In this document: positions 1 through 64,000 of the stretch, piece by piece
How positions within the stretch are numbered: the first letter of the stretch is position 1
Layout of the letters: every line of letters starts with the position of its first letter
Origin: Candidatus Kaiserbacteria bacterium RIFCSPLOWO2_01_FULL_45_25
GTDB taxonomy: Bacteria; Patescibacteriota; Minisyncoccia; Phycocordibacterales; UBA918
Length of the DNA stretch: 64,000 nucleotides
NCBI GenBank assembly: GCA_001781415.1
Contig: MFLT01000012.1
Span: 6,485 to 70,484, forward strand
Direction of reading: 5' to 3'
Notes under the pieces: generated by a model
The model's input: only the letters and a program-made list of their open reading frames with translations
What the model was told of the DNA's origin: nothing
The model's database searches: none
Position numbers and translations under genes: made by a program

Positions 1-462
1 CCGCCTGCCATATGAGACGGCCGACTCCCCTTCGATAAATGTTAAACGCAGTAAGTCGGATTTTGGTTCTCCGGCAATCAGGTATTCAAGAAGAGTTGGT
101 ACACTCAGTGGTTCGGTAAAGGTGTAGGTACCAGCTTTCAGTGATTCTCCGTAAAATTTTAGTCGCAGCACCATCAAGGTGACAAGTTCAGAGCGCACAA
201 AACCGCCTTCTTTTAGGTCTTTTACAATTAGTCTGGTTGGTGAACCTGGCTCCACGACAAACGTGGCTCCGTCTACAAAGCCACTTGGTGGAGTTTGTAG
301 GTATGAGAAAAGGTATAAGCCAATACTAGCAAGTACTCCGATGAACAACACCAGATAGGTAAAAACTTTTATAAGTGGACCACGCTTTGAATTTGGCTCT
401 GATGTAGATGATAGAGAATCATTTAGGTAATTATCATCAAACGAATTAGGTTCTTCGGGCAT
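1..462 (-). CDS. MltG/YceG-like endolytic transglycosylase, N-terminal 154 aa only (runs off window start)
   Basis: Manual translation from ATG at 462..460: MPEEPNSFDDNYLN...TYLVLFIGVLASIGLYLFSYL (TM helix) then ...GATFVVEPGSPTRLIVKDLKEGGF...SLKAGTYTF...LTFIEGES, typical YceG-domain start; frame open to nt 1; not in ORF track because truncated. Confidence 0.55.
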   Translation of the reverse strand, partial: MPEEPNSFDDNYLNDSLSSTSEPNSKRGPLIKVFTYLVLFIGVLASIGLYLFSYLQTPPSGFVDGATFVVEPGSPTRLIVKDLKEGGFVRSELVTLMVLRLKFYGESLKAGTYTFTEPLSVPTLLEYLIAGEPKSDLLRLTFIEGESAVSYGRR

Positions 463-475
463 GGCTAAACAAAAG

Positions 476-1810
476 TTATATTCCGGTGGCTAAACCAGTT
501 GGTAAGTTGCTTGGAGCTTCCTTGCGGGCTGAGGTAATACGTGGGAGTGACGGTGTTACCACTGATGTGCCTGGGATGTGGTAAATAGTGGCTAATTCTT
601 CAGCTGAAAACACCTTCATGGCGTCTGCACCACCAACTCTATCTCTGTGATAATAGACGCGACCTTTGTAGAGCCCAAGTTCTTGCTCTTTCCACTTCTT
701 GATTCGTCGCCCCTTCGGGTCGGAGAACATCTTATAGTCAAAGTCAGTTCGCCAACGAGGACTTAATCCATTGCGTCCAATAATGTCATATTGTGAAAAG
801 GAGCGCAGGGTTGGCGAAATAAGGTCACCATCAAACTTCCCTTTTTCTGTAATGTATAACCAGCGAATTCCTACCTCATACGCATACTTGCCAATGTTGC
901 GTTCTATAGCAGCGATGGTGTCGCGCTCGTTCATAGTGAGCATTGGAGCCCTTTCATAAGTCTCTGAATCAGGATCAGGTCTCTGGTCGCGCTTGAGAAT
1001 TTCATTAATCTTAGCAATGGCCTTTTTATCCCAGGTCGGAGTTTCGGTTAAGTGGCCATTCTTAAATACTTTTTTAACATGAGGCACTGCCAAGATTTGA
1101 ATCCAGACACGTTCATGTGGTTTTACTTTTCCGAGCTGTTCTAGCATGGCGGCCATCGGTTCAAACTTCTCTTCTTCTTTAGGGAGTTTGTCTAGTCCGA
1201 AGTCAATGTAAGTTTTGATTGGAAAAATTTCGTCCTCTTTCTTTCCCATATGGAAAGCCATGTATTCGTAGCGCTCAGGATCCCAAGGAATTTCGTCGGT
1301 GTAATCAATATCTTCTTCTACCACTTCAATCCCTGGATACTGAGCGTATAGTTGAGCTTCCAGTGCATTTTTGGTTTTCTTGGTTGGGACGTTGATATAA
1401 AAACGTACTTCCCCTCCTGTGGAGACCAATTCAAAACTAAACGTCAACGGGTGCTTGCCGTCTAGGTACGTCTGCATGAGGTTATCAGGACTGTTTACGT
1501 TGTGAATCTGTGAAATTACACTCTCCATCGCCTCCGGAGACTTAAAGACGTTTTGTGGTAGGTGGATTCGCAGGGTTGAGCGGCCTTGGTTGGCAGCAAA
1601 TTTATTTTGAATGTAATACATCCATCTATCGAAAGTCAAATAGAACAAAGTAATTGGCAACCAGATTGGTGTAAGAGCCACCATCACCGAAAAGATCGGC
1701 CCTGGGTCGATATTCATTAGGTTGAGAAGGTAAATAAATACCAAAAGTCCAAGTACGAGCATGAGCGGCCCAGCGGTCGCTCCAAAGATAGTTTTTATAA
1801 TTTCACCCAT
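476..1810 (-). CDS. hypothetical membrane protein (two N-terminal TM helices, large soluble domain)
   Basis: 444-aa ORF, ATG start verified, hydrophobic N-terminus; no recognisable family. Confidence 0.6.
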   Translation of the reverse strand: MGEIIKTIFGATAGPLMLVLGLLVFIYLLNLMNIDPGPIFSVMVALTPIWLPITLFYLTFDRWMYYIQNKFAANQGRSTLRIHLPQNVFKSPEAMESVISQIHNVNSPDNLMQTYLDGKHPLTFSFELVSTGGEVRFYINVPTKKTKNALEAQLYAQYPGIEVVEEDIDYTDEIPWDPERYEYMAFHMGKKEDEIFPIKTYIDFGLDKLPKEEEKFEPMAAMLEQLGKVKPHERVWIQILAVPHVKKVFKNGHLTETPTWDKKAIAKINEILKRDQRPDPDSETYERAPMLTMNERDTIAAIERNIGKYAYEVGIRWLYITEKGKFDGDLISPTLRSFSQYDIIGRNGLSPRWRTDFDYKMFSDPKGRRIKKWKEQELGLYKGRVYYHRDRVGGADAMKVFSAEELATIYHIPGTSVVTPSLPRITSARKEAPSNLPTGLATGI

Positions 1811-1827
1811 GTCTGCCTATTGTACTA

Positions 1828-1864
1828 CAAAACCCCCACCGGACGGGTGTCGGGTGGGGGTTTT
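1828..1864. terminator. intrinsic terminator hairpin (CCCCCACC...GGTGGGGG) with U-runs on both sides
   Basis: perfect 8-bp GC stem flanked by A-run/T-run between converging-like gene ends. Confidence 0.5.
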
Positions 1865-1881
1865 GCTGGACTTTATATAAT

Positions 1882-2907
1882 TTATTCAGCGAGGGTGTAG
1901 GTGCCATTACTTAGTCGACGGAAAAGGTTGGCATCTTGGAGGTTTACGATGATGGTGTTGTCCTTCACGTAGCGCTCCTTGCGTACTTTGTCGATAAGTT
2001 CTTCACGAGAGAGTGGACCTTCCTTACCGAGAATTTCCCGTAGGACGTCCTTGACCACTCCAGCCGTGTAGCCCCATTCAGTGAGAGCGTAGAGACCGCG
2101 TCCAACTAGGACAAACCGTTGGTCTTTAATGAGCTCGTTGTGAGTGGTGGCGATGTGAGCCTTGTGCTTGAATAGGTTGTCGATAGACTCTGCTACTTCA
2201 CGGAAGTGCATAGGTGAACCATGGCGCTTCACAGCTAGGTAGGCGTAATCACGGATACCCTTAACTTTAATATTTGGACTTTCTGCTGGACCCCAATCTC
2301 CGAGTGGGTTCTTGCCAATTTGCTTAGACATGAGTAGCCAGCGCTTTAGAACTTGCTCATCGTACTTATCTGCCAGCTCCATGAGTTCTCCGCGGAAGCG
2401 ATTGAGAATCTCTTGTTCACTGATAAGTTCATCAGATTGTAGAGTGCCATGCACTTGCTTGAGGGCCTTTTCTACTTGGTCAGCGACTTTACGCTCAGTA
2501 AACCAACGATGTGTATAGGTAGGGTTTTCTTTACCTCGATAGAATGGATCTCCAACTACCAATAAGAAATAGAGGTGGTTTTTGACAATTGGATCAGAAG
2601 TAAGTTCGTCCAAAAAGACGTGTTCAGCAATGACTCCTCCACCAAGTTGGTCGATAAGAGCCTGCATTTCAATAAAAAGATCGTAATGCTTCTTGTATTC
2701 TTCTGACTTTTGGATAGCTTGAATACCGTAGTTTTCAATCTGACGAACACGCTCACGAGTAATACCGTAAGCCTGACCAATTGATTCTAGGGTTGATGTT
2801 TCACCATTTGGGCCAAGACCATAGCGCTTTGTGAGGACGTCACGTGCACGCTCAGGCAGTACGCCGAGAAGTGATTTACTGATTTGTTTTGGTTTGAATG
2901 AAATCAT
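1882..2907 (-). CDS. DNA-binding protein: N-terminal sigma-70 region-4 HTH plus C-terminal HARE-HTH-like domain
   Basis: TLESIGQAYGITRERVRQIE matches sigma-70 r4.2; C-terminal GSPMHFREVAESI...DQRFVLVGRGLYALTEWGY resembles HARE-HTH (RpoE-delta N-domain type). Confidence 0.6.
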   Translation of the reverse strand: MISFKPKQISKSLLGVLPERARDVLTKRYGLGPNGETSTLESIGQAYGITRERVRQIENYGIQAIQKSEEYKKHYDLFIEMQALIDQLGGGVIAEHVFLDELTSDPIVKNHLYFLLVVGDPFYRGKENPTYTHRWFTERKVADQVEKALKQVHGTLQSDELISEQEILNRFRGELMELADKYDEQVLKRWLLMSKQIGKNPLGDWGPAESPNIKVKGIRDYAYLAVKRHGSPMHFREVAESIDNLFKHKAHIATTHNELIKDQRFVLVGRGLYALTEWGYTAGVVKDVLREILGKEGPLSREELIDKVRKERYVKDNTIIVNLQDANLFRRLSNGTYTLAE

Positions 2908-2998
2908 AAAACTGTTATTTGCCCAATAGTTCCCTCAATGCGATGACCATTTATAACATGAGTCTTGCAGAAGGTCAACTACTTTATTCCATTCGTAA

Positions 2999-3325
2999 TT
3001 AATTGGGTCTAACTACGGTAGCTAGACCAAGTCCGGCCTCCCTTAATGACGCTAATCCCTCACATACATCAATGGTCTCGATACCGGTGGTTTTGAGTAC
3101 TTCGTTCGTATAACTACTGCGTCCACCGGTTTCGCAGATGAGGTAGATGTTCTTGAACTTCTGGAGCATTGGAACGTGTTTGCCGATGGTACTTAATGGC
3201 ATATTGAGACTGTTTGGGATATGTTCACTTTCGAACTCTTCAACTTCACGCACATCAACAATTACATCTTCTGGTGTGAGATTTGGGAGTACTTCGAGAA
3301 ACTCCTTGGTAGAAATAGTTTTCAT
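2999..3325 (-). CDS. rhodanese-domain sulfurtransferase (single domain)
   Basis: 108 aa with CETGGRS active-site loop (Cys-X-X-G-X-R). Confidence 0.8.
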   Translation of the reverse strand: MKTISTKEFLEVLPNLTPEDVIVDVREVEEFESEHIPNSLNMPLSTIGKHVPMLQKFKNIYLICETGGRSSYTNEVLKTTGIETIDVCEGLASLREAGLGLATVVRPN

Positions 3326-3343
3326 TATTAATGTATTAAGTGC

Positions 3344-6166
3344 TTATACAATTAGGTTTAAGATTTTACCAGGTACGTAGATAACTTTCCTAATCTCACC
3401 TGTTAAATACTTTTCAACTCCTTCACTATGACGAGCAGCTTCAAGCGCTTCGGCTTCACTGGCTTCGGGAGAAACTGCAATGGTCCCACGCATTTTACCA
3501 TTAACTTGGACAGCAATTGTGACAATATCATCCACAATCAGACTTTCGTCTGCCTCAGGGAATTTAGTTAGGTGGATTGATTCAGTCTTCCCTGCTGCTA
3601 CCCATAGCTCAGCAGTGAGGTGTGGAGCAAATGGCGCCAAGACTCGAAGGAAGGTCTCGTAGTCACCCGTTGTGATGCCATTTTTTTCCACATGATTAAC
3701 AAACATCATCATGGCACTGATGGCGGTATTGAATTTAAAGGTGGTAATATCCTCGCTCACCTTCTTTATGGTCTTATGAAGAAGTTTGTCAGTGTCGAAT
3801 GCTACATCAACAATATGCTCAGATAGACCGTTCACTCGCTCAAGGAAGCGCCGTACACCAGCGATACCGCCGAGGTCAAACGGATAGTTAGAACCTTCGT
3901 AAGGTCCCATAAAAGCTAAGTACATCTTAACGGTGTCAGCTCCCACCCGCTTCACGTGTTCGTCTGGGTCAATGACGTTACCTTTACTCTTACTCATCTT
4001 GTTGCCGTCTGGACCAAGGATAAGTCCACGATTGAGGCGACGACGGTATGGTTCATTTTCGGTTACCAATCCAAGGTCAAAAAGCACCTTCTGCCAAAAG
4101 CGAGAATACAGAAGGTGCATGGTCGTATGCTCCGCTCCTCCAAAATAAATATCAATCGGCATCCAGTCTTTCTGGTGAGCTAGTGAGGCGATTTCTTCGC
4201 TGTTTTTGTTATCAAGATAGCGCAAGAAATACCAAGACGAATCCACAAAGGTGTCCATCGTTTCAACTTCTGGAGTCCAGCCAGCCCCAAAGATACTTTC
4301 GGTACGCTTCTTCAGCTCCTCACTCTTAGCTAGTGGCGCCACGCCAGTTGGTTTGAAGTCTACATCCTCGGGCAAGTGCCATGGTAAATGTTCCTTTGGA
4401 ATTGGATGAGCGTTGCCCTCCGGGTCATACACAATTGGAATCGGTACACCCCAATAACGTTGCCGGCCAATTGACCAGTCTCGCAAACGGTAGGTTGAAG
4501 ACATCTTGCCGCCAACTTTTTCTACAATCTTTTCTTTTGCTGTTTCAGAGTCCAGGCCATCAAATTCTCCAGAGTTGATAATCACGCCTGTTCCAGTGAA
4601 AATTTGTCCTTCAGTGAAGGCTGCCCAACCCTTCTGGTGTCCTTCCCACGTAAGTAGATTTTTTACCTCTGACTTATCTACCCATTCAATAGTGTGTTTA
4701 CCGTCTTCTAGTTCAGAGGGCTTTTGGTCGAGCGACTTCAACTTGATATGGTAAAAAGAACTTATTGTAAGTTGATTCTTATCCTTGGTGTGTCTGTAGC
4801 CATGACCTTGTGAGGTTGTAACCACATCGCCAATGATTTCATATTCTGTAAATCCAGTTTCTTCTTCTAGTTCGCGTCCAATCGCGACCACTTGTGATTC
4901 CCCGTCAGTCCCTCCACCTACAAAGTGAATGTGGGTATGAGTCCCATCTACTTCCTTTTGAACGAGAAACTGTCCATTTGTTGGGTGTTCAATCATTAGG
5001 TCGACACATTCGCGTACTAGAGTTTCTTTTTCTGGTTTCGGCGCTGAGATGCCAGTGAAAACAATTTTTTCTGCCACCACCTGCTTCACAGGGATGCTGA
5101 ACTTCTTAGCAAACGCACCATCTCTTTCATCATGTGCTGGTACCGCCATAATCGCACCTGTTCCGTAAGAAGCTAGGACGTAGTCAGATATATAAATTGG
5201 AATCTCCTCACCCAAGGCAGGATTGGTAGCCGTAACGCCTTCTAGCTTTACCCCAGTCTTTTCTTTGGTGGTGTCTAGACGGTCTTGCTCGTCTTTTTGT
5301 TTGGCTAGAGCTACATAGTCAGCAACTTCAGCGTAATTACTGATGTTGGCCTCGTTTTGAGCTACTAGTGGGTGCTCTGGAGCGAGAACGAGGTAAGTCG
5401 CCCCGTATAGGGTGTCGGGACGAGTAGTAAAGACAGTAACACTTTCACCAGTTGAAAGTTTGAAGTCTAGCGTCGCACCATTTGAGCGGCCGATCCACTG
5501 TCGCTGCGCTTCTTTGATGTGCTCTGGCCAATCAAGCGGGTCGAGGTCATCAGTCAGTCGGTCAGCGTACTTGGTAATACGAAGCATCCACTGCGGCATC
5601 TCGCGTTTTTCGATGACATCGCCCGAGCGTTCACAAGTGCCATCACTTAGCACCTGCTCGTTGGCAATTACTGTATTGCAGCCTGGACACCAGTTCACAA
5701 TTCCCTTTCCGCGGTACGCAATGTCCTTTCTAAAGAATTCAGTAAACATCCACTGGGTCCACTTGTAGTAGTCGGCGTCTGTTGAGCTGGTGGTCTTATC
5801 CCATGAGAAAGCGTTACCCATACTAGCGAGTTGGGTCTTCATGAAGGCGATGTTGTCGTTGGTCCAGGCTTTAGGGTCGAGATTTCGTTTGATAGCAGCA
5901 TTTTCGGCAGGGAGACCAAAAGCATCAAAGCCCATTGGGTAGAGCACCTGCTTCCCCATCATACGCTTGTAGCGTACGTAGATGTCTGGCACAGCAAAAG
6001 CGTACCAGTGTCCAATATGGAGATTCCCAGACGGGTATGGCCATTCGACGAGGACGTATTCCTTTTCTTTGCTATTGTCTCGCTCTCCGACATTGTATAT
6101 GCCCTCTTCCTCCCAAATCTGTTGCCACTTCTTCTCAATTTCGCCTGAATCAAACTTTTTATGCAT
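3344..6166 (-). CDS. leuS: leucyl-tRNA synthetase with inserted Nudix-box domain
   Basis: HIGH-type (HIGHWYA), KMSKS (KMSKSKGNVI), TTRPDT editing motif, GTGAIMAVPAHDERD; ~120-aa insertion before NSGEFDGLD containing canonical Nudix box GX5EX7REUXEEXGU (GGGTDGESQVVAIGRELEEETGF). Confidence 0.95.
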   Translation of the reverse strand: MHKKFDSGEIEKKWQQIWEEEGIYNVGERDNSKEKEYVLVEWPYPSGNLHIGHWYAFAVPDIYVRYKRMMGKQVLYPMGFDAFGLPAENAAIKRNLDPKAWTNDNIAFMKTQLASMGNAFSWDKTTSSTDADYYKWTQWMFTEFFRKDIAYRGKGIVNWCPGCNTVIANEQVLSDGTCERSGDVIEKREMPQWMLRITKYADRLTDDLDPLDWPEHIKEAQRQWIGRSNGATLDFKLSTGESVTVFTTRPDTLYGATYLVLAPEHPLVAQNEANISNYAEVADYVALAKQKDEQDRLDTTKEKTGVKLEGVTATNPALGEEIPIYISDYVLASYGTGAIMAVPAHDERDGAFAKKFSIPVKQVVAEKIVFTGISAPKPEKETLVRECVDLMIEHPTNGQFLVQKEVDGTHTHIHFVGGGTDGESQVVAIGRELEEETGFTEYEIIGDVVTTSQGHGYRHTKDKNQLTISSFYHIKLKSLDQKPSELEDGKHTIEWVDKSEVKNLLTWEGHQKGWAAFTEGQIFTGTGVIINSGEFDGLDSETAKEKIVEKVGGKMSSTYRLRDWSIGRQRYWGVPIPIVYDPEGNAHPIPKEHLPWHLPEDVDFKPTGVAPLAKSEELKKRTESIFGAGWTPEVETMDTFVDSSWYFLRYLDNKNSEEIASLAHQKDWMPIDIYFGGAEHTTMHLLYSRFWQKVLFDLGLVTENEPYRRRLNRGLILGPDGNKMSKSKGNVIDPDEHVKRVGADTVKMYLAFMGPYEGSNYPFDLGGIAGVRRFLERVNGLSEHIVDVAFDTDKLLHKTIKKVSEDITTFKFNTAISAMMMFVNHVEKNGITTGDYETFLRVLAPFAPHLTAELWVAAGKTESIHLTKFPEADESLIVDDIVTIAVQVNGKMRGTIAVSPEASEAEALEAARHSEGVEKYLTGEIRKVIYVPGKILNLIV

Positions 6167-6240
6167 AACAAATCTCCCTAACCGTTAATTACGGCTTAGT
6201 ATGCCACGGGTTTGGACAGATGTAAAAATTCCTAAATAAA

Positions 6241-6280
6241 AGAAAAGCCGTCCCAAAGGAAGCTTTTCCTGGGGACGGCC
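6241..6280 (-). terminator. intrinsic terminator downstream of the ClpP-like gene
   Basis: GCCGTCCC...GGGACGGC stem plus nested AGGAA/TTCCT, U-run on minus strand. Confidence 0.5.
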
Positions 6281-6319
6281 ATTGAATTAGATGGACACAC
6301 TAGTTGTCGTCGGTTCTTT

Positions 6320-6925
6320 TTAGCGCCGATAGAGAGCTATAAGTTCTTCTTCAGAAATCACTCTGTGCACGATGCCATACTGAACTGCTTCTCGGGCTGA
6401 GAGGGTGGCATTGCCGCGCATCAGGTTCAAAAAGAGGGAAGAAGGAAGACCGGTTTGTTTCGACATGAAATCGAGCATCCACTCTTGTCCACGTCGCAGC
6501 TGATCGTGCCACTGCTTGAGGAACTCCTGCTGTGGACGTTTCGACTGCCGAGCCATTTCTTCTTCAATCTCAAGCGCGTGCTCGACGTCGCAGATGGTCA
6601 CCTCTAAACCTGGACGAAAGATTGTCCTTACTTCATGGAAGAAGTATGTCGATTCAGGTAAAGCGAGACGTTCCCTTCCGAGTAATTGCAAGACAATTGC
6701 AGCCGAGGCAACACGTTCGCCGATTGAGACAAACCCTGAACGCGCGAGAGCTGGTGCCAAGCGTGAAAAGAAGTTGAACGTGCCGCCTGGTGAGTCAATC
6801 ATCACACATGCCGAACCGTAATTTCTCTGAAGTTGCTCGAGGAGTTTTTCGATGCGGTACCCAGAAATCTCTCCTTCAAATTTTGTCATGTACATAATAC
6901 CTCCAAAGGTTGTTTGTTGAGCCAA
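6320..6925 (-). CDS. ClpP/S14-family peptidase-like protein
   Basis: IDSPGG motif (cf. ClpP INSPGG), Ser in GERVASAA, C-terminal ...LSAREAVQYGIV typical of ClpP family; true start may be an internal Met. Confidence 0.55.
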   Translation of the reverse strand: MAQQTTFGGIMYMTKFEGEISGYRIEKLLEQLQRNYGSACVMIDSPGGTFNFFSRLAPALARSGFVSIGERVASAAIVLQLLGRERLALPESTYFFHEVRTIFRPGLEVTICDVEHALEIEEEMARQSKRPQQEFLKQWHDQLRRGQEWMLDFMSKQTGLPSSLFLNLMRGNATLSAREAVQYGIVHRVISEEELIALYRR

Positions 6926-6993
6926 CCAGGAACATATAACAGTATTCGGCTGATGTCAATTTTAATATAATATAGTAAGCGTGCGTAATAAAA

Positions 6994-7425
6994 CTAAACC
7001 CGACCTGGTAGTTCGTCGTCTTTGATATTTAGTAACCAATCAGCCTTTTCTGCTTCCTTGACTTGAGTGAGGAATTTAACTTTCACTAGATCGTTAGCTG
7101 TCTCTAGTTTAGATTCATCGACATCTTCTATATAAACGTACACATCGTACATGTCAGGAGTCTTCGTCTCTACATATTTAAATGGAATCGGTTTTGAACC
7201 GTTCTTATCAATTTTAAACTTAAGCTCATCGGCCAGGGCTCGCTTTAGGGTGTCGTAGGCGGTTTCGTCCCCTAGGGTGAACCCACCAAACCCGGTTATA
7301 AGTGCCGTGTCTGTGATATTTTCAACTGGTAGTTTTTGCAGAAGAATATACCCTTCCTGATTTCGGAGGATGGCTCCGACTGACACAATTCGTCCGTCAA
7401 ACTCTAATTTTGTTTCAAATCCCAT
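6994..7425 (-). CDS. hypothetical small protein, Nudix-like fold with degenerate Nudix box
   Basis: VSVGAILRNQEGYILLQK then GGFTLGDETAYDTLKRALADELKF partially fits GX5EX7REUXEEXGU. Confidence 0.45.
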   Translation of the reverse strand: MGFETKLEFDGRIVSVGAILRNQEGYILLQKLPVENITDTALITGFGGFTLGDETAYDTLKRALADELKFKIDKNGSKPIPFKYVETKTPDMYDVYVYIEDVDESKLETANDLVKVKFLTQVKEAEKADWLLNIKDDELPGRV

Positions 7426-7475
7426 AGTAATTATTTAGGTTTGTAGTATTGCATGAGACGGTGAGAATGTGCAAA

Positions 7476-7508
7476 TAAGAAAAGCCGCCTGTTTCTGGCA
7501 GGCGGCTT
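7476..7508 (-). terminator. intrinsic terminator (GCCGCCTG...CAGGCGGC)
   Basis: 8-bp stem followed by U-run on minus strand immediately after stop of 7529..7912. Confidence 0.55.
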
Positions 7509-7528
7509 GGTCGAAGCTCTGGGGTCGT

Positions 7529-7912
7529 TCAGGCGGCTTTGGCCCAGGCTTTAGGGTTAAAGCTCCTGTGCTTAGTGTGCCAAAAGACACTTGTTTTTGG
7601 AATGTTTGGACTGTCATCAAACATGGTCAAAGACAAAACATTTTCTTCCACTTCGCGGATGTTCACGGTCTGTAGGACCATGTTTGCGATGGATACCGCC
7701 TGGGTGGGTTGAGTTTTTTCAAACGGTGTTTCGGCGTAAGGAACGATGAGAACTTGTGGAGGTGAAACTTCACCCTCGGTCTCTACATACCACTCCACGC
7801 AAAACGACTCGCTGCCATCCAGGTTTTTAGTGATGTTCGCAACGGTAACGTCAAAGCGAACGCCAAAACGGCCCATAGGCTGCCGACGAATGACCTGATG
7901 TTCATGACGCAT
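7529..7912 (-). CDS. hypothetical protein
   Basis: 127-aa ORF with own terminator; no family recognised. Confidence 0.5.
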   Translation of the reverse strand: MRHEHQVIRRQPMGRFGVRFDVTVANITKNLDGSESFCVEWYVETEGEVSPPQVLIVPYAETPFEKTQPTQAVSIANMVLQTVNIREVEENVLSLTMFDDSPNIPKTSVFWHTKHRSFNPKAWAKAA

Positions 7913-7968
7913 GATTACTCCTTCAGTTATTTATGGGAACGAGGCAACAACTACTAAATCATATATTG

Positions 7969-8003
7969 AAAAAAAGAAAAGCCGCGCCCTTTGGGGCGCG
8001 GCT
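7969..8003 (-). terminator. intrinsic terminator, member of repeated GAAAAGCCGCnCCCTTTGGGGnGCGGCT element
   Basis: GCCGCGCCC tttg GGGCGCGGC stem, long U-run on minus; near-identical copy at 8833..8872 with compensatory G>A/C>T change. Confidence 0.6.
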
Positions 8004-8022
8004 CGTTTTGGCTGTGCTTATC

Positions 8023-8358
8023 TCAAACCACGGCCATGCTGTGGTAGGCGGTGTAAGGAGTGGCCTCCACAAAAACAAAGGTCATTCCGTTGTTGAGGGC
8101 AGTGGCGTGGATGGCCGAGGCTACTTCCAGTACCAAATCTTTGCTTGCCCAATCACGCTTCACAACCAAAACTTGTTTGTTGATTCGTTGATAAAGCGTT
8201 CCGTCGTTTGGAATAAAGACTTTCATGGTCGTACCGAGCCCAGGTTCGGCCTTAACCACAAAAGTAATTTCAGACGGCTCGTTGCCACAGCCACGGACGG
8301 TCTGTCTGAGGCTGATGGAAATTTCACGACCTTTGTTGTCGTGGATTATTCTATTCAC
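8023..8358 (-). CDS. hypothetical protein
   Basis: 111-aa ORF, terminator directly downstream. Confidence 0.5.
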   Translation of the reverse strand: MNRIIHDNKGREISISLRQTVRGCGNEPSEITFVVKAEPGLGTTMKVFIPNDGTLYQRINKQVLVVKRDWASKDLVLEVASAIHATALNNGMTFVFVEATPYTAYHSMAVV

Positions 8359-8380
8359 TTAGATTCTCCTGGTTGAAGGT

Positions 8381-8776
8381 TTAAAACGAGTAGAAGTCGC
8401 CTTTGTGCGACCAAAAGATGTGGCCATCGAAACGACCAGTGCCATCAGGTCTTTCTGCGAAAAAGATTTCAGCAGTGGTATCGATGTCACGGTCGTATTC
8501 AAAGACGACAACACTGTTCAAGAAGGTGCTGGCGATATCTCTTGCCGGCACAATTTTGTTTTCTTCAGTGTCCCTGTACGGAGTGATTTTGTGTGTGAGG
8601 AACAATGGATCGGTGAATTTCACAGTGAAAGATGCGCGGACTGTTTGTTTGCCTTCCGTTACCGACCAAAGCACTCGGAAGCACTCATTGGGACTCCGTT
8701 CGCTCGGCTTGATGTCTTCGATGCGAATATGAAACTCGACACCGCTTTCAGTTTTGGCACAGTACTGGTCAATCAT
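8381..8776 (-). CDS. hypothetical protein
   Basis: 131-aa ORF co-oriented with neighbours. Confidence 0.5.
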   Translation of the reverse strand: MIDQYCAKTESGVEFHIRIEDIKPSERSPNECFRVLWSVTEGKQTVRASFTVKFTDPLFLTHKITPYRDTEENKIVPARDIASTFLNSVVVFEYDRDIDTTAEIFFAERPDGTGRFDGHIFWSHKGDFYSF

Positions 8777-8832
8777 GGTCTACTCCTTGGTGTGGGTTGG
8801 AACTATTCGTCTACAACTAAACCATAAATTTA

Positions 8833-8872
8833 GAAAAAGAAAAGCCGCACCCTTTGGGGTGCGGCTTTTCTT
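8833..8872 (-). terminator. intrinsic terminator, second copy of repeated terminator element
   Basis: GCCGCACCC tttg GGGTGCGGC with flanking A/T runs. Confidence 0.6.
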
Positions 8873-8881
8873 TCGGTTGGG

Positions 8882-9778
8882 TTAGTTCACTATCCGTTCA
8901 AAACAGTATCTTCCCTCTTTATACTGCCAGCTATTGCCATTTCTGATGAGGGCAGTTTTGTCGAAGGTTGGCCCCCACATCTCTTGTTCGGTGTTTGAGT
9001 CACGAGAGAAGGTGGCGCAAAGGTTAAAGCCTTGCTCGGTTACTTCGTAACTATAAGCAGCACGGTCTTCTGGTGCTTCTGGAATTGGGAATCCATCATA
9101 AGCTTCTTCTAGACTAGCTGGAACAGTACTACTACTTACCGCTAGAGCTTCTTCAATTTTCCACTGAATTTGTTGTAGGTCAGAAATTTGTGTTTCGTCT
9201 AACTTCATTTCACGAATGGTGTTTGGTGTCTGGCTATTGAAAAATCCCATAACAATTGCCGCAGTCACCACAACAGCCATCGCTAGTCCGTAGAGTTTTG
9301 ATTCCTTCTCACGAGTGAGCCAGTAGCCACGGGCGTCTTGAAGGTAGTAATAAAAGGCCGCTCCCACAATGAGCATCAATACTGCGGCCTTGAGTACAAA
9401 TCTGGTTGTAAGTTCCCCTTCTAGGAAACTAAGGATAACGGCTACAGCATCTCCAAGAAGCACACCGCCACCTACTAGAAGTGATAGGTATAAAAGCCAC
9501 TTAGTAAGTCCAAGATAAGCACTGTTGGTTTCGGTGCGACGGTTTTTGTTGACTTGGCGAGTGAGGGCTAGGTAAGTTGGGAAAAATACCAAAAGCATAG
9601 CTATAGCCACCCGTAGACTACTAGTTGAACTTTCAATTTGCCAATAACTTTCGGCAGCATCTTCAAAACGTAGGTTGATAATACTAAATAGTAAAACTAC
9701 TAAAAATGAAATTGATACATAAAGGGTTATTAAAGCTCCGAGCTGTAGCACTGTGTGCTTGGCTGTGTTGTTTTCCAT
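8882..9778 (-). CDS. hypothetical polytopic membrane protein
   Basis: 298 aa, ~5 predicted hydrophobic helices then soluble C-terminal domain. Confidence 0.6.
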   Translation of the reverse strand: MENNTAKHTVLQLGALITLYVSISFLVVLLFSIINLRFEDAAESYWQIESSTSSLRVAIAMLLVFFPTYLALTRQVNKNRRTETNSAYLGLTKWLLYLSLLVGGGVLLGDAVAVILSFLEGELTTRFVLKAAVLMLIVGAAFYYYLQDARGYWLTREKESKLYGLAMAVVVTAAIVMGFFNSQTPNTIREMKLDETQISDLQQIQWKIEEALAVSSSTVPASLEEAYDGFPIPEAPEDRAAYSYEVTEQGFNLCATFSRDSNTEQEMWGPTFDKTALIRNGNSWQYKEGRYCFERIVN

Positions 9779-9864
9779 ATACTCATATTATACGCCTTTC
9801 GGTGGTAAAAGGTAACAAAAGATAAGTCCCCACTAATTAAATTTGAGTGATATAATGCACCTAT

Positions 9865-10134
9865 ATGAAATCAGAAGACTTAAAGAAGGCGCCGAAGCTA
9901 TTTTGTGAAAGTATTAATGTTGGATTTACACCCGAGTATTTTGTGATGGGTTTGAGTTCTGGTACTCAAGGGGCAATTTATTCTCTTACCCCGCAGCACA
10001 CTAAACGACTCCTGCAGTACCTCACCCACCAGATAGCTGAGTTTGAAAAGCAGAACGGTGAAATTAAAGCTGAGTGGAATCCCAACATCGTGAGTCCAGT
10101 GCAGCGCATGAATCCTCCAACTGAGTTGAGTTAA
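9865..10134 (+). CDS. hypothetical small protein
   Basis: 89-aa ORF, the only plus-strand gene in this block, followed by a bidirectional terminator. Confidence 0.45.
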   Translation: MKSEDLKKAPKLFCESINVGFTPEYFVMGLSSGTQGAIYSLTPQHTKRLLQYLTHQIAEFEKQNGEIKAEWNPNIVSPVQRMNPPTELS

Positions 10135-10164
10135 AAGAAAAAGCGACCAGGAAGGTCGCTTTTG
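10135..10164. terminator. bidirectional intrinsic terminator (GCGACC agga GGTCGC)
   Basis: stem-loop with A-run upstream and T-run downstream between convergent genes 9865..10134(+) and 10194..10508(-). Confidence 0.55.
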
Positions 10165-10193
10165 TCATCGTGGAACTAGTACTCCTGCTTTGG

Positions 10194-10508
10194 CTACAGC
10201 CAATTCCTTCTGGCTTCTTTGATGGTCTCAATCATGAGTGGTGCCGCCTGTATGCTTTGCTGGAGGGCAATTTTAAAGCTTGATAGAGCCAAAATTAGCA
10301 CTTCTTCTGGCACGTCATTGGTTGGAGCACCATCAGGAAAGAAATTTTCAATGAACAAAACTGTCATCTCCTCTTTCTCACCCTCAGTTCTCTTTGTGTC
10401 AGCATTTGAGTAGAAAAGTAGCTCATCAGCCGGATTAATTCTGGCTAATTCTTCAGCTAAGGCCTCGCACTCGTCAAAGAGATTGAGGGTATGTGCGTTG
10501 TAACCCAT
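10194..10508 (-). CDS. hypothetical acidic small protein
   Basis: 104-aa ORF. Confidence 0.5.
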   Translation of the reverse strand: MGYNAHTLNLFDECEALAEELARINPADELLFYSNADTKRTEGEKEEMTVLFIENFFPDGAPTNDVPEEVLILALSSFKIALQQSIQAAPLMIETIKEARRNWL

Positions 10509-10574
10509 GATTTTCTCCTTGAATGAACAATGGCGAGGTTACTTAAAGAATAGAGTAAATTTGAGGCAAGTCAA

Positions 10575-10601
10575 CAGAAAAGCCGACCCATTGGGTCGGC
10601 T
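10575..10601 (-). terminator. intrinsic terminator (GCCGACCCA t TGGGTCGGC)
   Basis: 9-bp stem + U-run on minus after stop of 10623..10901. Confidence 0.55.
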
Positions 10602-10622
10602 TGGCTTTGTCTTTCGTCGGTC

Positions 10623-10901
10623 TCATTTTCTATGGATGAGCCGCTCCGTCGTGAGCGCTGCCTCAAGTGCCTGATTGAAGTTGTCGAACATGGCCTCAAC
10701 TGCTTCGGCCAAGGTCATGTTCTCTGTGTTTTTGGGCATGAATGTATCGATGAGCTTTTGACTGGCGTCATCAATCTCAGCTTCGGTTTTGCCGTCGGCG
10801 TCGTAGATGAGGAGTCTGTGAGTACCAGCTAGTCGCTGGAGTTCCTTGCCGTCTGCCTCACACTTCCGCATGAGGGCTTCAGCCCGTGGACTAAGTGACA
10901 T
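10623..10901 (-). CDS. hypothetical small protein
   Basis: 92-aa ORF, 10-nt gap to upstream ORF (likely bicistronic). Confidence 0.5.
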   Translation of the reverse strand: MSLSPRAEALMRKCEADGKELQRLAGTHRLLIYDADGKTEAEIDDASQKLIDTFMPKNTENMTLAEAVEAMFDNFNQALEAALTTERLIHRK

Positions 10902-10911
10902 GTTGTATCTC

Positions 10912-11238
10912 CTAGTTGTGAGACGTGGATACGGATTGATTATTCACATCAACGAACTTCTTGGCGTAAGTGCTAAGCTCCCAATACTCAACGAGTATCT
11001 CCTGCTTCATGTAAAAGCGCCTTTTCACAACCCGTTTGACTAGCGGCTCAGGGCCTCTGGTCAACGTGTCGAGAATCAGAACGATTTGGTTGTCGTGAAT
11101 CTTCTTCAAGAGACCGTCGTAGATGTCGATAACGAGCACTGGTTTGGTGTACTGCATGAGTTCCATAAAGACCGCCAGCTCATTTTCGGTGAGTAAACGT
11201 CCGGCAAAGGACGTCAGCGAGGCTTCTTTTTTGGCCAT
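10912..11238 (-). CDS. hypothetical small protein
   Basis: 108-aa ORF. Confidence 0.5.
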   Translation of the reverse strand: MAKKEASLTSFAGRLLTENELAVFMELMQYTKPVLVIDIYDGLLKKIHDNQIVLILDTLTRGPEPLVKRVVKRRFYMKQEILVEYWELSTYAKKFVDVNNQSVSTSHN

Positions 11239-11299
11239 GGTGATTTCCTTTGTAAAAGAACAATAAAATACAGCATAGAGTTTTTGGTGGTCATGTCAA

Positions 11300-11338
11300 G
11301 AAAAGCCCGGCGCCTAAAGGCGCCGGGCTTTCTTTTTA
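11300..11338 (-). terminator. intrinsic terminator downstream of ychF
   Basis: GCCCGGCGCC taaa GGCGCCGGGC 10-bp stem, U-runs both sides. Confidence 0.55.
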
Positions 11339-11514
11339 AACTACTTTACTATTATTTTGAAATTGTTATAGTGCCTGTACCACACAGAAGGGACTGGCCA
11401 ACTTCTGCTCACATCTTGGATGGTGGTTGGCTACCGCAGATGCATTGGAGGGGTTTAGTAGTGGCGAACGAACAACCCACACAAACTCTTTTGCACCTGC
11501 GGTTTTTTATATGT

Positions 11515-12612
11515 CTAAATCAAAAACTCAATCACGTCTCCGTCTTTCACTATGTAATCCTTCCCTTCAGTTCGTAACTTACCTTCAGTGCGAGCTCGAG
11601 CCAGTCCATTACATTCGACGAAGTCATCAAAGGTCACTACTTGAGCGCGGATATATTTCTTTTCAAAATCAGTGTGGATAGCGGCAGCCGCTTTTGGTCC
11701 GGTTGAACTAATTGGTACTGTCCAAGCCCGAGTCTCCTTCTCTCCAGTAGTGAAGTAACTCATGAGTCCAAGACGGTTGTAACAAGCGCGGATAAGACTC
11801 TCTACTCCACTTCCCTGTGCGCCATATTCACGACGGAAATCATTCTTCTCTTCATTTGAGAGGTCACGAAGTTCGTGTTCCATACCCGCGTCGACCACTA
11901 CGTACTCAGCGTTTGTACGTTCAAAAAATTCTACCAACTTTATCCAACGGTCATCATTCTGGTCATCGAGGTTAAAAGCATCAGTCTTCTTGTTACAGAC
12001 ATAAAGGAAAGGCTTCATAGTGAGGAGGTGTAGCCCCTTCACTACCTTGAGTTCATCTTCAGTCATTGGCAGTGCATTAGCGAGGTTTCCACCAGCTAGA
12101 TGTGGCTTCAAGCGGGCGAGGACGTCACGCTCGACTACGGCTTCCTTGTCTCCGCGCTTCGCGTCACGCTCCACGTTATTGAGGCGCTTTTCTACTGTTT
12201 CAGCATCAGCCAAGATGAGTTCGAGATTAATTACTTCAATGTCTGATAGCGGGTCGATTTCTGCTGAGACATGGTGAACTTCACTATCTTCAAAGATTCG
12301 TACTACTTCAGCAATCATGTCGGTTTCGCGGATGTTGGCGAGGAATTTGTTGCCGAGTCCTTCTCCTGAAGCAGCACCAGCCACCAAACCAGCAATGTCT
12401 ACGAACTCAACTACGGCCGGAATGATAGTGGCGGTACCAGAGATAGCCGCTAAGCTAGCAAGGCGCCCATCTGGTACAGCTACTACACCCACTGATGGGT
12501 CGATAGTGGCAAATGGATAATTAGCAATCAGAACCTCATTTTTGGTGAGGGCGGTAAACAGGGTTGACTTTCCTACGTTTGGAAGTCCTACAATTCCTAC
12601 AGATAATGACAT
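11515..12612 (-). CDS. ychF: ribosome-binding ATPase YchF (Obg-family GTPase)
   Basis: GIVGLPNVGKSTLF P-loop, NYPFATIDP, C-terminal TGS-like region; 365 aa. Confidence 0.9.
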   Translation of the reverse strand: MSLSVGIVGLPNVGKSTLFTALTKNEVLIANYPFATIDPSVGVVAVPDGRLASLAAISGTATIIPAVVEFVDIAGLVAGAASGEGLGNKFLANIRETDMIAEVVRIFEDSEVHHVSAEIDPLSDIEVINLELILADAETVEKRLNNVERDAKRGDKEAVVERDVLARLKPHLAGGNLANALPMTEDELKVVKGLHLLTMKPFLYVCNKKTDAFNLDDQNDDRWIKLVEFFERTNAEYVVVDAGMEHELRDLSNEEKNDFRREYGAQGSGVESLIRACYNRLGLMSYFTTGEKETRAWTVPISSTGPKAAAAIHTDFEKKYIRAQVVTFDDFVECNGLARARTEGKLRTEGKDYIVKDGDVIEFLI

Positions 12613-12672
12613 ATACGCGCTAGACTAACAGAGTTTTGCTAAAATCCAAAATTAATATGTGGCAGAAGTAGT

Positions 12673-14319
12673 CTAGGACTGGCTTTTAATTGCTGAGCGC
12701 AGGTACTGCATGTCGGCATCAACTTTTTTGTGAGGATTAAAGATGCGGTGTGGGTCAAATATTTCTTTGATTTCTTGGAATACATTTAGTATTTCTGGAC
12801 TAAACATTTTGTGTAGATAGGGTGTTCTAATTAGTCCGTCATTATGTTCTCCGGTAATTGAACCATGGAATTCTCCTACCAGTGTATATACTCGCTCAGA
12901 TAGTTTGTTGATGATTTGGATAAAGTCGGGACGTGAAAAATCCATTAGAGGAATAATGTGGAAGTTGCCATCGCCCACATGCCCAGCCACGGTGTACAAC
13001 AAGTTATATTCATCAAGAATGGCGTACAGTCGAGGAAGAAATTCTGGTAGATGCTCAGGTAGTACTACAAAGTCATCGATGAAAGGGGCGGTGTGTTTGT
13101 CTGAAACATTTTCACGCAAAAGTTTGAAGCTCTCACGTCTGATTGTCCAAAACTTCTGGGCTTCTGATTGATTCTTGGTGATGTGTGAGGAAACGCCAAA
13201 TGACTTAATTGATAGTTCAGCCTGCTTGGCCATTAATGCCGCTTCAGTTTCAGTGTCGGCTGCAAATTCTGCCATTAGTACTAACTTTGGAATGCCGCCT
13301 TGGAACACCAGTTTTATCTCAGGCCAAAAATCTCGTAGTAGTGTGAAGGGGTTACCACCTAGTCGCCAAAATAATTTAGGAAATACTCTTAGCATTACGT
13401 TAAAAGTTTTGTCATCATATGATTCAAAGCTCTCTGGCTTATGGGCCAAGACCGCGTTTACAATTTTGCCTAACTGAGCGAAGTGTTTTGGTCGTAAAAA
13501 TAGTACCAACATTCTTGAAGCTGGTTTTGGTTTTACAAGATTAAAAGTAATTTCTGAAATTAAACCAAGGGTGCCCTGTGACCCAACAAAGAGTTGTGTC
13601 ATATCAAAGGTGTCTGTGGTCTCGTCCCAAACATTCCAGATGCCATAACCGGCGGAGTTTTTACTAACTATTGGTTTGGCAGATTTAATTGCATCGTGAT
13701 GCTGATGAATTAATCCTTCAACTCGACGATAAATCTCACCCTCATAATTAGCTTGTGATTTTTTGGCTTCAAGTTCAGTTCTGGTTAGACGCTTAAATTC
13801 ATATTCAATTCCATCTTGTAGCACTACTTTGAGGGTGTGGACGTAACGTTCAGTTTTGCCGTACGTTAGTGACTTTTCTCCAGCTGAATTATTGGCCACC
13901 ATACCACCAACGGTGTTTAGCTCTCTACTGGCGGTGTAGCTTGGCATAATCACTCCATGTTTTAGTGTGGCTTTTTCAAAGTCACGATAAAATACGCCCG
14001 GCTGCGTGGTGGCATGGACTGTGTTTACTTCCAGTATTTGATTAAAGTAGCGAAGAAAATCTACCACAATCGAACTTGAAAGTGGCCCGCCAGACATATC
14101 TGTTCCAGCACTTCTGGCAGTGAGAGACAGCTCGCCACGTCTAGTGTGGACGTAGTGAATTAAGGTATGTAGGTCAGCAACGTTTTTTGGATAGACAACT
14201 AATTCTGGGCGAATTTTAAAAATACTTGTATCTTCACTATATTGCTCCAATACCCGATTGCTATTGTCTACATCACCGGAAAAAGTATCTGGTATAACGA
14301 TTGGGTTTAGTTTTGACAT
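12673..14319 (-). CDS. FAD-linked oxidase (PCMH-type FAD-binding; D-lactate dehydrogenase/GlcD-like)
   Basis: SAGTDMSGGPLSSSIVVDF FAD-binding motif, C-terminal ...EIFDPHRIFNPHKKV typical of FAD-linked oxidase C-domain. Confidence 0.75.
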   Translation of the reverse strand: MSKLNPIVIPDTFSGDVDNSNRVLEQYSEDTSIFKIRPELVVYPKNVADLHTLIHYVHTRRGELSLTARSAGTDMSGGPLSSSIVVDFLRYFNQILEVNTVHATTQPGVFYRDFEKATLKHGVIMPSYTASRELNTVGGMVANNSAGEKSLTYGKTERYVHTLKVVLQDGIEYEFKRLTRTELEAKKSQANYEGEIYRRVEGLIHQHHDAIKSAKPIVSKNSAGYGIWNVWDETTDTFDMTQLFVGSQGTLGLISEITFNLVKPKPASRMLVLFLRPKHFAQLGKIVNAVLAHKPESFESYDDKTFNVMLRVFPKLFWRLGGNPFTLLRDFWPEIKLVFQGGIPKLVLMAEFAADTETEAALMAKQAELSIKSFGVSSHITKNQSEAQKFWTIRRESFKLLRENVSDKHTAPFIDDFVVLPEHLPEFLPRLYAILDEYNLLYTVAGHVGDGNFHIIPLMDFSRPDFIQIINKLSERVYTLVGEFHGSITGEHNDGLIRTPYLHKMFSPEILNVFQEIKEIFDPHRIFNPHKKVDADMQYLRSAIKSQS

Positions 14320-14322
14320 ATA

Positions 14323-15747
14323 TTAATGTCCAGATCCACTGGTCTTAGTAAAATCTCCCTCATAAATAGTTGGGTCAGCTGGGCCGGTTACTTCTATAGT
14401 ACCCCAAGCCCCTTTGTCTGTACGCATCAGGGCGTGGTCCACCAGAACGTATGTGCCTGGGTAATCGACAGTAAATTCAACTATGGTTGCTCCCCCAGCT
14501 GGGACGTTTGTGGTCTGGACATTCTTAAACTCCGCACCACCAATTGAAGCTTCTGGGTACACGGTATCAAAAATTTCGCCCACTACATGGAAGGAAGAAT
14601 TGTGAACCACTCCACCATTACCAACATACATGCGGATTTTGTCTCCAACCTCGGCCTTCATTTTATTTACTACTCCATCTGGACGACCGTTGAAAGTTAT
14701 ATAAGTTGGATTGCCTAACATCATTTTCTTGGCGTCAAACGCTTGTAAGCCACGACGGCCAATGGCGCCGGTGGTAAATATTTCCCCCTGCATTACATAA
14801 AACTCCTTATCTACTGCTGGTAAGCCATCTTTTGGTTCAACCAAAATCATGCCGTACATGCCGTGCGCCATATGCACAGCCATGTTTGGGGTGGCACAAT
14901 GATAGACAAATAAGCCTGGGTTGAGTGCCTTAAAGGTGAAAGTCTTGGTCTCTCCTGGTGCTACCATAGTCACAGCTCCACCACCACCTGGGCCAGTAGC
15001 AGCATGGAAATCAACGTTGTGGTGATGAAGACTGCTGGCATTATTGGTGATGGTAACGCGAACAATGTCACCTTCTCTTACTCTAAATAATGGACCAGGA
15101 ACGGTGTTATTGAAGGTCCAGTAGTTAAAGGTGATTCCTGGAGCTAGTTCAGACAATACTTCGGTCGTTTCAAGATGTAATTCTCTAATCTGACCTCCCT
15201 CTTCTGGTGCGGCGTCTTCGTCGACAACGGCCAATGTTCCACTAGCCGACATTTCACTTAAGAGTGTGGCAGTGACTGGTGTTGGGTCTAGTACGGTAAT
15301 TGGTGGAGGGACATCACTGGGGTCGCGGGCAATGTCTTCAATGTGTGCAAACTGGTCGATATGTTGAAAGAATGAAATTACATTTTTCATTGGTAAACCA
15401 GGTCCAGAACCAGGGCCAAATGACTCAACATAAACAGGATATTGTAGGGCGTAAAGTCGTCCAACTGAAACAGAGACAAATAAACTAATTCCGATGGCAA
15501 AAAATATCATGGAAATGCCCATGGGTGCGGCTTTTAGTCGCCAGACTAGGCGCAGAGCGAAGAACAGCATAGCTGTGATAGCCATGCCAAGTCCCAGGGC
15601 TTGGATCAAAGAAACCTTTAAAAATTGAAATAATTCAACGCCACCAAGAAATAGAACACCTCCACTAATTATCACTACCCCAACAATAAACATTATTACT
15701 AAAGCCCAGGACAACTTCTCAATATTGTGAAAATCGTGTTCAATCAT
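14323..15747 (-). CDS. nirK: copper-containing nitrite reductase (NirK-type two-domain multicopper oxidase) with N-terminal membrane extension
   Basis: HHHNVDFHAATG (type-2 Cu His) ... VYHCATPNMAVHMAHGMYG (type-1 Cu Cys/His/Met); ~100 aa hydrophobic N-terminus. Confidence 0.8.
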   Translation of the reverse strand: MIEHDFHNIEKLSWALVIMFIVGVVIISGGVLFLGGVELFQFLKVSLIQALGLGMAITAMLFFALRLVWRLKAAPMGISMIFFAIGISLFVSVSVGRLYALQYPVYVESFGPGSGPGLPMKNVISFFQHIDQFAHIEDIARDPSDVPPPITVLDPTPVTATLLSEMSASGTLAVVDEDAAPEEGGQIRELHLETTEVLSELAPGITFNYWTFNNTVPGPLFRVREGDIVRVTITNNASSLHHHNVDFHAATGPGGGGAVTMVAPGETKTFTFKALNPGLFVYHCATPNMAVHMAHGMYGMILVEPKDGLPAVDKEFYVMQGEIFTTGAIGRRGLQAFDAKKMMLGNPTYITFNGRPDGVVNKMKAEVGDKIRMYVGNGGVVHNSSFHVVGEIFDTVYPEASIGGAEFKNVQTTNVPAGGATIVEFTVDYPGTYVLVDHALMRTDKGAWGTIEVTGPADPTIYEGDFTKTSGSGH

Positions 15748-15996
15748 GTTGTTATTGTAGCACTCTGGTAGATAGGACTTGGCATAGTGTACACTTAACT
15801 TCCTACATGAAATTTATTACCACTATAAACTTTTCCAACTCCAATCTATGTAAGTGGTTGCTGGCCATTAGTTTTCTTGAACAACCACCCACGATGTAGG
15901 TGTTTGAAGATTGCTTCTCATGAATAAGCGTGATAGTCGCGGTAATAATCAAACACCTTAACTCACCCAAATTAATTATTGACGTAACTTCTATCT

Positions 15997-16389
15997 ATGT
16001 TTACAAACATTCTCAAATCTACATTGGAAACTGCCGCTGCTAAGGCCTTGGCTACAAATGGACCAGAAGGAATTAATGTTGTGCCTGTCTCAATGATTAG
16101 GGTTAACGAAAACGATATCTGGTTGTTTGACTTTTTTATGGACAAGACAGCTAAGAATGCGGAGGCGGGAGAAAAAGCTGCTCTAACTGCTTGGACAGAT
16201 ATGGTTGGAGTACAAATTATTGCGGAGCTACAGTACGTTACTAGTGGAAGTGATTTTGAAGAAGCAGTGACATGGGTAAAGACCCAAAATGCTTCTCGGG
16301 TAGTTAAAGGATTATTAATCCTCAGACCATCAAAAGTCTATGACATCAGTCCAGGTGGAGCTTTCAGTGCTGAAGATTTAAGTTTTTAG
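15997..16389 (+). CDS. hypothetical protein, possibly PNPOx-like/FMN-binding split-barrel
   Basis: 130-aa ORF; weak resemblance only. Confidence 0.45.
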   Translation: MFTNILKSTLETAAAKALATNGPEGINVVPVSMIRVNENDIWLFDFFMDKTAKNAEAGEKAALTAWTDMVGVQIIAELQYVTSGSDFEEAVTWVKTQNASRVVKGLLILRPSKVYDISPGGAFSAEDLSF

Positions 16390-16487
16390 AGTTAAGTGCT
16401 GTGAGGTTGAGGTGTTGGGTTCTAAAATGTGGTAAAATATTTGCAGTACAACTAGTCAGTGTCGCTTTATTAGTTTGACATGCTCAT

Positions 16488-16619
16488 ATGACTAAAGGCC
16501 AAGCCCTCTGCTATATTCTTGCGGTGATTATCATCACTCTTTGTGCGTATTTATATACAGCCACTGCTCAGGCACCTACCCACGAGAACCTACAGCCCGT
16601 AGCGGCGACCAATATGTAA
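16488..16619 (+). CDS. possible 43-aa small membrane protein
   Basis: ATG..TAA ORF MTKGQALCYILAVIIITLCAYLYTATAQ..., ends immediately before terminator hairpin; not in ORF track (short). Confidence 0.25.
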   Translation: MTKGQALCYILAVIIITLCAYLYTATAQAPTHENLQPVAATNM

Positions 16620-16621
16620 AT

Positions 16622-16651
16622 GAAAAAGCGTCCCTTGGGACGCTTTTTTGT
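16622..16651. terminator. bidirectional intrinsic terminator (AGCGTCCC ttg GGGACGCT + TTTTTT)
   Basis: 8-bp stem, T-run. Confidence 0.55.
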
Positions 16652-16668
16652 GGTTGGCTCACCGTAAA

Positions 16669-17097
16669 TCATTGTGTGCAAATGATAAACGGGATTTCCG
16701 GGCTTTCGTCGAAATGGAAGAAAGGAGACGTGTTCATGCCGAACAGTCCCTTTATTTCAGTCAGCATTTTCAAGTACTGACCACGGGCATAAATCAGATC
16801 GCTTTCGCTCACTGACACCGATGATGTCTGAAGCTCAAATTCAATCACATCTTCGACTTCCTTCTTTGTGTCAGTGTTGAGACAAAGAAGCGTATAGAGT
16901 GCCCCCAAGTCGTCTTGGCGCAGAAAGAAAGGCACGCTCCTGGGAGTTTCCGAATAAGCCAAGAGCCATTGCGCCAAGGCCGAGGTGACTCTTGGCAAGT
17001 CGTAGATACCCAGCTCAATGACATTTTGTTGTTTGCTGAAGTTCGTGAAAACATTTTGCAGCAACGTGAGTTTGGACGAGAAAGGTCTGTTGTCCAT
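16669..17097 (-). CDS. hypothetical protein
   Basis: 142-aa ORF. Confidence 0.5.
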   Translation of the reverse strand: MDNRPFSSKLTLLQNVFTNFSKQQNVIELGIYDLPRVTSALAQWLLAYSETPRSVPFFLRQDDLGALYTLLCLNTDTKKEVEDVIEFELQTSSVSVSESDLIYARGQYLKMLTEIKGLFGMNTSPFFHFDESPEIPFIICTQ

Positions 17098-17192
17098 TAC
17101 GAATCCCCAGTAAAGAGTTTAAAGAGCAACCAGCACGATGCCAGATGTTGTTGATACCGTATCATAAAAGCACTGCATAGCAATAGCTAAGA

Positions 17193-17224
17193 CAGAAAAA
17201 AGCCGACCCGGTGTAAGGTCGGCT
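17193..17224 (-). terminator. intrinsic terminator (GCCGACC...GGTCGGC)
   Basis: stem + U-run on minus after stop of 17246..17884 ORF. Confidence 0.5.
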
Positions 17225-17245
17225 TTGGCGTCAGCGGTGTTCGGG

Positions 17246-17782
17246 TTACTGCCGGGCGGCTTCACGTTGCTTGGTCTGCTGCCAATTATGGACTGTCACC
17301 CCAGTGAGGTGTTCATACCCATGACTTGACCACACCAGACTGATGGGCACATAGCGTACTTGTGGCATCTTCCACCAGTACTGGAGGTTCTTGGCCAGGT
17401 GAGTGCCGTAATCGGCTTGTAGCCGGTTGAAGGTGTGGGTAATCAGTTCCGGCGTGTTAAAGTCCGACTGATTAACACCACCAAGTGACAGTTCTGCCCA
17501 CTTAAGGCCGGCTTTCTCTTCCAGTTCGGCCAAGAAAGATTCATCTTCCTGCAGCAGGGACTGGTAGAGTGTGCGTACTGGCCCGTTCATCATCACAAAA
17601 GGGATGGTCGGGTCTGGGCTCAGTTGCTGTGAGACAGCCAGTTGTACAAAGCTGTCCACCACGTCTACCGCAAAGGTAACCACCATGCCCTTTTGGGCCA
17701 AAAGATTTACAGCCGGAACGACGTCAATCTTGTTGCGAAGCTCCCAAAAGTAAAGTCGAGTACGATCAGATGCCTTGGTCAT
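17246..17782 (-). CDS. hypothetical protein
   Basis: ORF track gives 17246..17884; the first 34 codons look like AT-rich leader, probable start at Met35 (ATG 17782..17780, MTKASDRT...). Confidence 0.45.
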   Translation of the reverse strand: MTKASDRTRLYFWELRNKIDVVPAVNLLAQKGMVVTFAVDVVDSFVQLAVSQQLSPDPTIPFVMMNGPVRTLYQSLLQEDESFLAELEEKAGLKWAELSLGGVNQSDFNTPELITHTFNRLQADYGTHLAKNLQYWWKMPQVRYVPISLVWSSHGYEHLTGVTVHNWQQTKQREAARQ

Positions 17783-17926
17783 GCCTATAACTCCTTGTAA
17801 TGTACTGATACCTGACAATTTCAGGCCAAAATTAGAGTACAGCAGATTAAAAATTAGACAAGCCACCAGGCAAATTTTATGCACACTGCCTCCCGGTATC
17901 AGTTTCTAAAGTGATATTATTAATAT

Positions 17927-18358
17927 ATGGAAGGCTTACGGTTACTATTGATAAAAAATCAGAGTTACCTCGGCAAACTCCGAGTACGTGCCCTTTACTG
18001 TACCAGCGCTATTACCTCTGTAGAAAGCGATACACACAAACAGTACGGGCCTTTCGCAGGCTATTGGGACGAGTGGTATGTTGAAGCTGATGAAATGAAA
18101 CAAGAGCTCATGGATAACATCACGGCTACGGCCACGTTCTTATTTGAGCTGCGAGACTTTATTGCGACACTTGAGCAACGACAAAAACTAACTAAGAGTG
18201 ATAAGTCATACGTACTTGAAGTTACCAGCTTAGCTGAAGGTAAGCTAACGGAACAACAAGACCTACTACATTCAATTAATGAAAGAATTGAACTCCATCA
18301 ACAATTAACTGAGAAACTTCTCATGGTTGAGGCGATTGATAGTCTGAGTGACGAATAA
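17927..18358 (+). CDS. hypothetical protein (predicted coiled-coil C-terminus)
   Basis: 143-aa ORF. Confidence 0.5.
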   Translation: MEGLRLLLIKNQSYLGKLRVRALYCTSAITSVESDTHKQYGPFAGYWDEWYVEADEMKQELMDNITATATFLFELRDFIATLEQRQKLTKSDKSYVLEVTSLAEGKLTEQQDLLHSINERIELHQQLTEKLLMVEAIDSLSDE

Positions 18359-18426
18359 CTAGCCATCATGTAGACAATATTTTGCCCTGGATATAGGGCT
18401 TTTATCGTGTACAATAAACAACGACT

Positions 18427-19443
18427 ATGATGGAACTACTTCAGAAACCCCTCCGCACCACTCTTATTATTATCGGCGTGTTGGCAGCTATCTGTCTCTT
18501 AGTAGCTTTGTCTTTCTTTGTCTGGACCAAACATTTGATATTAAAAGAAACAGTAGTTCAAAATGATGTATTGCTGACAGAGCAAGAACCCTTTCCGGTA
18601 AGTGTTCAGGTCATTCAACATAAGATTGTTGAAGACCCAACCGTAGATTGGTATGTCGAGACTTACCTCTCATTTAATTCAGATAATTCAAGGCAAACCC
18701 AATGGTTAGACATGCTCCTGGCTCAGGTCGTTAAATGGGATTGGTATCAGCAGTTAGCTTCTTCTGTCAGCCGCATTTTGGTTATTTATTCTGGCGAACG
18801 AGGTGAGCAAGTGGTGGCGAACTTCGGTGATATTCTAAAGTGGAGTGACGAAGAACGCGCATTATTTGCTGACTACGTTGCAGAGACTGAGCCTTACCTT
18901 GACGACGGAACGTTTTATCCAGGTCGCTATGTGGTACCAAGTGATGCTTCTCCAGAACTGGTGGCTGATTTGCTACATGAGCGATTTTCAAATGAAATTT
19001 TGTCTCGCTACACATCAGAAGTTGAAGCCCAAGTGCCACTTAAAGACGCACTGATTATTGCTTCACTTCTCGAGCGCGAAGCTTATGACTTTACTGATAT
19101 GCGCTATATCTCTGGAGTGATTTGGAACCGTTTATTTATTGATATGCCACTGCAACTTGATGCCACGTTGCAGTACTCACTTGGTGCGGCCGCTAATGAT
19201 TGGTGGCCAAAGATTGTGCCTAAGGATAAATTCACACCGTCTCCGTATAATACGTACGAGAACACTGGCTTACCTCCAGCTCCGATTGCCAATCCTTCTG
19301 TGGAATCAATTATGGCTGCTCTCAATCCTCGAGTGACGGAGTGTATGTTCTACTTCCATGATGATAATGGTAGATTTTACTGTACAGACACCTACGAAGA
19401 GCATGTAGCTAAGTTAAAAGAAATCTACGGACAAGGACGATAA
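18427..19443 (+). CDS. mltG: endolytic murein transglycosylase MltG/YceG
   Basis: N-terminal TM helix, ...SPYNTYENTGLPPAPIANPS signature of YceG family; 338 aa. Confidence 0.85.
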   Translation: MMELLQKPLRTTLIIIGVLAAICLLVALSFFVWTKHLILKETVVQNDVLLTEQEPFPVSVQVIQHKIVEDPTVDWYVETYLSFNSDNSRQTQWLDMLLAQVVKWDWYQQLASSVSRILVIYSGERGEQVVANFGDILKWSDEERALFADYVAETEPYLDDGTFYPGRYVVPSDASPELVADLLHERFSNEILSRYTSEVEAQVPLKDALIIASLLEREAYDFTDMRYISGVIWNRLFIDMPLQLDATLQYSLGAAANDWWPKIVPKDKFTPSPYNTYENTGLPPAPIANPSVESIMAALNPRVTECMFYFHDDNGRFYCTDTYEEHVAKLKEIYGQGR

Positions 19444-19454
19444 TGTATAAAAAA

Positions 19455-19490
19455 GAAGACCCCGCGCGCATGCGCATTGGGGTCTTTTAT
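19455..19490 (+). terminator. intrinsic terminator after mltG
   Basis: GACCCCGCGCGCATGCGCATTGGGGTC hairpin followed by TTTTAT. Confidence 0.6.
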
Positions 19491-19506
19491 CTAGCCTGCG
19501 CTACCT

Positions 19507-20016
19507 TTAACGGCAGCGAAGACTTTCATAGGGCTTGGACGTATGTACCTTACGGTAGCTTCGCAAGGTGCCGTACTCGACGTTGGGAACGAGTTTGGCC
19601 TCTTCGTCGACCACCAAGTGACACCGGCCACCACCATCGCGCCAGGTGCAGTCCGTGACCTTGTCCAGACGCGTTTCAGGGACAGTACCCAAAGCATGGT
19701 TTTTTCCGAGGTAGGTGGTGAACCTGGAGCGACTGCGGCAAGTTTGTTGATGGCCGCGTTCACTCCATTGAATCCACCGGCAATCTTCCACGTCGACCTT
19801 GACGGCCATGGTGCTGCGCGAACTGCTCTCGTAGGAGCTGTCCACGACTTTGCACCCGAGACCCCGCCGCAGGTACGCCGCCGGCGGAGGCGCCGGTATT
19901 TCAGCGGGGCGGCTAAATTGCATGGTGTGAACCGGGACTGGCCGCAGGACAACTGTGGAACCACAGCCAGTCAGCGCCAGCAGAATCGAGAAAATGAGAG
20001 CGATATGTGCGTTCAC
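19507..20016 (-). CDS. putative lipoprotein encoded in a GC-rich islet
   Basis: MNAHIALIFSILLALTGC lipobox signal peptide; region ~58-60% GC with overlapping ORFs in 3 frames; frame chosen on signal peptide. Confidence 0.45.
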   Translation of the reverse strand: MNAHIALIFSILLALTGCGSTVVLRPVPVHTMQFSRPAEIPAPPPAAYLRRGLGCKVVDSSYESSSRSTMAVKVDVEDCRWIQWSERGHQQTCRSRSRFTTYLGKNHALGTVPETRLDKVTDCTWRDGGGRCHLVVDEEAKLVPNVEYGTLRSYRKVHTSKPYESLRCR

Positions 20017-20212
20017 GAGAACTCCTTTGGTTGAATTGTGCGCCTCAAATCAAGGTGCTTACTACTCTATACAATAGCACAAAAACAGCTTAAAGTCAAT
20101 CCAAATTCGGGTACAAATGGTGAATTTACCTTTATTTACATAGGTTTTTTCCTTAATGCATAAACCCCGTGAGTTTCACTCACGGGGTTTATGGTTTTTC
20201 TAAAAAAAGTTA

Positions 20213-20797
20213 TTAGCAGGCGTTTTTGCCAAGTCTCTCAACTTCCTTCATCCACTTAGTGCGAACTTCATCTGTCACACGCTCACATGGACCGTATGAA
20301 CTGACGTTGGTGCGGATACCAGCGAATTCAAGGATGCCGTATTGAATTTCGTTGGTGTAGTCACCAAACTGCCACCAGGTCTTAAATGGACTATGTGAAC
20401 CAGATAGAATAATCACGCGTCCAGTCTTCCCTGCTAGATGCTTCTCTATCTTCTTGGTTTGCTTATTGAAGTTGAAAGCAAAACCTGGCAACCAGAAGCG
20501 GTCAAAGAGTCCCTTAAGGATGGCAGGCATAGTGCACCACCAGTTAGGATAGATAATCACGATGTGATCTGCGGCACGGAACTTATCTTGGAGAGCCAGG
20601 AGGTCTGGTTCAAGGTGCTGGATTTCTTTGTAGCCTTTATGGAGAATTGGATCGAAGTTTAGTTCACCGATATTAACTCGTTCAACGTGGTGTCCAGCGT
20701 CTTCAGCACCAACTTGGTAATGATCTGCAACTGTACCAGTAAAAGAATCTTTGTCGGGATGTCCGCAGAGCACGACAATGTTTTTAGGATTTTGCAT
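20213..20797 (-). CDS. flavodoxin-fold NAD(P)H-dependent (quinone) oxidoreductase
   Basis: KNIVVLCGHPDKDSFTG... start typical of NAD(P)H dehydrogenase (quinone)/MdaB-like flavodoxin-like fold proteins. Confidence 0.75.
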   Translation of the reverse strand: MQNPKNIVVLCGHPDKDSFTGTVADHYQVGAEDAGHHVERVNIGELNFDPILHKGYKEIQHLEPDLLALQDKFRAADHIVIIYPNWWCTMPAILKGLFDRFWLPGFAFNFNKQTKKIEKHLAGKTGRVIILSGSHSPFKTWWQFGDYTNEIQYGILEFAGIRTNVSSYGPCERVTDEVRTKWMKEVERLGKNAC

Positions 20798-20870
20798 ATA
20801 GCTCTAGTATAACGGAACACAGCCCAAGCGAAGCTTGGGCTGTGTTGATTACTTTCAGCTTAATACAGAG

Positions 20871-21185
20871 TTATCGTCGAATGCTGCCGTTAGGATTGAA
20901 CTTCCCTTGTGCTCCCATTTGCATCTTTACCATTTGCTCTTTCATCTCCGGGCTCATGACTGACATGATTTCCTTTTGGTACTTCGGTAATACTTTCATC
21001 GCTGCTGACATTTGGTTGTTACCATTCTTCTTTAGTTCTTCCTGCATTTCCTTAGCAATTTTCTCAAACAAAGCTGGATCTTTCTCAACCATTTCAAGAA
21101 TCATTTGTTGCTGCTCTGGTGGAGCATCCTTCATCTGTGACTGTAGCACTTTCTTGAGTGCAAACTGTTTTAATTTTCCAAACAT
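20871..21185 (-). CDS. hypothetical Lys/Glu/Met-rich small protein
   Basis: 104-aa ORF. Confidence 0.45.
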   Translation of the reverse strand: MFGKLKQFALKKVLQSQMKDAPPEQQQMILEMVEKDPALFEKIAKEMQEELKKNGNNQMSAAMKVLPKYQKEIMSVMSPEMKEQMVKMQMGAQGKFNPNGSIRR

Positions 21186-21276
21186 AACTGGTCGATTGTA
21201 CCACAGGAAGTTAAGTTTGGTCTATAAAAAAGTCATTAAAATATGACGTAGCTTGGCGGTTCGTCTGCGGTGGGTT

Positions 21277-21807
21277 CTAAATAATAACCGGCTGTTGTTC
21301 TTCACGCTTCTCTTTGAGGTAGGCCATGACACTGTTTATGAATGAAATAGCAAAAAACATGAATGTAGCGTATGCAAACAAGAAAACTAGAATATGGACA
21401 TTTGAATATCCTTGAGCAAAGAGGGCTAGCAAAAAGCCTAGTGAATACCAAGATGAGGCTTGAATGGCTGGACCAAAAGTACTAGGCATTATGTGGACTG
21501 TCATCAAAAAAGCGTTAATAAAGAGTACGGCCGTTAGAATTGTTTGAGCAGTGACATAACCGGTAAAGTAATCTTGGCCTAAAGTAGCGTAACCAATGAA
21601 GGCCAAAATTAGAGAGGAAACAAGAATCAATCCCATAGCTACCCGAAGCACGATGTAAGTAACACCCATGAAGTTACGCTCAGTTTCATCAATCTTGCCA
21701 TCTGAAATGGCGTAGAAGAAATTAAGGATAGCGAGGGTAGAGGTACCCACTCCTAGTGAGATACCCATTGATTGAATAATTGAGAGACCAAGAACTAATA
21801 TTTCCAT
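21277..21807 (-). CDS. hypothetical polytopic membrane protein
   Basis: 176 aa, 5 hydrophobic segments. Confidence 0.55.
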   Translation of the reverse strand: MEILVLGLSIIQSMGISLGVGTSTLAILNFFYAISDGKIDETERNFMGVTYIVLRVAMGLILVSSLILAFIGYATLGQDYFTGYVTAQTILTAVLFINAFLMTVHIMPSTFGPAIQASSWYSLGFLLALFAQGYSNVHILVFLFAYATFMFFAISFINSVMAYLKEKREEQQPVII

Positions 21808-21934
21808 ATAATAAAATCATAGCAAATGACTGAGAATATCCTACCCCTTAGTGTGTATTCATCTCAATACTGATGGTAGATTATGTCCAAAATATGATTC
21901 ACATTTTGATTGATTAGAGGTAAGCTTTTAACAC

Positions 21935-23290
21935 ATGAACAAACATAACTTTGAGCACTTGGAAAGTATTTATCGGAACTATGACATACGAGGTCTCTAT
22001 CCAAATGAAATTACTGAAGATGAGGTTGAAAAAATCGGATACGCCATAGTTAAAAATTTTGGTACAAAAAAAGTCGCTGTTGGCTATGACATTCGTCCTT
22101 CTTCTCTGCCACTAAAAAATGCATTGATAAAAGGTTTAACTGAAGCTGGCTGTAATGTGGTTGATCTCGGACTTGTAACCACCCCAATGACGTACTACGT
22201 CTGTGGAAGTACAGACGTTGACGCAACAGTGATGGTCACTGCCTCACATATGCCCTCTGAATATAACGGCTTAAAAATTGCCGTTGATGACAGTAAGCCG
22301 GTTACGAAGGATATGCTTCAAGATTTGAAGAGAATTGTTGGTGAGCATACCTACTCAAGCTCTGAGGTTATTGGTGTTATTGAAACTAATTCTCCTCTTT
22401 CAAAGTGGCAATCAAAATTTAAAGCAGCCCACTCTTTTGGTGGCAGACCATTACGTATCGTTATTGATCCTGCCAACATGATAGGAGGATTAGAAATTGA
22501 AACATTTCGTGCTTTTGAACCAGACTTGGAGGTTTTCGTTATTTATGATGAGTTTGATCATACTACTCCAAATCATGAAGCTAATCCCATTAAGCCCGAG
22601 ACTCTTAAAGACTTAGGGCTTGAGGTGTTAAAAAATCAAGCTGATATTGGAATCGCTTTTGATGGCGACGCCGATCGGGTTGGGTTTGTTGATGAAAAAG
22701 GATCTTTTGTTCCAGCAGACATAATTGGGGCGCTAATTGCTGGTGTTCTATTAGAGAAACATCCCAACTCAACCATTGTTTATGATACTCGTTCTTCCAA
22801 AGCAGTGGGAGAAGAAATTCAGCGTCATGGCGGTATCCCCATAGAGTGGAAAGTTGGACATACAAACATTCGCACCAAAATGCGTGAGGTAGATGCAATT
22901 TTTGGAATTGAATTAGCCGGACATTACTTTTTTAAAGAAACTTACTTCTCAGAAGGTGGGCCTTTGCCAGCCTTTCTTATTCTTGAGCTTTTACACAAAA
23001 CCGGTAAAAGTCTGTCCACTCTAGTGAAAGAAGTACAAAAATACTATCACTCAACAGAAATTAATAGTGAGGTAACTAAAACTCCTGAAGAAATTTATAC
23101 GTTACTTCAAGCAGAGTTCCCTGGCGGTGAAGTTAGTATGCTGGATGGGATAAAAGTAACCTTTTCTGACTGGTGGTTCAATACCCGTCCGTCAGCTAAT
23201 GATCCCGTACTCAGGTTAAATCTTGAGGCTAACACAAAAGATTTGATGGAAGAAAAACTCGCTCAAGTTTTAAAAATTATTCGAAGCTAG
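21935..23290 (+). CDS. phosphoglucomutase/phosphomannomutase-family mutase (alpha-D-phosphohexomutase)
   Basis: TASHMPSEYNGLK phosphoserine loop, FDGDADRVGF metal-binding loop; 451 aa. Confidence 0.85.
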   Translation: MNKHNFEHLESIYRNYDIRGLYPNEITEDEVEKIGYAIVKNFGTKKVAVGYDIRPSSLPLKNALIKGLTEAGCNVVDLGLVTTPMTYYVCGSTDVDATVMVTASHMPSEYNGLKIAVDDSKPVTKDMLQDLKRIVGEHTYSSSEVIGVIETNSPLSKWQSKFKAAHSFGGRPLRIVIDPANMIGGLEIETFRAFEPDLEVFVIYDEFDHTTPNHEANPIKPETLKDLGLEVLKNQADIGIAFDGDADRVGFVDEKGSFVPADIIGALIAGVLLEKHPNSTIVYDTRSSKAVGEEIQRHGGIPIEWKVGHTNIRTKMREVDAIFGIELAGHYFFKETYFSEGGPLPAFLILELLHKTGKSLSTLVKEVQKYYHSTEINSEVTKTPEEIYTLLQAEFPGGEVSMLDGIKVTFSDWWFNTRPSANDPVLRLNLEANTKDLMEEKLAQVLKIIRS

Positions 23291-23323
23291 ATTGATATCA
23301 AGCATCGTCTGAGTAGATGCTAG

Positions 23324-23779
23324 TTAGTATGTAACTGATGTATTGGAGTTTGCTTGCATGAGGCAGGTATTAAGAGCTGGTGTCTCTGTCCAGCCACATT
23401 CGCCGGATTGTTGGCGTTCACAAGTTGCTTCTCGGTAGCAGGCATATGACTCACGCCATTCACAAGTGGATACTACATCTCTATTTTCAGAACAGATTTG
23501 ACTACTGCAGCCACCAACATAACAACCTTTTTGTGCCACTGGGGCTGGGGTTTCTTCAGCTGGTGGTGTAGACGAAGCTGGCTCCGGTAAAGCTGGGGTT
23601 TCTACTGGTGTATCAATTGGTTCAATCGGTTTTTCTTCAGATAACGTTGGTGGAGTTGAGGTTGAATCGTTTGTTGTTGAAGTAACACTTAGGGTGGGCG
23701 TTGTTGTGCGAAGTAAAACACTGGCAACAACAATAAGTAGTAGCAGGGTGAGGAGGGCTAATGTGCGCTTCCTATGCAT
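23324..23779 (-). CDS. secreted protein with Pro/Thr-rich linker and Cys-rich C-terminal domain
   Basis: signal peptide/TM anchor, PT-rich low-complexity, 10 Cys in last 70 aa. Confidence 0.55.
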   Translation of the reverse strand: MHRKRTLALLTLLLLIVVASVLLRTTTPTLSVTSTTNDSTSTPPTLSEEKPIEPIDTPVETPALPEPASSTPPAEETPAPVAQKGCYVGGCSSQICSENRDVVSTCEWRESYACYREATCERQQSGECGWTETPALNTCLMQANSNTSVTY

Positions 23780-23840
23780 ATACTTATAAACTATATAGCA
23801 AAATCGAATTCTGACAATACAGTGATGGGATTATATACAA

Positions 23841-23869
23841 ATTTAAACCCCGCCAAACTTGGCGGGGTC
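23841..23869 (-). terminator. intrinsic terminator after sppA
   Basis: CCCCGCC aaactt GGCGGGG hairpin + U-rich tract on minus. Confidence 0.5.
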
Positions 23870-23873
23870 AATT

Positions 23874-24719
23874 TTAATATCCACAAAATACTATTTCCTC
23901 GGGACTCATACCAAGCTGGTTGGCAAACCACGCTCTAGCCACTTCCCTGTTCCCAACTGCGTCAATCAGTCCTGCTTCCAAGGCAAGTTTGCCTGGCATG
24001 GAAGAACCGTCCGCTAGCTTGGCTATCGTCTCAATTGGTAAGTTGCGGTTTTCTGCCACCTCTGCCACCAATGCTTCGTGCCAGACTGATAGGTCGCGCT
24101 CAAACAATCCACGCTCTTCTTCAGTTAGTGGTTTGTCTGGGTCGCCATAGTTTTTATATTTAGCAGAAGCTAATGAAATGTATTCAATACCTTGGGCGGC
24201 ATTTTGCGCAGAATAGTCTAAGTATGACATTGTAATGCCAATTGATCCTACATCTGAAAACGGAGAGGCGATTATTGTGTCCGCGGCTGAGGCAATTAAG
24301 TAGGCTGCTGACGCTCCTGAATCTACGATATAAGCGGCGTTTGGCATTACGCTTTTCTTTAACTCTGTAGCAATTTGTTCAGCTGCCGCTCCAGAGCCTC
24401 CAGTTGAATTAATGAGAGCAAGTACTCCATAGATACCTGGTTCTGCTTCAGCTTGTTCCAGAAATGACAGGGCGTCTTTCATATTGGTCGAAGTCATTTC
24501 ATTACCATAATCATCAGTAACGCTTCCATAGCCATGAATCTCGCCTTCAATCGGCAAAACCGCAATATTGCAGTAGCCATCCCCAATGTAGGTACTGGCG
24601 TTGAATCCACTCCACTCATCATGCCAGTCACCCCAGATAGTTAATCCAGTATAAAATAGAGCTGGAATAAGGATAGCTACGAGAATGATGGGAGCAAGAA
24701 TCTTGAGGGCAGTGTTCAT
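23874..24719 (-). CDS. sppA: signal peptide peptidase SppA (S49 family, 36K type)
   Basis: N-terminal TM, ...ALINSTGGSGAA..., Ser/Lys dyad context typical of S49; 281 aa. Confidence 0.75.
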   Translation of the reverse strand: MNTALKILAPIILVAILIPALFYTGLTIWGDWHDEWSGFNASTYIGDGYCNIAVLPIEGEIHGYGSVTDDYGNEMTSTNMKDALSFLEQAEAEPGIYGVLALINSTGGSGAAAEQIATELKKSVMPNAAYIVDSGASAAYLIASAADTIIASPFSDVGSIGITMSYLDYSAQNAAQGIEYISLASAKYKNYGDPDKPLTEEERGLFERDLSVWHEALVAEVAENRNLPIETIAKLADGSSMPGKLALEAGLIDAVGNREVARAWFANQLGMSPEEIVFCGY

Positions 24720-24834
24720 ATTTGGATGATTAGTGGTGATAAATCAATATAATATTAAGAATACTGATTGAAAGTAGAAATGGCAAAGGATAACTAATTG
24801 TACTTTTAGAGGTGAGGTGTACACTTAAAGCATT

Positions 24835-25218
24835 ATGGAACAAGCACCAAATATGAGTGTTGAGAAAGCTAAAGTTACAGCTCTTACTCCTGAACAGATT
24901 GATAGAAATGAAAAATTGTTAGCAGCAAAAAATAAGATGCAGCTGGCCCTAGCGTTAGATATTCTACACACTAAAGACGAAACCAGAGATATTTTTTCTA
25001 ACATTCATGATGAAAGTGATTTAATGGAACCTAATCCTGAAACTGAGGAGTACGTCCTCCTTGTTTTGGCTCAAATCATGGATGATGTTAGAGAGATGGT
25101 CATTAAACACCCTGAGGTTGTTGAACATATTGCCAACGATACTGACCGACCTTTGGATGAAATTAATCTAACTGAAGCCAAAGGGTACTTGTCGCAACAT
25201 TTTGAAACGATGCATTAG
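24835..25218 (+). CDS. hypothetical acidic protein
   Basis: 127-aa ORF followed by bidirectional terminator. Confidence 0.5.
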   Translation: MEQAPNMSVEKAKVTALTPEQIDRNEKLLAAKNKMQLALALDILHTKDETRDIFSNIHDESDLMEPNPETEEYVLLVLAQIMDDVREMVIKHPEVVEHIANDTDRPLDEINLTEAKGYLSQHFETMH

Positions 25219-25223
25219 AGAAT

Positions 25224-25267
25224 TAGAAACCGCCGACGCAGTCTAGCTACGCCGGCGGTGTTCTTTT
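25224..25267. terminator. bidirectional intrinsic terminator (CCGCCGACG...CGCCGGCGG)
   Basis: 9-bp GC stem, TTCTTTT downstream, between convergent genes. Confidence 0.55.
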
Positions 25268-25276
25268 AATTTTTCT

Positions 25277-27844
25277 TTATAACTTTAATTTGCTCATAGC
25301 TATTACCTGCTCTTCAAAGGGAGTAAGTGGAAAAGCTACTTCACGCTGACAAACTAACTCATTAATTGTTTTACGAGTGGTTAAGTACACATAACCAGTC
25401 GGTGCAGCAATGCCCCACGGACTTAGTATTTCTTCGCGATACTGTTCTTGGAAATTAATAACCGCCTCTTCGGTCAGCTCATCAAATACGCCGGTAGCTG
25501 GTAATTCAATGGTCAGCTGCTCCGCTAAGAAGGTTTGCAGTTTTTCTACTTCGACAGAATCGTTGTTTTGACCAAGTCGGATAAATGACTTTAGGTATGG
25601 GTCACAGGTGGTAAATGCACCCAAGACCAGTGGTTGTGCAAGGTTGGAAATATTTAAGTCTACACTAGCACTAAGTGACATGTACACATTGTTTGTGCTT
25701 GGCGTCTTCTTCCGATGGTTTCCAATTACTTGAACAGAGTTGGTGTATACGCCTGGCTCAGTTGAACTTGAATATTCTATGGTGTAAGTAACGGTTATCA
25801 GTTCGTCCGCGGCCACCGTACCCAGCTCCCAGAACTCTTCATGAATCAATTCCCCAGCTTCATTTCTTAGTATGTCTGAAAGCACGGCATTGTAGAGCGG
25901 GCCACCAGAATTTTCTACTGTCACCGTGTAGTCCATCGTGGCTGGTACGGTGGTGTTTGGAAAAGCCACCTGCTTACTAACACTGACTTCAGCTGGTTTG
26001 GTGGTATTTGAGCCACCACCAGACCTTCTAATTACCCCAGCTTCTATCACAATTGTGTCATTGTTATTGTCTACCACGTCTTCATTTTCTGTTGCCTCAG
26101 CCGAGACAGTGAGGGGAATGGTGGTTATATTACTAGCCGGTAAGTCAGTTCTAACAATGGCGGTGTAGCTTACTTCACGAGTCGCCCCAGCTGGGATTGA
26201 TCCAATTTCCCATGATGATTGTTTTTTACCATCTGCCAATAATTCACCCGGATTGTCTAAAAAGTTTAAGTGTGGGGCGGCAAAGACATTATTCAAAACT
26301 ACATCACTAGCAGTAGTGTCACCTAGATTTGATACGGTGTAAGTATATTTTACTTCTGAACCGGGCATAATCGGATTATCAGCTGAAGTAGCCTCTACTC
26401 CTACCCACAAGTCTGGACGACCAAAGGCAATATTTCCACCCCAGTCACCAAAGATATCAAAGATAAGTAAGGCCCAGTTCTGACTAAGGATATTTAAGTT
26501 GGCTAGGTTGGTAATATTGGCGGCCGCATAGGCGTTGCCGGTATTAATATTTCCAGAAGCAGTACCTTCAATTTTGTTATCTCCAGTTAGAGCAAAGACA
26601 GAGACGTTGTTTTGAATGGTGGCTTGGTTGGTGTTATTGGTTGTGTAGTTTGCATCCGCTCCCGCTTCCCCTTCGGCCGGAGCATTGTAGACAGTGATAC
26701 CTTGCGGAGTTTCACTCCACAGCATATTGTTTGGTAGTCCAAAGATTTCTCCTGACCAACTACCATGTACACGAATTAGGATAAGGAAAGAATCTCCACC
26801 AATTAGATTTTGATTTACTTGGTTGGTTATATTGCCCGAGGCACTAGCGTCACCAGTAGTGACGTCACCACCCTCATTGGAATTTAGCCCAGTTTCAGCG
26901 CCAACTTCAACATTATTATCAATATCAGCGGTATTGTTGTTATTGGCAGACGTACCGCCACTCACTCCACTACCAGCGAAAAGCTTATTTAGTAAGTCGG
27001 CATTAGGAAGAATAATATCGCCATCTAGACTACCTAAGTTGTTAATTGATACCAATAGATAATTGGAGTCTACAATATTGGTGTTGGCCAAGTTAAAAAT
27101 ATTGGCGGCGGCGTAGGCGTCTCCAGTTGTGATACTACCCTCTCCTGTGCCCTCAATATTATTTTCACCAGTACTGGCGCGAACAATCACGGTGTTATTG
27201 ATGGTGGCGGTATTATCGGTATTAGATTCATTTACAAAACCACCATCTCCACACACCCCAGGAACACAAGGGGTGGTACTTTGTGAAGTTTCAGTTTCAA
27301 AAACTGAAAATAGGTTTCGGACATCGAGTGAGCTGAGGCCAAGAGCGGTAAAAAACTGAATTAGACCATCAGAATTTAGGATATTGGTATTAACTAAATT
27401 CACTACGTTGGCTACTGCATAACCATCGCCAGTGATGATGGTGGCGTCTGTAGCATCGGTAATAGTGTTGTCTCCGGTTTCGGCGGTAGAAGTAGCGAAG
27501 TTATCTATCGTGGCTGTGTTGGTGGCGGACGCTGTCAAAGTATCCTCAAGCCCTAAAAATTCTTCAATCGCTTCTTCTTGCGGAGTGGTGGTTGATTCTT
27601 CGGTTGAATTTTCAATTATATTTGTATTTGCTTCGTTATTAAGTTCCAAAATTGAGACGGCATCACCAGTCTCTACCACTGTTTCTTCTGGGGTTGAATT
27701 AATTACTTCTTCTGAAGTTTCCTCTGGCAATTCTTCTGCTAATAGATACTTAGTTTGCAAAAAAAGTGACTCTAGTGTTATGGCTATGACAAGAAACTTC
27801 GCTAGTATTGAAAACAAAGTCTTGCTCTGGTGTTTTGTATACAT
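25277..27844 (-). CDS. large secreted/cell-surface repeat protein with DUF11-like repeats and C-terminal peptidoglycan-binding-like domain
   Basis: 855 aa; N-terminal signal anchor; four ~40-aa repeats TTGDAYAAANIxNLANxNI; two TYTVxNxG DUF11-like segments; C-terminal ...VEKLQTFLAEQ...GVFDELTEEAVINFQEQY... resembles PG_binding_1. Confidence 0.7.
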   Translation of the reverse strand: MYTKHQSKTLFSILAKFLVIAITLESLFLQTKYLLAEELPEETSEEVINSTPEETVVETGDAVSILELNNEANTNIIENSTEESTTTPQEEAIEEFLGLEDTLTASATNTATIDNFATSTAETGDNTITDATDATIITGDGYAVANVVNLVNTNILNSDGLIQFFTALGLSSLDVRNLFSVFETETSQSTTPCVPGVCGDGGFVNESNTDNTATINNTVIVRASTGENNIEGTGEGSITTGDAYAAANIFNLANTNIVDSNYLLVSINNLGSLDGDIILPNADLLNKLFAGSGVSGGTSANNNNTADIDNNVEVGAETGLNSNEGGDVTTGDASASGNITNQVNQNLIGGDSFLILIRVHGSWSGEIFGLPNNMLWSETPQGITVYNAPAEGEAGADANYTTNNTNQATIQNNVSVFALTGDNKIEGTASGNINTGNAYAAANITNLANLNILSQNWALLIFDIFGDWGGNIAFGRPDLWVGVEATSADNPIMPGSEVKYTYTVSNLGDTTASDVVLNNVFAAPHLNFLDNPGELLADGKKQSSWEIGSIPAGATREVSYTAIVRTDLPASNITTIPLTVSAEATENEDVVDNNNDTIVIEAGVIRRSGGGSNTTKPAEVSVSKQVAFPNTTVPATMDYTVTVENSGGPLYNAVLSDILRNEAGELIHEEFWELGTVAADELITVTYTIEYSSSTEPGVYTNSVQVIGNHRKKTPSTNNVYMSLSASVDLNISNLAQPLVLGAFTTCDPYLKSFIRLGQNNDSVEVEKLQTFLAEQLTIELPATGVFDELTEEAVINFQEQYREEILSPWGIAAPTGYVYLTTRKTINELVCQREVAFPLTPFEEQVIAMSKLKL

Positions 27845-27855
27845 ATAAATTGGCT

Positions 27856-28242
27856 TTATGTAGATCCAGAAATCTTGGTAAGTAGTCGGAGCAAGTCTTC
27901 TAATAGTGACATTAATTCTACAAGTCTAGCTATTTCAGCTTCCTTGTTACTGTTTGAAGTACTGGCGACTATAATTCTCACAAAATCATCTTCGTTGATT
28001 TCTGAGCTATAGAAAAGTTTTCCGGTTGCACTTGTTTCTTGATAATCTTCTACCACCTGGCCATCTACCACTGTTTTTACAGAGATGGATGACGAATTAT
28101 TGGTGCCATTATCAGATGACGACTCTACACTGACATTATTAGTCACCGTAGCCGCTACCGCGGTTGATGCAATGATGCTGGCACAGAAAAATAAAACTCC
28201 TGTTGACCACACGATTATTTTTATGCAGTGTTTGTGTGACAT
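27856..28242 (-). CDS. small secreted Ser/Asn-rich protein
   Basis: 128 aa, N-terminal signal peptide; related low-complexity to neighbours. Confidence 0.5.
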   Translation of the reverse strand: MSHKHCIKIIVWSTGVLFFCASIIASTAVAATVTNNVSVESSSDNGTNNSSSISVKTVVDGQVVEDYQETSATGKLFYSSEINEDDFVRIIVASTSNSNKEAEIARLVELMSLLEDLLRLLTKISGST

Positions 28243-28339
28243 ATACCCTTCTAAAGGCAGTCATCTTTAAAATATTTTTTGATGGCGACCTTTATGAAGG
28301 GGGGAAATACTTCCCCACTTCACTTTGCTCGAACTTAGA

Positions 28340-29056
28340 TTAGTTACGAGTAACACGAGTGATGTTTCGGTTGAGCACATTAGTGATTAGGCCGTCTGAC
28401 TGACTAACGCCAGTTTGAACATTGCCAGCGGCAGCACCGCTTCCACCAGTGCCACCATTTCCACCAACGGCGGTGTTATCACCCATATTGAGCCACCACC
28501 AGAAACTAAAAGCAGCATCCGCGTCGGCGTCACCGCCATTACCTCCCTCTTCACCGTCACCGCCATCACTGTCGTTGCCGCCAGTGCGAGCTCTGACTTG
28601 AAGTTCGTTTTCTAGATTGGCTTCATTATTGTTGGTTACGTCAACATCGTCTGATCCACCAAAGAAGAATGGGAAGTCAAAATCATCATCGCATCCGCAT
28701 CCCTCGACTTCGGTCTCGTTACGATTGATGTCATTATCAATGGTACCAATTGCTAGAGCACCGCCAGTGCTGATATTGCCTCCGGTGCCACCACTACCGC
28801 CGTTGCCTCCATCTCCACCAGTAGCGTCACCATCTTCAGAATCAGCTTCTCCACCATTACCACCCTCTTCACCGTCGCCACCATCGCTGTCGTTGCCGCC
28901 AGTGCTGGCACCAACAGAAAGTGAGTTTGATACGGTGGCGCTGTTAGAGTTGTTTACCGTCACATCATCAGCGTATGCAAATGAAGCAAATGAAAGTGCA
29001 ATCATCGCAACTGTAGCTATGCTAGAAATAGATAGTACTTGAATTATTTTAGTCAT
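28340..29056 (-). CDS. secreted Gly/Asp-rich repeat protein (internal duplication)
   Basis: 238 aa, signal peptide; duplicated ARTGGNDSDGGDGEEGGNGG unit; shares repeat architecture with 25277..27844. Confidence 0.6.
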   Translation of the reverse strand: MTKIIQVLSISSIATVAMIALSFASFAYADDVTVNNSNSATVSNSLSVGASTGGNDSDGGDGEEGGNGGEADSEDGDATGGDGGNGGSGGTGGNISTGGALAIGTIDNDINRNETEVEGCGCDDDFDFPFFFGGSDDVDVTNNNEANLENELQVRARTGGNDSDGGDGEEGGNGGDADADAAFSFWWWLNMGDNTAVGGNGGTGGSGAAAGNVQTGVSQSDGLITNVLNRNITRVTRN

Positions 29057-29219
29057 AAAATTTTCTTGATTAATAATCAGTTAATTTGTAATGAATTAAA
29101 TAAGTGTTTGCTGCATACTAAGCGGCAGTAATACACCTGTGCGGGATGATGCACGTAACCCACACAGAGAAGTGTTGTACTCAACTTCTCTGTGTGGACT
29201 ATCGCACACAGAGAGCATT

Positions 29220-29921
29220 TTATTTAGCAAAGCGAGAATGAATTGGGATGAAGTTGCGAGCAGTTGGAAGATTGTAGACTTGTCGCACAAAACGGTGACT
29301 TGATTCAGAAAGTAGTGAAACCACTTCTTGATCAGAAATTTCTGAATAGTCCATATAGTAGCTAGCAGTTGTACCACGGTACTCACGGTCATCATTAACC
29401 ACGACTACACTATCAACTAGGGCGGTAAGTTCCCTAGCAATGTCATGAGGCGCTACTGGACTTGCTACCACTATCTTGTCTGGCCATTGCTCCTGCAGAG
29501 CTTGAATAGCTGCCTTCATAGTAATACCAGTTGCAATACCGTCATCAACAATAATGGCAATTTTATTTTCAGCTGAGAGAGACGGTTCATTTTTTTTATA
29601 AACTTCACGGCGTCGCTGCGCTTCTACTTGCTTAAGATACATTTCGTAGTTCAACCAGCTACCATCAAGCCCACATAGTCCACTTTCATAACAAACAGTC
29701 TCTCCAGTCTCGGCGATGGCACAAATTCCATAATCTTGACTCATTGGATGACAAATTTTTTGGACAATCAAAATATCTAGCGGTAATCCAAGCGCTTTAG
29801 CTACTTCAAAACCTACTGGCACTCCACCCTTTGGCAAAGCAAATAGAACCGCATTTTCTCCTCTATATTGATTTAATTTTTGAGCCAGTCTTGCACCGGC
29901 AGCGCGTCTATCGAAGAACAT
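29220..29921 (-). CDS. phosphoribosyltransferase-domain protein
   Basis: IAIIVDDGIATGITM PRPP-binding motif; 233 aa. Confidence 0.8.
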   Translation of the reverse strand: MFFDRRAAGARLAQKLNQYRGENAVLFALPKGGVPVGFEVAKALGLPLDILIVQKICHPMSQDYGICAIAETGETVCYESGLCGLDGSWLNYEMYLKQVEAQRRREVYKKNEPSLSAENKIAIIVDDGIATGITMKAAIQALQEQWPDKIVVASPVAPHDIARELTALVDSVVVVNDDREYRGTTASYYMDYSEISDQEVVSLLSESSHRFVRQVYNLPTARNFIPIHSRFAK

Positions 29922-30491
29922 ATATTTTAGAAATTAAGATGTTATTAAAACTTCAAATAAAAACGATTACTGTCACTGTCTTTTTTATTTAACTATTTCT
30001 TGTCCTTCTTTCCTTCTTCTACTACAGGTGGCAGTAGAATTCAGAAATCACTCTACGCGCTTTTTAGGACTCTTGTATTTTGCATCAATCGTATGAAAAC
30101 TTGGTGAAGAGTATGATCATACGGTCGGTATATAATATGTATTCAAAGCTCTAACTCACAATCCTGGAGGATGAGTCTAAAGCTGTGCCTTGTCTGATTA
30201 GTGAAGCAATTGCGCGACTGGTATCTTTTGTAACAGTCATACGTCGTGACTCTGCACAATGCCAATGGTGAGAGCATACGGTGCGCTTTGCAAAGAACAG
30301 TCTGTTTAGAATTTTGCCAGTAAAGTTAACTAAGCAGTAGTTTCCAGCTGTCATTAAATTTTTAAAACAATACTTTTTATTTTGTGTCAACAACTATACT
30401 CAAATAGCACTTATTTATAAGTTCAGAATTGCGTGTGAGAATTTTAAAATTGTATTAACTAGAATGTGAGCGACAACAAAAATGTTGTGGC

Positions 30492-31226
30492 TTATGCGTT
30501 AGCATCATCCCAGAGTCGTTTAAAAAATAAAGTTGAAGATTCTGCCAAACCGTTATCTTCGAAAATAATTCCGATTGATTCTTTTGGGCTAAGTAAAATT
30601 AAGGCTACGTGGTCATCAAACATTATGTATACAACTCGATGCAAACGCTCGTCTTCATAGACACGAATACGATGCTGTGTACCATGTACAATGTCCTTAA
30701 GGACATTCACAAAGTCACAGTCACTAGTTAGTAGTTGAGTTGGTACTTCTCTAGCAAATAATGCATGAAAAAAGTCCTCTACCATGGTGTCATCCAGGTA
30801 TTGGGACATGTGCAACACTGATCCCATTATTTGAACTGGGTATTTAGAATTTAATACCTCATCAAAAATATGTTGCACATTAGTAAGTCCAGTAAAATAT
30901 CTGAAAAGCGGTTTTAGTTTAGATTCGTGCTTTAGCGCCTGCAGTTCCGGCAGTAGTTTGTGCAACAATACTTCTTTCTCTTGCAAATTAATTAGAAAAC
31001 GACTAGGGCTTTCAGCTAACCAAACTGAACCTTGTGGCTTAACGCAATGACTTAGCAAGCCTTTCTTTTGTAATGCTTCAACGACTAATTGTGTAGTTGA
31101 GCGCGGTAAATCAGCCGCACGAGACATATCACTAACTGTACCCTCCCCTAATCTTAGAAGAGTTAAATATACCTTTATCTCATTATGCGGATACCCAAGC
31201 TGCTCTAGAGCTCTTTGAATTTGCAT
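30492..31226 (-). CDS. TrmB-family transcriptional regulator
   Basis: N-terminal wHTH MQIQRALEQLGYPHNEIKVYLTLLRLGEGTVSDMSRAADLPRSTTQLVVEALQKKGLL typical of TrmB. Confidence 0.7.
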   Translation of the reverse strand: MQIQRALEQLGYPHNEIKVYLTLLRLGEGTVSDMSRAADLPRSTTQLVVEALQKKGLLSHCVKPQGSVWLAESPSRFLINLQEKEVLLHKLLPELQALKHESKLKPLFRYFTGLTNVQHIFDEVLNSKYPVQIMGSVLHMSQYLDDTMVEDFFHALFAREVPTQLLTSDCDFVNVLKDIVHGTQHRIRVYEDERLHRVVYIMFDDHVALILLSPKESIGIIFEDNGLAESSTLFFKRLWDDANA

Positions 31227-31482
31227 AGTAGTAAAAACATCCGGCTGGCTATCCCCCAGGCTCCGCCATGGGCATAATGCCGCCGGAACCTGGTGTTTTT
31301 TCTAGCAGTAGAATCGCCGCCGGCAATACATATTTAATGTCACATTCATTCCCTCGCTTAAGCTCGGGCATTCTGTGACAAACTAGTAAACATTACTAAT
31401 CTGAGCTAATCGGTCGGTTTGTTAATAAGTCTAATCTATTAAAATTATGTACTACTGATGAAATATGTCAATGGGGTTTTTT

Positions 31483-31538
31483 CGAAAAGAAGAAGCCCCA
31501 CGAGTTTTGAAGTCGCGTGGACTTCCTCGTGGGGCTTT
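31483..31538 (-). terminator. long intrinsic terminator hairpin (11-bp stem AGCCCCACGAG...CTCGTGGGGCT)
   Basis: followed by U-rich tract on minus strand just after stop of 31546..31716. Confidence 0.55.
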
Positions 31539-31545
31539 CTGTTAT

Positions 31546-31716
31546 TCAGGCTGATTTGCGCAGACTGTTGACGATCTTTTGGCGTTGGCCAGGCGGCAGG
31601 TCGTTGAATTGACCAGCCGTTCGTGCGTTGATGGTTGTCTTGCGGCGAGCATTGCGCTCACGGTCAAGCTCTTTTTCTTTCGATGAGCGGTGCTTATTGA
31701 TTCTGTGTTTACCCAT
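31546..31716 (-). CDS. small basic protein (56 aa) of unknown function
   Basis: ATG at 31716 preceded by GGAG 8 nt upstream on minus; ORF track lists a longer 63-aa version starting at 31737. Confidence 0.4.
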   Translation of the reverse strand: MGKHRINKHRSSKEKELDRERNARRKTTINARTAGQFNDLPPGQRQKIVNSLRKSA

Positions 31717-32026
31717 CTCTATATCTCCTATGAACAAAGAACGGCTTAGATTCTATATTGGAGTCTAGAGTAAGTCAAACAGTAATAATGGTGTATAGGG
31801 AATGATCCTTGTGACTAAGTTAGTTAGTTTTGTTTACTACATAACGCAATCCATGCAAACGTAAATAGTACGGTTAACCGTACTATTTTGTTGGGTTGAG
31901 GGGAATGATCCTGACGGTCACCAACCTATATTATTTCGCATCCGCTCATAATCTAGCTGGTGCCGCCGTAAAACAGTGTCTATACACTGTTTTACCACCT
32001 CGCTCGCTCGTAAACTCGCATCGTTC

Positions 32027-32054
32027 CGGCGGTTCGATTCCCACGCAGGGTGCA
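32027..32054 (+). repeat. tRNA 3'-end-like fragment (GGTTCGATTCC T-loop + acceptor-like tail ...GGTGCA)
   Basis: contains GGTTCGATTCCC identical to the T-loop region of the adjacent tRNA-Ala(GGC) but T-stem cannot pair; no 5' half found. Confidence 0.5.
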
Positions 32055-32154
32055 ATTTGGAATCGGTCACTCTCGTGGATATTTTGTTTCGTTCCTCACA
32101 AAATATCTCACTCGCTCGACCCCCACTCGCGGCGGCCCAGAGGGGCCCCGCCGC

Positions 32155-32190
32155 TTCGGTTCGATTCCCCTAGATTCGCACAACAGCAAA
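32155..32190 (+). repeat. inverted partial copy of tRNA-Ala(GGC) 3' end (T-loop to trailer)
   Basis: GGTTCGATTCCCCTAGAtTCgCACAACAGC vs tRNA 3' end GGTTCGATTCCCCTAGAgTCcACAACAGC on opposite strand; arms flank hairpin GACCACTAAGCAaatGCTTAGTGGTC (32192..32217). Confidence 0.7.
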
Positions 32191-32225
32191 CGACCACTAA
32201 GCAAATGCTTAGTGGTCGGCTGTTG

Positions 32226-32298
32226 TGGACTCTAGGGGAATCGAACCCCTTACCTCTTCCATGCCATGGAAGCGCTCTACCAAATGAGCTAAGAGCCC
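32226..32298 (-). tRNA. tRNA-Ala (anticodon GGC)
   Basis: manual fold: acceptor GGGCTCT/AGAGTCC with G3:U70, D-arm GCTC/GAGC, anticodon stem CTTCC/GGAAG loop ATGGCAT, T-arm AGGGG-TTCGATT-CCCCT, discriminator A; CCA not encoded. Confidence 0.85.
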
Positions 32299-32396
32299 GT
32301 GAGTTCGACTATTATACGGATGGAATTAAAAATGAAAAGGGTATAAAAAAGCAGCCCGTGTTTGGGGCCGCTTGTTGTACCTTGTCAGTGTCCTGC

Positions 32397-32657
32397 TTAG
32401 GACTCGGCTGCGTTGGCTCTGTTGAAATCAATTTGCAGCGCAGCCAGTAATTCCGCTTGCTCTGCCGGTGTGCTTCGCTGGTATTGCTCGAGCGCCCTCA
32501 CCAAGAGATTATGCGTCAAGCCATTAAGCAGAAGCTTGTTGGCCTCCTCTGCAGCCAGTTGCCAGCGAGCTTGTTCATCCGCTTGGCTTTGTTGCAGACG
32601 GAGGTTGTATGCCTCTGCTGCCTGCCTGAACTCGTCCAGGAAGTCTTCCACGGTCAT
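32397..32657 (-). CDS. hypothetical small helical protein (GC-rich islet)
   Basis: 86-aa ORF, 4-nt overlap with upstream ORF. Confidence 0.45.
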   Translation of the reverse strand: MTVEDFLDEFRQAAEAYNLRLQQSQADEQARWQLAAEEANKLLLNGLTHNLLVRALEQYQRSTPAEQAELLAALQIDFNRANAAES

Positions 32658-32956
32658 GATTGCACCAGAGGTAACCGAGCCTGCAAGCTGTTGAGCGTCT
32701 GCTCAACATACAGCTTCGTCGACGTGTCGACCACCTCCGCCCGGTTATTGGGCTCGTTACGGAAGTGCTCAAACAGTCGAGCCAGCTCATAGCTGGGCAT
32801 TGTCCAAGGGAGGCTGACCTTAAACGCCGCCGTCCTGGCCAATTCAACAAAGTTGTCCGTCAGGCACTTGTCTTGGCCGTTGATGGCCAGGATGTAGTGT
32901 GTAGCAGCTGCCACAAACATGTTCTTGAACTCTTTTTCAGTGAGAACTGTGGGCAT
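32654..32956 (-). CDS. hypothetical protein (GC-rich islet)
   Basis: 100-aa ORF in 3-gene overlapping operon. Confidence 0.5.
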   Translation of the reverse strand: MPTVLTEKEFKNMFVAAATHYILAINGQDKCLTDNFVELARTAAFKVSLPWTMPSYELARLFEHFRNEPNNRAEVVDTSTKLYVEQTLNSLQARLPLVQS

Positions 32957-33281
32957 GATTGTCTCCTTTGGTTACGGGGTGTGATAGGGTGGGCACAGCG
33001 CAGTCACGCTCGATGACCTGGCTTTTGGTAAGCCAGCCAAACATACCTGGCGACTCCTCTGTCTTTTGGCGAATGACACATCCACCAGAAATCACAAAGT
33101 AGAACTCAATGATCTCTCCGTGCGTCAGCTTGTCGAAGTTAACGACCTTATAACGATGGTCGCCTTGTGGTTTCACCTGCACGATTGTGCCGGTGCTAAG
33201 GGTGTATCCTTCCGTCTTCTCCCCGCAAGCAGTGAAGACAATGGACACAAAGATCAGTACAAGAATGTCGTTAAGGTTCAC
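32937..33281 (-). CDS. putative lipoprotein (GC-rich islet)
   Basis: MNLNDILVLIFVSIVFTACG lipobox; 114 aa. Confidence 0.5.
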   Translation of the reverse strand: MNLNDILVLIFVSIVFTACGEKTEGYTLSTGTIVQVKPQGDHRYKVVNFDKLTHGEIIEFYFVISGGCVIRQKTEESPGMFGWLTKSQVIERDCAVPTLSHPVTKGDNHAHSSH

Positions 33282-33409
33282 TTTTCCTCCAAATGATTGA
33301 TACTAACAAATCCGGCTGAAATTAAATCACTATTGTAGTATGGTGTCAATTAAGACCCTTTCTCCTAATGCTAATTAAAGAGACTGAAATAGGAGTATTC
33401 TCTATGTAT

Positions 33410-33437
33410 CACTTGTGATACATAGAATTATGTATGA
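33410..33437. promoter_or_regulatory. palindromic candidate operator TCTATGTATCActtgTGATACATAGA
   Basis: 12-bp perfect arms; near-identical palindrome at 54118..54145. Confidence 0.4.
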
Positions 33438-33588
33438 ATAGGTGCAAAAGCTATAATTTAAACAAATTAATTAATGTTTTGGGTTTTAATGTGGTGTCAA
33501 TTTACAGTAATGATGTGTCACAAACTATTAATAAAACCAGCCCAGCAATTATCAATTGCTGGGCTGGTTTAGGAGTCGCTTCTAACTG

Positions 33589-34350
33589 TTATGACTCAAA
33601 GGTGATGCGGCGAACATCAGCGCCAGTATCGAGCATATCAGCTTGTAGGAGGGCCTTGGCTGGCTCTACAAACTGATTTGGGTCACAGACTGCTTCTGTA
33701 CCATCCAAAGCTACACAGATACTTTCAGCGTCAAAGAAAAGTGGGAGCACATGTCCAGGTGTACCATTTTCTTCGTAAATTAAGTGCCAGTTTCCGGCTG
33801 TGTACGGAGCCGGTACGCTCTTAAGGAGGAATCCACTACGCTCAAAGTCAAACTCACGCTCTGGCGGAACTTCTCCTTGTAGACATTCAATTTTAGTAAT
33901 TTGCCACAAACCATCAACGGCACTTAGAGTAGCCACTGTTTGGTATGGAGACTTTGTCTCAAATCCTCGAGCCAGTATCATAATCTGTGCTTCGGTATCT
34001 GCTTTAAAGATTTCCTTGCCACCAAGTCGTTCTGGTACAGTTAACTGACAAAAAACCGCATCCAAGTCCCCTTCGGCTTTGTTGGCTTTCTTGTCTAGAA
34101 TCATGTTCCGTACTTCGTCACTGATACGGGTTGAATTAATAAGACCAGACTGAAATGGATCAGTGGTAGTACTTTGTGATTCCGCTAGCCACTGATCAAA
34201 GAATACCATCGTTACATCAAGTGCTTCTTCCTGTGGAATTTGTGTTTCTGATACGCCGTCAGAATCTTTACTACTTTTAAATAGTGAGACAGATACAGCA
34301 ATGATAGCCAAAACTGCTCCACCGATAATTATAATTTTTTTTGTGTTCAC
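33589..34350 (-). CDS. hypothetical membrane-anchored protein
   Basis: 253 aa, single N-terminal TM. Confidence 0.55.
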   Translation of the reverse strand: MNTKKIIIIGGAVLAIIAVSVSLFKSSKDSDGVSETQIPQEEALDVTMVFFDQWLAESQSTTTDPFQSGLINSTRISDEVRNMILDKKANKAEGDLDAVFCQLTVPERLGGKEIFKADTEAQIMILARGFETKSPYQTVATLSAVDGLWQITKIECLQGEVPPEREFDFERSGFLLKSVPAPYTAGNWHLIYEENGTPGHVLPLFFDAESICVALDGTEAVCDPNQFVEPAKALLQADMLDTGADVRRITFES

Positions 34351-34455
34351 AATTGAATTTTGTACCAGTTAGAAGTAAGGAGGTACGATTTTTCTAGTAT
34401 ATCACTTAATTTAGGCAACTTATAGGCTTACATTAAGCTAAAATGTTTTGTTATG

Positions 34456-34692
34456 TTAGGCTAAGTTTTGCATTTTTACATCTATAGATTCATCAAAAAC
34501 TTCTATACAGTCAACATTGGCAGTATTCACCATCAATATTCGGCCATCCATTAAAGTCATTTTGGTAAATTCACCTTGTTTTATAGTCTCAGTAATAATT
34601 CCACTAAAAGTTCGCTTGTTTCCGTTTGAAAAATGAATAATCTGTGTAACGGTTTTACCCATGCTGTTTATTGTTGAATGAAGATTTGGCAC
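34456..34692 (-). CDS. hypothetical small protein
   Basis: 78-aa ORF. Confidence 0.4.
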   Translation of the reverse strand: MPNLHSTINSMGKTVTQIIHFSNGNKRTFSGIITETIKQGEFTKMTLMDGRILMVNTANVDCIEVFDESIDVKMQNLA

Positions 34693-34794
34693 AGGTCGAT
34701 TGTATCATGGAATATTTTTAGAGTGAATGATTAGTGTTTTGGTGAAAATTCTTGAATATTAAGGCGGTTACAAACTAGGAGGGTTGGCGTATTC

Positions 34795-35289
34795 ATGGTT
34801 TACTTAGAGTGGATTATTAAACAACCAGGAGAATCTGCCATGATTGAATCGTTTCTTTCCTTCCTGCGAGTCTGTTCTGTGGGCACGGCAGTGCTGTCGT
34901 TTTGCCTGCTGATGTATCCGGCTGTACTCCCGTTTTGGGGGCAAGCTTTGGATATAAAGGCTGCTTACGCGCTGATCTTTAGTTTGCTCACGCTTTCTTA
35001 CACAAAGCTCGGAGAAAGGATCATGGTGGCCAGATACATGGTTGTCTACAACCGTTTTATTTCTCAAGCGCTGGTGCTGGTCGTGGTACTCATGCTGCTT
35101 ATGGTGTATACCGCCTGGTATGCATTGAGCACTCTTCAACACCCCAGTTATACCGTGAATGCTGTAGTGCTTCTTGCCTCAGCGGCCATGGCCTTAGCTT
35201 CCACCGTGGCCAGCTGCATTGCTGTGTACTACGCCATCGAGTCTTGGTACCAAGAAAGAATTTATATGAATGGGAGGACATACGAATGA
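34795..35289 (+). CDS. hypothetical membrane protein
   Basis: 164 aa, 4 hydrophobic helices; higher GC than surroundings. Confidence 0.5.
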   Translation: MVYLEWIIKQPGESAMIESFLSFLRVCSVGTAVLSFCLLMYPAVLPFWGQALDIKAAYALIFSLLTLSYTKLGERIMVARYMVVYNRFISQALVLVVVLMLLMVYTAWYALSTLQHPSYTVNAVVLLASAAMALASTVASCIAVYYAIESWYQERIYMNGRTYE

Positions 35290-35302
35290 ATTCAACAACA
35301 AG

Positions 35303-35333
35303 AAACCCGCCACCTGGCGGGTTTTGATATTTA
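35303..35333 (+). terminator. intrinsic terminator (AACCCGCC acct GGCGGGTT + TTGATATTT)
   Basis: hairpin + T-rich tail after stop of 34795..35289. Confidence 0.55.
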
Positions 35334-35640
35334 TATAAGATTCGGTCACCATAAAACTTTCTCCCAGAAAGTTTTATCTAAGTTTTTATTTCGTTTCACT
35401 CATAAAAATCTAAGTACTCTCGAATCTTACTTGAACAAATGAGTACCTAAACCAGAGCTCGCTCGGGTTTAGGGTGCGAATGCAGTTCAAGAATGCCTGC
35501 ATACAGATTCTGTCCACTCATTGGACCTTTTATGCGCAAGCTTGAAAAGTCCTCAATGAGTCTTGCGAAATGGGTCCCTTCCCATTTCTCACCCAACTCG
35601 CCGACAAGCACTCGCTAACGCTCGTCTTGTGTACCGGCTC

Positions 35641-35668
35641 CGTCTTTCGAATCTTCTCTGATCGCACA
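35641..35668 (+). repeat. tRNA-Ala(UGC) 3'-end-like fragment (TTTCGAATCTTCTCTG...GCACA)
   Basis: matches T-loop/acceptor 3' strand of the adjacent tRNA (GTTCGAATCTTCTCTGG) in opposite orientation. Confidence 0.5.
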
Positions 35669-35809
35669 ACGGCAAAGTCCGCAATACTTTCGTGGGTGGT
35701 ATTTAGTCGAAGATTCGGTCACGAGTTACTAAAGCATAATCTTTCGCAAAGCTCAGATTCTGCTAAGTACTCTCGACCCCAGCTCGCTAGTTCGCAAGCT
35801 CACAGCGCT

Positions 35810-35838
35810 CCGCTTTTCGAATCTTCACGAAAGGTGCA
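35810..35838 (+). repeat. second tRNA-Ala(UGC) 3'-end-like fragment (TTTCGAATCTTCACG...GGTGCA)
   Basis: degenerate copy; ends in GGTGCA like fragment at 32027..32054. Confidence 0.45.
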
Positions 35839-35846
35839 TTAGCACC

Positions 35847-35923
35847 TTTCTTCTGGTCCACGAATAAAAAAGGCCGTCACTAGTGTGACGGACGCTTTTT
35901 TATATTCGTGGACCAGAGAAGAT
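35847..35923. repeat. inverted repeat (CTTCTGGTCCACGAATA / TATTCGTGGACCAGAGAAG) enclosing terminator hairpin CCGTCAC tagt GTGACGG; distal arm is the 3' end of tRNA-Ala(UGC)
   Basis: 17-19-nt arms; same architecture as downstream of tRNA-Ala(GGC). Confidence 0.65.
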
Positions 35924-35981
35924 TCGAACTCCCTGCCTCCTCAGTGCAAATGAGGCGCTCTACCAAGTGAGCTACTGGCCC
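35909..35981 (-). tRNA. tRNA-Ala (anticodon UGC)
   Basis: manual fold: acceptor GGGCCAG/CTGGTCC with G3:U70, D-arm GCTC/GAGC, anticodon stem CCTCA/TGAGG loop TTTGCAC, T-loop TTCGAAT (T-stem GGGAG/CTTCT with two G:U), discriminator A. Confidence 0.75.
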
Positions 35982-36031
35982 AAGAAACTAAAGGGTTTCC
36001 CCTCTAATTTCGCACTATAATACGAGTTTCC

Positions 36032-36652
36032 TTATTGTAAGTCAAGCGTTTCAGTGTTGTCGATAAGTATCCAAGGAGCTTTGGCATTAGCTGAGTAATT
36101 TGTACCAATTACCAAGCCGTCGTTGTTGAATTTTGTCGCTCTGAGGCTGTCAGCACTGATGAGTACTGGGGCACCATTTTTTACAACTGGGTAAATTGTC
36201 TCTGCTTCAATGTCATAAACAAAGCCAAGGCAAGTAGTACTGGTTACGTCTTGTCGTTCACAGAAGAAGACAAAATTGTCATCTGGTGATACTTGGTATT
36301 TAATCTCTCCAAAGTGAAAACCTTGAGTTAAATTGGCTGTGTCAACATCAAGACCTGCGACCTCTGTGTTGAATGAAAGCAAACTTACTTCATCACCTTT
36401 TGTTACCTCAAGTAGTCCGTTGTTATAGGTAACTCCTGATGAGGTTACTTCTTCAATTGGCAATATGTTTGTTGATTCCGGAGTCTTCTTTAAAGCATTG
36501 GCCACTGAAGCAGTATTTGCATCTGTTCTTGGGGTACTAATAAGAGTCGAATTATTGTTAATATTGGCTGCGTACAAAATAAAAGCGGTAGTAAAACCGA
36601 TAGCGTATGCTGTCAGCACCAGGGCTGCTCGTTCATGTCTTGTTCCTTCCAT
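36032..36652 (-). CDS. hypothetical membrane-anchored/secreted protein
   Basis: 206 aa, N-terminal TM helix. Confidence 0.5.
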   Translation of the reverse strand: MEGTRHERAALVLTAYAIGFTTAFILYAANINNNSTLISTPRTDANTASVANALKKTPESTNILPIEEVTSSGVTYNNGLLEVTKGDEVSLLSFNTEVAGLDVDTANLTQGFHFGEIKYQVSPDDNFVFFCERQDVTSTTCLGFVYDIEAETIYPVVKNGAPVLISADSLRATKFNNDGLVIGTNYSANAKAPWILIDNTETLDLQ

Positions 36653-36695
36653 ATACTGTAATTATAACTTGTAAGGCAATTTTTAAATGAAGTTC

Positions 36696-37664
36696 TTAAC
36701 AGGTCGCGGTCAGAACTAAATGCTTAATGAGGGCATTAATATCTAGCCCAACTGAAGCAGCTGCCTTTGGATATAGTGACTCAGTGGTTAGTCCTGGCAA
36801 AGTATTAACCTCAAGGAAATAAACTCCTTTGTCACTTACGATAAAATCGCTGCGTGAGTACTGAGCCAAATCTAAAACCTCATGAACTTGCGCGGCCACT
36901 TCTGAAATCTTGGCTCTATCACCATAAGAAAAACGTGATGGGCAGATTTCAGTAGTTTGTCCGTTATATTTTGATTCAGTATCAAAGTACTGACGGTCGC
37001 GTGGTGTAATAATTTCTACCACTGGAAAGACGTAGATTTTATCATTGCGGAAGTCTTCCAGGGTGGCGCAGGTTGCTTCACGTCCACGAATGAACTCTTC
37101 CACTAAGACACGGTCACTTTGTTCTAGAGCCGAGCGAATGGCTTCCTCAAGTGATTGTCCGGATCTGATATGCTCTACACCAAATGAAGAGCCACTAGCC
37201 ACTGGCTTCACTATGTATTCTGGACCAAATGAATCAAGTATATTTGAACTGATGGTAACCAATTCATCAACCTCATCGTCACTAACTACAACAGATTCTG
37301 GAGTTAATACATCATGAGAAGCTAGACTTTGCTTTGTTAGGTGCTTATTAAAGGCTACAGCTGACGGAAACGCGCGACTGCCAGTAAACGGAATACCGAG
37401 TCGTTGTAAGATGCGCTGCACTTCCCCATCTTCTCCGTAAGTGCCGTGAAGGGCAATAAACACTACGTCGACCGCCTGGAGAGCCACCTCGGGGCTCTTA
37501 ACCAGCCCTCGGTCTAGCCACTGACCTTGCTTGGTGATGACAATATCTTTAGTATTAAAGCCATTTTCAGCCAAAGCTTGCAGTACAACTGCGCCAGTGT
37601 TCATGGATACACCATATTCGACACTTGGGCCGCCACGCAAAACTGCTACTTGGAGATGACTCAT
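36696..37664 (-). CDS. ddl: D-alanine--D-alanine ligase
   Basis: VAVLRGGPSVEYGVS..., ALHGTYGEDGEVQRILQRLGIPFTGS, C-terminal ...FLEVNTLPG; start reassigned to Met25 (ATG 37664..37662) of track ORF 36696..37736. Confidence 0.85.
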   Translation of the reverse strand: MSHLQVAVLRGGPSVEYGVSMNTGAVVLQALAENGFNTKDIVITKQGQWLDRGLVKSPEVALQAVDVVFIALHGTYGEDGEVQRILQRLGIPFTGSRAFPSAVAFNKHLTKQSLASHDVLTPESVVVSDDEVDELVTISSNILDSFGPEYIVKPVASGSSFGVEHIRSGQSLEEAIRSALEQSDRVLVEEFIRGREATCATLEDFRNDKIYVFPVVEIITPRDRQYFDTESKYNGQTTEICPSRFSYGDRAKISEVAAQVHEVLDLAQYSRSDFIVSDKGVYFLEVNTLPGLTTESLYPKAAASVGLDINALIKHLVLTATC

Positions 37665-37717
37665 ATGGCAATATTTTATCACACTTTTTAAACAGTCCGC
37701 AGAGATGGGCGTGAATT

Positions 37718-37751
37718 TAAAAAAGACCCTTCGCAAAAAGCGAAGGGTCTA
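37718..37751 (-). terminator. intrinsic terminator (GACCCTTCGC aaaaa GCGAAGGGTC)
   Basis: 10-bp stem, U-run on minus after stop of 37810..38598. Confidence 0.55.
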
Positions 37752-37809
37752 GGTTTTAAGCATTGAAATAGTCTGAGAGGCTATTTCAAAGTTATAAATC
37801 AGTCAAGGA

Positions 37810-38598
37810 TCAGAACTTCCTGGCAGCGGACACCCCGAGACCACCACCACGGCTGCCGTTCCAGAAACCGCTAACGCCCAGACCATCGGCATTAAAGCCT
37901 CCGACGCCGATATAGCCACTGCCCGAGTTGAGGCTGGACGTCCGAACGTAGACGCTTTCAAAGAGTCGGATACTTCGGACCTCGAAATAGGTCGTAATGA
38001 ACCAACTCATCTCGGCGGCGTTCGGCACGTGCTCGAATGCAGAGAGCAGCTTGTTCTGGTCGTCCCAATTTTTGTTGGTTGAGTCAGAGACTAGCGTCTT
38101 CTTGATGGCGAGCCATCCGAATGACGTTTTATCTTCGCGAGCAAACTTTTGGTCGGTATACCATCCGCCCGTCTTTGAGTTGAAGTGGGTGGGTTGGATT
38201 TCCCGAACGTCGAGGAGCGACATCGCCGAGGTTGGTGCGGGCACAGTGGCGTAACTGTTGTCCTTGCACCACATGAGCATGTCTTTCGAAGGCAGACTTT
38301 CGGCAAGCGCCGTGATCTGGTCGTGGGTGTACACGATGCTCGGGCGAGCCTTGGCGACTTCCTCCGGCGTGATGAAATCTGCGCCGAGGATGGATCGGGC
38401 GAGACTGTAGTCTGGCATCTTCGCGGTCAACCGCGCGATACCAGCGGCAAGGTGGTCCTGCCACTCATCCCCGCGACCGAAGAGTCGCTGGAGACCATCC
38501 TTGTCGGGATTCACGGTGGTGAGTGCTTTGCGCGCGCCATCCTGCGTGAATCGGTTGTACTGCCTACGCTGATTAGAGGTGATCGAGTCCATCGTCAT
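37810..38598 (-). CDS. hypothetical protein with Gly-rich C-terminus, encoded in a GC-rich (~60%) islet
   Basis: 262-aa longest frame; ORFs open in 4 frames (compositional effect); no family recognised. Confidence 0.4.
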   Translation of the reverse strand: MTMDSITSNQRRQYNRFTQDGARKALTTVNPDKDGLQRLFGRGDEWQDHLAAGIARLTAKMPDYSLARSILGADFITPEEVAKARPSIVYTHDQITALAESLPSKDMLMWCKDNSYATVPAPTSAMSLLDVREIQPTHFNSKTGGWYTDQKFAREDKTSFGWLAIKKTLVSDSTNKNWDDQNKLLSAFEHVPNAAEMSWFITTYFEVRSIRLFESVYVRTSSLNSGSGYIGVGGFNADGLGVSGFWNGSRGGGLGVSAARKF

Positions 38599-38637
38599 AC
38601 TCCTGTATGTTGCCCAACGCTGGGCGAGCGGCTATCT

Positions 38638-38694
38638 CAGAATGAGACGAACTTTTTGAGGCCTAAAATAAGCCACAAAAAGCTCGTCTCATTC
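38638..38694. repeat. long imperfect hairpin (20-bp arms AGAATGAGACGAaCTTTTTG / CAAAAAGCTCGTCTCATTCT)
   Basis: 19/20 bp complementarity; sits at the right boundary of the GC-rich islet, downstream of uvrC. Confidence 0.5.
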
Positions 38695-38783
38695 TTGATT
38701 GTTAGTGAACTGTATCTTAAAGAACTAATAAGGCAGTATAATTAAGGAATGATATCTGTCAATGATTTTTTCTATCTATAAAA

Positions 38784-40016
38784 TTAGAATTTCATTCTTT
38801 TACGGGCCAAATTACGATAGTAATTAATAGCAAAACGATGTGATTCAGCGTTGGCCAGCAGAATATCAAACTTATATTTACTCTCAATTTCTGAGGTAGT
38901 CAGTATGCCAGCCGCCTTGTGTCTATCATCTTTGACTACTGCAGCAACTGGGATAGCTAGATTTAAGTCCTTAAGTAAGCTTTCGGCGGCGTTCTTTTGG
39001 ATTGAGTTTCCGTCCACTACAATCAGGTCTGGCAGTGGCCACTCGGTGTGGGAAAATCGCCGGCGTAATACTTCACGTAGTGCTGCTGGATCGTTGGCTT
39101 GTTTAAGAGTTTTAATTTTAAATTTTCGATAATCGCTCTTTAGAGCTTCAGCGTTTTGTATCACCACCATGACACCCACCATGTCCTGGCCAGCCATGTG
39201 AGCAATATCGTAAGCTTCTACTCGGGCGGACACTGTTCGCGCAAAGGTGTTATCGCTCTTTACTAGGGCAATATCTTCAATGTGTTGCAATGCAAACAAT
39301 TGTTTCTTCAACCTTGAAGCTAATTCAAATTCTTCAGCTTTGGCAGCCCGCATCATCTCGCGTTCAATTTCTTTAATGATGGTTTTTTTCTTACCTTTAA
39401 AAAACAACCCTAAGTGTCTAATGGTAGTTAAATACTCGTCACGTTTATCTGGCTCTGGGTATAGGCCAATTTGCCGATTAAAATCAATTTTGCCCCGAGC
39501 CATTTTGGTCTTCTCGCTACCAAGTGGTTGCTTGGTGTCATAAAATTTAAATAATTTGCGCACTATTTTAAGAGCGTCACGAAGTAAGAGTCCACTTGGG
39601 AATGGACCGAACTCGTATTTAATTTCTTCTTTAAGAAACTTTTCACTAATGTCACGACCTCGTACCACAAGTACTCGCGGCCATTCTTCATTGGTAATCA
39701 CCAGATGGTTGTAGCTTTTGTCGTCTTTGCTTCTGGTGTTAAAGCGGGGTTTATGAGAACGAATCAGGTTCGTCTCAAGGATAAGTGCTTCAAGTACCGA
39801 TTCGGTTTCTGTAACATCTATACTAATAGCTTCAGCTACCATATTTTCAATCAACTCCGAACGCTTATCTTTGAGGTCTGGTGCGAAGTAGCTACGTACC
39901 CGGTTTTTGAGTGAAGTAGCTTTACCAATATACAAAATCTTTTTTCTAGCATCTAAAAAGAAATACACCCCAGGTGCATCAGGTAAAACAAGGCTTTTTA
40001 GATCTTCTTTAGTCAT
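38784..40016 (-). CDS. uvrC: UvrC-like excinuclease subunit (GIY-YIG + UVR + RNase H-like endonuclease domains; no C-terminal HhH)
   Basis: LPDAPGVYFFLDARKKILYIGKATSLKNRVRSYF GIY-YIG; EFELASRLKKQLFAL UVR motif; VEAYDIAHMAGQDMVGVMVV...YRKFKI endonuclease domain; 410 aa vs ~600 typical. Confidence 0.8.
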   Translation of the reverse strand: MTKEDLKSLVLPDAPGVYFFLDARKKILYIGKATSLKNRVRSYFAPDLKDKRSELIENMVAEAISIDVTETESVLEALILETNLIRSHKPRFNTRSKDDKSYNHLVITNEEWPRVLVVRGRDISEKFLKEEIKYEFGPFPSGLLLRDALKIVRKLFKFYDTKQPLGSEKTKMARGKIDFNRQIGLYPEPDKRDEYLTTIRHLGLFFKGKKKTIIKEIEREMMRAAKAEEFELASRLKKQLFALQHIEDIALVKSDNTFARTVSARVEAYDIAHMAGQDMVGVMVVIQNAEALKSDYRKFKIKTLKQANDPAALREVLRRRFSHTEWPLPDLIVVDGNSIQKNAAESLLKDLNLAIPVAAVVKDDRHKAAGILTTSEIESKYKFDILLANAESHRFAINYYRNLARKRMKF

Positions 40017-40085
40017 AAATGTGACATTATGCTACACTATATTTCTAGAAAGCTCCATTTATCCAAATAGAAAGGTTGGTGCATT

Positions 40086-40406
40086 GTGAAAGATGAAAAT
40101 CACGACCATCCGGCCATTTACGGAATGTTGGTTACATTCTTTAGATGTCATCCGTACTGGTTTATCCGAATGCAATACGCTCAAGATTCATTTAATGACG
40201 ACGTCAGTCTTTCAACTGAACTTTGGGAAGCAATTTGTTTCCACATTACCGGCCAGGTGCCAGTAAATCAAGTCAAGATTAATGATGACTTGAAAGAGGA
40301 GATTGTCTTTGATCCGCTTTGGGATGAAGTGCAAGTAAGGCGGCAAATGCTTCGCAATTTTGCCGGCCTGCGGAAGACTGGCTTCTTCAACCAAAAAGCG
40401 CCCTAG
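40086..40406 (+). CDS. hypothetical small protein
   Basis: 106-aa ORF ending inside a bidirectional terminator hairpin (40393..40420). Confidence 0.35.
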   Translation: MKDENHDHPAIYGMLVTFFRCHPYWFIRMQYAQDSFNDDVSLSTELWEAICFHITGQVPVNQVKINDDLKEEIVFDPLWDEVQVRRQMLRNFAGLRKTGFFNQKAP

Positions 40407-40420
40407 GGCGCTTTTTTAAT
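40393..40420. terminator. bidirectional intrinsic terminator (AGCGCCCT AGGGCGCT + TTTTTT)
   Basis: perfect palindromic stem with A-run/T-run; downstream of uvrA on minus. Confidence 0.6.
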
Positions 40421-40430
40421 CTTCCAATAA

Positions 40431-43082
40431 TTACAGTACGTGCTTGAGGTATTGACCAGTAAAAGATTTTTCTGTATCAGCTACTTCCTCTGGAGTGCCT
40501 TTGGCAACGATGTCACCGCCACCCTGTCCACCTTCTGGCCCAATGTCTATGATGTAGTCCGCTGACTTAATCAAATCAAGATTGTGCTCAATTACCATCA
40601 CAGTATTGCCTTGATTAACAAGTTGCTGGAGAATTTCAATTAACTTCTTCACATCTTCATAGTGAAGACCAATCGTCGGCTCATCCAGTAGGTAAATAGT
40701 CTTTTGAGTATGTGGTTTGTATAGTTCAGATGCAATTTTCACCCGCTGTGCCTCTCCTCCAGATAAGGTGGTAGCGCTCTGTCCAAGTTCTAGATAGCCC
40801 AGTCCTACATCAAGAAGCGACTTTAAACGCTCTTGGATGGAAGGTACATCCATAAAAAACTGGTAAGCCTCTTCAATGGTCATATGGAGCACTTCGTGAA
40901 TATTTTTCTTGCGGTATGTCACTTCCAATGTCTCTTTGGTGAAGCGCTTACCATCACAGACGTCACAAGTTACATACACCGTCGGTAAGAAGTGCATTTC
41001 AACCGCAATTTCACCATTACCCTGGCAAGCTTCACAGCGCCCACCTTTAACGTTGAAACTAAATCGTCCGGGCTTCCAGCCGCGTGCTCGCGCTTCGCCT
41101 GAAGCCGCAAACATGTCACGGATATGAGTAAATGAACCAGTATAGGTGGCTGGATTACTGCGTGGTGTACGACCAATTGGTGATTGATCAATTAGAATTG
41201 AACGTCCAAGATATTCAGTTCCGGTGAAAGTCTTACAGTTGTAGGTGTGTGGGGTGCGGTGTTTTTTCTCTAGTCGAGACTTGAGGTTCCGATCTACAAT
41301 CTCGTACATAAACGTAGACTTTCCTGAGCCAGATACTCCGGTTACACAGATAAGCCGACCAAGTGGAATATCGACATTAAGGTTTTTGATATTAAAGGCC
41401 TTACCGCCACGGATTTTGATTGATCCTTTCTCACTTTCACGACGAGCTGGAATTGGAATTACTTTGTCACCACGAAGGTAGTCGAGTGTGACTGATTTAG
41501 ATTCATTCTTTGGTGAAGACAGTAGTTTTGGCAGGTAGTCAGACACAATTACTTCCCCACCATGCACACCAGCCCCCGGGCCGATATCAATTAGGTAGTC
41601 AGAGGCACGAATAGTGTCCTCATCATGTTCAACCACAATGATAGTGTTGCCCAAATCACGAAGTTCAGTCAAAGTCTTAATCAGGCGGTCATTATCTCGC
41701 TGGTGAAGTCCAATGGTTGGTTCGTCCAGTACATAGAGTGCACCAACCAAGCCAGAACCAAGCTGAGAAGCTAATCGAATACGCTGTGCTTCTCCTCCAG
41801 ATAAAGTATTGGCACGACGATCAAGCGTCAGGTACTGAATACCGACATTGTTCATGAACTGCAGTCGCTCAATGATTTCACGCAAGGCTGGCCAAGCAAT
41901 ATCCTGTTGCTTCTTTGATAGCTTCAAGTTGTCGATAAAACTAGTCGCTTCTTTGACAGTCATGGCAGTAAAAGCCACGATATTAATACCGAGATCCTTT
42001 TTGCCATCACCACCGAGGTAAACTCGCATGGCTTCAGGTCTTAGTCTTGCACCCTTACAAGCTGGACATTCATCACTTTGGAAGATACCAACTACACCAA
42101 GACCATTACATTCCGGACAGGCTCCGTACGGTGAGTTGAACGAGAAAAGACGTGGCTCAACTTCAGGAAATGACGAACCGTCAATTGGGCAAATAAACTT
42201 CGCAGACAGTGTACGAACTGAACCATCAGGACTTTCAATTTTTACCAAACCATTTGATTCATGAAGGGCACGTTCAACAGCTTCTGAAAGGCGTTCGTGT
42301 GAACCCCTTGGGTCGTCGGTAAATTCACTGACATAAATTTCATCAATTAGAACATCGATGTCGTGACGTTTGGTCTTAGTTAGTTCAATCTTCTCGCGTA
42401 GCTGCTTAATTTGCCCATCAATTTTTACTGCTTCATATCCCTTACCAAGTAGGTCGTACAAAAGTTGATAGTATTCACCCTTGCGTCCAACCACTACCGG
42501 TGAAAAGATGGATACTCGACCCTTTGACACCTCAATACCCATCACCTTTTCTGATTGTTTACGGGTGGCTTCTTTTACTTCTTTAGTCTCAATTGATTTT
42601 AGAATGATGCCGAGAATTTCATCTTGTGACAGCTTTTGAATTGGTACATCTACATCAAGACAATATGGTTGGCCGACTCGAGCATAAAGAATACGCAAGT
42701 AATCGTAAATTTCAGTTACGGTTGCCACCGTTGAACGTGGGTTTCGAGAAGCAGATTTTTGGTCAATAGAAATAGCTGGTGATAGTCCACTGATTTCATC
42801 AACATCTGGCTTTTGAAGTTTGTTCAAAAATTGCCTAGCATATGGAGACAATGATTCAACATACCGACGCTGACCTTCAGCAAAAATAGTATCAAAGGCT
42901 AGTGAAGATTTACCCGAGCCCGATGGTCCAGTGATGGCAATCATCTTGCCGCGAGGCATTTCAACATCAATATTCTTTAGATTGTGAGTACGCGCGCCAC
43001 GAATAATAATCTTGCTACCTGGGTCGTTTGCCCGCTCATCTGCTTCCCAACCAGTTTTAGTTTTGTCTTGTTTTTTAGCCAT
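40431..43082 (-). CDS. uvrA: excinuclease ABC subunit A
   Basis: two ABC ATPase modules ([23 protein letters not shown]), LSGGEAQR signatures, Zn-finger Cys pairs; 883 aa. Confidence 0.95.
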
Positions 43083-43164
43083 AAAATACGGCCTTCACAT
43101 GATGGTGAAGGTATAACTCACTCAGTATAACTGTTTTGAGCAAACATGCAAAAGTACTGATTGG

Positions 43165-45501
43165 CTAAGCTAGCCGTACTTTTTGTTGGTGTCGATTTCG
43201 TAAAGTGCTACTGAGTAATAGTAAAACAAAGCCGAAGGTAATCACTCCAACTGCTGCCACCAGTAAATTAAGTAATACGTTATCTTCGTTTGATTCATTA
43301 TTCAAAGGAGTAGCGGTACTCATGGTGGCAGCCGCTACGAAAGTGTTTTGGGTACGAGCAAAGCGATGTGGCTTACTACTAGCAACTATCTCACCAGTTA
43401 CATCAGTCAGCACTGCCGTTAGTTGGTGCTCGCCAATATCGAAGTTCTGTTCAATAGTGTATGAGAATAAGCCGGTTGACCCAGTTTTTACAATTCCAAC
43501 AATATCGGTAGAGTGCGAGAGTAAGTAAACATATGAATTTGGAATACTACGCCCTTCAACAGTAACAAAGTATTCTTCCTGCTCATTGTTATTGGTGGCC
43601 GACACGAGCGGTGAGACTAAATCAATTTCCACTACCGAATCAAATGTAACCTCTTCAATATTTTTGTTTAAATTAGGTACCACAATCTGGTCAACGACCA
43701 GCGGGTCTGAGTTTCGAATTAATTCAACACTATCAACCACACCGTCATTGTCGGTATCAGCTAAGAGTGGGTTTGTGGCAAAATTGGCTACTTCATCAAA
43801 ATCAGAAAGACCGTCTTGATCAGAATCTTTGGTCGTGAGGTTATTGGTATCTTGTTTAATTTGCTCCTCACTTTCACGCACTTTATCTTTGAGTATTTGA
43901 TAACGTAGGGCCATTACGGTATGGATAGAAGGGACAGCTGACGGCTCTCCAGTCAAACTAGCTACAGTTGAAGCTTGTTTAGTGTAATGGTCAGTCAAAG
44001 CCTGGTTACTTAAGGTAGTTATAAACTGACTCTCAGCCTGTGTTGCCGCTGCGTATTGAAGTAGCAGTGGATTTAATGACTCCACATCTTGCTCCATACT
44101 ACTATCAATTGCAGTCAGTAAGTCTTTATTAGCAAAAAGTAATTCTTCGCTTTCTGTAAACAGTATTTCGGGTTGGGTGGTAAAGAAATCGAAGTAGTGA
44201 CGACGATTATCGTTATCAACTGATGAAGCTAACAAGGCTAGTTCGATCTTTTGAACCAAGACAGCTAAATCAGTCTCGGTGTTTGGTGAAGTTAAGTTTT
44301 CAGTAATCGGTTCAAATTTAACCGCTTCTGTTTTATAGGTTTTTCCAGTCGCAGCAAATGATGCGTATAAATAGTGACTGGCTTGAGGTAGATTAAGAGC
44401 GGATATATTAAAGACCCATTCTCCTTGAACTAGAGTGGCTTGACCAAGATGTAGTGGTTGGCCAGCAGCATAAAGCTGACTGTAGACATCAACCTTACTT
44501 GGCGTAAAGTCTCCGGTTAGAATTTTTACATATGAAGAACCTGACTGATCATGGAGTGTAATGGAAATTGGTGAGAGAGTTCTAGTGGTAGAAACGGGTT
44601 CTGTATCAACTAACTCTTCCTCGTCTGAAGACGTAGAAATTTCATATGTTAAATCAGAATCAGAAGTAATTACTTCATCTTCTTCCGCAGTATCTGCCAG
44701 CACTGTTTCTTCTACTACAGCGGTAGTAACTTCTGGCACAACTGCTTCTGGAAGTTCTTTTAGACTAACTGCAAAAACTGGTCCAGCAAATGTATAGGTC
44801 GTACCGCTCTGTTGAACAGTTGCTTCAATTTTATAGGTAGCTGCAGCTAGGTGTCCGGCCGGTATTAAGAAACGGTATTCTGATTCATTTTGTCGGTCAG
44901 CTGGTTCAAGTATTACTGTATTACCGGTTTCAATGGCGGTCAAAGTTATGGTTGGGTCTGTAGTATTTAAAGCGGTAATTTTAAAATCAGTATCACTGTT
45001 TAGCGTAGCTGGAATTGAGTTAAGAAAAGTTATTTTTGGAGCAGTGGAAGGCAATGCATCATCAGGCACATCCTCACACTCTGACCCACTACAAATTAGC
45101 GCTGCTGGAGTAGTTATAATATTTTTGGCATCAATATAGCTGAAAACAGCAAAAACTGTTCCCAAGAAAATGAAGGCATAACCACCGACTTTAGCAACAC
45201 CAGACATCATACTTGGTACGTATTGTTCGTACCATACAGTATAGAGATGTACCTTTTCCAAAAGCCGGAGACTAGCCTGACCTGGCACAAAGACTACTTC
45301 AGGAGTTGAAGAAACTTTACTGTCAGACGTCTTTTTGGTACGTGCTGTTGTCTTTTTAACGGTAACTTTGGCTATGTCTTTGGCTTTAATTTCAGCCACT
45401 TTTTTGGTTACTGGTTTTTTGGTCACACGTTTAACTGCCGTAACCTTTTTGGCTCGTACAGACTTCTTTACCTCCTCTTTTTTACCAAGAGTAGTTCCCA
45501 T
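43165..45501 (-). CDS. large cell-surface protein with polybasic N-terminus, two TM anchors and TSP3-like Ca-binding D-x-D-x-D-G motifs
   Basis: 778 aa; KK/VTKK-rich N-terminus, TM ~110-130, Thr/Ser/Glu-rich ectodomain, DSDQDGLSDFDE...DTDNDGVVD, C-terminal TM. Confidence 0.6.
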   Translation of the reverse strand: MGTTLGKKEEVKKSVRAKKVTAVKRVTKKPVTKKVAEIKAKDIAKVTVKKTTARTKKTSDSKVSSTPEVVFVPGQASLRLLEKVHLYTVWYEQYVPSMMSGVAKVGGYAFIFLGTVFAVFSYIDAKNIITTPAALICSGSECEDVPDDALPSTAPKITFLNSIPATLNSDTDFKITALNTTDPTITLTAIETGNTVILEPADRQNESEYRFLIPAGHLAAATYKIEATVQQSGTTYTFAGPVFAVSLKELPEAVVPEVTTAVVEETVLADTAEEDEVITSDSDLTYEISTSSDEEELVDTEPVSTTRTLSPISITLHDQSGSSYVKILTGDFTPSKVDVYSQLYAAGQPLHLGQATLVQGEWVFNISALNLPQASHYLYASFAATGKTYKTEAVKFEPITENLTSPNTETDLAVLVQKIELALLASSVDNDNRRHYFDFFTTQPEILFTESEELLFANKDLLTAIDSSMEQDVESLNPLLLQYAAATQAESQFITTLSNQALTDHYTKQASTVASLTGEPSAVPSIHTVMALRYQILKDKVRESEEQIKQDTNNLTTKDSDQDGLSDFDEVANFATNPLLADTDNDGVVDSVELIRNSDPLVVDQIVVPNLNKNIEEVTFDSVVEIDLVSPLVSATNNNEQEEYFVTVEGRSIPNSYVYLLSHSTDIVGIVKTGSTGLFSYTIEQNFDIGEHQLTAVLTDVTGEIVASSKPHRFARTQNTFVAAATMSTATPLNNESNEDNVLLNLLVAAVGVITFGFVLLLLSSTLRNRHQQKVRLA

Positions 45502-45552
45502 TTAGATATAGTATACACGCATCAGTTGCCATAATTGGCAATTTATTAACGG

Positions 45553-46389
45553 CTATTTTCCGTATGAAAGAATCAACGAAACTAGCGTACTAAGGTCAGT
45601 GGTCGCTTTGACTAGAAAATTATCAACCTTGAGTGATTTGGCTCGCATTCGCTCAGCGTCGTCGTCTTTATTTGAAAAAATAATCACTGGCAAATCTTTA
45701 ATACTTGAATTAGTTCGAATGTCGAGTAGGACATCCATGCCATTTTTGCCTGGAAGCATCAAATCAAGAATTACGACCGTTGGCTTAAATTCAAAAATCT
45801 GTTCCAGAGCCTTATCACCAGAATGACAAAATTCGTGAGTAATACCACTTTTCTGTAGTCTAATTGATAGCAGATTGCGCAACAAGGGGTCGTCTTCTAC
45901 TACCAAAAGCCTAACTGCTCCAACTGCGTCTACATGAGGTTCCTCTGCAATTTCTTCAGAGAAGTCAAAAACTTCTGTTGAACCGTCGTTATTTTTGTTG
46001 CGAAGTATCGACTCAACCAGTAATACCAAGGTCATGGCATCAAATTCAGTGCGTACCAAATAATGTTGCTCCCCTACCAAAAATAACTTTTTATAATCGT
46101 CACTGGTTCGTAGTGAGGTAATCATAATAAGCGGAATGAGCTTGGTGGACTCATCAGCTTGCAGGGTGGCAATTATCTCATCCATCTCAATATCAGTGAC
46201 AGTATCATCAATAATGATGGCATCGGGATGAATACTTTGGACTTTAGACAGACCTTCTCGACCAGTGGTGATGGCAACTACTGTTGCTCCGGCAGACGAT
46301 AGCATTCGCTCTGCTGAATTTATTATTTGGACATCACCTCCAAAAATTACAAAACTTTTGCCGTGCACCTTGTCTTTATTGTCTGTCAT
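45553..46389 (-). CDS. response regulator with two receiver (REC) domains and no output domain
   Basis: C-terminal REC LLVVEDDPLLRNLL...VVILDLMLPGKNGMDVL...K; N-terminal degenerate REC-like fold. Confidence 0.7.
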   Translation of the reverse strand: MTDNKDKVHGKSFVIFGGDVQIINSAERMLSSAGATVVAITTGREGLSKVQSIHPDAIIIDDTVTDIEMDEIIATLQADESTKLIPLIMITSLRTSDDYKKLFLVGEQHYLVRTEFDAMTLVLLVESILRNKNNDGSTEVFDFSEEIAEEPHVDAVGAVRLLVVEDDPLLRNLLSIRLQKSGITHEFCHSGDKALEQIFEFKPTVVILDLMLPGKNGMDVLLDIRTNSSIKDLPVIIFSNKDDDAERMRAKSLKVDNFLVKATTDLSTLVSLILSYGK

Positions 46390-46476
46390 AAAATATTTTT
46401 ATGTATTAAGTATACAATACCAGAACCCATCTCAAATAGAATCGCACAACTAAGCCCCTTGCTTGGCGAACTAACA

Positions 46477-48525
46477 TTACTTAGTTGTTTTCTTCTTCGA
46501 CTTTTTGGTTACACTGGCTTCAAGAATTCTAATTTCATCTCGAATAATAGCGGCAGTTTCAAAATCCAAGATTGCCACAGCTTCATCCATTTGTCGCTTT
46601 TTCTCTTTGAGCACACCTTTAGGATTCTTTTGGAACAAATCCATATCAACCTTGAGCAGGGTATCTACAGTCTCATCATGCTCGGTACGCATTTGGTCTG
46701 TAATAGATTTAATTTCTTTGGCGATAGTCTTTGGGGTAATACCATGTTCCTTGTTATAGGCCAGCTGTCTGTTACGGCGCCGTGTTGTCTCGCCAATAGC
46801 CTTATCAAGCGCCGGAGTCATCTCATCGGCGTAGAGAATAACTCGACCATTGACGTTACGAGCAGCTCGTCCAATGGTCTGAATAAGCGCTGTCTCACTG
46901 CGAAGAAAACCTTGCTTATCGGCATCAAGAATAGCTACTAGCTCAACTTCTGGTAGGTCTAGACCTTCTCGTAGCAAGTTAACGCCGACCAAACAATCAA
47001 ACTTACCGCGTCTAAAGTCAGTCAGGATTTCAATACGTTCGATGGTATCAACGTCACTATGGATGTACTTGGTACTGATACCACGTTCAGTTAAGAACTC
47101 TGATAAGTCCTCAGCCATTTTCTTGGTCAGAGTAGTAGTAAGTACACGGGCCCCACCCTTAATTACCTTTTCTGCTTCGTCGATAAAATCTTTAATTTGG
47201 CCAGGGTAAGTACCAACTTCAGTAATTGGGCGGATGTCGATGGCTGGATCTACTAGTCCTGTTGGACGAATGATTTGCTCTACCATTCCGATACCAGACT
47301 CCGCCGCCTTCTCATACTCATACTTACCAGGTGTGGCTGAAGTATAGATTCGTTGACCAATATTAGCTTCAAATTCAGCAAATTTAAGGGGGCGGTTATC
47401 AACCGCTGAAGGCAGACGAAAACCGAACTCTACTAGCGTGTCTTTACGTGAGCGGTCACCAGCGTACATGCCATTAATTTGTGGAATAGAAACATGTGAT
47501 TCATCGATGATGGTGATGAAGTCAGGTGTACCGTCTTCTTTGTGTGGGAAGTAAGAAAGCAGTGTGTATGGAGCTTCACCAGATTTGCGTCTATCGAAGT
47601 GACGAGAGTAATTTTCAATCCCATTGCAGTAGCCAACCTCACGCATGAGAGCAAGGTCATGTTGAGTCCGTCTTCGTAGTCGTTCTGCCTCTAGCAACTT
47701 ACCTTCTGATTTGAACTTAGCTAGTTGAACCTCAAGTTCTTGCTGAATTTCTTCAATAGCTATCTTGCGCTCATGTTCTGGAGTAACAAAGTGTTTGGCT
47801 GGAAAGAGGAAAAAAGTCTCTGATTCTTCAATAATGGCTCTGGTTATAGCATCAATTTTGGTAATACTTGTAACACTGTCACCAGTAAAACCTAGACGAT
47901 AAATCACCCGTTCGTTGGTAGGCATTATTTCGATGGTGTTTCCAACGGCTCTAAAGTGTCCTGGCACTAAATCAGCGTTAGTACGCTCAAAGTACATATC
48001 AATCAATCTTCGTAGCATATCAGCGCGAGTAGTCTTGAAACCACGCTCAATTTTCATGTGTCTCTTCAAGTATTCTGCTGGAGCCCCAAGGCCATAGATA
48101 CACGACACAGACGCTACGATAATCACATCCTTTCGTGTGAGCAAGGCTTGAGTTGAGGCATGGCGGAGACGGTCAATCTCTTCGTTAATCTGCGCTTCTT
48201 TTTCGATATAGGTGTCAGAGGTCGGCATATAGGCCTCTGGTTGGTAGTAGTCGTAGTACGACACGAAGAAGTGTACGGCGTTTTCTGGGAAGAAGTCACG
48301 GTACTCTTGCGCCAGCTGAGCCGCTAGTGTCTTGTTGTGGGCAATTACCAGAGCCGGCTTTCCTATCTGCTGAATTACATTGGCGGCGGTATAGGTCTTT
48401 CCAGAACCAGTTACACCAAGGAGAGTCTGGTGGGTCTCACCATTTTTTATACCCTTTACGAGCTTTTCTATAGCCTGTGGCTGGTCTCCAGCTGGCTTTT
48501 TGTCGGTGGCGAGTTTAAATTCCAT
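46477..48525 (-). CDS. uvrB: excinuclease ABC subunit B
   Basis: GVTGSGKT helicase motif I, DESH, C-terminal UVR domain (AAIIRDEIRILE); 682 aa. Confidence 0.95.
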   Translation of the reverse strand: MEFKLATDKKPAGDQPQAIEKLVKGIKNGETHQTLLGVTGSGKTYTAANVIQQIGKPALVIAHNKTLAAQLAQEYRDFFPENAVHFFVSYYDYYQPEAYMPTSDTYIEKEAQINEEIDRLRHASTQALLTRKDVIIVASVSCIYGLGAPAEYLKRHMKIERGFKTTRADMLRRLIDMYFERTNADLVPGHFRAVGNTIEIMPTNERVIYRLGFTGDSVTSITKIDAITRAIIEESETFFLFPAKHFVTPEHERKIAIEEIQQELEVQLAKFKSEGKLLEAERLRRRTQHDLALMREVGYCNGIENYSRHFDRRKSGEAPYTLLSYFPHKEDGTPDFITIIDESHVSIPQINGMYAGDRSRKDTLVEFGFRLPSAVDNRPLKFAEFEANIGQRIYTSATPGKYEYEKAAESGIGMVEQIIRPTGLVDPAIDIRPITEVGTYPGQIKDFIDEAEKVIKGGARVLTTTLTKKMAEDLSEFLTERGISTKYIHSDVDTIERIEILTDFRRGKFDCLVGVNLLREGLDLPEVELVAILDADKQGFLRSETALIQTIGRAARNVNGRVILYADEMTPALDKAIGETTRRRNRQLAYNKEHGITPKTIAKEIKSITDQMRTEHDETVDTLLKVDMDLFQKNPKGVLKEKKRQMDEAVAILDFETAAIIRDEIRILEASVTKKSKKKTTK

Positions 48526-48550
48526 AGAAAGAGTATAGCTTGTATTTATA

Positions 48551-48586
48551 AAGAAAAAAAGCCAACGTATTTTGGTACGTTGGCTG
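48551..48586 (-). terminator. intrinsic terminator (GCCAACGTA...TACGTTGGC)
   Basis: 9-bp stem + U-run on minus after stop of 48588..49214. Confidence 0.55.
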
Positions 48587-48587
48587 G

Positions 48588-49214
48588 TTAGGAGTCACCC
48601 TCTTTATTGTGACTGATGTGCGGAGTACAGGCGAGCAAAAGCTCTTTCCACAACCGGTCGACCTTGCGCGCGAGCGGAAGTACGTGGTCAATGGTTTCTT
48701 CTGTCTTCAACAGCTTCTTTTCTGGAGTTCCCCACAACGTAATCATATTATGGAGTCTATCAGCGAGCTTGAGCACGATGGCGCGATAACCAGCAGCCCG
48801 CACTTTGGCAAAAGTTGCCGTTTCAAACTTATGATCAGAACCATATAGTTTTCGGTCTGGTTTAGTTACTGCCTCAACCAGTACAGCCACATCGGCATTG
48901 AACATTCGTTCAATCCGTCTCTTGGTCCAACCCTTTCTGTCCTCAATGAGGTCATGTAGCAGCGCAGCCACGATAAGGTTGGCGTCCTTAATACCAAGAT
49001 AGGCCATAATGATTACCGCCACCGCTACCTTGTGATAGAAGTAACGAGTACCATCCTTGCGCCTAACTATGAAGAACTCATCCCGGGCGACAAAGTAGGC
49101 TTTGACAATGAGCTTAAACTCATCGGAGTCTTCTCTAAAACTCCGGGTTACCAGTCGAAAGAAGTTTCGCCGGTGTCGATGTTCAAAAATAACTTGCTTG
49201 AGATCATCCAGCAT
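48588..49214 (-). CDS. HD-domain (p)ppGpp hydrolase (RelA/SpoT-type small alarmone hydrolase)
   Basis: LLHDLIED HD motif and KLADRLHNM signature of RelA/SpoT hydrolase domain; 208 aa. Confidence 0.75.
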   Translation of the reverse strand: MLDDLKQVIFEHRHRRNFFRLVTRSFREDSDEFKLIVKAYFVARDEFFIVRRKDGTRYFYHKVAVAVIIMAYLGIKDANLIVAALLHDLIEDRKGWTKRRIERMFNADVAVLVEAVTKPDRKLYGSDHKFETATFAKVRAAGYRAIVLKLADRLHNMITLWGTPEKKLLKTEETIDHVLPLARKVDRLWKELLLACTPHISHNKEGDS

Positions 49215-49261
49215 TTGGTCCTCCTTTCTGGAACTGGTTCAAGATATTGAAACTATGTCAT

Positions 49262-49297
49262 AAAAAAGCTCTGGTGTACACCAGAGCTTTTTTAAAT
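49262..49297. terminator. bidirectional intrinsic terminator (AGCTCTGGTGT ACACCAGAGCT + TTTTTT)
   Basis: 11-bp perfect palindromic stem after tgt. Confidence 0.6.
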
Positions 49298-50533
49298 TTT
49301 TAACAACTGTTCACGGAGTTTCTTTGTAAAATTCACGATGAAGTGAAGGTTGTGAATTGAGGCCAGCTGTGGACCGAGCATTTCACCCGCTCTGAAGAGA
49401 TGCGAGACATAGGCTTTGGTATAAGTCTGCGCTACATGTCCATCAGACAGTGGGTCAATTAGTGAGTGGTCGTTAGCAAATTTTTGATTTCGTAAATTTA
49501 GCTTAACGGTCTCAGGATAGGTAATCGTACCGCAAGCTGAGGTCTTGGTACGTCCAGTATAAGCGTAGATTGTACCAGTGCGGCCAATACGAGTTGGGGC
49601 GACGCAGTCAAAAGTGTCACAGCCTTTGAGTACCCCTTCAACAATATCTTCTGGTTCACCAATACCAAGTAAGTGACGCGGCTTATCTTCGGGAAGAATT
49701 TCATTTACGACCTTGAGTGAGTCACCTAAGTCTTCTTTACTGAATGAGCCACCAATACCATAACCATCAAAGCCCATATCGCCAAGCACTCGAGCACTCT
49801 CCTTCCGTAAGTCGGTAAAGCGCCCTCCTTGAACAACACCATACAAGCCCTGCTTCTTAATAGCTTGATAGTTTTGCTTATGAGCCATGAGACTACGCTT
49901 AGCCCAGCGATGGGTTCTGTCCATTGCTTCTTTTTGGTATTCATAATCAGCACTTGGACTAGTACATTCATCAAACGCAATGATAATGTCTGCCCCAATA
50001 GCTTGCTGAATTTCAATTGAGCGTTCAGCTGTGAAGCGATGCATTGAACCATCAATATGCGAAGTAAAAGTAACACCTTCTTCATCGATGATGCAAAGCT
50101 TGCCGTGCTCAGTAGCAGCTTCACGCGAGTAGACGTTAATCCCCTTTTTATTTACCGACTCAGCTTCTGGAGCTTCGCCTTTAGCAAACTTAGTAACACC
50201 CTTTCCAAAGGCGGCACCAAGTGAAAACACTTGAAATCCGCCGGAGTCAGTGATGGTTGGCAGTTGCCAGTTAGCGAACTTATGTAGGCCACCTGCAGCC
50301 TTAATGACCTCATGTCCTGGTTGTAAGAAAAGATGATAGGTGTTAGCCAAGGCCACTTGATTACCAACATATTGCTGCATTTCTTCTGGAGTCACGCCTT
50401 TGATAGTGGCTTTAGTTCCAACTGTCACAAAAGCTGGCGTCTGTATGTCGCCATGCGGAGTATGAATAACCCCAACCCGAGCTAGAGTGCCTGGGAGTTT
50501 CTTTTCAATGGTAAATGTGACTGGTGCTGACAT
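49292..50533 (-). CDS. tgt: queuine tRNA-ribosyltransferase (tRNA-guanine transglycosylase)
   Basis: DSGGFQVFSLG, ...LLGIGEPEDIVEGVLKGCDTFDCVAPTR Zn-site; start likely Met12 of track ORF 49292..50566. Confidence 0.9.
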   Translation of the reverse strand: MSAPVTFTIEKKLPGTLARVGVIHTPHGDIQTPAFVTVGTKATIKGVTPEEMQQYVGNQVALANTYHLFLQPGHEVIKAAGGLHKFANWQLPTITDSGGFQVFSLGAAFGKGVTKFAKGEAPEAESVNKKGINVYSREAATEHGKLCIIDEEGVTFTSHIDGSMHRFTAERSIEIQQAIGADIIIAFDECTSPSADYEYQKEAMDRTHRWAKRSLMAHKQNYQAIKKQGLYGVVQGGRFTDLRKESARVLGDMGFDGYGIGGSFSKEDLGDSLKVVNEILPEDKPRHLLGIGEPEDIVEGVLKGCDTFDCVAPTRIGRTGTIYAYTGRTKTSACGTITYPETVKLNLRNQKFANDHSLIDPLSDGHVAQTYTKAYVSHLFRAGEMLGPQLASIHNLHFIVNFTKKLREQLLKI

Positions 50534-50584
50534 GTGAAAACAAGAATGCCGGCTTGTGACCGGCATACTTAGTGATTATGGTGC

Positions 50585-51130
50585 TTACTTGTTGATTGAT
50601 ATAAGCTCAATAGCGAAGACAAGAGTTGAATTAGCCGGGATTGGACCAATAGCTTGGTTTCCGTAAGCTAGTTCAGGTGGGATGACGAGAATTCGTTGTC
50701 CACCAACTTTCATGCCAATTAAACCTTGCTCCCAACCAGCAATAACTCGTCCTTCACCAACAGTGAATTCAAAGGTCTCACCTCGCTTCTTTGAGTTATC
50801 AAACTCAAGTCCACCTTGAAGGGTTCCGATGTAATGCACCTCAACTGTGTCACCCACTTTTACTTCATCACCATTTCCAACTACAATGTCGTCAATCACA
50901 AGACTTTTGATGTTACCACGTGCATCAGAGGCAGTTCTGAGAGCTGCTGCACGTTCATTATTAATATCATCTCCACTACCAACTACCACTACGTTACTTT
51001 GATTAACTGACGCTAACTGAGTTCCAGTGGCAGCAGTCAAAAACGAAGTTTCTACTCGAATCAAATACAAAGCCAGTGCCATTAATAGCACACTTAGTCC
51101 GATTCCTACCATTTCAAATTTGCTCAACAT
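50585..51130 (-). CDS. FKBP-type peptidyl-prolyl cis-trans isomerase (membrane-anchored)
   Basis: VEVHYIGTLQGGLEFDNS...FTVGEGRVIAGWEQGLIGMKVGGQRILVIPPELAYG FKBP domain. Confidence 0.85.
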   Translation of the reverse strand: MLSKFEMVGIGLSVLLMALALYLIRVETSFLTAATGTQLASVNQSNVVVVGSGDDINNERAAALRTASDARGNIKSLVIDDIVVGNGDEVKVGDTVEVHYIGTLQGGLEFDNSKKRGETFEFTVGEGRVIAGWEQGLIGMKVGGQRILVIPPELAYGNQAIGPIPANSTLVFAIELISINK

Positions 51131-51141
51131 ACAATATTTAA

Positions 51142-52230
51142 TTATTCTGTCATAATAACGACTTCAGGGGTAATTGCAAGCAAAGAAGCGAGCGGTACAC
51201 GTCCCAAGAGTATGCTCTCTTTAAGACTTGGATCACTAATAGAAGCTAGATATTCTAGAAATTCAGCCTTATTTTGGGCGCTCATTTGAGTAGGTTGGTT
51301 GCGTGTTTCCAGGCTAGATACCGGTATGATTTCTAGGTAATTTTGCTCTCCTAGCACCAATTTAGTAACCAATCCTTGCTGGACGGCTAGTGAGAAATAT
51401 TGATCAAAGATGAAATTACCCAAAGAGTAGACAATTAGGGTATTTTCAATCATTTCTAGGCCTTGCACCACGTGTGGATGGTGGCCAATGACTAAATCAA
51501 TACCTAATTCCGCCAAGAGCTTCGCAAAATTTCGTTGGGCCAAGGTTGGGGTATCAACATATTCTTCCCCCCAGTGTACATACGCTACTTGAATATCGGT
51601 CTCCTCCTGCATAACTTGAAACACAGGAGCTAATGTTTCTTTGGTTGGATAACTATATAGAGTATGAAGAGCTAATACTCCCACCTCCTTATCATCAACC
51701 TCAATCACTGTATAGGACGGTTCAGAAACTACACTTGGGTGACCAAATGGTACCAATCCCCTATCCCAAACCGCACTCACAGTGTGGTTGTATCCAGCCA
51801 ATCCAAAATCAAAGGTGTGATTGTTGGCTAACCCCAAGTGTGTAAACCCAGCGGCCGCCACCGCTTCTAAGCTAGCCACAGGTGTAGAAAACCGGAAAGT
51901 GTTATTGGCAGTCGGTACATGTGTCTCTGGTATAGCTGATTCAAAGTTTGCCACCGCATATGAGGTCGACGGAATTGAAAATTGGGCAAAGGGAAAATCC
52001 ACACCACTTTGCCTCATTCTCCTCTCTACATCACGCGCCAACATGATATCACCAAAAAAATACACGTTTGTTTTAGTATTTATAAGTTCAGGTGCAGGTG
52101 ACTGCTCTGAAGTAAGATTACCTAAAACCTCTTCATCAATTTCCAAAAATGACACACTGGTTATTGGCCAAAAAAATTGAAACGCAATTAATAGTGAGCA
52201 GATAAGTGATAGCTTGTACCAAATCGACAT
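51142..52230 (-). CDS. CapA-family (poly-gamma-glutamate/capsule biosynthesis) metallophosphoesterase-like protein
   Basis: YFFGDIMLARDV, ANNHTFDFG, VHWGEEY motifs. Confidence 0.7.
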   Translation of the reverse strand: MSIWYKLSLICSLLIAFQFFWPITSVSFLEIDEEVLGNLTSEQSPAPELINTKTNVYFFGDIMLARDVERRMRQSGVDFPFAQFSIPSTSYAVANFESAIPETHVPTANNTFRFSTPVASLEAVAAAGFTHLGLANNHTFDFGLAGYNHTVSAVWDRGLVPFGHPSVVSEPSYTVIEVDDKEVGVLALHTLYSYPTKETLAPVFQVMQEETDIQVAYVHWGEEYVDTPTLAQRNFAKLLAELGIDLVIGHHPHVVQGLEMIENTLIVYSLGNFIFDQYFSLAVQQGLVTKLVLGEQNYLEIIPVSSLETRNQPTQMSAQNKAEFLEYLASISDPSLKESILLGRVPLASLLAITPEVVIMTE

Positions 52231-52232
52231 AA

Positions 52233-52652
52233 CTAATTACCAAACATTGAGACAGTTGGGTGGAACATACCAACCTGGTAGTAATACATAGCAAAGGCTA
52301 CACCAGCCACCGCCAATAAGGTCGCTACGATTGTCACTACCGTGGTCTGGATGAAGGACATATCACGTCGTCGGTTGTTTTGAATTGTAAAATCGTCCAA
52401 CTGTACTTCAATGCCAAGTAAAGATGAAATTTCTGATGGCTTCAAAGCTTCGTCTGTATGAAAAATTTTATGAAGTCCGTCTACGCGAGTCTCGTGGGTC
52501 TTACTATTTTCACGCAATACCATCATCGCCGTATCTACCTCATCATTGTTATAGCGAGCACTAAGCAGCACAGAACGAATTTCCTCATCGGGTGCAGTCG
52601 GAGCTACACCATTAATTTTTAGAATTGTTTCAATGTCTTGCTTTTGAATCAT
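52233..52652 (-). CDS. hypothetical protein with C-terminal TM anchor
   Basis: 139-aa ORF adjacent (2-nt gap) to CapA gene. Confidence 0.5.
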   Translation of the reverse strand: MIQKQDIETILKINGVAPTAPDEEIRSVLLSARYNNDEVDTAMMVLRENSKTHETRVDGLHKIFHTDEALKPSEISSLLGIEVQLDDFTIQNNRRRDMSFIQTTVVTIVATLLAVAGVAFAMYYYQVGMFHPTVSMFGN

Positions 52653-52663
52653 GATAGAAATTG

Positions 52664-53722
52664 CTATCCACGTTTTTTCTCTCTGGCCAGATACTGATTA
52701 TACACTTCAAGCAGCACAGTAAAGAGAGTTACTATCACCGGACCGATGATAAAGCCAATCGGACCAAAAGTTGAAATACCGCCCATAACAGACGTCAACA
52801 TAATAAAAGGATGAAGGTTATTGCCACGACTCATAAGGTGTGGAGCGATTATGTTATCAACGACGATAACCGTCACTACTGTCCAAATAGCCAATCCAAT
52901 TGCCGCTGGGACAGCACCAGAAATAGCCAAGAAGAATATTCCCGGCACCATAATTGCCAAAGTACCAAGACCAGGAATCATGGCTAGTATCGCCCCGACC
53001 GCACCCCACAGGACAGCTCTATCAATACCAAATATAGTAAATCCGATCGCCGCCAACGTTCCTTGAATAAGCGAGACCAGTACTACTCCAGTAGCTACCG
53101 TTCGTACTGCCACCGCTAATCTTCCAAATATAACCTCATCATCCTTGTCAGGTAATGGACTAATCTTTACAGCAATCTTTAAGAACTCACGACCATCCCG
53201 GAAGAAATAAAACGAACCAATGAGTGAAATAAGGATAATAAACACTGTTGAGACAGTGCCAGCAAAGATGGCGCCAATGTTGCGGACCAACCATTCTGCA
53301 CCCTGACGAATCTGTTCAGTAATATTTAAATCAAAACTAGGAATGTAGTTTTGAACAACAGATTCAAAGTTTAAGACATATTTCTCAATGGTAAGCTCTT
53401 GCCCAGCACCGAGGGTTTGATAAAAGCTAACCAATTCCTTTACAAACAGTGAAGAGATGAAGATTAGTGGCAGGATAATTATCACGACAACAGCCAAAGT
53501 GGAGATAGCGGCCGCTAGAGTTTTATTTTGTTTGTAGACGCGTGACTTAATCCGCTCATACATTGGGTAACAGATGGTTACAATAACGGTAGAGAGCGCT
53601 AGAGCGCTTATAAATGGTGAGAGGATAATCCACACAAAATATCCCGCTCCAGCTAGCAAAGCAAAGAAGAACGCGTATTCAACAACTCTACTCATAGACA
53701 TACCATAACTATAGCAAGACAA
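52664..53722 (-). CDS. AI-2E family transporter (UPF0118/PerM-like membrane protein)
   Basis: 352 aa, 7-8 TM helices, conserved Gly/Pro-rich C-terminal helices typical of family. Confidence 0.75.
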   Translation of the reverse strand: MSCYSYGMSMSRVVEYAFFFALLAGAGYFVWIILSPFISALALSTVIVTICYPMYERIKSRVYKQNKTLAAAISTLAVVVIIILPLIFISSLFVKELVSFYQTLGAGQELTIEKYVLNFESVVQNYIPSFDLNITEQIRQGAEWLVRNIGAIFAGTVSTVFIILISLIGSFYFFRDGREFLKIAVKISPLPDKDDEVIFGRLAVAVRTVATGVVLVSLIQGTLAAIGFTIFGIDRAVLWGAVGAILAMIPGLGTLAIMVPGIFFLAISGAVPAAIGLAIWTVVTVIVVDNIIAPHLMSRGNNLHPFIMLTSVMGGISTFGPIGFIIGPVIVTLFTVLLEVYNQYLAREKKRG

Positions 53723-54117
53723 TACAAAAAGGACTAGGTATATACACTGGGTATACCTAGTCCTCGTGAACGTTATTGAATCAGTTGAATTTCAGCGACC
53801 CTGGCTGCAGTTTCGATTGTTTTGAAACTTTGTGCTGCAGCGGAATTTAATGCTGAAAATGTCTGGCTCAAAAAGTGTGATAGTGCCCAAAGGATTATCA
53901 CAAAACCAATTGCTTTTCGCATACAAAGTGTATTGCGACCCTGAGACCCTTTTCGAAAAGGCCATCATGTAAAATGAAAGGGGCGCGGCAATTGGTAACA
54001 ATGAACTTACCTGCTCATACTAGAGCACATTTTTTGAGTTTATGCAAATCTAGCTTTAGCTGCCTTGATGCTAATTAATTTGTTTTAATTCTTCGCTTTT
54101 CTGCAACTATTTATACA

Positions 54118-54145
54118 TAATTCTATGTATCATTAATGATACATA
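54118..54145. promoter_or_regulatory. palindromic candidate operator TTCTATGTATCAttaaTGATACATAGAA
   Basis: perfect 12-bp arms; second copy of palindrome seen at 33410..33437. Confidence 0.4.
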
Positions 54146-54399
54146 GAAAATAAGTCTATTTTGAGCCTTTTTAATTATCAAAGGAGTTCCAGTTCCAGGG
54201 ATTTGTCTGGAAGGCCGCTTCAGCTGACAGCTCCCTGCGAAGTCTAATCTGATTAAGCGCTTGTATAAGATTATTACTTATAGTGGTAGCTTCAAGTACC
54301 TGGCGGACCACATACCTTAGTTTCTCCCTGCGGGGTCGAAACTAAGGTTGTGTCTGCCTAAGCAAAACATAATCGCGCTCTGCGCTCTTTGTTTCTGCT

Positions 54400-54948
54400 T
54401 TATTTAGAGTTAATTATGCTCTCTACCACAGTTTTAATGTCCGCTTTGTTGGCTACGCCACGGAAATGTTCAACTACTTCCCCTTTACGGTTGTAAATTA
54501 CTACTTCAGGCATGGCGTAGCCTCCTACTGTCAGATAAAACGCATCGCGAGGATCAAGCACCATCACTACTCCAGTTATATTTTGTAGTGTCTGTAAGAA
54601 ACGAGCAGCTTGCTCTTTGGATTCTTTACGATTAATCGCCATGAAGACCACTTCCTCATCTGAAAATTCACTACTGAGCTCAGAAAGTGTATTTAGGTCC
54701 GCTGTAGAAAACGGAGACCATGATGCCCAAGTAGCTACCACCAAAGTCCTTCCTAAGTACTGCTCTAATGACACTGGATTACCAAGTAAGTCAGTGTAAG
54801 GCGCTTCCCCTTCTGGGTTAGAGAAAAGTGCCACCGTGTCTTCGTTAATTTTATTGTTGCTTTTACTGACGATAAAGTAAGTAGCTACTGCCCCAAGGGC
54901 CAATAGTAAAAACAGCCCGCCCAATACTTTTTTTTGATAACTACTCAT
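54400..54948 (-). CDS. membrane-anchored thioredoxin-fold (TlpA/ResA-like) protein lacking the CxxC motif
   Basis: N-terminal TM, ...LVVATWASWSPFS... at the position of WCxxC; 182 aa. Confidence 0.55.
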   Translation of the reverse strand: MSSYQKKVLGGLFLLLALGAVATYFIVSKSNNKINEDTVALFSNPEGEAPYTDLLGNPVSLEQYLGRTLVVATWASWSPFSTADLNTLSELSSEFSDEEVVFMAINRKESKEQAARFLQTLQNITGVVMVLDPRDAFYLTVGGYAMPEVVIYNRKGEVVEHFRGVANKADIKTVVESIINSK

Positions 54949-54957
54949 GACTTTGAC

Positions 54958-55440
54958 TTACCCCTTAATAAATAACTCAAACTCTTCTGGTCTTTCTCCC
55001 GGAGCGGCCGGAATTAGATTTAGTTCAACCACTCTACCCATGAAAGTAGCCGTTACTGTAGCTTCAGGTGAAGCGGCGACTGACTCTGTGATAAACCGCT
55101 GTGTAGTCATAACTTGCGCACACATCTCTGAGTTATTGATGACATTAAAATTAAGGACGATTTGCTCTGGATATGATTCTCGAACCGTTGTATCAACCTC
55201 AAGCAAGTCACATGGTGTTGGAAGAACAAGTTCACCAGCAAAAGTATGTTCACCATCAATGATGTAATGCTTGGCATCAATTCGAGTAATGCCTGGGTAG
55301 AGCACTACTTCTTCTTCAACTGGAGTTTCTACGACTGGTGTTTGCACCATCTCAGCTCGCTTCAAGTAGGCAAACACAAACATCCCTACGATGATAAGTA
55401 GAAAAAAACTTACTACTAGAAGTATTGTTCGCTTGTCCAT
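54958..55440 (-). CDS. hypothetical membrane-anchored protein
   Basis: 160 aa, N-terminal TM, 10-nt gap to next gene. Confidence 0.5.
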   Translation of the reverse strand: MDKRTILLVVSFFLLIIVGMFVFAYLKRAEMVQTPVVETPVEEEVVLYPGITRIDAKHYIIDGEHTFAGELVLPTPCDLLEVDTTVRESYPEQIVLNFNVINNSEMCAQVMTTQRFITESVAASPEATVTATFMGRVVELNLIPAAPGERPEEFELFIKG

Positions 55441-55480
55441 AGTTAAAATATTATGCTTGTAACTATTGTTAGTATATCAC

Positions 55481-57127
55481 TTATTCACGCTTCGCATCAT
55501 CTCCAACGTAGACGGTCAAAGTTTTATCACTAACGTCGTTTGTTTCGTACGTTGAAATAGGAGCATTATTTAAGACTGAACTGAGACGAAGAGCTTCGGT
55601 CTCTTCTCCAGCCTTATAGATAACAACCGTACGTTTTTGTGGACTAGTGGTTTCTGACTTTAAGGTGGTTACCTTATAACCAAGAGCTTCAAGTTTGAGT
55701 CTCACCTCAGCTCCAAGACCAGGTACACCACTCCGATTAATGACCGCCACCGGTGGCAGGTGTTCACTGACAGTGAACTGACTTAGCTTGCGCTCGTTAC
55801 GGAGCTGATTATAAATAATCTCTTCCGATGTCAAAGTCACATTACTATCAGCATTTTCATACACCACTTCGTAATTACGTTGATTAGTGGTAGCGCTTCC
55901 GACATACCAGGCAATAAAACCAATAAATATTCCTATCACTAGAATACCAATAAAGAATAGTTGGTACTTTTTAATAAACACCAGAATTTGACGCAAATAA
56001 CCCAGGGCATCTTTGGCTGTTGCCAAGTGAAGTTTTAAATCAACATAACCTCTGGTCACAGGCGTATGAAGCTTAACCGCTTTTTGGGCACGGAATTTTT
56101 CTACCACCAAGCCGTTCTTTTTGGCTGCCTGATATTCTTCTACATTAATACCCGCCATCACCAGCATGTGTCGTACATATAGACGAACAAACCAACTAAT
56201 TAGTGCCCCGAAGAGTACTAATCCGAGCAAAATACCAAATAATAATTTGAATGGAATCACCCAAAACTCGGTTTGCATGGAAGCGAATTGCCGCGATTCA
56301 CTACCATAAGCTAAAGTGGCTACTGCGGTGTAGCGGCCAATATCAGCCATTGACCATTCTCCTTTCCAAGAAAAAGTAAATTTACGAATACTCTCGGGCA
56401 AAACGTTACCAAACTGTGAAGCTTGATTAATTGGGATTAAACCACGCTCTTCACCCCACATGTTGGTGATTTTAATTTCTCCCTGTGGTTGCAGGTGAAC
56501 ATTACCTTTGTTTTCAAAACGAAGATCAAAAGTTACTTCTGGAGATCCGAGGAAACGATCAGTGGTGGTAAATTCACGAATGGTACCTTCTTCAATAATG
56601 TCTCCAGCTACCCTAGCAAAGAAAAGTGAAGTGACCATCTGTGAAGTTTGAACCTTCGCTTGTCCAGCTTCAGGAGTTGGCGGTTTGGTGCCAACAAGAA
56701 TTGCTGCGAAGTGTCCACCTGGACTAGCATCAAATGGTACACGAACTGAAAAAGGAATTTCTAGTGATTGTTCACGTGGGACTATGATGGCACCACGTTC
56801 GATTGTGAACCACTCGGCCAAAGTAACCCCTTCACCCTCACCTGGAGTAACCGGCATAAACCTACCTTCTCCACTCTCACCGCGGGGCACAAAGTTCACC
56901 ACATCAACATAAACAGTTAGGTCGTAATCGTTTACGTTAATAACCCGAAGATTACTACGCCACTCCTGTCCAGGATTTACGGACATATCAAAGAGTGACG
57001 GCGAGATGCTCAGTGTAAGCGACTCTTGAGCCTGAACCGCGTTTGCACCAAAGACAACAAAACCAAGGACTAGTACTCCAAAAAATTTAAGCCCCGCCCT
57101 TGAGATTGATGTCATGATCGTATTCAT
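55481..57127 (-). CDS. surface protein paralog B (signal peptide, two beta-rich domains, TM, long C-terminal region)
   Basis: start reassigned to MNTIMTSISRAGLKFFGVLVL... (ATG 57127..57125); paralogous to 57087..58094 (HFAAILVGTK / HAFVGFAAG; NKGNVHLQPQGEIKITN / NTGDVPLQPTGDVIIYD). Confidence 0.6.
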   Translation of the reverse strand: MNTIMTSISRAGLKFFGVLVLGFVVFGANAVQAQESLTLSISPSLFDMSVNPGQEWRSNLRVINVNDYDLTVYVDVVNFVPRGESGEGRFMPVTPGEGEGVTLAEWFTIERGAIIVPREQSLEIPFSVRVPFDASPGGHFAAILVGTKPPTPEAGQAKVQTSQMVTSLFFARVAGDIIEEGTIREFTTTDRFLGSPEVTFDLRFENKGNVHLQPQGEIKITNMWGEERGLIPINQASQFGNVLPESIRKFTFSWKGEWSMADIGRYTAVATLAYGSESRQFASMQTEFWVIPFKLLFGILLGLVLFGALISWFVRLYVRHMLVMAGINVEEYQAAKKNGLVVEKFRAQKAVKLHTPVTRGYVDLKLHLATAKDALGYLRQILVFIKKYQLFFIGILVIGIFIGFIAWYVGSATTNQRNYEVVYENADSNVTLTSEEIIYNQLRNERKLSQFTVSEHLPPVAVINRSGVPGLGAEVRLKLEALGYKVTTLKSETTSPQKRTVVIYKAGEETEALRLSSVLNNAPISTYETNDVSDKTLTVYVGDDAKRE

Positions 57128-58094
57128 TGTGCTCACGTTTCTTACCGACAAACATTGGAACATCTTGTGGCTCTGCCTCTTCAACATAACTTGAACGTTT
57201 AAGATTTCGACGGAGCAAGATTACCAAAATGGTTAAAACTATGGCTAATAATACCATGATAATGACCAAATAGAACCAAGGTATTGAATAGTAAAAATTA
57301 GTGTCATAAAGAGCTGCCCGGTTTTGTACTCCGTATTCTAGTGACAAATAAGCCTTATTTTTACCTAACCGGTTCATAAAAGGTAGCGGTTTGGTATAAG
57401 TGACCTTCTCGCCAGGGGCGATAATAGTCTTTGACTCGTCCTCAAGAGAAACTGAGGTGAGCTCTCGGCCGCGAGAATCATAAATAATCACGTCGCCGGT
57501 CGGTTGAAGCGGCACATCACCAGTGTTTTCAAGAATATAAGTTATCTGGCCTTTGTCGGGCGAAATACTGAAGCGGTCGGTAGTAAATGACACCAGACGA
57601 AGAAACTCTTCTTGTTTAGAACCAACCACAATGCGAATCACAGCACCCATTCCCTGCCCCTCGAGCACCTTGGCTTGAGCAATATCACGATTTGATCCAG
57701 CAGCAAAGCCGACAAAAGCGTGGTAAGTACCAGGCGGTGCCTTTTGATTGACTCTAATTGTGAGTGGAACTTCGGTTGTTTCTCCCGCTGGTAATTCAAT
57801 TCGACCGCGGGTAATTTCAATCCAACTTGTAACAGCGGTGGTTCGCTCACTCATGGAAGCTGGTACAAAACTTTTTATTTCACTCTCGTCACCAACAGTA
57901 ATTTCGTTTACTGAGGCGTACAGCCTGACTGGCCGGCTGTCAAAGTTGGTTATGGTAAGAGTTTTGGTAAAAGTGTCGTGTGGCTCAGCCTCGATATCAA
58001 TAATCATTGGTGAAACTGAGTATTCAGCCTGTACCGAAGCAAACGGCAGAACCAGGAGGACAAAGATAAGCGCAAAGAAATTTTTTGAATTCAT
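57087..58094 (-). CDS. surface protein paralog A (signal peptide + C-terminal TM anchor; CscA/DUF916-like topology)
   Basis: 335 aa; MNSKNFFALIFVLLVLPFASVQA signal peptide; C-terminal LVIIMVLLAIVLTILVILL TM + basic tail. Confidence 0.6.
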   Translation of the reverse strand: MNSKNFFALIFVLLVLPFASVQAEYSVSPMIIDIEAEPHDTFTKTLTITNFDSRPVRLYASVNEITVGDESEIKSFVPASMSERTTAVTSWIEITRGRIELPAGETTEVPLTIRVNQKAPPGTYHAFVGFAAGSNRDIAQAKVLEGQGMGAVIRIVVGSKQEEFLRLVSFTTDRFSISPDKGQITYILENTGDVPLQPTGDVIIYDSRGRELTSVSLEDESKTIIAPGEKVTYTKPLPFMNRLGKNKAYLSLEYGVQNRAALYDTNFYYSIPWFYLVIIMVLLAIVLTILVILLRRNLKRSSYVEEAEPQDVPMFVGKKREHNEYDHDINLKGGA

Positions 58095-58100
58095 AGGTAA

Positions 58101-61100
58101 CTAATACGATGGTACGGCTAAGTAAACAATTTCGGTTTCATATGATCCGGCTGGCTGAAGCTGATTAACCTTTATTCGATACACTATATCATGGGTATCA
58201 GAACTTGGAATTCCACTATACATCACCTCAACTGGAGTGGTTTCCAGTGCCGCATAAGTGTCTGTGGCCGCAAAGCGAGTAGAGCCATTTTTGAGAGTTG
58301 GATCAGTCACATGATAACCGAAGCAGCCAGTTGAAGTTGGAGCACAGGCGTCCGCCCAACTATCAGGAACCAAGTTAGTGGCCGCAATTGGCGGGATAAA
58401 TACCCCAGCCTGACTTTGAAGTTGCTGACGAGCAAACTTAAATAACTGATAGCCCTCAGTAGCATTACTTTCTACTGTGACACGATGAGCACCGATATAC
58501 TCAGTGCCGAGATTAAGAAAGCCAAACCCAATACCAGTTGGAGAAGACGGGACGTCGGTTATTACTCCTGCTGTTGAAGTGCCTGAGGGTAGCCCACTTA
58601 GGGAGAAGTTCAAATACGGCCCTTCAATCACGAGCGACGGAAATGTATTACTGTCGACATGATTTACCGGAGCGTCGTTTGACACATCATATAAGCGGAA
58701 ATAATACACGGCCTGCACTCGTGCTGCCACCTGTCTGATAGTGAAGCTGTGCTCCTTGGTGGTACTGGCATAATGAATGTCGCCAGTGGCGTACTCTCCT
58801 GATGAGTTGTGAACTCCACAACCAAATCCAGCCCCAGCCACACAGCTATCACTACCAGTAAGTACACTAGTGGTGATGGTTTGATTATCTGGAGAAGACC
58901 CTTCGGCGTAGCACCACAGTGATCCCTCCAAGCAGCTAGAAGTGGCCGTCACATCATAGGCGGTGGCGAAAGTTGGATCCTCTGAATATTGAAGTTTGAA
59001 TTTTATATTGTCACCCTGAACGTTTCGTCGCTCAGTCACGGCAATGCGGAGGGCCAATGTATCATTGTTGGCGATATTAGTTGGAGCCACCTCCTCAAGA
59101 GCCAGTGGCGTCACTGGTGTTTCATTGTTTATGTCACTATACCAACGCCAAACGGTAGTGGCTGGGGTGTAACCAGCGGTTCTAATTTGTGGGTAGTTGT
59201 TATATCCATCAAGCGGAGTACCGTCACTTTTTACGGCTCTAAAACAATAAGTTGATTGTGGGATGGCGCCGTTATGCTCCAGGTGCCAATCGTATTCAAT
59301 ATCATTTCCATCAAGAGTTGGGTACGGATTGGCTACTGTAGGATTTTGTTGAGCCAACGAACCAGAAATATCAGCTACCGAAATTAACAAATCTCCAGGA
59401 TTTGGGGGATTGGTAGACAATGATTGTCCATCGGTGGTAGTGGCTGAGGCAAAACCACGCCAGACTGTACCACTACTAATGGCTCCAACATCAAACCACG
59501 AACCACTATCTATAGCCGAACAAGTAGTAGCGCGCACTCCATATTGTAATTTAAAGTTAACAAACCCAGCGGGCATATTGGCGTTACTAGTTCTGACCGT
59601 CATTCTGATTCGTACCCGATCGCCAGTACCAAGTGGTTCGTCTGCAATGGTAATTGAGGTATTCTCTCCTAGACCAGCCAGATTTGGTGGCCAGGCTTCC
59701 GTTGGAGTTAGTTCACCATTATTGACATAAAAACGATAATAATTCTGACGAAGTGACAAATCAGCCACTGGCCATTCAATCAGTTCTACTCGATACGTCA
59801 TGTTGGTACCAGTGTTACTACGCCAAATTGTGTAAGTAGAGGTACTAGTGAGCCCAAAGCCCGCCAATGGTCTTGGGTAGGTAGTGTTGGCTCCAGCTGC
59901 TCTAGTATTGGCCATAATGGAGGTATTATTTACCGAAGCCACTGGCGTTGGTAAGTTTACAGTCAGAGTTAACGGCCCAGTTCCACCGTTAGTGGCACCA
60001 TTGGAGCGCTGCACATTCATTTCACCTAAACCACTCTGAATATTTTCGACTACCCAAGCTACGGAAGTTTGTTCAACTGCCACACTGGCGCCTGTTTCTA
60101 GTTGGAAAGAAATTGCCCCAATACTAGACAGCCATACTTCGTGACCAAAATGCACGACGTTGGTGGTAGCACCCATCCGTTTCTGAACATGCAAAAAAGT
60201 CCGAGCCAAGCTATTCACAGCGGTGATACTTTCGGTTTCAGTGACACCGGCAGCAGCGTAACTATGTTCTGCTCGTTGTATCTGCCAATTAGTACCCACA
60301 AATTCAACTACCGCATAACTAACATTAGCAATACTGGCACCAGAGGCACCACGTCTAAATACAGGCGACTGAGTCACACTGTCCCACTCGGATGTCACTA
60401 GACCAGCGTAAAAGTTTCGAGAAGCATTACGGTTTTCGACGCCAGTCACAAAGACCACCACGTCACTATCGTTAGTTATTCCAGTCACCGGTGTTCCAGT
60501 AGCAACAACAGTAGCTGTCGTATAAGAGACAGTACCAACCGAACGTACCCTTATCTCGTTGTCAGTATCTTGCTTTCCGATAAACTCAACAATCTCCCAC
60601 TCTACTCTGGTGTTTGAGGTGGCAGCTGGAGGCCTGGTAATGGTAAAGCTGGTAAGTAAATTCTCTGGATTTGATATGTAAGCAGTGACATCGTCAGCGT
60701 TTTGTCCGGCAGTGGCTGAGGTGTTACCCGCACCCGTCTGGTGTGAATTTGTGATGCGCACAAAAGCCAGGCTTGAACTGGCCGGAGCTACATAGTCTGT
60801 ACCAGCCACCAAAGTTGCACTGGTGCCTGAGACTTGGGTTATGCCGCGCTGAATTTTGAAGTCACGTTTGGGAGCAGTAGTTATTTCTGCATAGTTAGTG
60901 TACACAGACAACGGTGTACCATTAGCCGACACTCTAAAACAATAAGTTGTCCCGTATGAGGTAAATTCAGTCGAAGTTATACTGTATTCAAGTTCAACAT
61001 AGTCATTGGTAGGAATACTTGTGCTGGCTGATAGGGATTCAGTGTCACGCACGCCACCATTGGGAGTAATAAAGGTACCAGGTGAATTACTGACTCCTCC

Positions 61101-64000
61101 ACTACCTACAGCCAAGTTGGTGGTATCGCTACCATTAGTCAAAAAAGTAGAGTCAAACATATCCCAACCATCAAGTGATGAATCAACGTCTGTCCAAACT
61201 GTAGCGGTATCACAAGTAGTAATACGTGGTGCGTACTCTAGCCTAAATCTATTCTCAGGACCAGTTACACTTCCAGTGTTTGTAACCGCTAAGCGTAGAC
61301 GAATTGGCGACTCAAGACTAAAGTCAGACAGAAGGGTGTTTTCGGTGCCACCAGTGGCTGAAGTAGCTGCTGTTTCGTTCCCATTATCATTTCGCCAATG
61401 GTAGTTTGTTTGAGTAAGAATTGGACCAACCACCGTTGTCTCTCCAGAGATCATCACTTGACCAGATGGTCCAATACTAGCCCCACCACTAGCCGCCACG
61501 TCGGTGGCTGGAGAATTAATAGCTAGACTGATGGTATCACCGTTATTGGCGTCAGCCGAAACGTCATAGACCACATACAAACAAAGTGTGGCAGTGGTTG
61601 AACTTATGACTGAGTCTGTAAAAATCGCGCTGCCGGCAGTATCGGTAAACCCTCCAGTGACGGTACTACCATACTGACTTTCGGTACCAGCATAAGTCTC
61701 CGATGAGCAGTTATAAGGAGCACTGCTATCTAAATCATAATACAACCTAATATTATCCAGCCCAGCCACTTCATCAATTGTGCCAAGTTCAGTGACCGTA
61801 ACTGAAGTTATGTTACGTGATGAGGAGTTTTCAATAATGGCAAAACTACCGCCGGCATAAACATCACTAGCACCAACGGTGGCATTGGTAGTAAGAGTAC
61901 CCAGACTGGATACAGTAACATCCGAATTGATAGTAACAGTTGGGTAATTTGAATACACACTCAGAGGCTGACCCCCGCCAGTGATACGGAAACAATAGGT
62001 CAATCCCTCCTCGGCTGTACTTGAAGCCATAATAGAAAATTCTGCTTCAAAAAAGTCATTCTGATTAAGGGTCAGTGACGGTGTGGTGTTGTTACTGTCA
62101 CGCAGGGCTCCGTTAGTTGTTAGGTAGTTTGTACTTGGCAAATTTGTCAGTCCGCCGTTACCAACAGTTATGTCGGTAGTATCTGAGCCATCAGTAATAT
62201 TGGACGAGTCAGCCATTTGCCACACGGCACTCACATCACCCACTGTCGACCAAGTGACAATATCTGTACAACTTGGTGCCGCCACACCATACTCAAGACT
62301 ATAAGTAGTAGGTACGCTACTAGTTGAACCTTGATTGGCAATACCAAGACGGAGTCTAATTAATTCCTCTTTTTGTAATGACGTTAATGGAGTATTCTCG
62401 GTGCCACCAGTCGCTGAAGTGGCTCCACTTTCAGAACCATCATCATTACGCCAATGATAAGCAAATTGAGTAAGGCTGGAATCCACTACAGTGGTCGTAC
62501 CAGGAAGTAGCACTGCCGATGAAGGAAACACTTCCAGTCCTCCCGAAACGAGAATGTCGTTAACTGGATCAGCTACCAAAATTTCTATAGTGTCTCCGTC
62601 TTGGGCATTGCTATTGATATCAAACACTACATAAAAACACATTGTCTGAGTTGTATTGATTGAAACTGGTGACGCTGTAAACGAAGCCACACCATCAGCA
62701 CCAGAAAATCCACCTGAGACAGTACCGCCAAATTGTGAATCCCCTCCCGCATAACTTTCAGAACTACAATCGTAGGGAGAGGAAGTATCAAGATCATAAA
62801 ACAGACGCACATTACTGACCGAGCCCTGGGCATCTAGAGTTCCATTTTCTGAAATCACAATTGATGAGACGGTCTGAGCCGACTTGGCATCCAAACTAAA
62901 TGAACCGCCAATATACTGATCAGTCACAGAATTTCTTACTTGACTAACTTGAGTGCCAAGACCGGTGAGAATAATCTGCGGGCCAATGTCAGCTACTGTC
63001 TCTCCATACAAGTCCAAAGCTCCTGATGCGTTATACCAGGTTGTATACAGTCTTTCATAACCCATGAGGTTCATATCAACGCCGTACAAATCACCAGCAG
63101 TAGTTGTGAGTGGGCCAGCTTCAGCATCCCAGGTATTCATATTGTCAGTTGAACGTCTATAGTAAACTCGTCCGGTGGAAGCTGTAGCGAGGGTGTCACG
63201 AATGGAATAGGCAGCGTATATATCACCATTGTTAAGATCACGCCCTACAGCTACCTGATGTAGTCCGCGCCCAGCGATGTTGGTAAACACGTTTGCGGTA
63301 GCAGACCATGAACCAGCAGAAAATATAGCGGTGCGGATATCATGATCAGCAGTCACAAACTCATTGTTATCAGCAGCGTAAACCAAATAAATATCACCGC
63401 TAGCAATATCGACAGTTGCAGCCATACCTACGTCATAAGTGGCATTTCCAGCTGAGGCGGCGTCAATAGTATTAAAACCAGACCAAGAAGAACCATTCCA
63501 AGTACTGGAACGGATAACATGTGTGGTACTACGATTGATGAGCAAAACACTTCCACTTGGTAGTGGCATAAGCAAAGACCAACTGTTAGCGTTGCCTTGG
63601 GGGGCTGTACCAGTTGCAGACCAGTTACCACTAACGCCACAACTGGTGGAGCAGCGTCGGATATGAGTACCATTACTGTCGTCTATGTTTATATAAACAG
63701 TGCCGTCAGTTCCTTTAGTGATTGAGACAACGTTTGTGCCCGCTGCGTAGGTAGTGGCGACCCCGGGCATAGTACTGATACTAGTGGACACAAGTAATGT
63801 GTCGGTAGAAGTGTCAAGGTTATTGTAAAAAATCTCATCGTTACCAGTATCAAAAGTAGCAATGTGAATTATGGTACCAGTATCACCAGGAGTCCACTGG
63901 TCGTACCAAACCGATACTGCCACACAGTCAGTCTGACTATCGACCCGCACTCTTGCCCCCCAAGTATTTCCCCCATCTGTAGTCTTGCTATAAACACACA
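58101..64000 (-). CDS. giant secreted repeat protein (>=1965 aa, N-terminus beyond window) with BNR/Asp-box motifs and >=4 tandem ~190-aa modules
   Basis: frame open to window edge (track 'start' at 63950 is GTG, upstream codons ...YSKTTDGGNTWGAR have no stop); Asp-box-like SKTTDGGNTW, STDNMNTW; modules marked by Y[HR]WRNDxG...IRLR...FRLEY...YCFR...PL..YxNYP. Confidence 0.7.
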   Translation of the reverse strand, partial: CVYSKTTDGGNTWGARVRVDSQTDCVAVSVWYDQWTPGDTGTIIHIATFDTGNDEIFYNNLDTSTDTLLVSTSISTMPGVATTYAAGTNVVSITKGTDGTVYINIDDSNGTHIRRCSTSCGVSGNWSATGTAPQGNANSWSLLMPLPSGSVLLINRSTTHVIRSSTWNGSSWSGFNTIDAASAGNATYDVGMAATVDIASGDIYLVYAADNNEFVTADHDIRTAIFSAGSWSATANVFTNIAGRGLHQVAVGRDLNNGDIYAAYSIRDTLATASTGRVYYRRSTDNMNTWDAEAGPLTTTAGDLYGVDMNLMGYERLYTTWYNASGALDLYGETVADIGPQIILTGLGTQVSQVRNSVTDQYIGGSFSLDAKSAQTVSSIVISENGTLDAQGSVSNVRLFYDLDTSSPYDCSSESYAGGDSQFGGTVSGGFSGADGVASFTASPVSINTTQTMCFYVVFDINSNAQDGDTIEILVADPVNDILVSGGLEVFPSSAVLLPGTTTVVDSSLTQFAYHWRNDDGSESGATSATGGTENTPLTSLQKEELIRLRLGIANQGSTSSVPTTYSLEYGVAAPSCTDIVTWSTVGDVSAVWQMADSSNITDGSDTTDITVGNGGLTNLPSTNYLTTNGALRDSNNTTPSLTLNQNDFFEAEFSIMASSTAEEGLTYCFRITGGGQPLSVYSNYPTVTINSDVTVSSLGTLTTNATVGASDVYAGGSFAIIENSSSRNITSVTVTELGTIDEVAGLDNIRLYYDLDSSAPYNCSSETYAGTESQYGSTVTGGFTDTAGSAIFTDSVISSTTATLCLYVVYDVSADANNGDTISLAINSPATDVAASGGASIGPSGQVMISGETTVVGPILTQTNYHWRNDNGNETAATSATGGTENTLLSDFSLESPIRLRLAVTNTGSVTGPENRFRLEYAPRITTCDTATVWTDVDSSLDGWDMFDSTFLTNGSDTTNLAVGSGGVSNSPGTFITPNGGVRDTESLSASTSIPTNDYVELEYSITSTEFTSYGTTYCFRVSANGTPLSVYTNYAEITTAPKRDFKIQRGITQVSGTSATLVAGTDYVAPASSSLAFVRITNSHQTGAGNTSATAGQNADDVTAYISNPENLLTSFTITRPPAATSNTRVEWEIVEFIGKQDTDNEIRVRSVGTVSYTTATVVATGTPVTGITNDSDVVVFVTGVENRNASRNFYAGLVTSEWDSVTQSPVFRRGASGASIANVSYAVVEFVGTNWQIQRAEHSYAAAGVTETESITAVNSLARTFLHVQKRMGATTNVVHFGHEVWLSSIGAISFQLETGASVAVEQTSVAWVVENIQSGLGEMNVQRSNGATNGGTGPLTLTVNLPTPVASVNNTSIMANTRAAGANTTYPRPLAGFGLTSTSTYTIWRSNTGTNMTYRVELIEWPVADLSLRQNYYRFYVNNGELTPTEAWPPNLAGLGENTSITIADEPLGTGDRVRIRMTVRTSNANMPAGFVNFKLQYGVRATTCSAIDSGSWFDVGAISSGTVWRGFASATTTDGQSLSTNPPNPGDLLISVADISGSLAQQNPTVANPYPTLDGNDIEYDWHLEHNGAIPQSTYCFRAVKSDGTPLDGYNNYPQIRTAGYTPATTVWRWYSDINNETPVTPLALEEVAPTNIANNDTLALRIAVTERRNVQGDNIKFKLQYSEDPTFATAYDVTATSSCLEGSLWCYAEGSSPDNQTITTSVLTGSDSCVAGAGFGCGVHNSSGEYATGDIHYASTTKEHSFTIRQVAARVQAVYYFRLYDVSNDAPVNHVDSNTFPSLVIEGPYLNFSLSGLPSGTSTAGVITDVPSSPTGIGFGFLNLGTEYIGAHRVTVESNATEGYQLFKFARQQLQSQAGVFIPPIAATNLVPDSWADACAPTSTGCFGYHVTDPTLKNGSTRFAATDTYAALETTPVEVMYSGIPSSDTHDIVYRIKVNQLQPAGSYETEIVYLAVPSY

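What the first reader, a model, noticed from the sequence alone, without database searches (positions are those of the whole stretch)
25277..29056. Operon of three secreted Gly/Asp/Asn-rich repeat proteins sharing a ~40-aa TG-x-A-x-A-x-ANI-x-N-x-x-N-x-NI unit
The 855-aa protein carries four copies of TTGDAYAAANIFNLANTNIV-like repeats, each preceded by xNxVxVxAxTGxN. It also carries DUF11-like segments and a C-terminal peptidoglycan-binding-like domain.

The downstream 238-aa protein contains the same unit twice, expanded by GGNDSDGGDGEEGGNGG tracts (VRARTGGNDSDGG...AAGNVQTGVSQSDGLITNVLNRNIT). The 128-aa protein between them is a shorter relative.

This is a paralogous family of wall-associated secreted proteins with hypervariable Gly/Asp inserts, candidates for surface-layer or interaction proteins. 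The nucleotide-level repeats could promote recombination or phase variation.
Basis: seen in the sequence. Interest (0 to 1): 0.6.

Follow-up and report, generated by a model that had tools for sequence, protein, structure and literature searches.

The report
Conserved Parcubacteria three-gene cell-surface module
Three adjacent genes of a Candidatus Kaiserbacteria genome encode secreted proteins built from the same previously undescribed beta-strand repeat, one of them tethered to the cell wall. The trio is conserved across hundreds of uncultured Parcubacteria, so it is probably a core surface structure rather than a variable antigen.

Summary
On the minus strand, three ORFs (238 aa, then 128 aa, then 855 aa) form one transcription-direction cluster that ends at a strong hairpin.

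- **855-aa protein:** it has 4 full copies and 1 half copy of a unit about 55-68 aa long (z = 10-23 against shuffles). These are followed by two CLIPPER/DUF11 domains and a PG_binding_1 domain.
- **238-aa protein:** it has two copies of the unit. A Gly/Asp/Asn-rich tract is inserted in the loop between the unit's two long strands.
- **128-aa protein:** its relationship to the unit shows only at family level.
- **Organism:** the exact 855-aa protein is OGG69693.1 from Candidatus Kaiserbacteria.
- **Conservation:** the gene order C-(B)-A holds in 70 of 73 species-level loci. The unit profile finds 2,401 protein clusters.

"Hypervariable inserts" and "phase variation" are not supported. The Gly tracts keep the same length in orthologues 82-86% identical, and the DNA repeats are at most 71% identical.

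In other lineages the two-unit cassette sits at the C-terminus of proteins carrying VWA, ice-binding-like or galactose-binding-like domains, still directly upstream of the anchor gene.

Best model (inferred): a wall-anchored scaffold onto which paralogous secreted partners dock through the shared unit.

The parts
28340..29056 (-). Gene C (238 aa). A secreted, very acidic protein (38 Asp+Glu against 7 Lys+Arg, computed pI about 4) with 20% Gly. It is the first gene of the cluster.
   Evidence: ORF. Composition and N-terminal signal-like segment with AYA|DD at aa 29. Homologues P0121-P0223 are all unnamed Patescibacteria proteins.
28703..28966 (-). C unit 1 (aa 31-118), with a Gly/Asp/Glu/Asn-rich insertion of about 28 aa in the loop between the two long strands.
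   Evidence: Unit alignment A3. Unit-HMM domain with i-E 2.7e-13.
28646..28702 (-). C inter-unit linker (aa 119-137), sequence GCGCDDDFDFPFFFGGSDD, containing the C-x-C motif.
   Evidence: Sequence. The C-x-C motif is present in 65 of 82 C-like proteins.
28343..28645 (-). C unit 2 (aa 138-238), with a 40-aa insertion that includes FSFWWWL. The unit ends 2 residues before the C-terminus.
   Evidence: In C-like proteins the last unit ends a median of 3 residues from the C-terminus.
27856..28242 (-). Gene B (128 aa). It has a signal-like N-terminus, one degenerate unit (aa 31-66, ATVTNNVSVESSS...VKTVVDGQVVED) and a C-terminal amphipathic helix (aa 101-124).
   Evidence: ORF. Orthologues in L001 (E 1.5e-18) and L002. 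Family-level match to the unit HMM in 22 of 62. C-terminal helix muH 1.89, family median 1.5 against 0.83 for internal control segments.
25277..27844 (-). Gene A (855 aa). A scaffold/anchor protein, identical to OGG69693.1 / UniRef100_A0A1F6FGR8 from Candidatus Kaiserbacteria.
27737..27844 (-). A N-terminal signal peptide or signal anchor (aa 1-36). AlphaFold2 predicts a helix at aa 8-29, and LLA|EE is a possible cleavage site.
27608..27682 (-). A half unit (aa 55-79, ETGDAVSILELNNEANTNIIE). It corresponds to the second strand of the unit only.
   Evidence: Unit-HMM domain 1, model positions 32-56. T59, G60, A62 and N73 are nearly invariant.
27338..27535 (-). A unit 1 (aa 104-169).
   Evidence: Unit-HMM i-E 1.7e-26. 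Strands E103-122, E141-156 and E159-168.
27029..27229 (-). A unit 2 (aa 206-272).
   Evidence: Unit-HMM i-E 1.1e-27. pLDDT 90-95.
26759..26950 (-). A unit 3 (aa 299-362).
   Evidence: Unit-HMM i-E 1.8e-25.
26444..26647 (-). A unit 4 (aa 400-467).
   Evidence: Unit-HMM i-E 7.2e-30.
26054..26398 (-). A CLIPPER/DUF11 domain 1 (aa 483-597). It has no conserved Lys at the isopeptide position.
   Evidence: Pfam PF01345 best stretch. Column frequencies.
25640..26002 (-). A CLIPPER/DUF11 domain 2 (about aa 615-735), with the conserved putative isopeptide triad K624, D657 and N702.
   Evidence: Second Pfam stretch. Strands E620-733. K in 53 of 54, D in 54 of 54 and N in 54 of 54 homologues. Weak profile match to PDB 9IFR, E 0.037.
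25280..25612 (-). A C-terminal helical domain containing PG_binding_1 (Pfam match aa 765-802), with invariant C747 and C832.
   Evidence: Weak profile matches to the PG-binding domains of an endolysin and a spore cortex-lytic enzyme.
25229..25259 (-). Terminator-like hairpin (13 pairs, 9 G-C) 18 nt after the stop codon of A. It probably marks the end of the transcription unit.

Best explanation
This is a conserved, Parcubacteria-wide three-gene cell-surface module.

**Protein A is the anchor and scaffold.** After Sec export, its C-terminal PG_binding_1 domain holds it on the peptidoglycan. Two CLIPPER (CnaA-like) domains form a stalk; the second very probably carries a Lys-Asn isopeptide bond. 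At the N-terminus, 4.5 copies of an undescribed unit of about 60 aa pack into one rigid beta-rich body. Each unit is a long beta-hairpin with ladders of conserved Asn, Ala and Thr-Gly.

**Proteins C and B are small secreted paralogues.** C carries two copies of the same unit, B carries one.
- C's units lack the third, core-forming strand that A's units have. They carry a conserved acidic Gly-rich loop at the hairpin tip.
- B ends in an amphipathic helix.

**Inferred mechanism.** C (and B) dock onto A's homologous units, or extend them, by beta-strand complementation. The C-terminal two-unit cassette would then work as a docking tag that displays acidic Gly-rich loops. In other lineages it displays whole binding domains (VWA, ice-binding-like, galactose-binding-like) on a wall-anchored stalk.

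**Shown.** The repeats, the domains, secretion-type N-termini, conserved gene order, and the cassette at the C-terminus of cargo proteins.

**Inferred.** Physical association of the three proteins, outward orientation, and a role in attachment to or interaction with a host or substrate.
For: - **Repeats are significant after composition control**, and six units align with 12 invariant columns.
- **Conserved signature.** Across 374 A-like units, alternate positions are conserved in more than 85-90% of units (N7, A9, A19, T21, G22, N24, T36, G37, A39, N47, N50, N52, G67; N13 80% and A41 80% are less conserved). This means one strand face is conserved.
- **Anchor domains.** CLIPPER x2 and PG_binding_1 score above Pfam cut-offs. 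K624, D657 and N702 are conserved in 53-54 of 54 homologues, and the K-to-D spacing of 33 residues matches that of 9IFR (PMC12617251).
- **Rigid N-terminal body.** The AlphaFold2 model of A aa 52-480 has pTM 0.72, and most units have pLDDT around 90.
- **Gene order.** C lies immediately upstream of A on the same strand in 70 of 73 loci from different species. B-like ORFs lie in between. No other neighbour is conserved.
- **Unit counts.** A-like proteins always have 4-5 units without an insert. C-like units carry a loop with a median of 30 extra residues, 38% Gly.
- **Cassette position.** The C cassette ends a median of 3 residues from the C-terminus, and 10 of 56 C-like proteins have N-terminal extensions longer than 100 aa.
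- **Cargo domains.** Those extensions contain VWA, Ice_binding, F5/8-type-C and DUF642 domains. Cargo-bearing C-like genes still sit directly upstream of B-like and A-like genes.
- **Purifying selection on the tracts.** The Gly tracts are conserved in length among close orthologues.
Against: - No direct evidence that A, B and C bind one another.
- I could read only the secondary-structure string of the models, not the 3D coordinates. The hairpin-stack topology and any free sheet edge are therefore inferred.
- A family this conserved (about 40% identity across the class, many invariant residues) looks more like a housekeeping envelope component than a host-specific adhesin.
- Three loci have an A-like gene with no C-like gene upstream.
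- Signal peptides were assessed by heuristics only.
Confidence: 0.45

Rival explanations
1. The shared unit is a new cell-wall-polymer-binding repeat, functionally like SLH, CWB2, LysM or choline-binding repeats. A, B and C would each bind the wall independently, and the C-terminal two-unit cassette would tether cargo domains directly to peptidoglycan or a secondary wall polymer, not to A.
For: - Tandem copies lie at protein termini, and a terminal cassette is fused to varied extracellular cargo domains. This is the classic architecture of wall-binding modules.
- All three proteins have secretion-type N-termini.
Against: - It does not explain why C-like genes lie directly upstream of an A-like gene in 70 of 73 loci, including the cargo-bearing ones.
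- A already has a dedicated PG_binding_1 domain at the opposite end.
- No match to any known wall-binding family in Pfam or NCBIfam.
Confidence: 0.22
2. A curli/Fap/chaplin-like functional fibre. C would be the major subunit that polymerises by stacking its beta-hairpin units, A would be the wall-anchored nucleator (like CsgB, TapA or the long chaplins), and B would be a minor or capping subunit.
For: - The anchor has many units and the small secreted paralogue has few, as with long and short chaplins or CsgB and CsgA.
- Conserved Asn ladders lie on one strand face.
- C comes first in the operon, and a hairpin follows its stop codon.
Against: - The fold matches are not significant: TM 0.06-0.10, Foldseek probability 0.04.
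- No Curlin_rpt or other amyloid family match.
- C-like proteins with bulky N-terminal cargo and 30-65-aa loops fit poorly with tight end-to-end stacking.
- No dedicated secretion or chaperone genes are conserved nearby.
Confidence: 0.15
3. A calcium-dependent surface lattice (S-layer-like). The acidic GGx/Asp loops of C would bind Ca2+, as RTX beta-rolls or RsaA do, and would crosslink a lattice held to the wall by A.
For: - Mature C has 38 Asp+Glu against 6 Lys+Arg and 48 Gly in 209 residues.
- The tracts are conserved.
- The literature reports S-layers in Patescibacteria (bioRxiv 10.1101/2024.05.28.596244).
Against: - No GGxGxDxUx nonapeptide is present; the tracts have a GGx triplet period. 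There is no HemolysinCabind hit.
- C is only about 21 kDa.
- S-layer proteins usually diverge fast, whereas this family is well conserved.
Confidence: 0.1
4. The repeat similarity is only compositional bias (Asn/Thr/Gly/Ala-rich low complexity), and the three ORFs are unrelated.
For: - The proteins are N-, T- and G-rich.
- B shows no significant similarity to A or C within the window.
Against: - Shuffles that preserve composition never reach the observed scores for A-A, C-C and most A-C unit pairs.
- blastp with composition-based statistics still gives E 4e-4.
- There are 12 invariant columns in register.
- 2,401 library clusters match the 68-position profile.
Confidence: 0.02

Closest known systems
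Fibrillar adhesins with a CLIPPER (DUF11, PF01345) stalk and a peptidoglycan-binding anchor, e.g. Acinetobacter silvestris B9T28_05395 (PDB 9IFR; PMC12617251)
   Same: The layout is the same: an N-terminal functional domain, a stalk of CnaA-like CLIPPER domains and a C-terminal wall anchor. CLIPPER domain 2 conserves a Lys/Asp/Asn triad with the same Lys-to-Asp spacing of 33 residues.
   Different: - There are only two stalk domains, and the first lacks the Lys.
- The anchor is PG_binding_1, not OmpA-like.
- The N-terminal domain is an undescribed 4.5-unit repeat.
- The gene comes with two co-operonic paralogues that share that repeat.
Streptomyces chaplins (long, wall-anchored ChpA-C and short ChpD-H), and curli CsgB/CsgA
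   Different: There is no sequence or Pfam relationship. The unit is about 60 aa with 16-20-residue strands, anchoring is non-covalent through PG_binding_1, no fibre has been demonstrated, and some C-like proteins carry cargo domains.
Cohesin-dockerin display (cellulosome scaffoldins)
   Same: The logic matches: a wall-anchored protein with several tandem modules, plus secreted proteins that carry a duplicated, acidic, C-terminal segment behind variable functional domains.
   Different: This is an analogy only. There is no cohesin or dockerin match, the proposed docking is between homologous units, and the interaction is untested.
RTX beta-roll / HemolysinCabind repeats
   Different: There is no GGxGxDxUx nonapeptide and no Pfam hit. 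The tracts in C are loop insertions with a GGx triplet period.

Membership tests
CLIPPER / DUF11 (PF01345) | Match to the Pfam model above the gathering score | tested here: met
   47.7 bits against a cut-off of 24.6, in two stretches with the best at aa 483-597. Homologues carry PF01345 and often PF24346.
CLIPPER / DUF11 (PF01345) | Lys-Asn intramolecular isopeptide with a catalytic Asp (K715, D748 and N806 in 9IFR) | tested here: inconclusive
   Domain 2 conserves K624 (53 of 54), D657 (54 of 54) and N702 (54 of 54), with a K-to-D spacing of 33 residues as in 9IFR. Domain 1 has no conserved Lys. The profile match to 9IFR is weak (E 0.037), and its residue-level alignment was not printed. Bond formation needs mass spectrometry or a structure.
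PG_binding_1 (PF01471) | Match to the Pfam model above the gathering score | tested here: met
   25.5 bits against a cut-off of 23, at aa 765-802. This is marginal, but it is supported by a predicted three-helix region and by weak profile hits to the PG-binding domains of an endolysin and of SleB. Actual binding was not tested.
Curli (Curlin_rpt PF07012) / Fap functional amyloids | Sequence match to the repeat family, and a beta-solenoid of stacked strand-turn-strand rungs | tested here: not met
RTX / HemolysinCabind (PF00353) | Tandem GGxGxDxUx nonapeptides | tested here: not met
   The regular expression finds none in A, B or C, and there is no Pfam hit.
Sortase-anchored LPXTG surface proteins | C-terminal LPXTG followed by a hydrophobic segment and a basic tail | tested here: not met
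   The only LPATG (A aa 781-785) lies inside PG_binding_1. It is followed by 70 residues of helical domain and is not conserved (consensus LxVxG).
S-layer proteins with SLH, CWB2 or other known anchors | Presence of a known S-layer anchoring or lattice domain | tested here: not met
   No such Pfam or NCBIfam match in A, B or C. Lattice formation cannot be tested here.
The A/B/C unit family itself (undescribed; signature N-x-A-x3-N-x3-V-x-A-x-TG-x-N ... TG-x-A-x-A-x5-N-x2-N-x-N) | Significant match to the 68-position unit profile | tested here: met
   A has 5 domains (i-E down to 7e-30) and C has 2 (i-E 1e-13 to 1e-15). The window's B does not match, but 22 of 62 B-like proteins do.

The most novel reading that the evidence does not exclude
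Parcubacteria have their own modular surface-display system. A two-unit beta-hairpin cassette at the C-terminus of secreted proteins would act as a docking tag. It would insert into or stack onto the homologous 4.5-unit domain of a peptidoglycan-anchored, isopeptide-stabilised stalk protein encoded next to it. This would let these episymbionts swap displayed modules (acidic Gly-rich loops, VWA, ice-binding-like or galactose-binding-like domains) used to attach to hosts.
Probability: 0.3. Interest if true: 0.75.

Novelty: new variant of a known kind. Interest (0 to 1): 0.55.

Why it matters
Parcubacteria (Paceibacteria) are a very large, almost entirely uncultured group of small-genome, presumably episymbiotic bacteria. 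Their surface structures and attachment machinery are essentially unknown at the molecular level.

A three-gene module conserved in hundreds of species, made from a repeat with no described family and no solved structural relative, is a concrete candidate for a core envelope or attachment structure. The proteins are short and soluble, they are in public databases only as hypothetical or DUF11 proteins, and the docking hypothesis can be tested directly by complex prediction, pull-downs and metaproteomics.

The negative result also matters. The Gly/Asp tracts are conserved, not hypervariable, so this is not a phase-variable antigen locus.

Tried and rejected
- **PDB sequence searches.** Searches with A, C and the A-family profile found nothing meaningful. 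The hits for C are linker and low-complexity artefacts.
- **CLIPPER-2 profile against PDB.** It gave spurious summed hits to designed armadillo repeats, and only a weak hit to 9IFR.
- **Foldseek with the full-length model.** It returned only tandem Ig-like proteins (integrins, RbmA, transglutaminases), which reflects the CLIPPER part. I therefore modelled the N-terminal region separately.
- **afdb50 library.** It was not available.
- **RTX nonapeptide and LPXTG sorting signal.** Both were checked and rejected.
- **Conserved neighbouring genes.** No sortase, secretion system or chaperone is conserved nearby. Apart from antisense shadow ORFs, no flanking family occurs in more than 15 of 80 loci.
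- **Literature.** I found no paper on this cluster. The highly expressed "peptidoglycan-binding domain" proteins of three Paceibacteria in PMC10936435 were considered. The one I could trace (PMX_810_sub_00350) is 692 aa with no DUF11 annotation, so identity with this family is not shown.
- **Phase variation or recombination.** Rejected.
- The third large homology search (for B) was not spent, because the fetched loci already gave 62 B-like sequences.


Full report
**What is in the window**

Three ORFs lie head-to-tail on the minus strand. In transcription order they are C, B and A.

| Gene | Coordinates | Length |
|---|---|---|
| C | 28340..29056 | 238 aa |
| B | 27856..28242 | 128 aa |
| A | 25277..27844 | 855 aa |

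The 238-aa gene is therefore the first gene of the cluster, not the downstream one. C and B are 97 nt apart, and B and A are 11 nt apart. A 13-bp, G+C-rich terminator-like hairpin follows A's stop codon at 25259..25229.

All three products start with a basic n-region, a hydrophobic stretch and a plausible AXA-type cleavage site: C AYA|DD at aa 29, B AVA|AT at aa 30, A LLA|EE at aa 36. All are acidic, with computed pI of about 4.1 for A and C and 4.7 for B. No dedicated signal-peptide predictor was available.

The exact A sequence is OGG69693.1 / UniRef100_A0A1F6FGR8, a "DUF11 domain-containing protein" of Candidatus Kaiserbacteria, found on contigs of up to 964,844 bp. The window therefore comes from a Parcubacteria (Paceibacteria) genome.

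**Are the repeats real?**

Yes.

- Local alignment scores between the four units of A are 10.7-23.5 SD above shuffles of the same residues. The two units of C give 22.8 SD, and A-against-C pairs up to 10.1 SD, with no shuffle reaching the observed score in most pairs.
- blastp with composition-based statistics still links C to A at E = 4e-4.
- When aligned, the six units share 12 invariant columns, N-x-A-x3-N-x5-A-x-TG-x-N ... TG ... N-x2-N-x-N. The Gly/Asp/Glu/Asn-rich tracts of C are clean insertions in the loop between the two long strands.
- An HMM built from these six units finds only A and C in all six reading frames of the 64-kb window. A gives five domains, including an N-terminal half unit at aa 55-79, and C gives two.
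- B is not significantly similar to A or C within the window.

**Other domains of A**

Pfam gives DUF11 (now named CLIPPER, a CnaA-like isopeptide domain; PMC12617251) in two stretches, plus a marginal PG_binding_1 match. NCBIfam adds nothing for A, B or C.

An AlphaFold2 model built on 54 homologues has mean pLDDT 80.9. It shows, in order:

- an N-terminal helix (aa 8-29);
- the repeat region;
- two beta-sandwich domains (aa 479-602 and 620-733);
- a helical C-terminal domain.

In CLIPPER domain 2, K624, D657 and N702 are conserved in 53, 54 and 54 of 54 homologues. The Lys-to-Asp spacing of 33 residues equals that of the crystallised CLIPPER domain (K715, D748). Domain 1 has no conserved Lys. 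An isopeptide bond in domain 2 is therefore likely but unproven. The profile match to 9IFR is only E = 0.037.

Two Cys pairs are invariant or nearly so: C193/C198 and C747/C832.

**The family and its gene order**

A belongs to a large full-length family of 850-1,100 aa, about 40% identical over more than 90% of its length. The named members come from Kaiser-, Nomura- and Pacebacteria.

A scan of one genome per GTDB species confirmed 325 relatives, again from Kaiser-, Nomura-, Zambryski-, Taylor-, Yonath- and Adlerbacteria and "Paceibacterota".

Findings in the 80 loci fetched:

- A C-like gene lies immediately upstream on the same strand in 70 of the 73 loci that have at least 1.5 kb of upstream sequence.
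- A B-like ORF was detected between C and A in about half of the loci. It is visibly present, but more divergent, in several more.
- No other flanking gene family is conserved. Apart from antisense shadow ORFs, the next most frequent families occur in at most 15 loci and are housekeeping genes.

The unit profile, run against 1.84 billion cluster representatives, matches 2,401 proteins at E <= 1e-3 and 493 at E <= 1e-30. The top 150 are all A-like, with 4-6 matched stretches each.

**Anatomy of the unit across the family**

Across 374 units from 81 A-like proteins, alternate positions are conserved in more than 85-90% of units: N7, A9, A19, T21, G22, N24, then T36, G37, A39, N47, N50, N52 and G67 (N13 and A41 are each at 80%). 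This is the pattern of beta-strands with one conserved face and Asn ladders.

| Protein class | Units | Distinguishing features |
|---|---|---|
| A-like | always 4 or 5 detectable | no loop insert |
| C-like | mostly 2 | Gly-rich loop (38% Gly), median 30 extra residues; C-x-C in the inter-unit linker in 65 of 82; last unit ends a median of 3 residues from the C-terminus; units stop at model position about 57, so they lack the third, hydrophobic strand of A's units |
| B-like | 1 | signal peptide, one unit (xVxNxVSxSAxTGGNxA...VxVxTxVNGExVED), a linker and a conserved C-terminal amphipathic helix (muH 1.5 against 0.83 for internal control segments) |

Of 62 B-like proteins, 22 match the unit HMM at E <= 1e-3, even though that HMM was built only from the window's A and C units.

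**Structure comparison**

The N-terminal region modelled alone (aa 52-480) has pTM 0.72, with pLDDT around 90 in most units (lower in unit 1 and the inter-unit linkers), so the units pack into one body.

- Foldseek gives no hit at E <= 1e-3. Its best, non-significant hit is the FapC amyloid.

I read this as an undescribed domain with only a class-level, solenoid-like resemblance. I could not inspect coordinates, so the topology rests on the DSSP string alone.

**Testing "hypervariable" and "phase variation"**

- In orthologues from other metagenomes, C's GGx tracts have the same length and almost the same sequence. All five gap positions fall outside the tracts.

| Locus | A identity | C identity | B identity |
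|---|---|---|---|
| L086 | 99% | 100% | 100% |
| L083 / L084 / L085 | 83% | 86% | 70% |

- At the DNA level the longest repeat is 139 nt at 71% identity, inside C. Tandem Repeats Finder reports only short, imperfect period-9 arrays.
- Insert length varies only across deep divergence.

The tracts are under purifying selection. They are not contingency loci.

**The most informative extra finding**

Longer C-like proteins in other lineages keep the two-unit cassette at the C-terminus and add an N-terminal extracellular binding-type domain:

- VWA (L073);
- Ice_binding-like (L048);
- galactose-binding-like F5/8-type-C (P0194);
- DUF642 (P0212).

Two such genes examined in context (P0143, P0212) sit in arrays of the form C-like, cargo-C-like, B-like, A-like. 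The cassette therefore behaves as a portable C-terminal module, genetically tied to the A scaffold.

**Mechanism**

I commit, at about 0.45, to a scaffold-and-docking model.

- A is held on peptidoglycan by its C-terminal PG_binding_1 domain.
- It projects a two-domain CLIPPER stalk and presents a 4.5-unit beta-rich head.
- C and B associate with that head through the homologous unit. C's units lack the core-forming third strand, so they would need a partner surface.
- The result displays conserved acidic Gly-rich loops or, in other taxa, whole binding domains.

Rival explanations:

| Rival | Confidence | Main weakness |
|---|---|---|
| The unit is a wall-polymer-binding repeat and the three proteins act independently | 0.22 | Does not explain the tight synteny |
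| A curli/chaplin-like fibre with A as nucleator | 0.15 | Cargo domains and long loops fit poorly |
| A Ca2+-dependent lattice | 0.10 | No RTX nonapeptide |
| Compositional artefact | 0.02 | Refuted for A and C |

**Novelty**

The component domains CLIPPER and PG_binding_1 are known. So is the layout of N-terminal head, stalk and wall anchor, which matches fibrillar adhesins (PMC12617251).

What I found described nowhere is the repeat unit, its sharing among three co-operonic secreted proteins, the conserved C-(B)-A module across Parcubacteria, and the cargo-bearing cassette proteins. Pfam, NCBIfam, the PDB and five of the six literature searches run (the sixth, located the CLIPPER paper) returned nothing on them.

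I rate it a new variant of a known kind (surface scaffold and adhesin systems). It is of moderate to good interest because of its breadth in a poorly understood phylum, and the proposed mechanism is unproven.

Noticed in passing
L073:2658-4052, L048:2091-3545, P0194, P0212; context L087 and L088: Some C-like proteins carry N-terminal VWA, Ice_binding-like, F5/8-type-C or DUF642 domains in front of the C-terminal two-unit cassette. They still lie directly upstream of B-like and A-like genes, sometimes in arrays of two or three C-like genes.
   Followed up: partly
window 28691..28699 (C aa 120-122, within GCGC): A C-x-C motif lies in the linker between the two units of C, next to an Asp/Phe-rich stretch (DDDFDFPFFF). 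The motif occurs in 65 of 82 C-like proteins. Its function is unknown; a disulfide or a metal site are possibilities.
   Followed up: partly
window 27871..27942 (B aa 101-124); B-like ORFs in L0xx loci: B-like proteins end in a conserved amphipathic helix, often ...K(Y/N)VFSIF or ...YYVSLL at the extreme C-terminus. This suggests membrane association or oligomerisation.
   Followed up: partly
window 28299..28316: A small G+C-rich hairpin (GGGGAAGTATTTCCCC) lies between the stop codon of C and the start of B, with no U-tract on the coding strand. It could modulate the ratio of C to B and A.
   Followed up: no
window 25490..25504 (A aa 781-785): An LPATG sequence lies inside the PG_binding_1 domain. 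It is not conserved in homologues and is not followed by a membrane segment, so it is a chance match and not a sortase signal.
   Followed up: yes
window 23324..23779 (-): A 151-aa ORF with a signal-like N-terminus, a Pro/Thr/Ser-rich linker and a Cys-rich C-terminal half. It has no Pfam match at E <= 1e-3. A similarly placed 152-aa gene in L001 carries PF27854 (Heavy_Cys_CGP).
   Followed up: partly
window 23874..24719 (-): A peptidase family S49 (SppA-like signal peptide peptidase) gene lies about 0.5 kb beyond the end of the cluster on the same strand, with an opposite-strand 127-aa ORF in between. The adjacency was seen only in the 99%-identical relative L086, and even there only partly, since the contig ends inside the gene; L083, L085, L001 and L002 have other genes downstream of A.
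   Followed up: no
L053 and L059 (same contig CAZWFX010000002.1): Two A-like paralogues lie about 17 kb apart in one genome. Only one of them has a C-like gene upstream.
   Followed up: no
record titles of many loci: Many loci that clearly belong to the Parcubacteria-type family carry the record title "uncultured Candidatus Saccharibacteria bacterium". This looks like a generic label from a bulk MAG submission and should not be read as taxonomy.
   Followed up: no

What the first reader, a model, noticed from the sequence alone, without database searches (positions are those of the whole stretch)
31896..32300. tRNA-Ala(GGC) followed by inverted and degenerate plus-strand copies of its own 3' end around a hairpin
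The tRNA lies on the minus strand at 32226..32298. Immediately downstream, the plus strand has the 26-bp hairpin GACCACTAAGCAaatGCTTAGTGGTC. Beyond it lies a near-perfect inverted copy of the tRNA T-loop/acceptor/trailer:
- GGTTCGATTCCCCTAGAtTCgCACAACAGC (copy)
- GGTTCGATTCCCCTAGAgTCcACAACAGC (tRNA)

A second, more degenerate copy (GGTTCGATTCCCACGCAGGGTGCA) lies at 32027..32054.

In a read-through transcript, the tRNA 3' half could pair with the copy in a ~30-bp helix that competes with the tRNA fold. That could act as a processing or regulatory element. Alternatively, the copies are scars of repeated site-specific integration/inversion at the tRNA 3' end (att-like duplications). The adjacent 32.4-33.3 kb GC-rich islet would fit that view.
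Basis: seen in the sequence. Interest (0 to 1): 0.65.

Follow-up and report, generated by a model that had tools for sequence, protein, structure and literature searches.

The report
Structured insertion modules behind tRNA genes
The extra copies of the tRNA's tail are the two arms of small, folded DNA modules, from a widespread and apparently undescribed family, that insert right behind tRNA genes in tiny groundwater bacteria, and the enzyme that moves them is unknown.

Summary
tRNA-Ala(GGC) at 32226-32298 (-) is followed by a hairpin and by an inverted and a degenerate copy of its own 3' end.

These copies belong to two tandem modules plus a relic at 31788-32190. Reading along the tRNA strand, each module runs: hairpin; inverted copy of the tRNA's T-loop-to-3'-end; a conserved core of about 100 nt that folds into a three-way junction; direct copy of the tRNA end.

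The second tRNA in the window, Ala(UGC), carries the same structure. A covariance model finds 24 modules in relatives and 92 in metagenome contigs. Where sequence allows a test, nearly all lie just downstream of, and co-oriented with, a tRNA (34 or more anticodons) or a tmRNA. Arms match the local tRNA; cores are homologous and covary.

Empty and occupied orthologous sites, a strain polymorphism, and a module 94% identical between genomes saturated at synonymous sites all show insertion and spread.

No Rfam family, no adjacent integrase and no paper were found. The best reading is non-autonomous, tRNA-end-specific insertion cassettes whose folded strand is the recombination site. The mechanism and the enzyme are inferred, not shown.

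The parts
32226..32298 (-). tRNA-Ala(GGC). Its 3' part, from the T loop to the end (32224-32247, GGTTCGATTCCCCTAGAGTCCACA), is the segment 'x' that the modules copy.
   Evidence: ARAGORN; Rfam at 63.2 bits. The 24-nt segment is the direct repeat that bounds the extra module in strain L005.
32311..32338 (-). Promoter-like site upstream of tRNA-Ala(GGC): TTTTCA, 16-nt spacer, TATAAT.
   Evidence: Consensus scan, 10 of 12 positions. This is a consensus match only.
32191..32218 (-). Hairpin 'h', a terminator-like stem-loop with tail TTTGCTGTTG. It is the centre of the palindrome of about 90 nt at 32158-32247.
   Evidence: (repeat I2).
32158..32190 (-). Module A1, left arm. Inverted copy of the tRNA trailer, acceptor 3' strand, T stem and T loop (TTTGCTGTTGTGCGAATCTAGGGGAATCGAACC on the minus strand).
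   Evidence: (repeat I1). The non-palindromic T loop TTCGATT shows this is an inverted copy of the 3' part, not a direct copy of the tRNA 5' strand.
32065..32157 (-). Module A1, type-1 core. Junction GAA; hairpin P2 (32124-32157); GG; hairpin P3 (32065-32123, GGGGTCGAG...GAGAGTGACC).
   Evidence: Covariance model R1 hits 32053-32174 at 70.7 bits, E = 6e-19. Fold; covariation.
32049..32064 (-). Module A1, right arm. Degenerate direct copy of the tRNA T-loop and 3' end (GATTCCAAATTGCACC). It pairs with the left arm to form P1.
32027..32048 (-). Module A2, left arm (CTGCGTGGGAATCGAACCGCCG).
31916..32026 (-). Module A2, type-2 core (...CGGCACCAGCTAGATT...GGTTGGTGACC).
   Evidence: Homologous to the modules behind tRNA-Ala(UGC) in L012 and L015 (alignment A4). 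Partial R1 hit at 31916-31964, E = 0.02.
31890..31915 (-). Module A2, right arm. Degenerate direct copy of the tRNA end (GTCAGGATCATTCCCCTCAACCCAAC).
   Evidence: (repeat D6).
31863..31889 (-). Perfect palindrome AAATAGTACGGTT/AACCGTACTATTT that closes the array. It is terminator-like.
   Evidence: repeat I4.
31788..31815 (-). Relic of a third right arm (GTCACAAGGATCATTCCCTATACACC).
   Evidence: 12-nt exact repeat GGGAATGATCCT at 31798 and 31901 (repeat D6).
35909..35981 (-). tRNA-Ala(UGC), the second tRNA in the window, with the same downstream architecture.
35866..35908 (-). Trailer plus terminator hairpin behind tRNA-Ala(UGC) (CCGTCACACTAGTGACGG, then CCTTTTTTAT).
35695..35865 (-). Module B1. 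Split left arm (35850-35865 and 35816-35829) with an inner hairpin (35830-35849); type-1 core (35717-35815); right arm (35695-35716).
   Evidence: R1 hits 35705-35830 at 96.8 bits, E = 3e-27. Coordinates.
35540..35694 (-). Remnant of the older trailer hairpin (35668-35694, the orthologue of the L011 trailer), plus degenerate module B2. B2 has its left arm at 35646-35667 and a core whose P2 is intact and whose P3 has decayed.
   Evidence: P2 is homologous to the second module in L082. R1 is weak here, E = 1.3.

Best explanation
The tRNA-end copies are the arms of small (about 130-250 nt), non-autonomous insertion modules. These belong to a large, so far undescribed family that sits at the 3' ends of tRNA and tmRNA genes in Patescibacteria (CPR bacteria).

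Module anatomy. Each module reads, on the tRNA strand: x (the tRNA's own T-loop-to-3'-end) - hairpin - inverted copy of x - conserved core - direct copy of x - the old downstream sequence.

Fold. On the tRNA-sense strand the two copies pair into stem P1, a look-alike of the tRNA acceptor/T-stem helix. P1 closes a three-way junction made of two conserved hairpins, P2 and P3.

Shown here:
- the anatomy;
- structural covariation;
- near-exclusive, co-oriented placement behind tRNAs and a tmRNA;
- arms that match the local tRNA while cores are homologous;
- independent insertions into a conserved ancestral tRNA cluster;
- a strain polymorphism;
- tandem accretion, with the newest module next to the tRNA;
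- near-identical modules in genomes that are saturated at synonymous sites.

Inferred:
- The modules are inserted by a trans-acting site-specific recombinase, or by an endonuclease-driven repair process, acting at the T loop or 3' end.
- The folded single strand (DNA, or possibly RNA) is the recognition site. Its stem mimics the target, as in integron attC sites or the folded attP of CTX phage.
- Repeated insertion next to the tRNA pushes older modules outward, where they decay.

In this window, two modules and a relic follow tRNA-Ala(GGC), and one intact plus one decayed module follow tRNA-Ala(UGC).
For: Anatomy and coordinates.

Family model. R1 finds 24 distinct modules in 1.2 Mb of related Paceibacteria loci. 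All are downstream of, and co-oriented with, a tRNA (Ala-UGC, Ala-GGC, Pro-CGG, Pro-GGG or Val-CAC).

Scan not anchored on any tRNA. Of these, 67 have a same-strand tRNA within 700 nt upstream, none has an opposite-strand tRNA there, and 12 have no room upstream. Several of the remaining 13 follow a tmRNA, or a tRNA that ARAGORN missed. At least 34 anticodons are represented.

Covariation. Paired cells are 80.9% against 62.1% in shuffles, and 86.9% against 65.8%; 0 of 500 shuffles reach the observed value in either set. Sliding the partner columns collapses pairing to 33-47%. P3 is 96-98% paired with many double changes. The middle pair of P2a occurs as CG, GC, AU and UA. G.T pairs outnumber A.C pairs 66 to 14, so the tRNA-sense strand is the folded one.

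Arms. Among 57 modules directly behind a tRNA, the right arm is 20/20 identical to the module's own tRNA end in 11 and at least 15/20 in 27. Against non-cognate tRNAs the mean is 9.6 of 20.

Insertion.
- The conserved empty Val-to-Pro spacer (A/T)CGGGAGGTGTTCTGTGT is retained after the right arm in L030 and L035.
- In L069 the direct repeat is the tRNA end plus 13 nt of spacer.
- 17 other Paceibacteria have no module behind tRNA-Ala(GGC).
- Strain L005 carries one extra type-3 module bounded by a 24-nt direct repeat, in otherwise 99.9-100% identical DNA.

Spread or constraint. Between L030 and L043 the module is 94% identical while Ddl third codon positions are 45% identical, and the flanks diverge right after the right arm.

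Cargo. A gene in L151 and a 3.6-kb island in L082 lie next to modules.

Not a described RNA family.
Against: - No recombinase, transposase or reverse transcriptase was found in the window, near the modules or by a tyrosine-recombinase motif scan of the ddl-anchored and viral loci.
- No free or circular form was found, and no clean phage-borne attP.
- How an inverted and a direct copy of the local target arise at each new tRNA is unexplained. A pre-formed element would need arms already matched to each tRNA; in L069 it would even need to match 13 nt of the local spacer.
- The invariant G.U pair, the purine-rich internal loop and the conserved loop motifs would suit an RNA as well as single-stranded DNA.
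- Long-term retention with compensatory changes at an orthologous site could mean a function that benefits the host.
- The metagenome sample was retrieved with a pattern that fixes the base of P3, so those pairs are invariant by construction.
Confidence: 0.65

Rival explanations
1. The module is a host or selfish structured non-coding RNA gene. Its terminal stem mimics the acceptor/T-stem minihelix of the neighbouring tRNA, so that tRNA enzymes (RNase P, RNase Z, the CCA-adding enzyme, perhaps AlaRS) process or stabilise it. The tRNA-end copies exist for that mimicry, and the family spreads by local duplication.
For: - Strong covariation, an invariant G.U pair, a conserved 5'-GNA/3'-GA internal loop and conserved loop motifs on the sense strand.
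- P1 equals the acceptor plus T stem. One clade (L030, L032, L035, L043, L066) keeps a G.T wobble at the position of the alanine identity pair G3:U70.
- Some modules lie inside tRNA clusters, where they would be co-transcribed.
- Retention at an orthologous site across genomes saturated at synonymous sites, with compensatory changes.
Against: - Terminator-like hairpins separate most modules from the tRNA, and no promoter is evident.
- Tandem arrays, decayed distal copies, cargo genes, presence/absence at orthologous sites and several different core types with one architecture fit mobile DNA better.
- Mimicry of Pro, Val, Arg, Ser and other acceptor stems has no obvious common RNA function.
- The left arm is an inverted DNA copy that includes the T loop and trailer, which a minihelix does not need.
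Confidence: 0.15
2. The copies are ordinary att scars of conventional integrase-carrying islands or prophages that integrated in the tRNA T loop and were later deleted. On this view the conserved 'core' is just the arm of attP carrying double-stranded protein-binding sites.
For: - The identity block runs from the T loop to the tRNA 3' end, as in the T-loop class of tRNA integration sites (established knowledge, Williams 2002).
- Targets include a tmRNA.
- There is tandem accretion, and islands or cargo occur at some sites.
- The direct repeat bounds the L005 insert.
Against: - No integrase in or near any of more than 100 modules.
- Most inserts are only 130-250 nt in total.
- Compensatory base changes and the G.T over A.C bias show selection on a folded single strand, which duplex binding sites do not need.
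- The inverted copy of the target is not a feature of classical attP/attR sites.
Confidence: 0.1
3. The inverted copy is a cis-acting RNA element of the tRNA transcript: an extended terminator or processing switch that competes with the tRNA fold.
For: The predicted minimum-energy folds of tRNA plus trailer pair the tRNA 3' half with the left arm at both loci. Terminator-like hairpins sit at the centre of the palindrome.
Against: - tRNA-Ala(GGC) lacks any such element in 17 other Paceibacteria. Compact tRNA clusters with 18-nt spacers are the ancestral state.
- The idea does not explain the conserved core, the right arm, arrays, cargo or the tmRNA case.
- A helix that unfolds the tRNA would be harmful rather than regulatory.
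Confidence: 0.05
4. The copies are non-functional by-products of replication template switching or fold-back repair at terminator hairpins, giving a duplication with the middle copy inverted. No mobile element is involved.
For: The order x - inverted x - x is the signature of two template switches. In L069 the hairpin is made of the local spacer plus its own inverted copy.
Against: The segment between the inverted and direct copies is a homologous, covarying core of about 100 nt found at more than 100 unrelated tRNA loci. Local template switching cannot create that.
Confidence: 0.05

Closest known systems
tRNA/tmRNA-targeting integrative elements of tyrosine integrases (genomic islands, prophages; T-loop sublocation class of Williams 2002; cis-mobilisable remnants lacking an integrase)
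   Same: The target is the 3' end of tRNA and tmRNA genes. The repeated block runs from the T loop to the 3' end plus a few bases. The displaced original 3' end keeps the old downstream sequence. Insertions accrete in tandem, with the newest next to the tRNA. The tRNA stays intact.
   Different: No integrase is present. The whole insert is usually 130-250 nt. An additional inverted copy of the target pairs with the direct copy. The core is conserved and covaries as a three-way junction. One family covers 34 or more anticodons.
Integron attC sites and cassette arrays
   Same: Arrays of cassettes, ORF-less or gene-carrying, each end in an imperfect inverted-repeat site. That site is conserved in fold rather than sequence and is strand-specific. 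New cassettes enter at the primary site. The stem of the folded site has the same duplex sequence as the primary site.
   Different: There is no intI gene next to the array and no R/L box consensus (GTTRRRY). The fold is a three-way junction rather than a bulged hairpin. The anchor is a tRNA gene rather than attI. The arms differ from locus to locus.
Folded single-stranded attP of CTX phage and other XerCD-exploiting elements
   Same: Two inverted copies of a target-like sequence, separated by about 90-110 nt, fold into a stem that mimics the chromosomal target. In the integrated state the inverted copy, the spacer and the hybrid site lie at one end.
   Different: Here the target is a tRNA end, not dif. 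There is no phage genome. No Xer involvement has been shown.
Non-autonomous hairpin elements (MITEs, REPINs, IS200/IS605-derived PATEs)
   Same: They are small and protein-less, form hairpins, are multi-copy and lie downstream of genes. They presumably depend on an enzyme supplied in trans.
   Different: Their terminal repeats are element-specific. Here the arms are copies of the local target. Here insertion is specific to one class of gene end and has a fixed orientation.
IS110-family bridge RNA / seekRNA
   Same: A structured non-coding segment carried by the element holds sequences that match the target.
   Different: There is no DEDD recombinase ORF in the module. The target-matching segments are 16-30 nt and pair with each other rather than sitting in open loops. 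Transcription has not been shown.
tRNA-like RNA domains (tmRNA tRNA-like domain, viral tRNA-like structures, mascRNA)
   Same: The terminal helix equals acceptor stem plus T stem. In one Ala-linked clade the G3.U70-like wobble is kept.
   Different: There are no D-arm or anticodon-arm equivalents. The T loop is replaced by a two-hairpin insert. The mimicry follows whichever tRNA is adjacent.

Membership tests
Classical tyrosine-integrase element integrated in a tRNA gene | Direct repeat of the tRNA 3' part (attL/attR) bounding the insert, with the tRNA restored | tested here: met
   24-nt direct repeat in L005. 18-nt and 29-nt direct repeats in L030 and L069, with the old spacer retained. Right arm at least 15/20 identical to the module's own tRNA end in 27 of 57 modules.
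Classical tyrosine-integrase element integrated in a tRNA gene | Integrase gene inside the element, next to an att site | tested here: not met
   No Pfam integrase hit in cargo or neighbours. The box-II motif scan of the ddl-anchored and viral loci found none. ORF clustering around modules gave no recombinase family.
Integron attC / cassette array | R''/R' core sites RYYYAAC ... GTTRRRY and a bulged single hairpin with extrahelical bases | tested here: not met
   The arms are copies of the tRNA end (for example GAATCCTGTACGGTCC), not GTTRRRY. The fold is a three-way junction.
Integron attC / cassette array | Integron integrase (intI) adjacent to the primary site | tested here: not met
   Upstream of the tRNAs are ddl and a 206-aa membrane-like protein, or the islet ORFs. 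No integrase was found.
Integron attC / cassette array | Co-oriented array of cassettes, each ending in a structure-conserved, strand-specific inverted-repeat site | tested here: met
   Arrays in the window, L013, L053, L082 and L125. Gene cassette in L151. G.T over A.C strand bias.
MITE / REPIN / PATE | Element-specific terminal inverted repeats shared by all copies | tested here: not met
   All 12 P1 pairs vary with the local tRNA, while P2 and P3 are conserved.
Any described RNA family (Rfam 15), including tRNA pseudogene, tmRNA, group I intron and self-cleaving ribozymes | Match to the family covariance model | tested here: not met
   Only the two tRNAs reach gathering score in the window. 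Permissive scans of both loci give only generic hairpin (microRNA-like) matches far below threshold. Thirteen metagenome loci show only tRNA, tmRNA, rRNA and one intron.
Hammerhead ribozyme (also a three-way junction) | Core CUGANGA ... GAA ... UH in the junction strands | tested here: not met
   By inspection of the alignments, the junction strands are GAA(A/G), GG and none. There is no CUGANGA in any circular permutation.
Intrinsic terminator of the tRNA gene | GC-rich hairpin followed by a T tract directly after the gene | tested here: met
   Hairpins at 32218-32191 and 35891-35874 on the minus strand. This covers only the hairpin 'h', not the arms or the core.
Folded attP of CTX-type (Xer-dependent) elements | Stem that mimics a dif site bound by XerC/XerD | not tested
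   The stem mimics a tRNA end, not a dif-like 28-mer. No Xer assay is possible with these tools, and no dif comparison was made.

The most novel reading that the evidence does not exclude
A new kind of site-specific mobile element. It is a protein-less module of about 100 nt, defined by its fold, that can colonise the 3' end of any tRNA or tmRNA gene. On insertion it ends up flanked by an inverted and a direct copy of its target.

Two readings are open. It could be an integron-like cassette system anchored on tRNA genes, in which the folded strand's stem mimics the attachment site. Or it could be a 'programmable' element whose arms specify the target for an unknown trans-acting enzyme of CPR bacteria; candidates include the HTH/LAGLIDADG-like proteins seen next to some of these tRNAs.
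Probability: 0.25. Interest if true: 0.85.

Novelty: new variant of a known kind. Interest (0 to 1): 0.7.

Why it matters
CPR/Patescibacteria have tiny genomes and few recognised mobile elements. It marks tRNA and tmRNA ends as hot spots where hairpins, genes and islands accumulate.

If the folded module is a recombination site, it would be a second, independent example of the integron principle, in which a structure-defined single-strand site drives cassette capture. Because the arms follow the target, it could also expose a recombination mechanism that can be retargeted.

If it is instead an RNA, it is a new widespread tRNA-mimicking RNA class.

There is also a practical point. The modules cause spurious ORF calls (a 181-184-aa 'gene' is called across this locus) and can break assemblies (the scaffold gap in L005).

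Tried and rejected
- Phage origin. blastn against the phage collection hit only tRNA genes.
- tRNA pseudogene or another Rfam family. Nothing was found.
- Group I intron in the tRNA. A paper on Patescibacteria tRNA introns concerns the anticodon loop only, and there is no intron model hit at these loci.
- Hammerhead or other ribozyme cores. The junction sequences do not fit (inspection).
- Integrase search. The Pfam annotations attached to the window's called genes, direct Pfam scans of ten window proteins and of the L082 island proteins, a motif scan of the ddl-anchored and viral loci and ORF clustering around modules found none.
- Free or viral form. The viral-contig scan gave one good hit, L090, in bacterial-looking DNA with tandem modules and no clean attP. 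No contig had terminal overlaps that would indicate a circle.
- DNA mini-hairpin loops (GCGNAGC) as a test of DNA against RNA. The motif is enriched 14 to 0 on the sense strand. However, the count is confounded by the conserved GCGGAGC of the P2 internal loop, so it is not used as evidence.
- GC-rich islet as the integrated element. It is on the wrong side of the tRNA, and its ORFs have no family or homologue hits.
- GC skew to infer which strand is single-stranded during replication. The signal was too weak to use.
- Literature. Four full-text searches (a fifth query failed on syntax) found no description of such elements. This library is incomplete, so prior description cannot be excluded.
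Full report
**1. The observation**

ARAGORN and Rfam place tRNA-Ala(GGC) at 32226-32298 on the minus strand. Reading on from the tRNA, the sequence is:
- trailer CAACAGC;
- hairpin CGACCACTAAGCA-TTT-GCTTAGTGGTCG at 32191-32218;
- TTTGCTGTTGTGCGAATCTAGGGGAATCGAACC at 32158-32190. This is the reverse complement of the tRNA's trailer, acceptor 3' strand, T stem and T loop, with one mismatch and one extra base.

A second GGTTCGATTCC lies at 32031 on the plus strand. The motif occurs only at this locus in the 64 kb: 3 matches against 0.71 expected. The region is identical in several independent assemblies of the same groundwater organism.

**2. The copies belong to something larger**

The second tRNA of the window, tRNA-Ala(UGC) at 35909-35981 (-), has the same arrangement built from its own 3' end. 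The elements at the two loci also share motifs that do not come from either tRNA.

The source is a Parcubacteria/Paceibacteria (CPR) genome from the Rifle aquifer. A scan of reference genomes with the neighbouring Ddl protein returned 80 related loci. In these, tRNA-Ala(UGC) is syntenic.

In many of them the tRNA is followed, on the same strand, by one module. It runs:
- trailer and terminator hairpin (h);
- left arm, an inverted copy of the tRNA from the T loop to the 3' end, sometimes interrupted by a small hairpin;
- GAA-AGNCGSAG, then hairpin P2, then GAGNC-GG;
- GGUCGMG, then hairpin P3, then YGUGACC;
- right arm, a direct copy of the tRNA from the T loop onward;
- the former downstream sequence.

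Single-sequence folds agree on a three-way junction in which the left and right arms form P1.

**3. A family with a conserved, covarying fold**

A covariance model built from 13 modules finds 24 distinct modules in 1.2 Mb of related loci. Every one lies downstream of, and co-oriented with, a tRNA (Ala-UGC, Ala-GGC, Pro-CGG, Pro-GGG or Val-CAC). Most start 32-90 nt after the tRNA end or are second in an array.

The window has two hits: 35705-35830 (96.8 bits) and 32053-32174 (70.7 bits).

A core-only pattern was then searched in metagenome contigs, a search not anchored on any tRNA. The model finds 92 modules in the 80 loci returned. Their contexts are:
- 67 have a same-strand tRNA within 700 nt upstream;
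- none has an opposite-strand tRNA there;
- 12 lie too close to the end of the contig or of the stretch held;
- of the remaining 13, one follows a tmRNA, three follow tRNAs that ARAGORN missed (one of them with a group I intron), and several others lie behind cargo DNA.

At least 34 anticodons are represented.

Covariation is strong in both alignments:
- 80.9% and 86.9% of cells are paired, against 62% and 66% in shuffles; 0 of 500 shuffles reach the observed value;
- sliding the partner columns drops pairing to 33-47%;
- P3 is 96-98% paired, with many double substitutions;
- the middle pair of P2a occurs as CG, GC, AU and UA.

One G.U pair in P3 is practically invariant. G.T pairs outnumber A.C pairs 66 to 14, so the tRNA-sense strand is the one under structural selection.

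One caveat applies. The metagenome set was retrieved with a pattern that fixes the base of P3.

No Rfam family matches.

**4. Arms follow the local tRNA; cores do not**

In 57 modules directly behind a tRNA, the right arm is 20/20 identical to the module's own tRNA end in 11 cases and at least 15/20 in 27. The non-cognate mean is 9.6 of 20.

The copied block starts at about T-loop position 57 and runs to the discriminator plus 0-13 nt.

Non-palindromic T loops (TTCGATT in Ala-GGC, TTCAATT in Pro, TTCGAGT in Val) show that the left arm is a true inverted copy of the 3' part. It is not a direct copy of the tRNA's 5' strand.

A short-arm class copies only ...CCAC plus the trailer.

At least three core types share this architecture:
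- type 1, which is what the model describes;
- type 2: window 31916-32026, L012 and L015;
- type 3: L017, the L053 Val-Pro spacer and the L005 insert.

**5. The modules are insertions**

The ancestral Paceibacteria arrangement is a compact cluster: ddl, Ala(UGC), Val, Pro, Pro, Ala(CGC), Ala(GGC), with spacers of about 18 nt.

The evidence for insertion is as follows.
- The conserved Val-to-Pro spacer (A/T)CGGGAGGTGTTCTGTGT is intact in six genomes. In L030 and L035 it is found after the right arm of an inserted module. L053 carries a type-3 module at the same place.
- In L069 the Pro-to-Pro spacer is occupied, and the direct repeat comprises the tRNA end plus 13 nt of spacer. The hairpin there consists of the spacer and its own inverted copy.
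- tRNA-Ala(GGC) has no module in 17 other genomes.
- A sister strain (L005, GCA_001781375.1) differs from the window by one extra type-3 module between the tRNA and module A1. The insert is bounded by the 24-nt direct repeat GGTTCGATTCCCCTAGAGTCCACA and contains a scaffold gap.
- In the window's Ala(UGC) locus, module B1 sits between the tRNA and the truncated trailer hairpin that still precedes the older module B2. That hairpin is the orthologue of the L011 trailer, so new modules enter next to the tRNA.
- L030 and L043 share a 94% identical module, although their Ddl genes are 45% identical at third codon positions. Similarity ends right after the right arm.
- Genes can lie between modules (L151) or between the tRNA and a module (L082, L172).

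**6. Mechanism: what is shown and what is inferred**

Shown: co-oriented insertion that is nearly always found at tRNA or tmRNA 3' ends; preservation of the tRNA; duplication of the T-loop-to-3'-end block; an added inverted copy; a conserved folded core; accretion; and spread or constraint.

Inferred: a trans-acting enzyme inserts the module at the T loop or 3' end and recognises the folded sense strand. The P1 stem of that strand has the same duplex sequence as the target. This is the logic of integron attC sites and of the folded attP of CTX phage.

The boundaries of the identity block are those of the classical T-loop class of tRNA integration sites (background knowledge).

Several points are not explained.
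- It is not known how each new tRNA acquires matched inverted and direct arms. They could be made from the target at insertion, carried by tRNA-specific lineages, or homogenised by hairpin-templated correction.
- The enzyme is unknown. No tyrosine recombinase, transposase or reverse transcriptase was seen in the window, in cargo or near modules.
- The only recurrent neighbours are an HTH protein family with a LAGLIDADG-like 'LYWAEG' motif next to tRNA-plus-module in five loci, and in L030 a protein carrying a homing-endonuclease-associated repeat. These are leads only.

**7.

The competing helix is predicted. However, terminator-like hairpins precede the inverted copy, and the module is absent from most relatives' tRNA-Ala(GGC). 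A regulatory role is therefore unlikely.

The 'att-like scars of repeated integration' idea is right in outline but misses the structured, family-wide nature of the element.

The GC-rich islet (three unannotatable ORFs, found in none of the related loci examined) lies upstream of the tRNA and is not bounded by the copies.

**8. Comparison and novelty**

The element behaves like a miniature tRNA-targeting integrative element and resembles an attC-type folded site. It fails the defining tests of each known family:
- no integrase;
- no attC boxes;
- no element-specific terminal repeats;
- no Rfam model (see the membership table).

Four literature searches found no description. I therefore file it as a new variant of a known kind, namely small non-autonomous site-specific insertion elements at tRNA genes. 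There is a real possibility, about 0.25, that the mechanism is new.

**Verdict**

The feature is real, widespread and, within the resources searched here, undescribed.

Noticed in passing
window 35540-35908 (-): The second tRNA in the window, tRNA-Ala(UGC), carries the same architecture: one intact module (B1) and one decayed module (B2). This was the clue that the finding is part of a family.
   Followed up: yes
L005 2167-2298 (GCA_001781375.1, MFLO01000078.1): A sister strain has an extra type-3 module, bounded by a 24-nt direct repeat of the tRNA end, inserted between tRNA-Ala(GGC) and module A1. The insert contains a scaffold gap of 25 N.
   Followed up: yes
L108 3-728, L118 654-1388, L119 844-1512, L125 3543-4220, L131 95-562: A recurrent ORF family of 156-245 aa has an N-terminal homeodomain-like HTH and a LAGLIDADG-like 'LYWAEG(S/Y)K' motif. 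In most cases it lies directly next to a tRNA gene that is followed by a module. It may be a homing endonuclease and is a candidate mobilising factor.
   Followed up: partly
L030 12420-13150 (-): A 243-aa protein between two tRNA-Pro genes matches PF18780 (homing-endonuclease-associated repeat; 43 bits, above the cut-off) and has an HTH.
   Followed up: partly
L099 3101-3215 (-) and 3272-3681 (-): A module sits directly downstream of a tmRNA gene, so the family also uses the tRNA-like 3' end of tmRNA.
   Followed up: partly
L151 2985-4110: A TrpC-like ORF of about 190 aa is flanked by two identical copies of hairpin, module and a tail of about 45 nt, behind tRNA-Ser(GCU). This is a gene-cassette-like arrangement.
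   Followed up: partly
window 31896-32450 (+): A 184-aa ORF is called as a 181-aa gene in the ENA record. It runs antisense through the tRNA and across both modules and is almost certainly a spurious gene call.
   Followed up: partly
window 32397-33281 (-): The GC-rich islet (54% against about 43%) holds three small overlapping ORFs (86, 100 and 114 aa). They have no Pfam, PHROG or NCBIfam hit and no homologue in 80 related loci, so they look like lineage-specific accessory genes.
   Followed up: partly
L030, L032, L035, L043, L066 (for example L032 11109-11124): In one clade the left arm reads GGGCCGTACAGG, not GGACCG.... P1 therefore keeps a G.T wobble at the position of the alanine identity pair G3:U70. 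A plain inverted DNA copy would not produce this.
   Followed up: no
L125 4331-4534 (+): A group I intron (Rfam, 58.6 bits) lies inside a tRNA gene that ARAGORN missed, and a module follows that tRNA.
   Followed up: no
window 3344-6166 (-): A 940-aa class-I aminoacyl-tRNA synthetase carries a precomputed NUDIX domain hit inside the synthetase. This is an unusual domain combination.
   Followed up: no
window 58101-63950 (-): A very large ORF (1949 aa in the window, about 2054 aa in the record) has no Pfam hit.
   Followed up: no
L090 2830-3200 (-) (IMGVR_UViG_3300033463_005745): Two tandem modules (the best scores 47.7 bits, at 63% GC) lie in a contig labelled viral. The held part of the contig carries ordinary bacterial genes (GalE, a CysE-like protein, cytidine deaminase), and no tRNA lies within it.
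   Followed up: partly
window 1-64000: Cumulative GC skew peaks near 27-28 kb and falls afterwards, which may mark a switch in replication direction. The signal is weak.
   Followed up: no

What the first reader, a model, noticed from the sequence alone, without database searches (positions are those of the whole stretch)
32397..33300. GC-rich three-gene islet (lipoprotein + two orphans) inserted beside tRNA-Ala(GGC)
This stretch is ~57% GC against a ~40-45% GC background. ORFs are open on both strands, a compositional signature of the higher GC.

The three genes overlap each other by 4 and 20 nt. The first encodes a lipobox protein (FTACG), followed by 100-aa and 86-aa orphans. The position next to a tRNA, with tRNA-fragment repeats on the other side, suggests a laterally acquired module. 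A small secreted lipoprotein with two cytoplasmic partners could be a toxin/immunity or surface-exclusion-type cassette.
Basis: partly seen in the sequence, partly recalled or inferred. Interest (0 to 1): 0.5.

Follow-up and report, generated by a model that had tools for sequence, protein, structure and literature searches.

The report
Fast-evolving orphan operon, not tRNA island
The GC-rich three-gene stretch is a real small operon of unknown function in a groundwater Kaiserbacteria (CPR) genome, but it sits at the same place in related lineages, so it is an old, fast-evolving accessory cassette rather than DNA recently inserted beside the tRNA.

Summary
The three overlapping minus-strand genes, the lipobox, the adjacent tRNA-Ala(GGC) and the tRNA fragments are all there. 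GC is 52-53%, not 57%, against a window mean of 43.9%. The excess lies in codon third positions (GC3 0.60/0.70/0.62, against 0.38 ± 0.06 for Pfam-annotated genes).

The genes are real. They have a conserved promoter, ribosome-binding sites and a terminator, and dN/dS is 0.21 against a sister strain.

They are not a recent insertion. Two other lineages have saturated synonymous sites and flanking proteins 59-92% identical to the window's. Both carry homologous genes in the same slot between the 253-aa gene and tRNA-Ala(GGC), with the same raised GC3.

Gene content is modular, gene by gene:
- window: all three genes
- a ~95% sister strain: no 100-aa gene
- one lineage: no exported-protein gene
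- another lineage: the 100-aa and 86-aa proteins fused

The cassette evolves 2-3.5 times faster than its flanks. No family, phage, plasmid or fold match was found. No integrase or flanking tRNA repeat encloses it, and it lies 5' of the tRNA.

Best reading: a clade-restricted accessory operon encoding an exported disulfide protein plus a cytoplasmic helical pair. Toxin/immunity is unsupported. Ordinary for CPR genomes; modest interest.

The parts
33321..33349 (-). Promoter-like TTGACA (33349..33344), 17-nt spacer, TTTAAT (33326..33321) upstream of the first gene
   Evidence: Read from the sequence. The same TTGACA-N17-T(T/A)TAAT arrangement aligns in L015 and in the distant homologous locus L030. 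The generic scan did not list it because the -10 hexamer lacks A at position 2.
32937..33281 (-). Gene 1: 114-aa exported protein. It has an N-terminal hydrophobic segment, a lipobox-like VFTAC19, and a mature domain of about 95 aa with conserved Cys68 and Cys94. The GTG start is preceded by GGAGG (33290..33286).
   Evidence: ORF. dN/dS 0.21 against sister strain L015. A 31%-identical homolog in L030 has the same 20-nt overlap with the next gene; it keeps Cys68/Cys94 but lacks the lipobox Cys. No family or PDB sequence hit.
32654..32956 (-). Gene 2: 100-aa cytoplasmic helical protein ('p100') with the invariant block K30-CLTDNFVELA-R41
   Evidence: ORF. Homologs P0006 (50% identity) and P0007 (42%) were found by exhaustive phmmer. 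The invariant block carries synonymous differences, so the constraint is on the protein. The gene is absent from sister-strain contigs L015/L016.
32397..32657 (-). Gene 3: 86-aa acidic (pI 4.5) helical protein ('p86') with the conserved C-terminal motif LEQYQRSxPxEQxExLxALxxDF. The ATGA start/stop overlaps gene 2.
   Evidence: ORF. Homologs occur in L015, L032 (82 aa) and as the C-terminal half of the L030 fusion protein P0007. pI.
32349..32373 (-). Intrinsic-terminator-like hairpin plus T-run that closes the operon, 24 nt after the stop of gene 3
   Evidence: Terminator scan. It is followed by a separate promoter-like site for the tRNA at 32338..32311.
32954..32961 (-). Upstream copy of the 8-nt direct repeat CAATCATG at the start of gene 2
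   Evidence: Together with the copy at 32655-32662 it brackets the 299-nt segment that is missing in L015/L016.
32655..32662 (-). Downstream copy of the 8-nt direct repeat CAATCATG at the start of gene 3
32225..32298 (-). tRNA-Ala(GGC), the downstream neighbour. It is conserved next to the cassette in all lineages examined but is not part of the operon.
   Evidence: ARAGORN and Rfam. The same tRNA follows the homologous cassettes in L030 and L032.
33534..33570 (-). Perfect 17-bp hairpin that terminates the upstream 253-aa gene and marks the upstream boundary of the operon
   Evidence: Inverted repeat I4. It is conserved as a hairpin in L015, L030 and L032.

Best explanation
The stretch is a self-contained three-gene operon with its own promoter and terminator, in a groundwater Candidatus Kaiserbacteria (CPR) genome.

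It encodes:
- a small exported protein, possibly lipid-anchored in this lineage, whose roughly 95-residue extracytoplasmic domain carries a conserved cysteine pair;
- two small acidic all-helical cytoplasmic proteins, p100 and p86, that act together. They are one polypeptide in a related lineage.

The cassette is not a recent tRNA-targeted insertion. It has been inherited at a fixed position, between the 253-aa exported-protein gene and tRNA-Ala(GGC), since before the split of at least three lineages whose synonymous sites are saturated.

It evolves 2-3.5 times faster at non-synonymous sites than its flanks. It gains or loses whole genes cleanly at the ribosome-binding-site/start-codon junctions.

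Its raised third-position GC is a property of the cassette in every lineage, and of other orphan genes in this genome. That composition is either still unameliorated or actively maintained.

Functional inference, not shown: this is a cell-envelope or interaction module of an episymbiont under diversifying pressure, with the p100-p86 pair as a cytoplasmic partner (adaptor, chaperone or regulator) of the exported component.
For: Genes are real:
- Normal GC1/GC2 with high GC3 in the annotated frames.
- GGAGG and AAAGGAGA ribosome-binding sites.
- dN/dS 0.21 for gene 1 against L015.
- An invariant 12-residue block in p100 that carries synonymous changes.

Operon boundaries: conserved promoter and terminator.

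Fixed locus:
- L030/L031 carry tRNA-Ala(TGC), p78, p253, a 118-aa gene-1 homolog, the p100::p86 fusion and tRNA-Ala(GGC), in that order.
- L032-L034 carry p253, a p100 homolog, a p86 homolog, tRNA-Ala(GGC) and then the PRTase gene.
- Flanking proteins are 59-92% identical, and pS is 0.57-0.98 in all genes compared.

Vertical pattern:
- The three lineages are roughly equidistant for flanks (p253 dN 0.18-0.22) and for the cassette (p100 0.38-0.58, p86 0.59-0.71).

Modularity:
- L015/L016 lack p100.
- L032 lacks gene 1.
- P0007 is a fusion recorded on two independent contigs.

Composition shared by the homologous cassettes: GC3 0.55-0.59 against 0.29-0.36 for flanks.

No mobile-element signature:
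- No integrase domain among the neighbouring ORFs scanned.
- No PHROG, IMG/VR, phage or plasmid match.

Exported versus cytoplasmic: hydrophobic N-terminus and conserved Cys68/Cys94 in gene 1; no hydrophobic segment in p100 or p86.
Against: - The structure model rests on four sequences (pLDDT 75, pTM 0.46).
- Only three diverged lineages plus one sister strain were recovered, and two of the contigs are short.
- More distant relatives (L018-L020, L029) lack the cassette within the flanks recovered, so an ancient lateral acquisition is not excluded.
- High GC3 persisting despite saturated synonymous sites is not explained by simple vertical descent.
- A 94-nt stretch identical between the window and the ~95% sister strain hints at recombination inside the cassette.
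Confidence: 0.55

Rival explanations
1. Replacement-type hypervariable locus. The cassette alleles are repeatedly imported from an outside, GC-richer gene pool by homologous recombination in the conserved flanks (p253 and the tRNA). This would keep the composition foreign and the divergence high.
For: - GC3 stays at 0.55-0.70 in all lineages although synonymous sites are saturated.
- The cassette is far more divergent than its flanks.
- Gene content differs by lineage.
- Strain mosaics and contig breaks occur at the adjacent tRNA region.
- A 94-nt identical block lies inside otherwise ~95%-identical DNA.
- The concept is described for replacement flexible genomic islands (PMC4033161).
Against: - Pairwise distances of cassette and flanks scale together across the three lineages, as expected for vertical descent with a faster rate.
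- No donor sequence was found in 5.8 billion clusters, 1.84 billion representatives, IMG/VR, phages or plasmids.
Confidence: 0.2
2. A recently acquired genomic islet was integrated at tRNA-Ala(GGC), and encodes a toxin/immunity or surface-exclusion cassette.
For: - Atypical GC3.
- Orphan proteins.
- tRNA adjacency with tRNA-fragment repeats.
- The tRNA is a live integration site in strain L006, which has a 22-nt direct repeat there.
- Small 4-nt-overlapping genes resemble toxin-antitoxin architecture.
- No lineage recovered has p100 without p86.
Against: - The cassette lies 5' of the tRNA, outside the repeat-bounded zone.
- No integrase was found.
- The same slot is occupied in lineages with saturated dS.
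- No toxin, antitoxin, immunity or defence family hit. The best is BSAP-5i at 14.9 bits against a cut-off of 150.
- p100 and p86 are fused in L030. Neither is basic, and neither resembles a DNA-binding protein by fold search.
Confidence: 0.07
3. The raised GC3 reflects codon selection in very highly expressed native genes, not foreign origin or biased repair.
For: - The GC3 excess is conserved in the homologous cassettes.
- A strong consensus -35 box and good ribosome-binding sites.
Against: - Both G3 (0.32 against 0.17) and C3 (0.32 against 0.21) are raised, which is not the usual pattern of translational selection.
- The other high-GC3 genes in the window are also orphans. One of them, p262, is a clean insertion relative to a 92-98%-identical relative.
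- No ribosomal-protein genes were available in the window for calibration.
Confidence: 0.1
4. The stretch is not protein-coding. It would be a GC-rich structured RNA or chance ORFs in GC-rich DNA.
For: - ORF lengths of 86-114 codons are no longer than the longest open runs in shuffled sequence of this composition.
- No protein family hits.
Against: - Codon-position GC pattern.
- dN/dS 0.21.
- Reading frames and the 20-nt overlap are preserved at 31-50% amino-acid identity with saturated synonymous sites.
- No Rfam match even at E up to 5.
Confidence: 0.03

Closest known systems
Replacement flexible genomic islands (Lopez-Perez, Martin-Cuadrado and Rodriguez-Valera 2014, PMC4033161)
   Same: - A fixed chromosomal position in all lineages examined.
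- Contents much more divergent than the flanks, and differing in gene complement.
- Includes an exposed or exported product.
- Atypical composition.
- Signs of recombination nearby.
   Different: - Tiny (0.9 kb, 2-3 genes), compared with multi-gene envelope-biosynthesis clusters.
- Distances scale with the flanks, so replacement is not demonstrated.
- Function unknown.
tRNA-targeted integrative islands, for example the integrase-carrying islands and tycheposons flanked by partial tRNAs (10.1101/2020.12.28.424599)
   Same: - Sits next to a tRNA gene whose 3' side carries partial-tRNA repeats and strain-specific insertions.
- Atypical GC.
   Different: - The cassette is on the 5' side of tRNA-Ala(GGC).
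- It is not bracketed by tRNA-end repeats.
- It has no integrase.
- It is present at the same site in diverged relatives.
Type II toxin-antitoxin operons
   Same: - Two small co-transcribed genes with an ATGA overlap.
- The downstream partner (p86) is retained whenever p100 is present, and also when p100 is lost.
   Different: - No toxin or antitoxin family or fold was found.
- p86 is an acidic helical protein with no recognisable DNA-binding domain.
- The pair is naturally fused in one lineage.
- A third, exported, gene heads the operon.
WXG100/Esx-type pairs of roughly 100-aa helical proteins
   Same: - Paired, small, acidic, all-helical, co-transcribed proteins that probably form a complex.
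- An invariant Trp in a loop of p100.
   Different: - No W-x-G motif.
- No match to any Pfam family, WXG100 included, at E up to 1.
- The model shows four helices per protein rather than a helical hairpin.
- No secretion ATPase was seen nearby.

Membership tests
tRNA-integrated genomic island | Site-specific recombinase (integrase) gene within or at the edge of the island | tested here: not met
   Pfam scans of the ORFs of at least 120 aa and selected shorter ones between 27856 and 38598 show TrmB and PRTase domains and otherwise nothing. No integrase or recombinase domain appears. The smallest ORFs were not scanned.
tRNA-integrated genomic island | Island lies between the tRNA 3' end and a direct repeat of that end | tested here: not met
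   The cassette is upstream (5') of tRNA-Ala(GGC). The only other copy of that tRNA's end in the window is an inverted copy at 32158-32179, on the far side. No second copy of the tRNA-Ala(TGC) end exists in the window at 3 mismatches or fewer.
tRNA-integrated genomic island | Atypical base composition or codon usage | tested here: met
   GC 52.8% against 43.9%. GC3 is 0.60-0.70 against 0.38 ± 0.06 for Pfam-annotated genes.
tRNA-integrated genomic island | Absent from the same site in related genomes | tested here: not met
   Homologous genes occupy the same slot in L015/L016, L030/L031 and L032-L034. The cassette is absent only within the flanks recovered from more distant relatives, where the whole segment differs.
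Type II toxin-antitoxin module | Recognisable toxin and antitoxin families or folds, with a DNA-binding antitoxin | tested here: not met
   No Pfam, NCBIfam or PADLOC hit. Fold searches gave only generic helical matches. The model is of moderate confidence, so a very remote relationship is not excluded.
Type II toxin-antitoxin module | Two separate polypeptides, so that a labile antitoxin can free the toxin | tested here: not met
   p100 and p86 form a single 191-aa protein (P0007) on two independent contigs. An in-frame deletion fusion, P0003, also exists.
Bacterial lipoprotein (Lgt/Lsp substrate) | Lipobox [LVI][ASTVI][GAS]C after a hydrophobic h-region near the N-terminus | tested here: met
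   The N-terminus reads ILVLIFVSIVFTA-C19. The -3 residue is Phe, which fits the broader PROSITE-type pattern (recalled from memory) rather than the strict one.
Bacterial lipoprotein (Lgt/Lsp substrate) | Positively charged n-region, and conservation of the +1 Cys in homologs | tested here: not met
   The n-region is MNLND, with no Lys or Arg. The L030 homolog has AYAHSG at this position, with no Cys, which looks like a signal-peptidase-I-type site. L015 keeps the Cys.
Bacterial lipoprotein (Lgt/Lsp substrate) | lgt and lsp genes present in the genome | not testable with these tools
   Only the 64-kb window and 20-kb loci of this genome are held.
Replacement flexible genomic island | Same locus in all strains, with different or highly divergent gene content | tested here: met
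   Four content states occur at one locus. Cassette proteins are 31-50% identical while flanks are 59-92% identical.
Replacement flexible genomic island | Evidence of allele exchange, such as boundary substitution peaks or incongruent trees | tested here: inconclusive
   Distances scale with the flanks. Against that, a 94-nt identical block and a 99.95%/94% identity switch at 31845-31998 in L009 show that recombination, or chimeric assembly, occurs nearby.
WXG100 (Esx) proteins | W-x-G turn motif in a helical hairpin of about 100 aa; match to the Pfam WXG100 family | tested here: not met
   No match to any Pfam family, WXG100 included, at E up to 1. The loop reads LPWTM / LPWHM / LRWPL. The model gives four helices per protein.

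The most novel reading that the evidence does not exclude
p100-p86 and the exported partner define an undescribed, clade-restricted interface cassette of an episymbiotic CPR bacterium, facing either the host or phages. Its genes would be swapped in and out as whole-ORF modules. Its GC3-rich composition would be actively maintained, by biased gene conversion at a recombination hot spot or by recurrent import of alleles, rather than being a fading relic of one transfer.
Probability: 0.15. Interest if true: 0.5.

Novelty: new member of a known kind. Interest (0 to 1): 0.25.

Why it matters
- Compositional islets beside tRNAs are routinely read as fresh horizontal transfers. Here comparison with diverged relatives shows a GC3-rich orphan cassette that has held its position and its odd composition through saturating synonymous divergence.
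- This is a caution for island-calling in CPR genomes.
- It also poses a small puzzle: what keeps third positions GC-rich in a 44% GC genome?
- The p100-p86 pair is an unannotated protein family with a natural fusion, which gives a concrete interaction to test.
- Beyond that, the locus is one of very many lineage-specific hypothetical operons in CPR bacteria.

Tried and rejected
- **Family libraries.** Pfam, PHROGs, PADLOC and NCBIfam gave nothing above noise for the three proteins and their neighbours. The BSAP-5i immunity hit (14.9 bits against a cut-off of 150) and the Cupin_2 hit (E = 0.1) were rejected as matches to the signal-peptide/lipobox region or as chance.
- **PDB sequence searches.** Single sequences and three family profiles gave nothing below E = 0.05.
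- **Word-indexed homolog searches** found only near-identical strains.
- **Exhaustive phmmer with p100.** Two hits (P0008, P0009) were rejected as artefacts of long repetitive proteins.
- **Structure prediction.** AlphaFold on p100 alone was too poor to use (pLDDT 51). The p100+p86 model (pLDDT 75) gave no fold match. The afdb50 library was unavailable.
- **Mobile-element collections.** IMG/VR scans with three family alignments, phage tblastn and plasmid blastn all gave no match.
- **Rfam** at permissive thresholds gave only the two tRNAs plus hairpin-driven noise.
- **Genome scan with Ddl.** The relatives it returned lose synteny right after tRNA-Ala(TGC), so they gave no clean empty site.
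- **Metagenome scan with p253.** It gave only one informative contig, L029, at 68% identity.
- **Literature.** A search for Kaiserbacteria islands found nothing.
Full report
**What is in the sequence**

On the minus strand there are three ORFs: 33281..32937 (114 aa, GTG start), 32956..32654 (100 aa, 'p100') and 32657..32397 (86 aa, 'p86'). They overlap by 20 and 4 nt.

tRNA-Ala(GGC) lies just downstream at 32298..32225. A second tRNA-Ala (TGC) lies at 35981..35908.

GC is 52.3% for 32397-33300 and 52.8% for the genes, not about 57%. The window mean is 43.9%. The stretch is in the top 1.25% of 885-nt windows, and 37811-38695 is richer still at 56.2%.

The excess sits in third codon positions:
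- GC3 is 0.596, 0.700 and 0.616, with ordinary GC1 and GC2.
- The 30 Pfam-annotated genes of the window average 0.382 ± 0.057, so the three genes are 3.7-5.5 SD above them.
- Both G3 and C3 are raised.

**Are these genes?**

ORF length alone does not show it. Other evidence does:
- The codon-position GC pattern fits the annotated frames.
- GGAGG and AAAGGAGA sit before the first two start codons.
- A TTGACA-N17-TTTAAT promoter at 33349..33321 is conserved in a distant relative.
- A terminator lies at 32373..32349, followed by a separate promoter-like site for the tRNA.
- dN/dS is 0.21 for gene 1 against a sister strain of about 95% nucleotide identity.
- The reading frames, and even the 20-nt overlap, are preserved in homologs of 31-50% identity.
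- A 12-residue invariant block in p100 (KCLTDNFVELAR) carries synonymous differences.
- Rfam finds nothing in the stretch.

**Source and distribution**

Exact copies of the proteins occur on many contigs from Rifle aquifer samples. These include two Candidatus Kaiserbacteria genome bins and a 965-kb scaffold, all with the same gene order.

The word-indexed homolog searches found only near-identical strains. An exhaustive phmmer search with p100 found two real distant homologs, P0006 (50% identity) and P0007 (42%). No homolog of any of the three proteins was found outside these lineages.

**The decisive comparison**

The contigs that encode P0006 and P0007 carry the same neighbourhood as the window.
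- L030/L031: tRNA-Ala(TGC), p78, p253, a 118-aa homolog of gene 1, a 191-aa protein that is p100 fused to p86, then tRNA-Ala(GGC).
- L032-L034: p78, p253, a p100 homolog, a p86 homolog, tRNA-Ala(GGC), then the PRTase gene. There is no gene 1.

Divergence between these lineages and the window:

| Gene | Amino-acid identity to the window |
|---|---|
| p78 (flank) | about 90% |
| p253 (flank) | 71-74% |
| PRTase (flank) | 70% |
| p151 (flank) | 59-66% |
| cassette proteins | 31-50% |

Synonymous sites are saturated, with pS 0.57-0.98.

Pairwise non-synonymous distances scale together in the three lineages:
- p253: 0.18-0.22
- p100: 0.38-0.58
- p86: 0.59-0.71

This is what vertical descent with a 2-3.5-fold faster rate predicts.

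The homologous cassettes are also GC-rich, at about 50% GC and GC3 0.55-0.59, against 0.29-0.36 in their flanks.

So the cassette, its position next to this tRNA and its odd composition all predate the split of these lineages. It is not a recent insertion in the window's genome.

**Modular gene content**

Contigs L015/L016 come from a sister strain of about 95% identity. They have gene 1 followed directly by the p86 homolog, with an ATGA overlap.
- The 299-nt p100 segment is missing.
- In the window that segment is bracketed by the 8-nt repeat CAATCATG at the two start codons.

L032 lacks gene 1 cleanly; part of the same leader sequence runs into p100 there.

L030 fuses p100 and p86. The fusion is recorded on two independent contigs.

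An in-frame deletion fusion, P0003, also exists in read-level data.

p86 is present in every state, and p100 is never seen without it.

**More distant relatives**

UvrA-UvrC-Ddl-p206-tRNA-Ala(TGC) is conserved in relatives L018-L020. L017, whose contig ends within Ddl, carries the first three. Synteny ends after that tRNA in L018-L020, and the cassette is not within the downstream flanks recovered, 5-10 kb.

A p253 homolog of 68% identity (L029) is followed by a zinc-ribbon gene instead of the cassette.

The cassette therefore seems confined to a subclade. An old acquisition by that subclade's ancestor cannot be excluded.

**Why it is not a tRNA island**

- The cassette is 5' of tRNA-Ala(GGC).
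- The repeat scars, a strain-specific insertion bounded by a perfect 22-nt repeat of the tRNA end (L006), a 99.95%/94% identity switch (L009) and several contig ends all lie on the 3' side.
- No integrase domain was found among the neighbouring ORFs scanned.
- No repeat of either tRNA end brackets the cassette.
- No phage, IMG/VR or plasmid match exists.

**The proteins**

Gene 1 product:
- It has a hydrophobic N-terminus and VFTAC19.
- Its n-region has no positive charge.
- The L030 homolog has AYAHSG in place of the lipobox.
- Cys68 and Cys94 are invariant.
- Export is therefore well supported, a disulfide-stabilised domain is likely, and lipidation is uncertain and lineage-specific.

p100 and p86:
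- Both are acidic, with no hydrophobic segment.
- A model of the pair, built on a four-sequence alignment, gives eight helices at pLDDT 75 and pTM 0.46.
- The natural fusion implies that the two proteins work as one unit. This is an inference from the fusion principle, not a demonstration.

**Mechanism, with what is shown and what is inferred**

Shown:
- an autonomous operon;
- a fixed locus;
- fast protein evolution under purifying selection;
- whole-gene gain or loss;
- persistent high GC3.

Inferred:
- an exported protein on the cell surface, plus a cytoplasmic p100-p86 complex that serves it as adaptor, chaperone or regulator, under diversifying pressure typical of surface or interaction genes in an episymbiont;
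- gene loss by deletion between short repeats at the ribosome-binding-site/start-codon junctions.

Unexplained:
- Third positions remain GC-rich after saturating divergence.
- Candidate causes are slow amelioration of an ancient import, recurrent allele import (as proposed for replacement islands; PMC4033161), biased gene conversion at a recombination hot spot, or codon selection.
- The window offers no ribosomal genes to calibrate the last of these.

**Verdict**

- An atypical, accessory, variable locus: yes.
- Insertion beside the tRNA: no.
- Toxin/immunity: no evidence, and the fusion argues against it.

This is a new, unannotated small protein family in a familiar kind of locus, and interest is modest.

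Noticed in passing
window 37730-38783 (gene 37810-38598, minus strand): A 262-aa orphan gene with the highest GC in the window (57% GC, GC3 0.71) and a glycine-rich C-terminus sits between UvrC and Ddl. A relative with 92-98% identical UvrA, UvrC and Ddl (L017) has UvrC and Ddl adjacent, as do L018-L020.
   Followed up: partly
window 31790-32224 and 35250-35907; L030 2686-3080; L032 3844-4030; L018 11842-12200: Both tRNA-Ala genes are followed by a terminator hairpin, an inverted copy of the tRNA's own 3' end, and conserved hairpin modules (GGGGTCGAG...CTCGTGACC). In relatives, perfect 17-nt direct repeats of the tRNA 3' end follow at 150-365 nt. The tRNA 3' half plus its inverted copy folds into a hairpin of about 45 bp (MFE z = -9.5). 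This looks like serial accretion of small elements of 150-215 nt, or attachment-site scars. No integrase is in sight.
   Followed up: partly
L006 (MFLO01000078) 2167-2305, corresponding to window 32225: One strain has extra DNA immediately after tRNA-Ala(GGC). It is bounded by a perfect 22-nt repeat, GGTTCGATTCCCCTAGAGTCCA, and interrupted by a scaffold gap, so an integrated element of unknown size may sit there.
   Followed up: no
window 31845-31998; contig ends at 32049, 32143 and 32167: Contig L009 is 99.95% identical to the window from 36052 to 31998 and only 94% identical from 31845 to 30007. Three other contigs end inside the tRNA-fragment zone. This is either a strain-level recombination breakpoint or an assembly chimera hot spot.
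   Followed up: partly
window 19507-20034: Another GC-rich patch (58.6% GC) has long ORFs open on both strands: 169 aa on the minus strand and 163 aa on the plus strand. Neither has a Pfam hit. Which strand codes, if either, was not resolved.
   Followed up: no
window genes without a Pfam hit (for example 16669-17097, 17246-17884, 8381-8776, 34795-35289): Genes without a Pfam match have higher GC3 than annotated genes (mean 0.457 against 0.382; Mann-Whitney p = 0.026). The p164 homolog in L032 keeps its high GC3 (0.56). High GC3 seems to mark a class of orphan genes in this genome.
   Followed up: partly
window 34456-34692 (minus strand): A 78-aa protein with no family hit is about 90% identical across lineages whose neighbouring genes are about 70% identical (dN 0.04-0.06). 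It is a strongly constrained small protein of unknown function.
   Followed up: no
P0005 (SRR3989344 read-level contig), corresponding to window 32397-32070: An 86%-identical p86 variant reads through into sequence matching the inverted tRNA fragment about 13 codons after the motif IDFNR. That leaves no room for the terminator and tRNA-Ala(GGC), so this strain may lack the tRNA or carry a rearrangement there.
   Followed up: no
window 58101-63950 (minus strand): A 1949-aa ORF has no Pfam domain at E <= 0.001.
   Followed up: no
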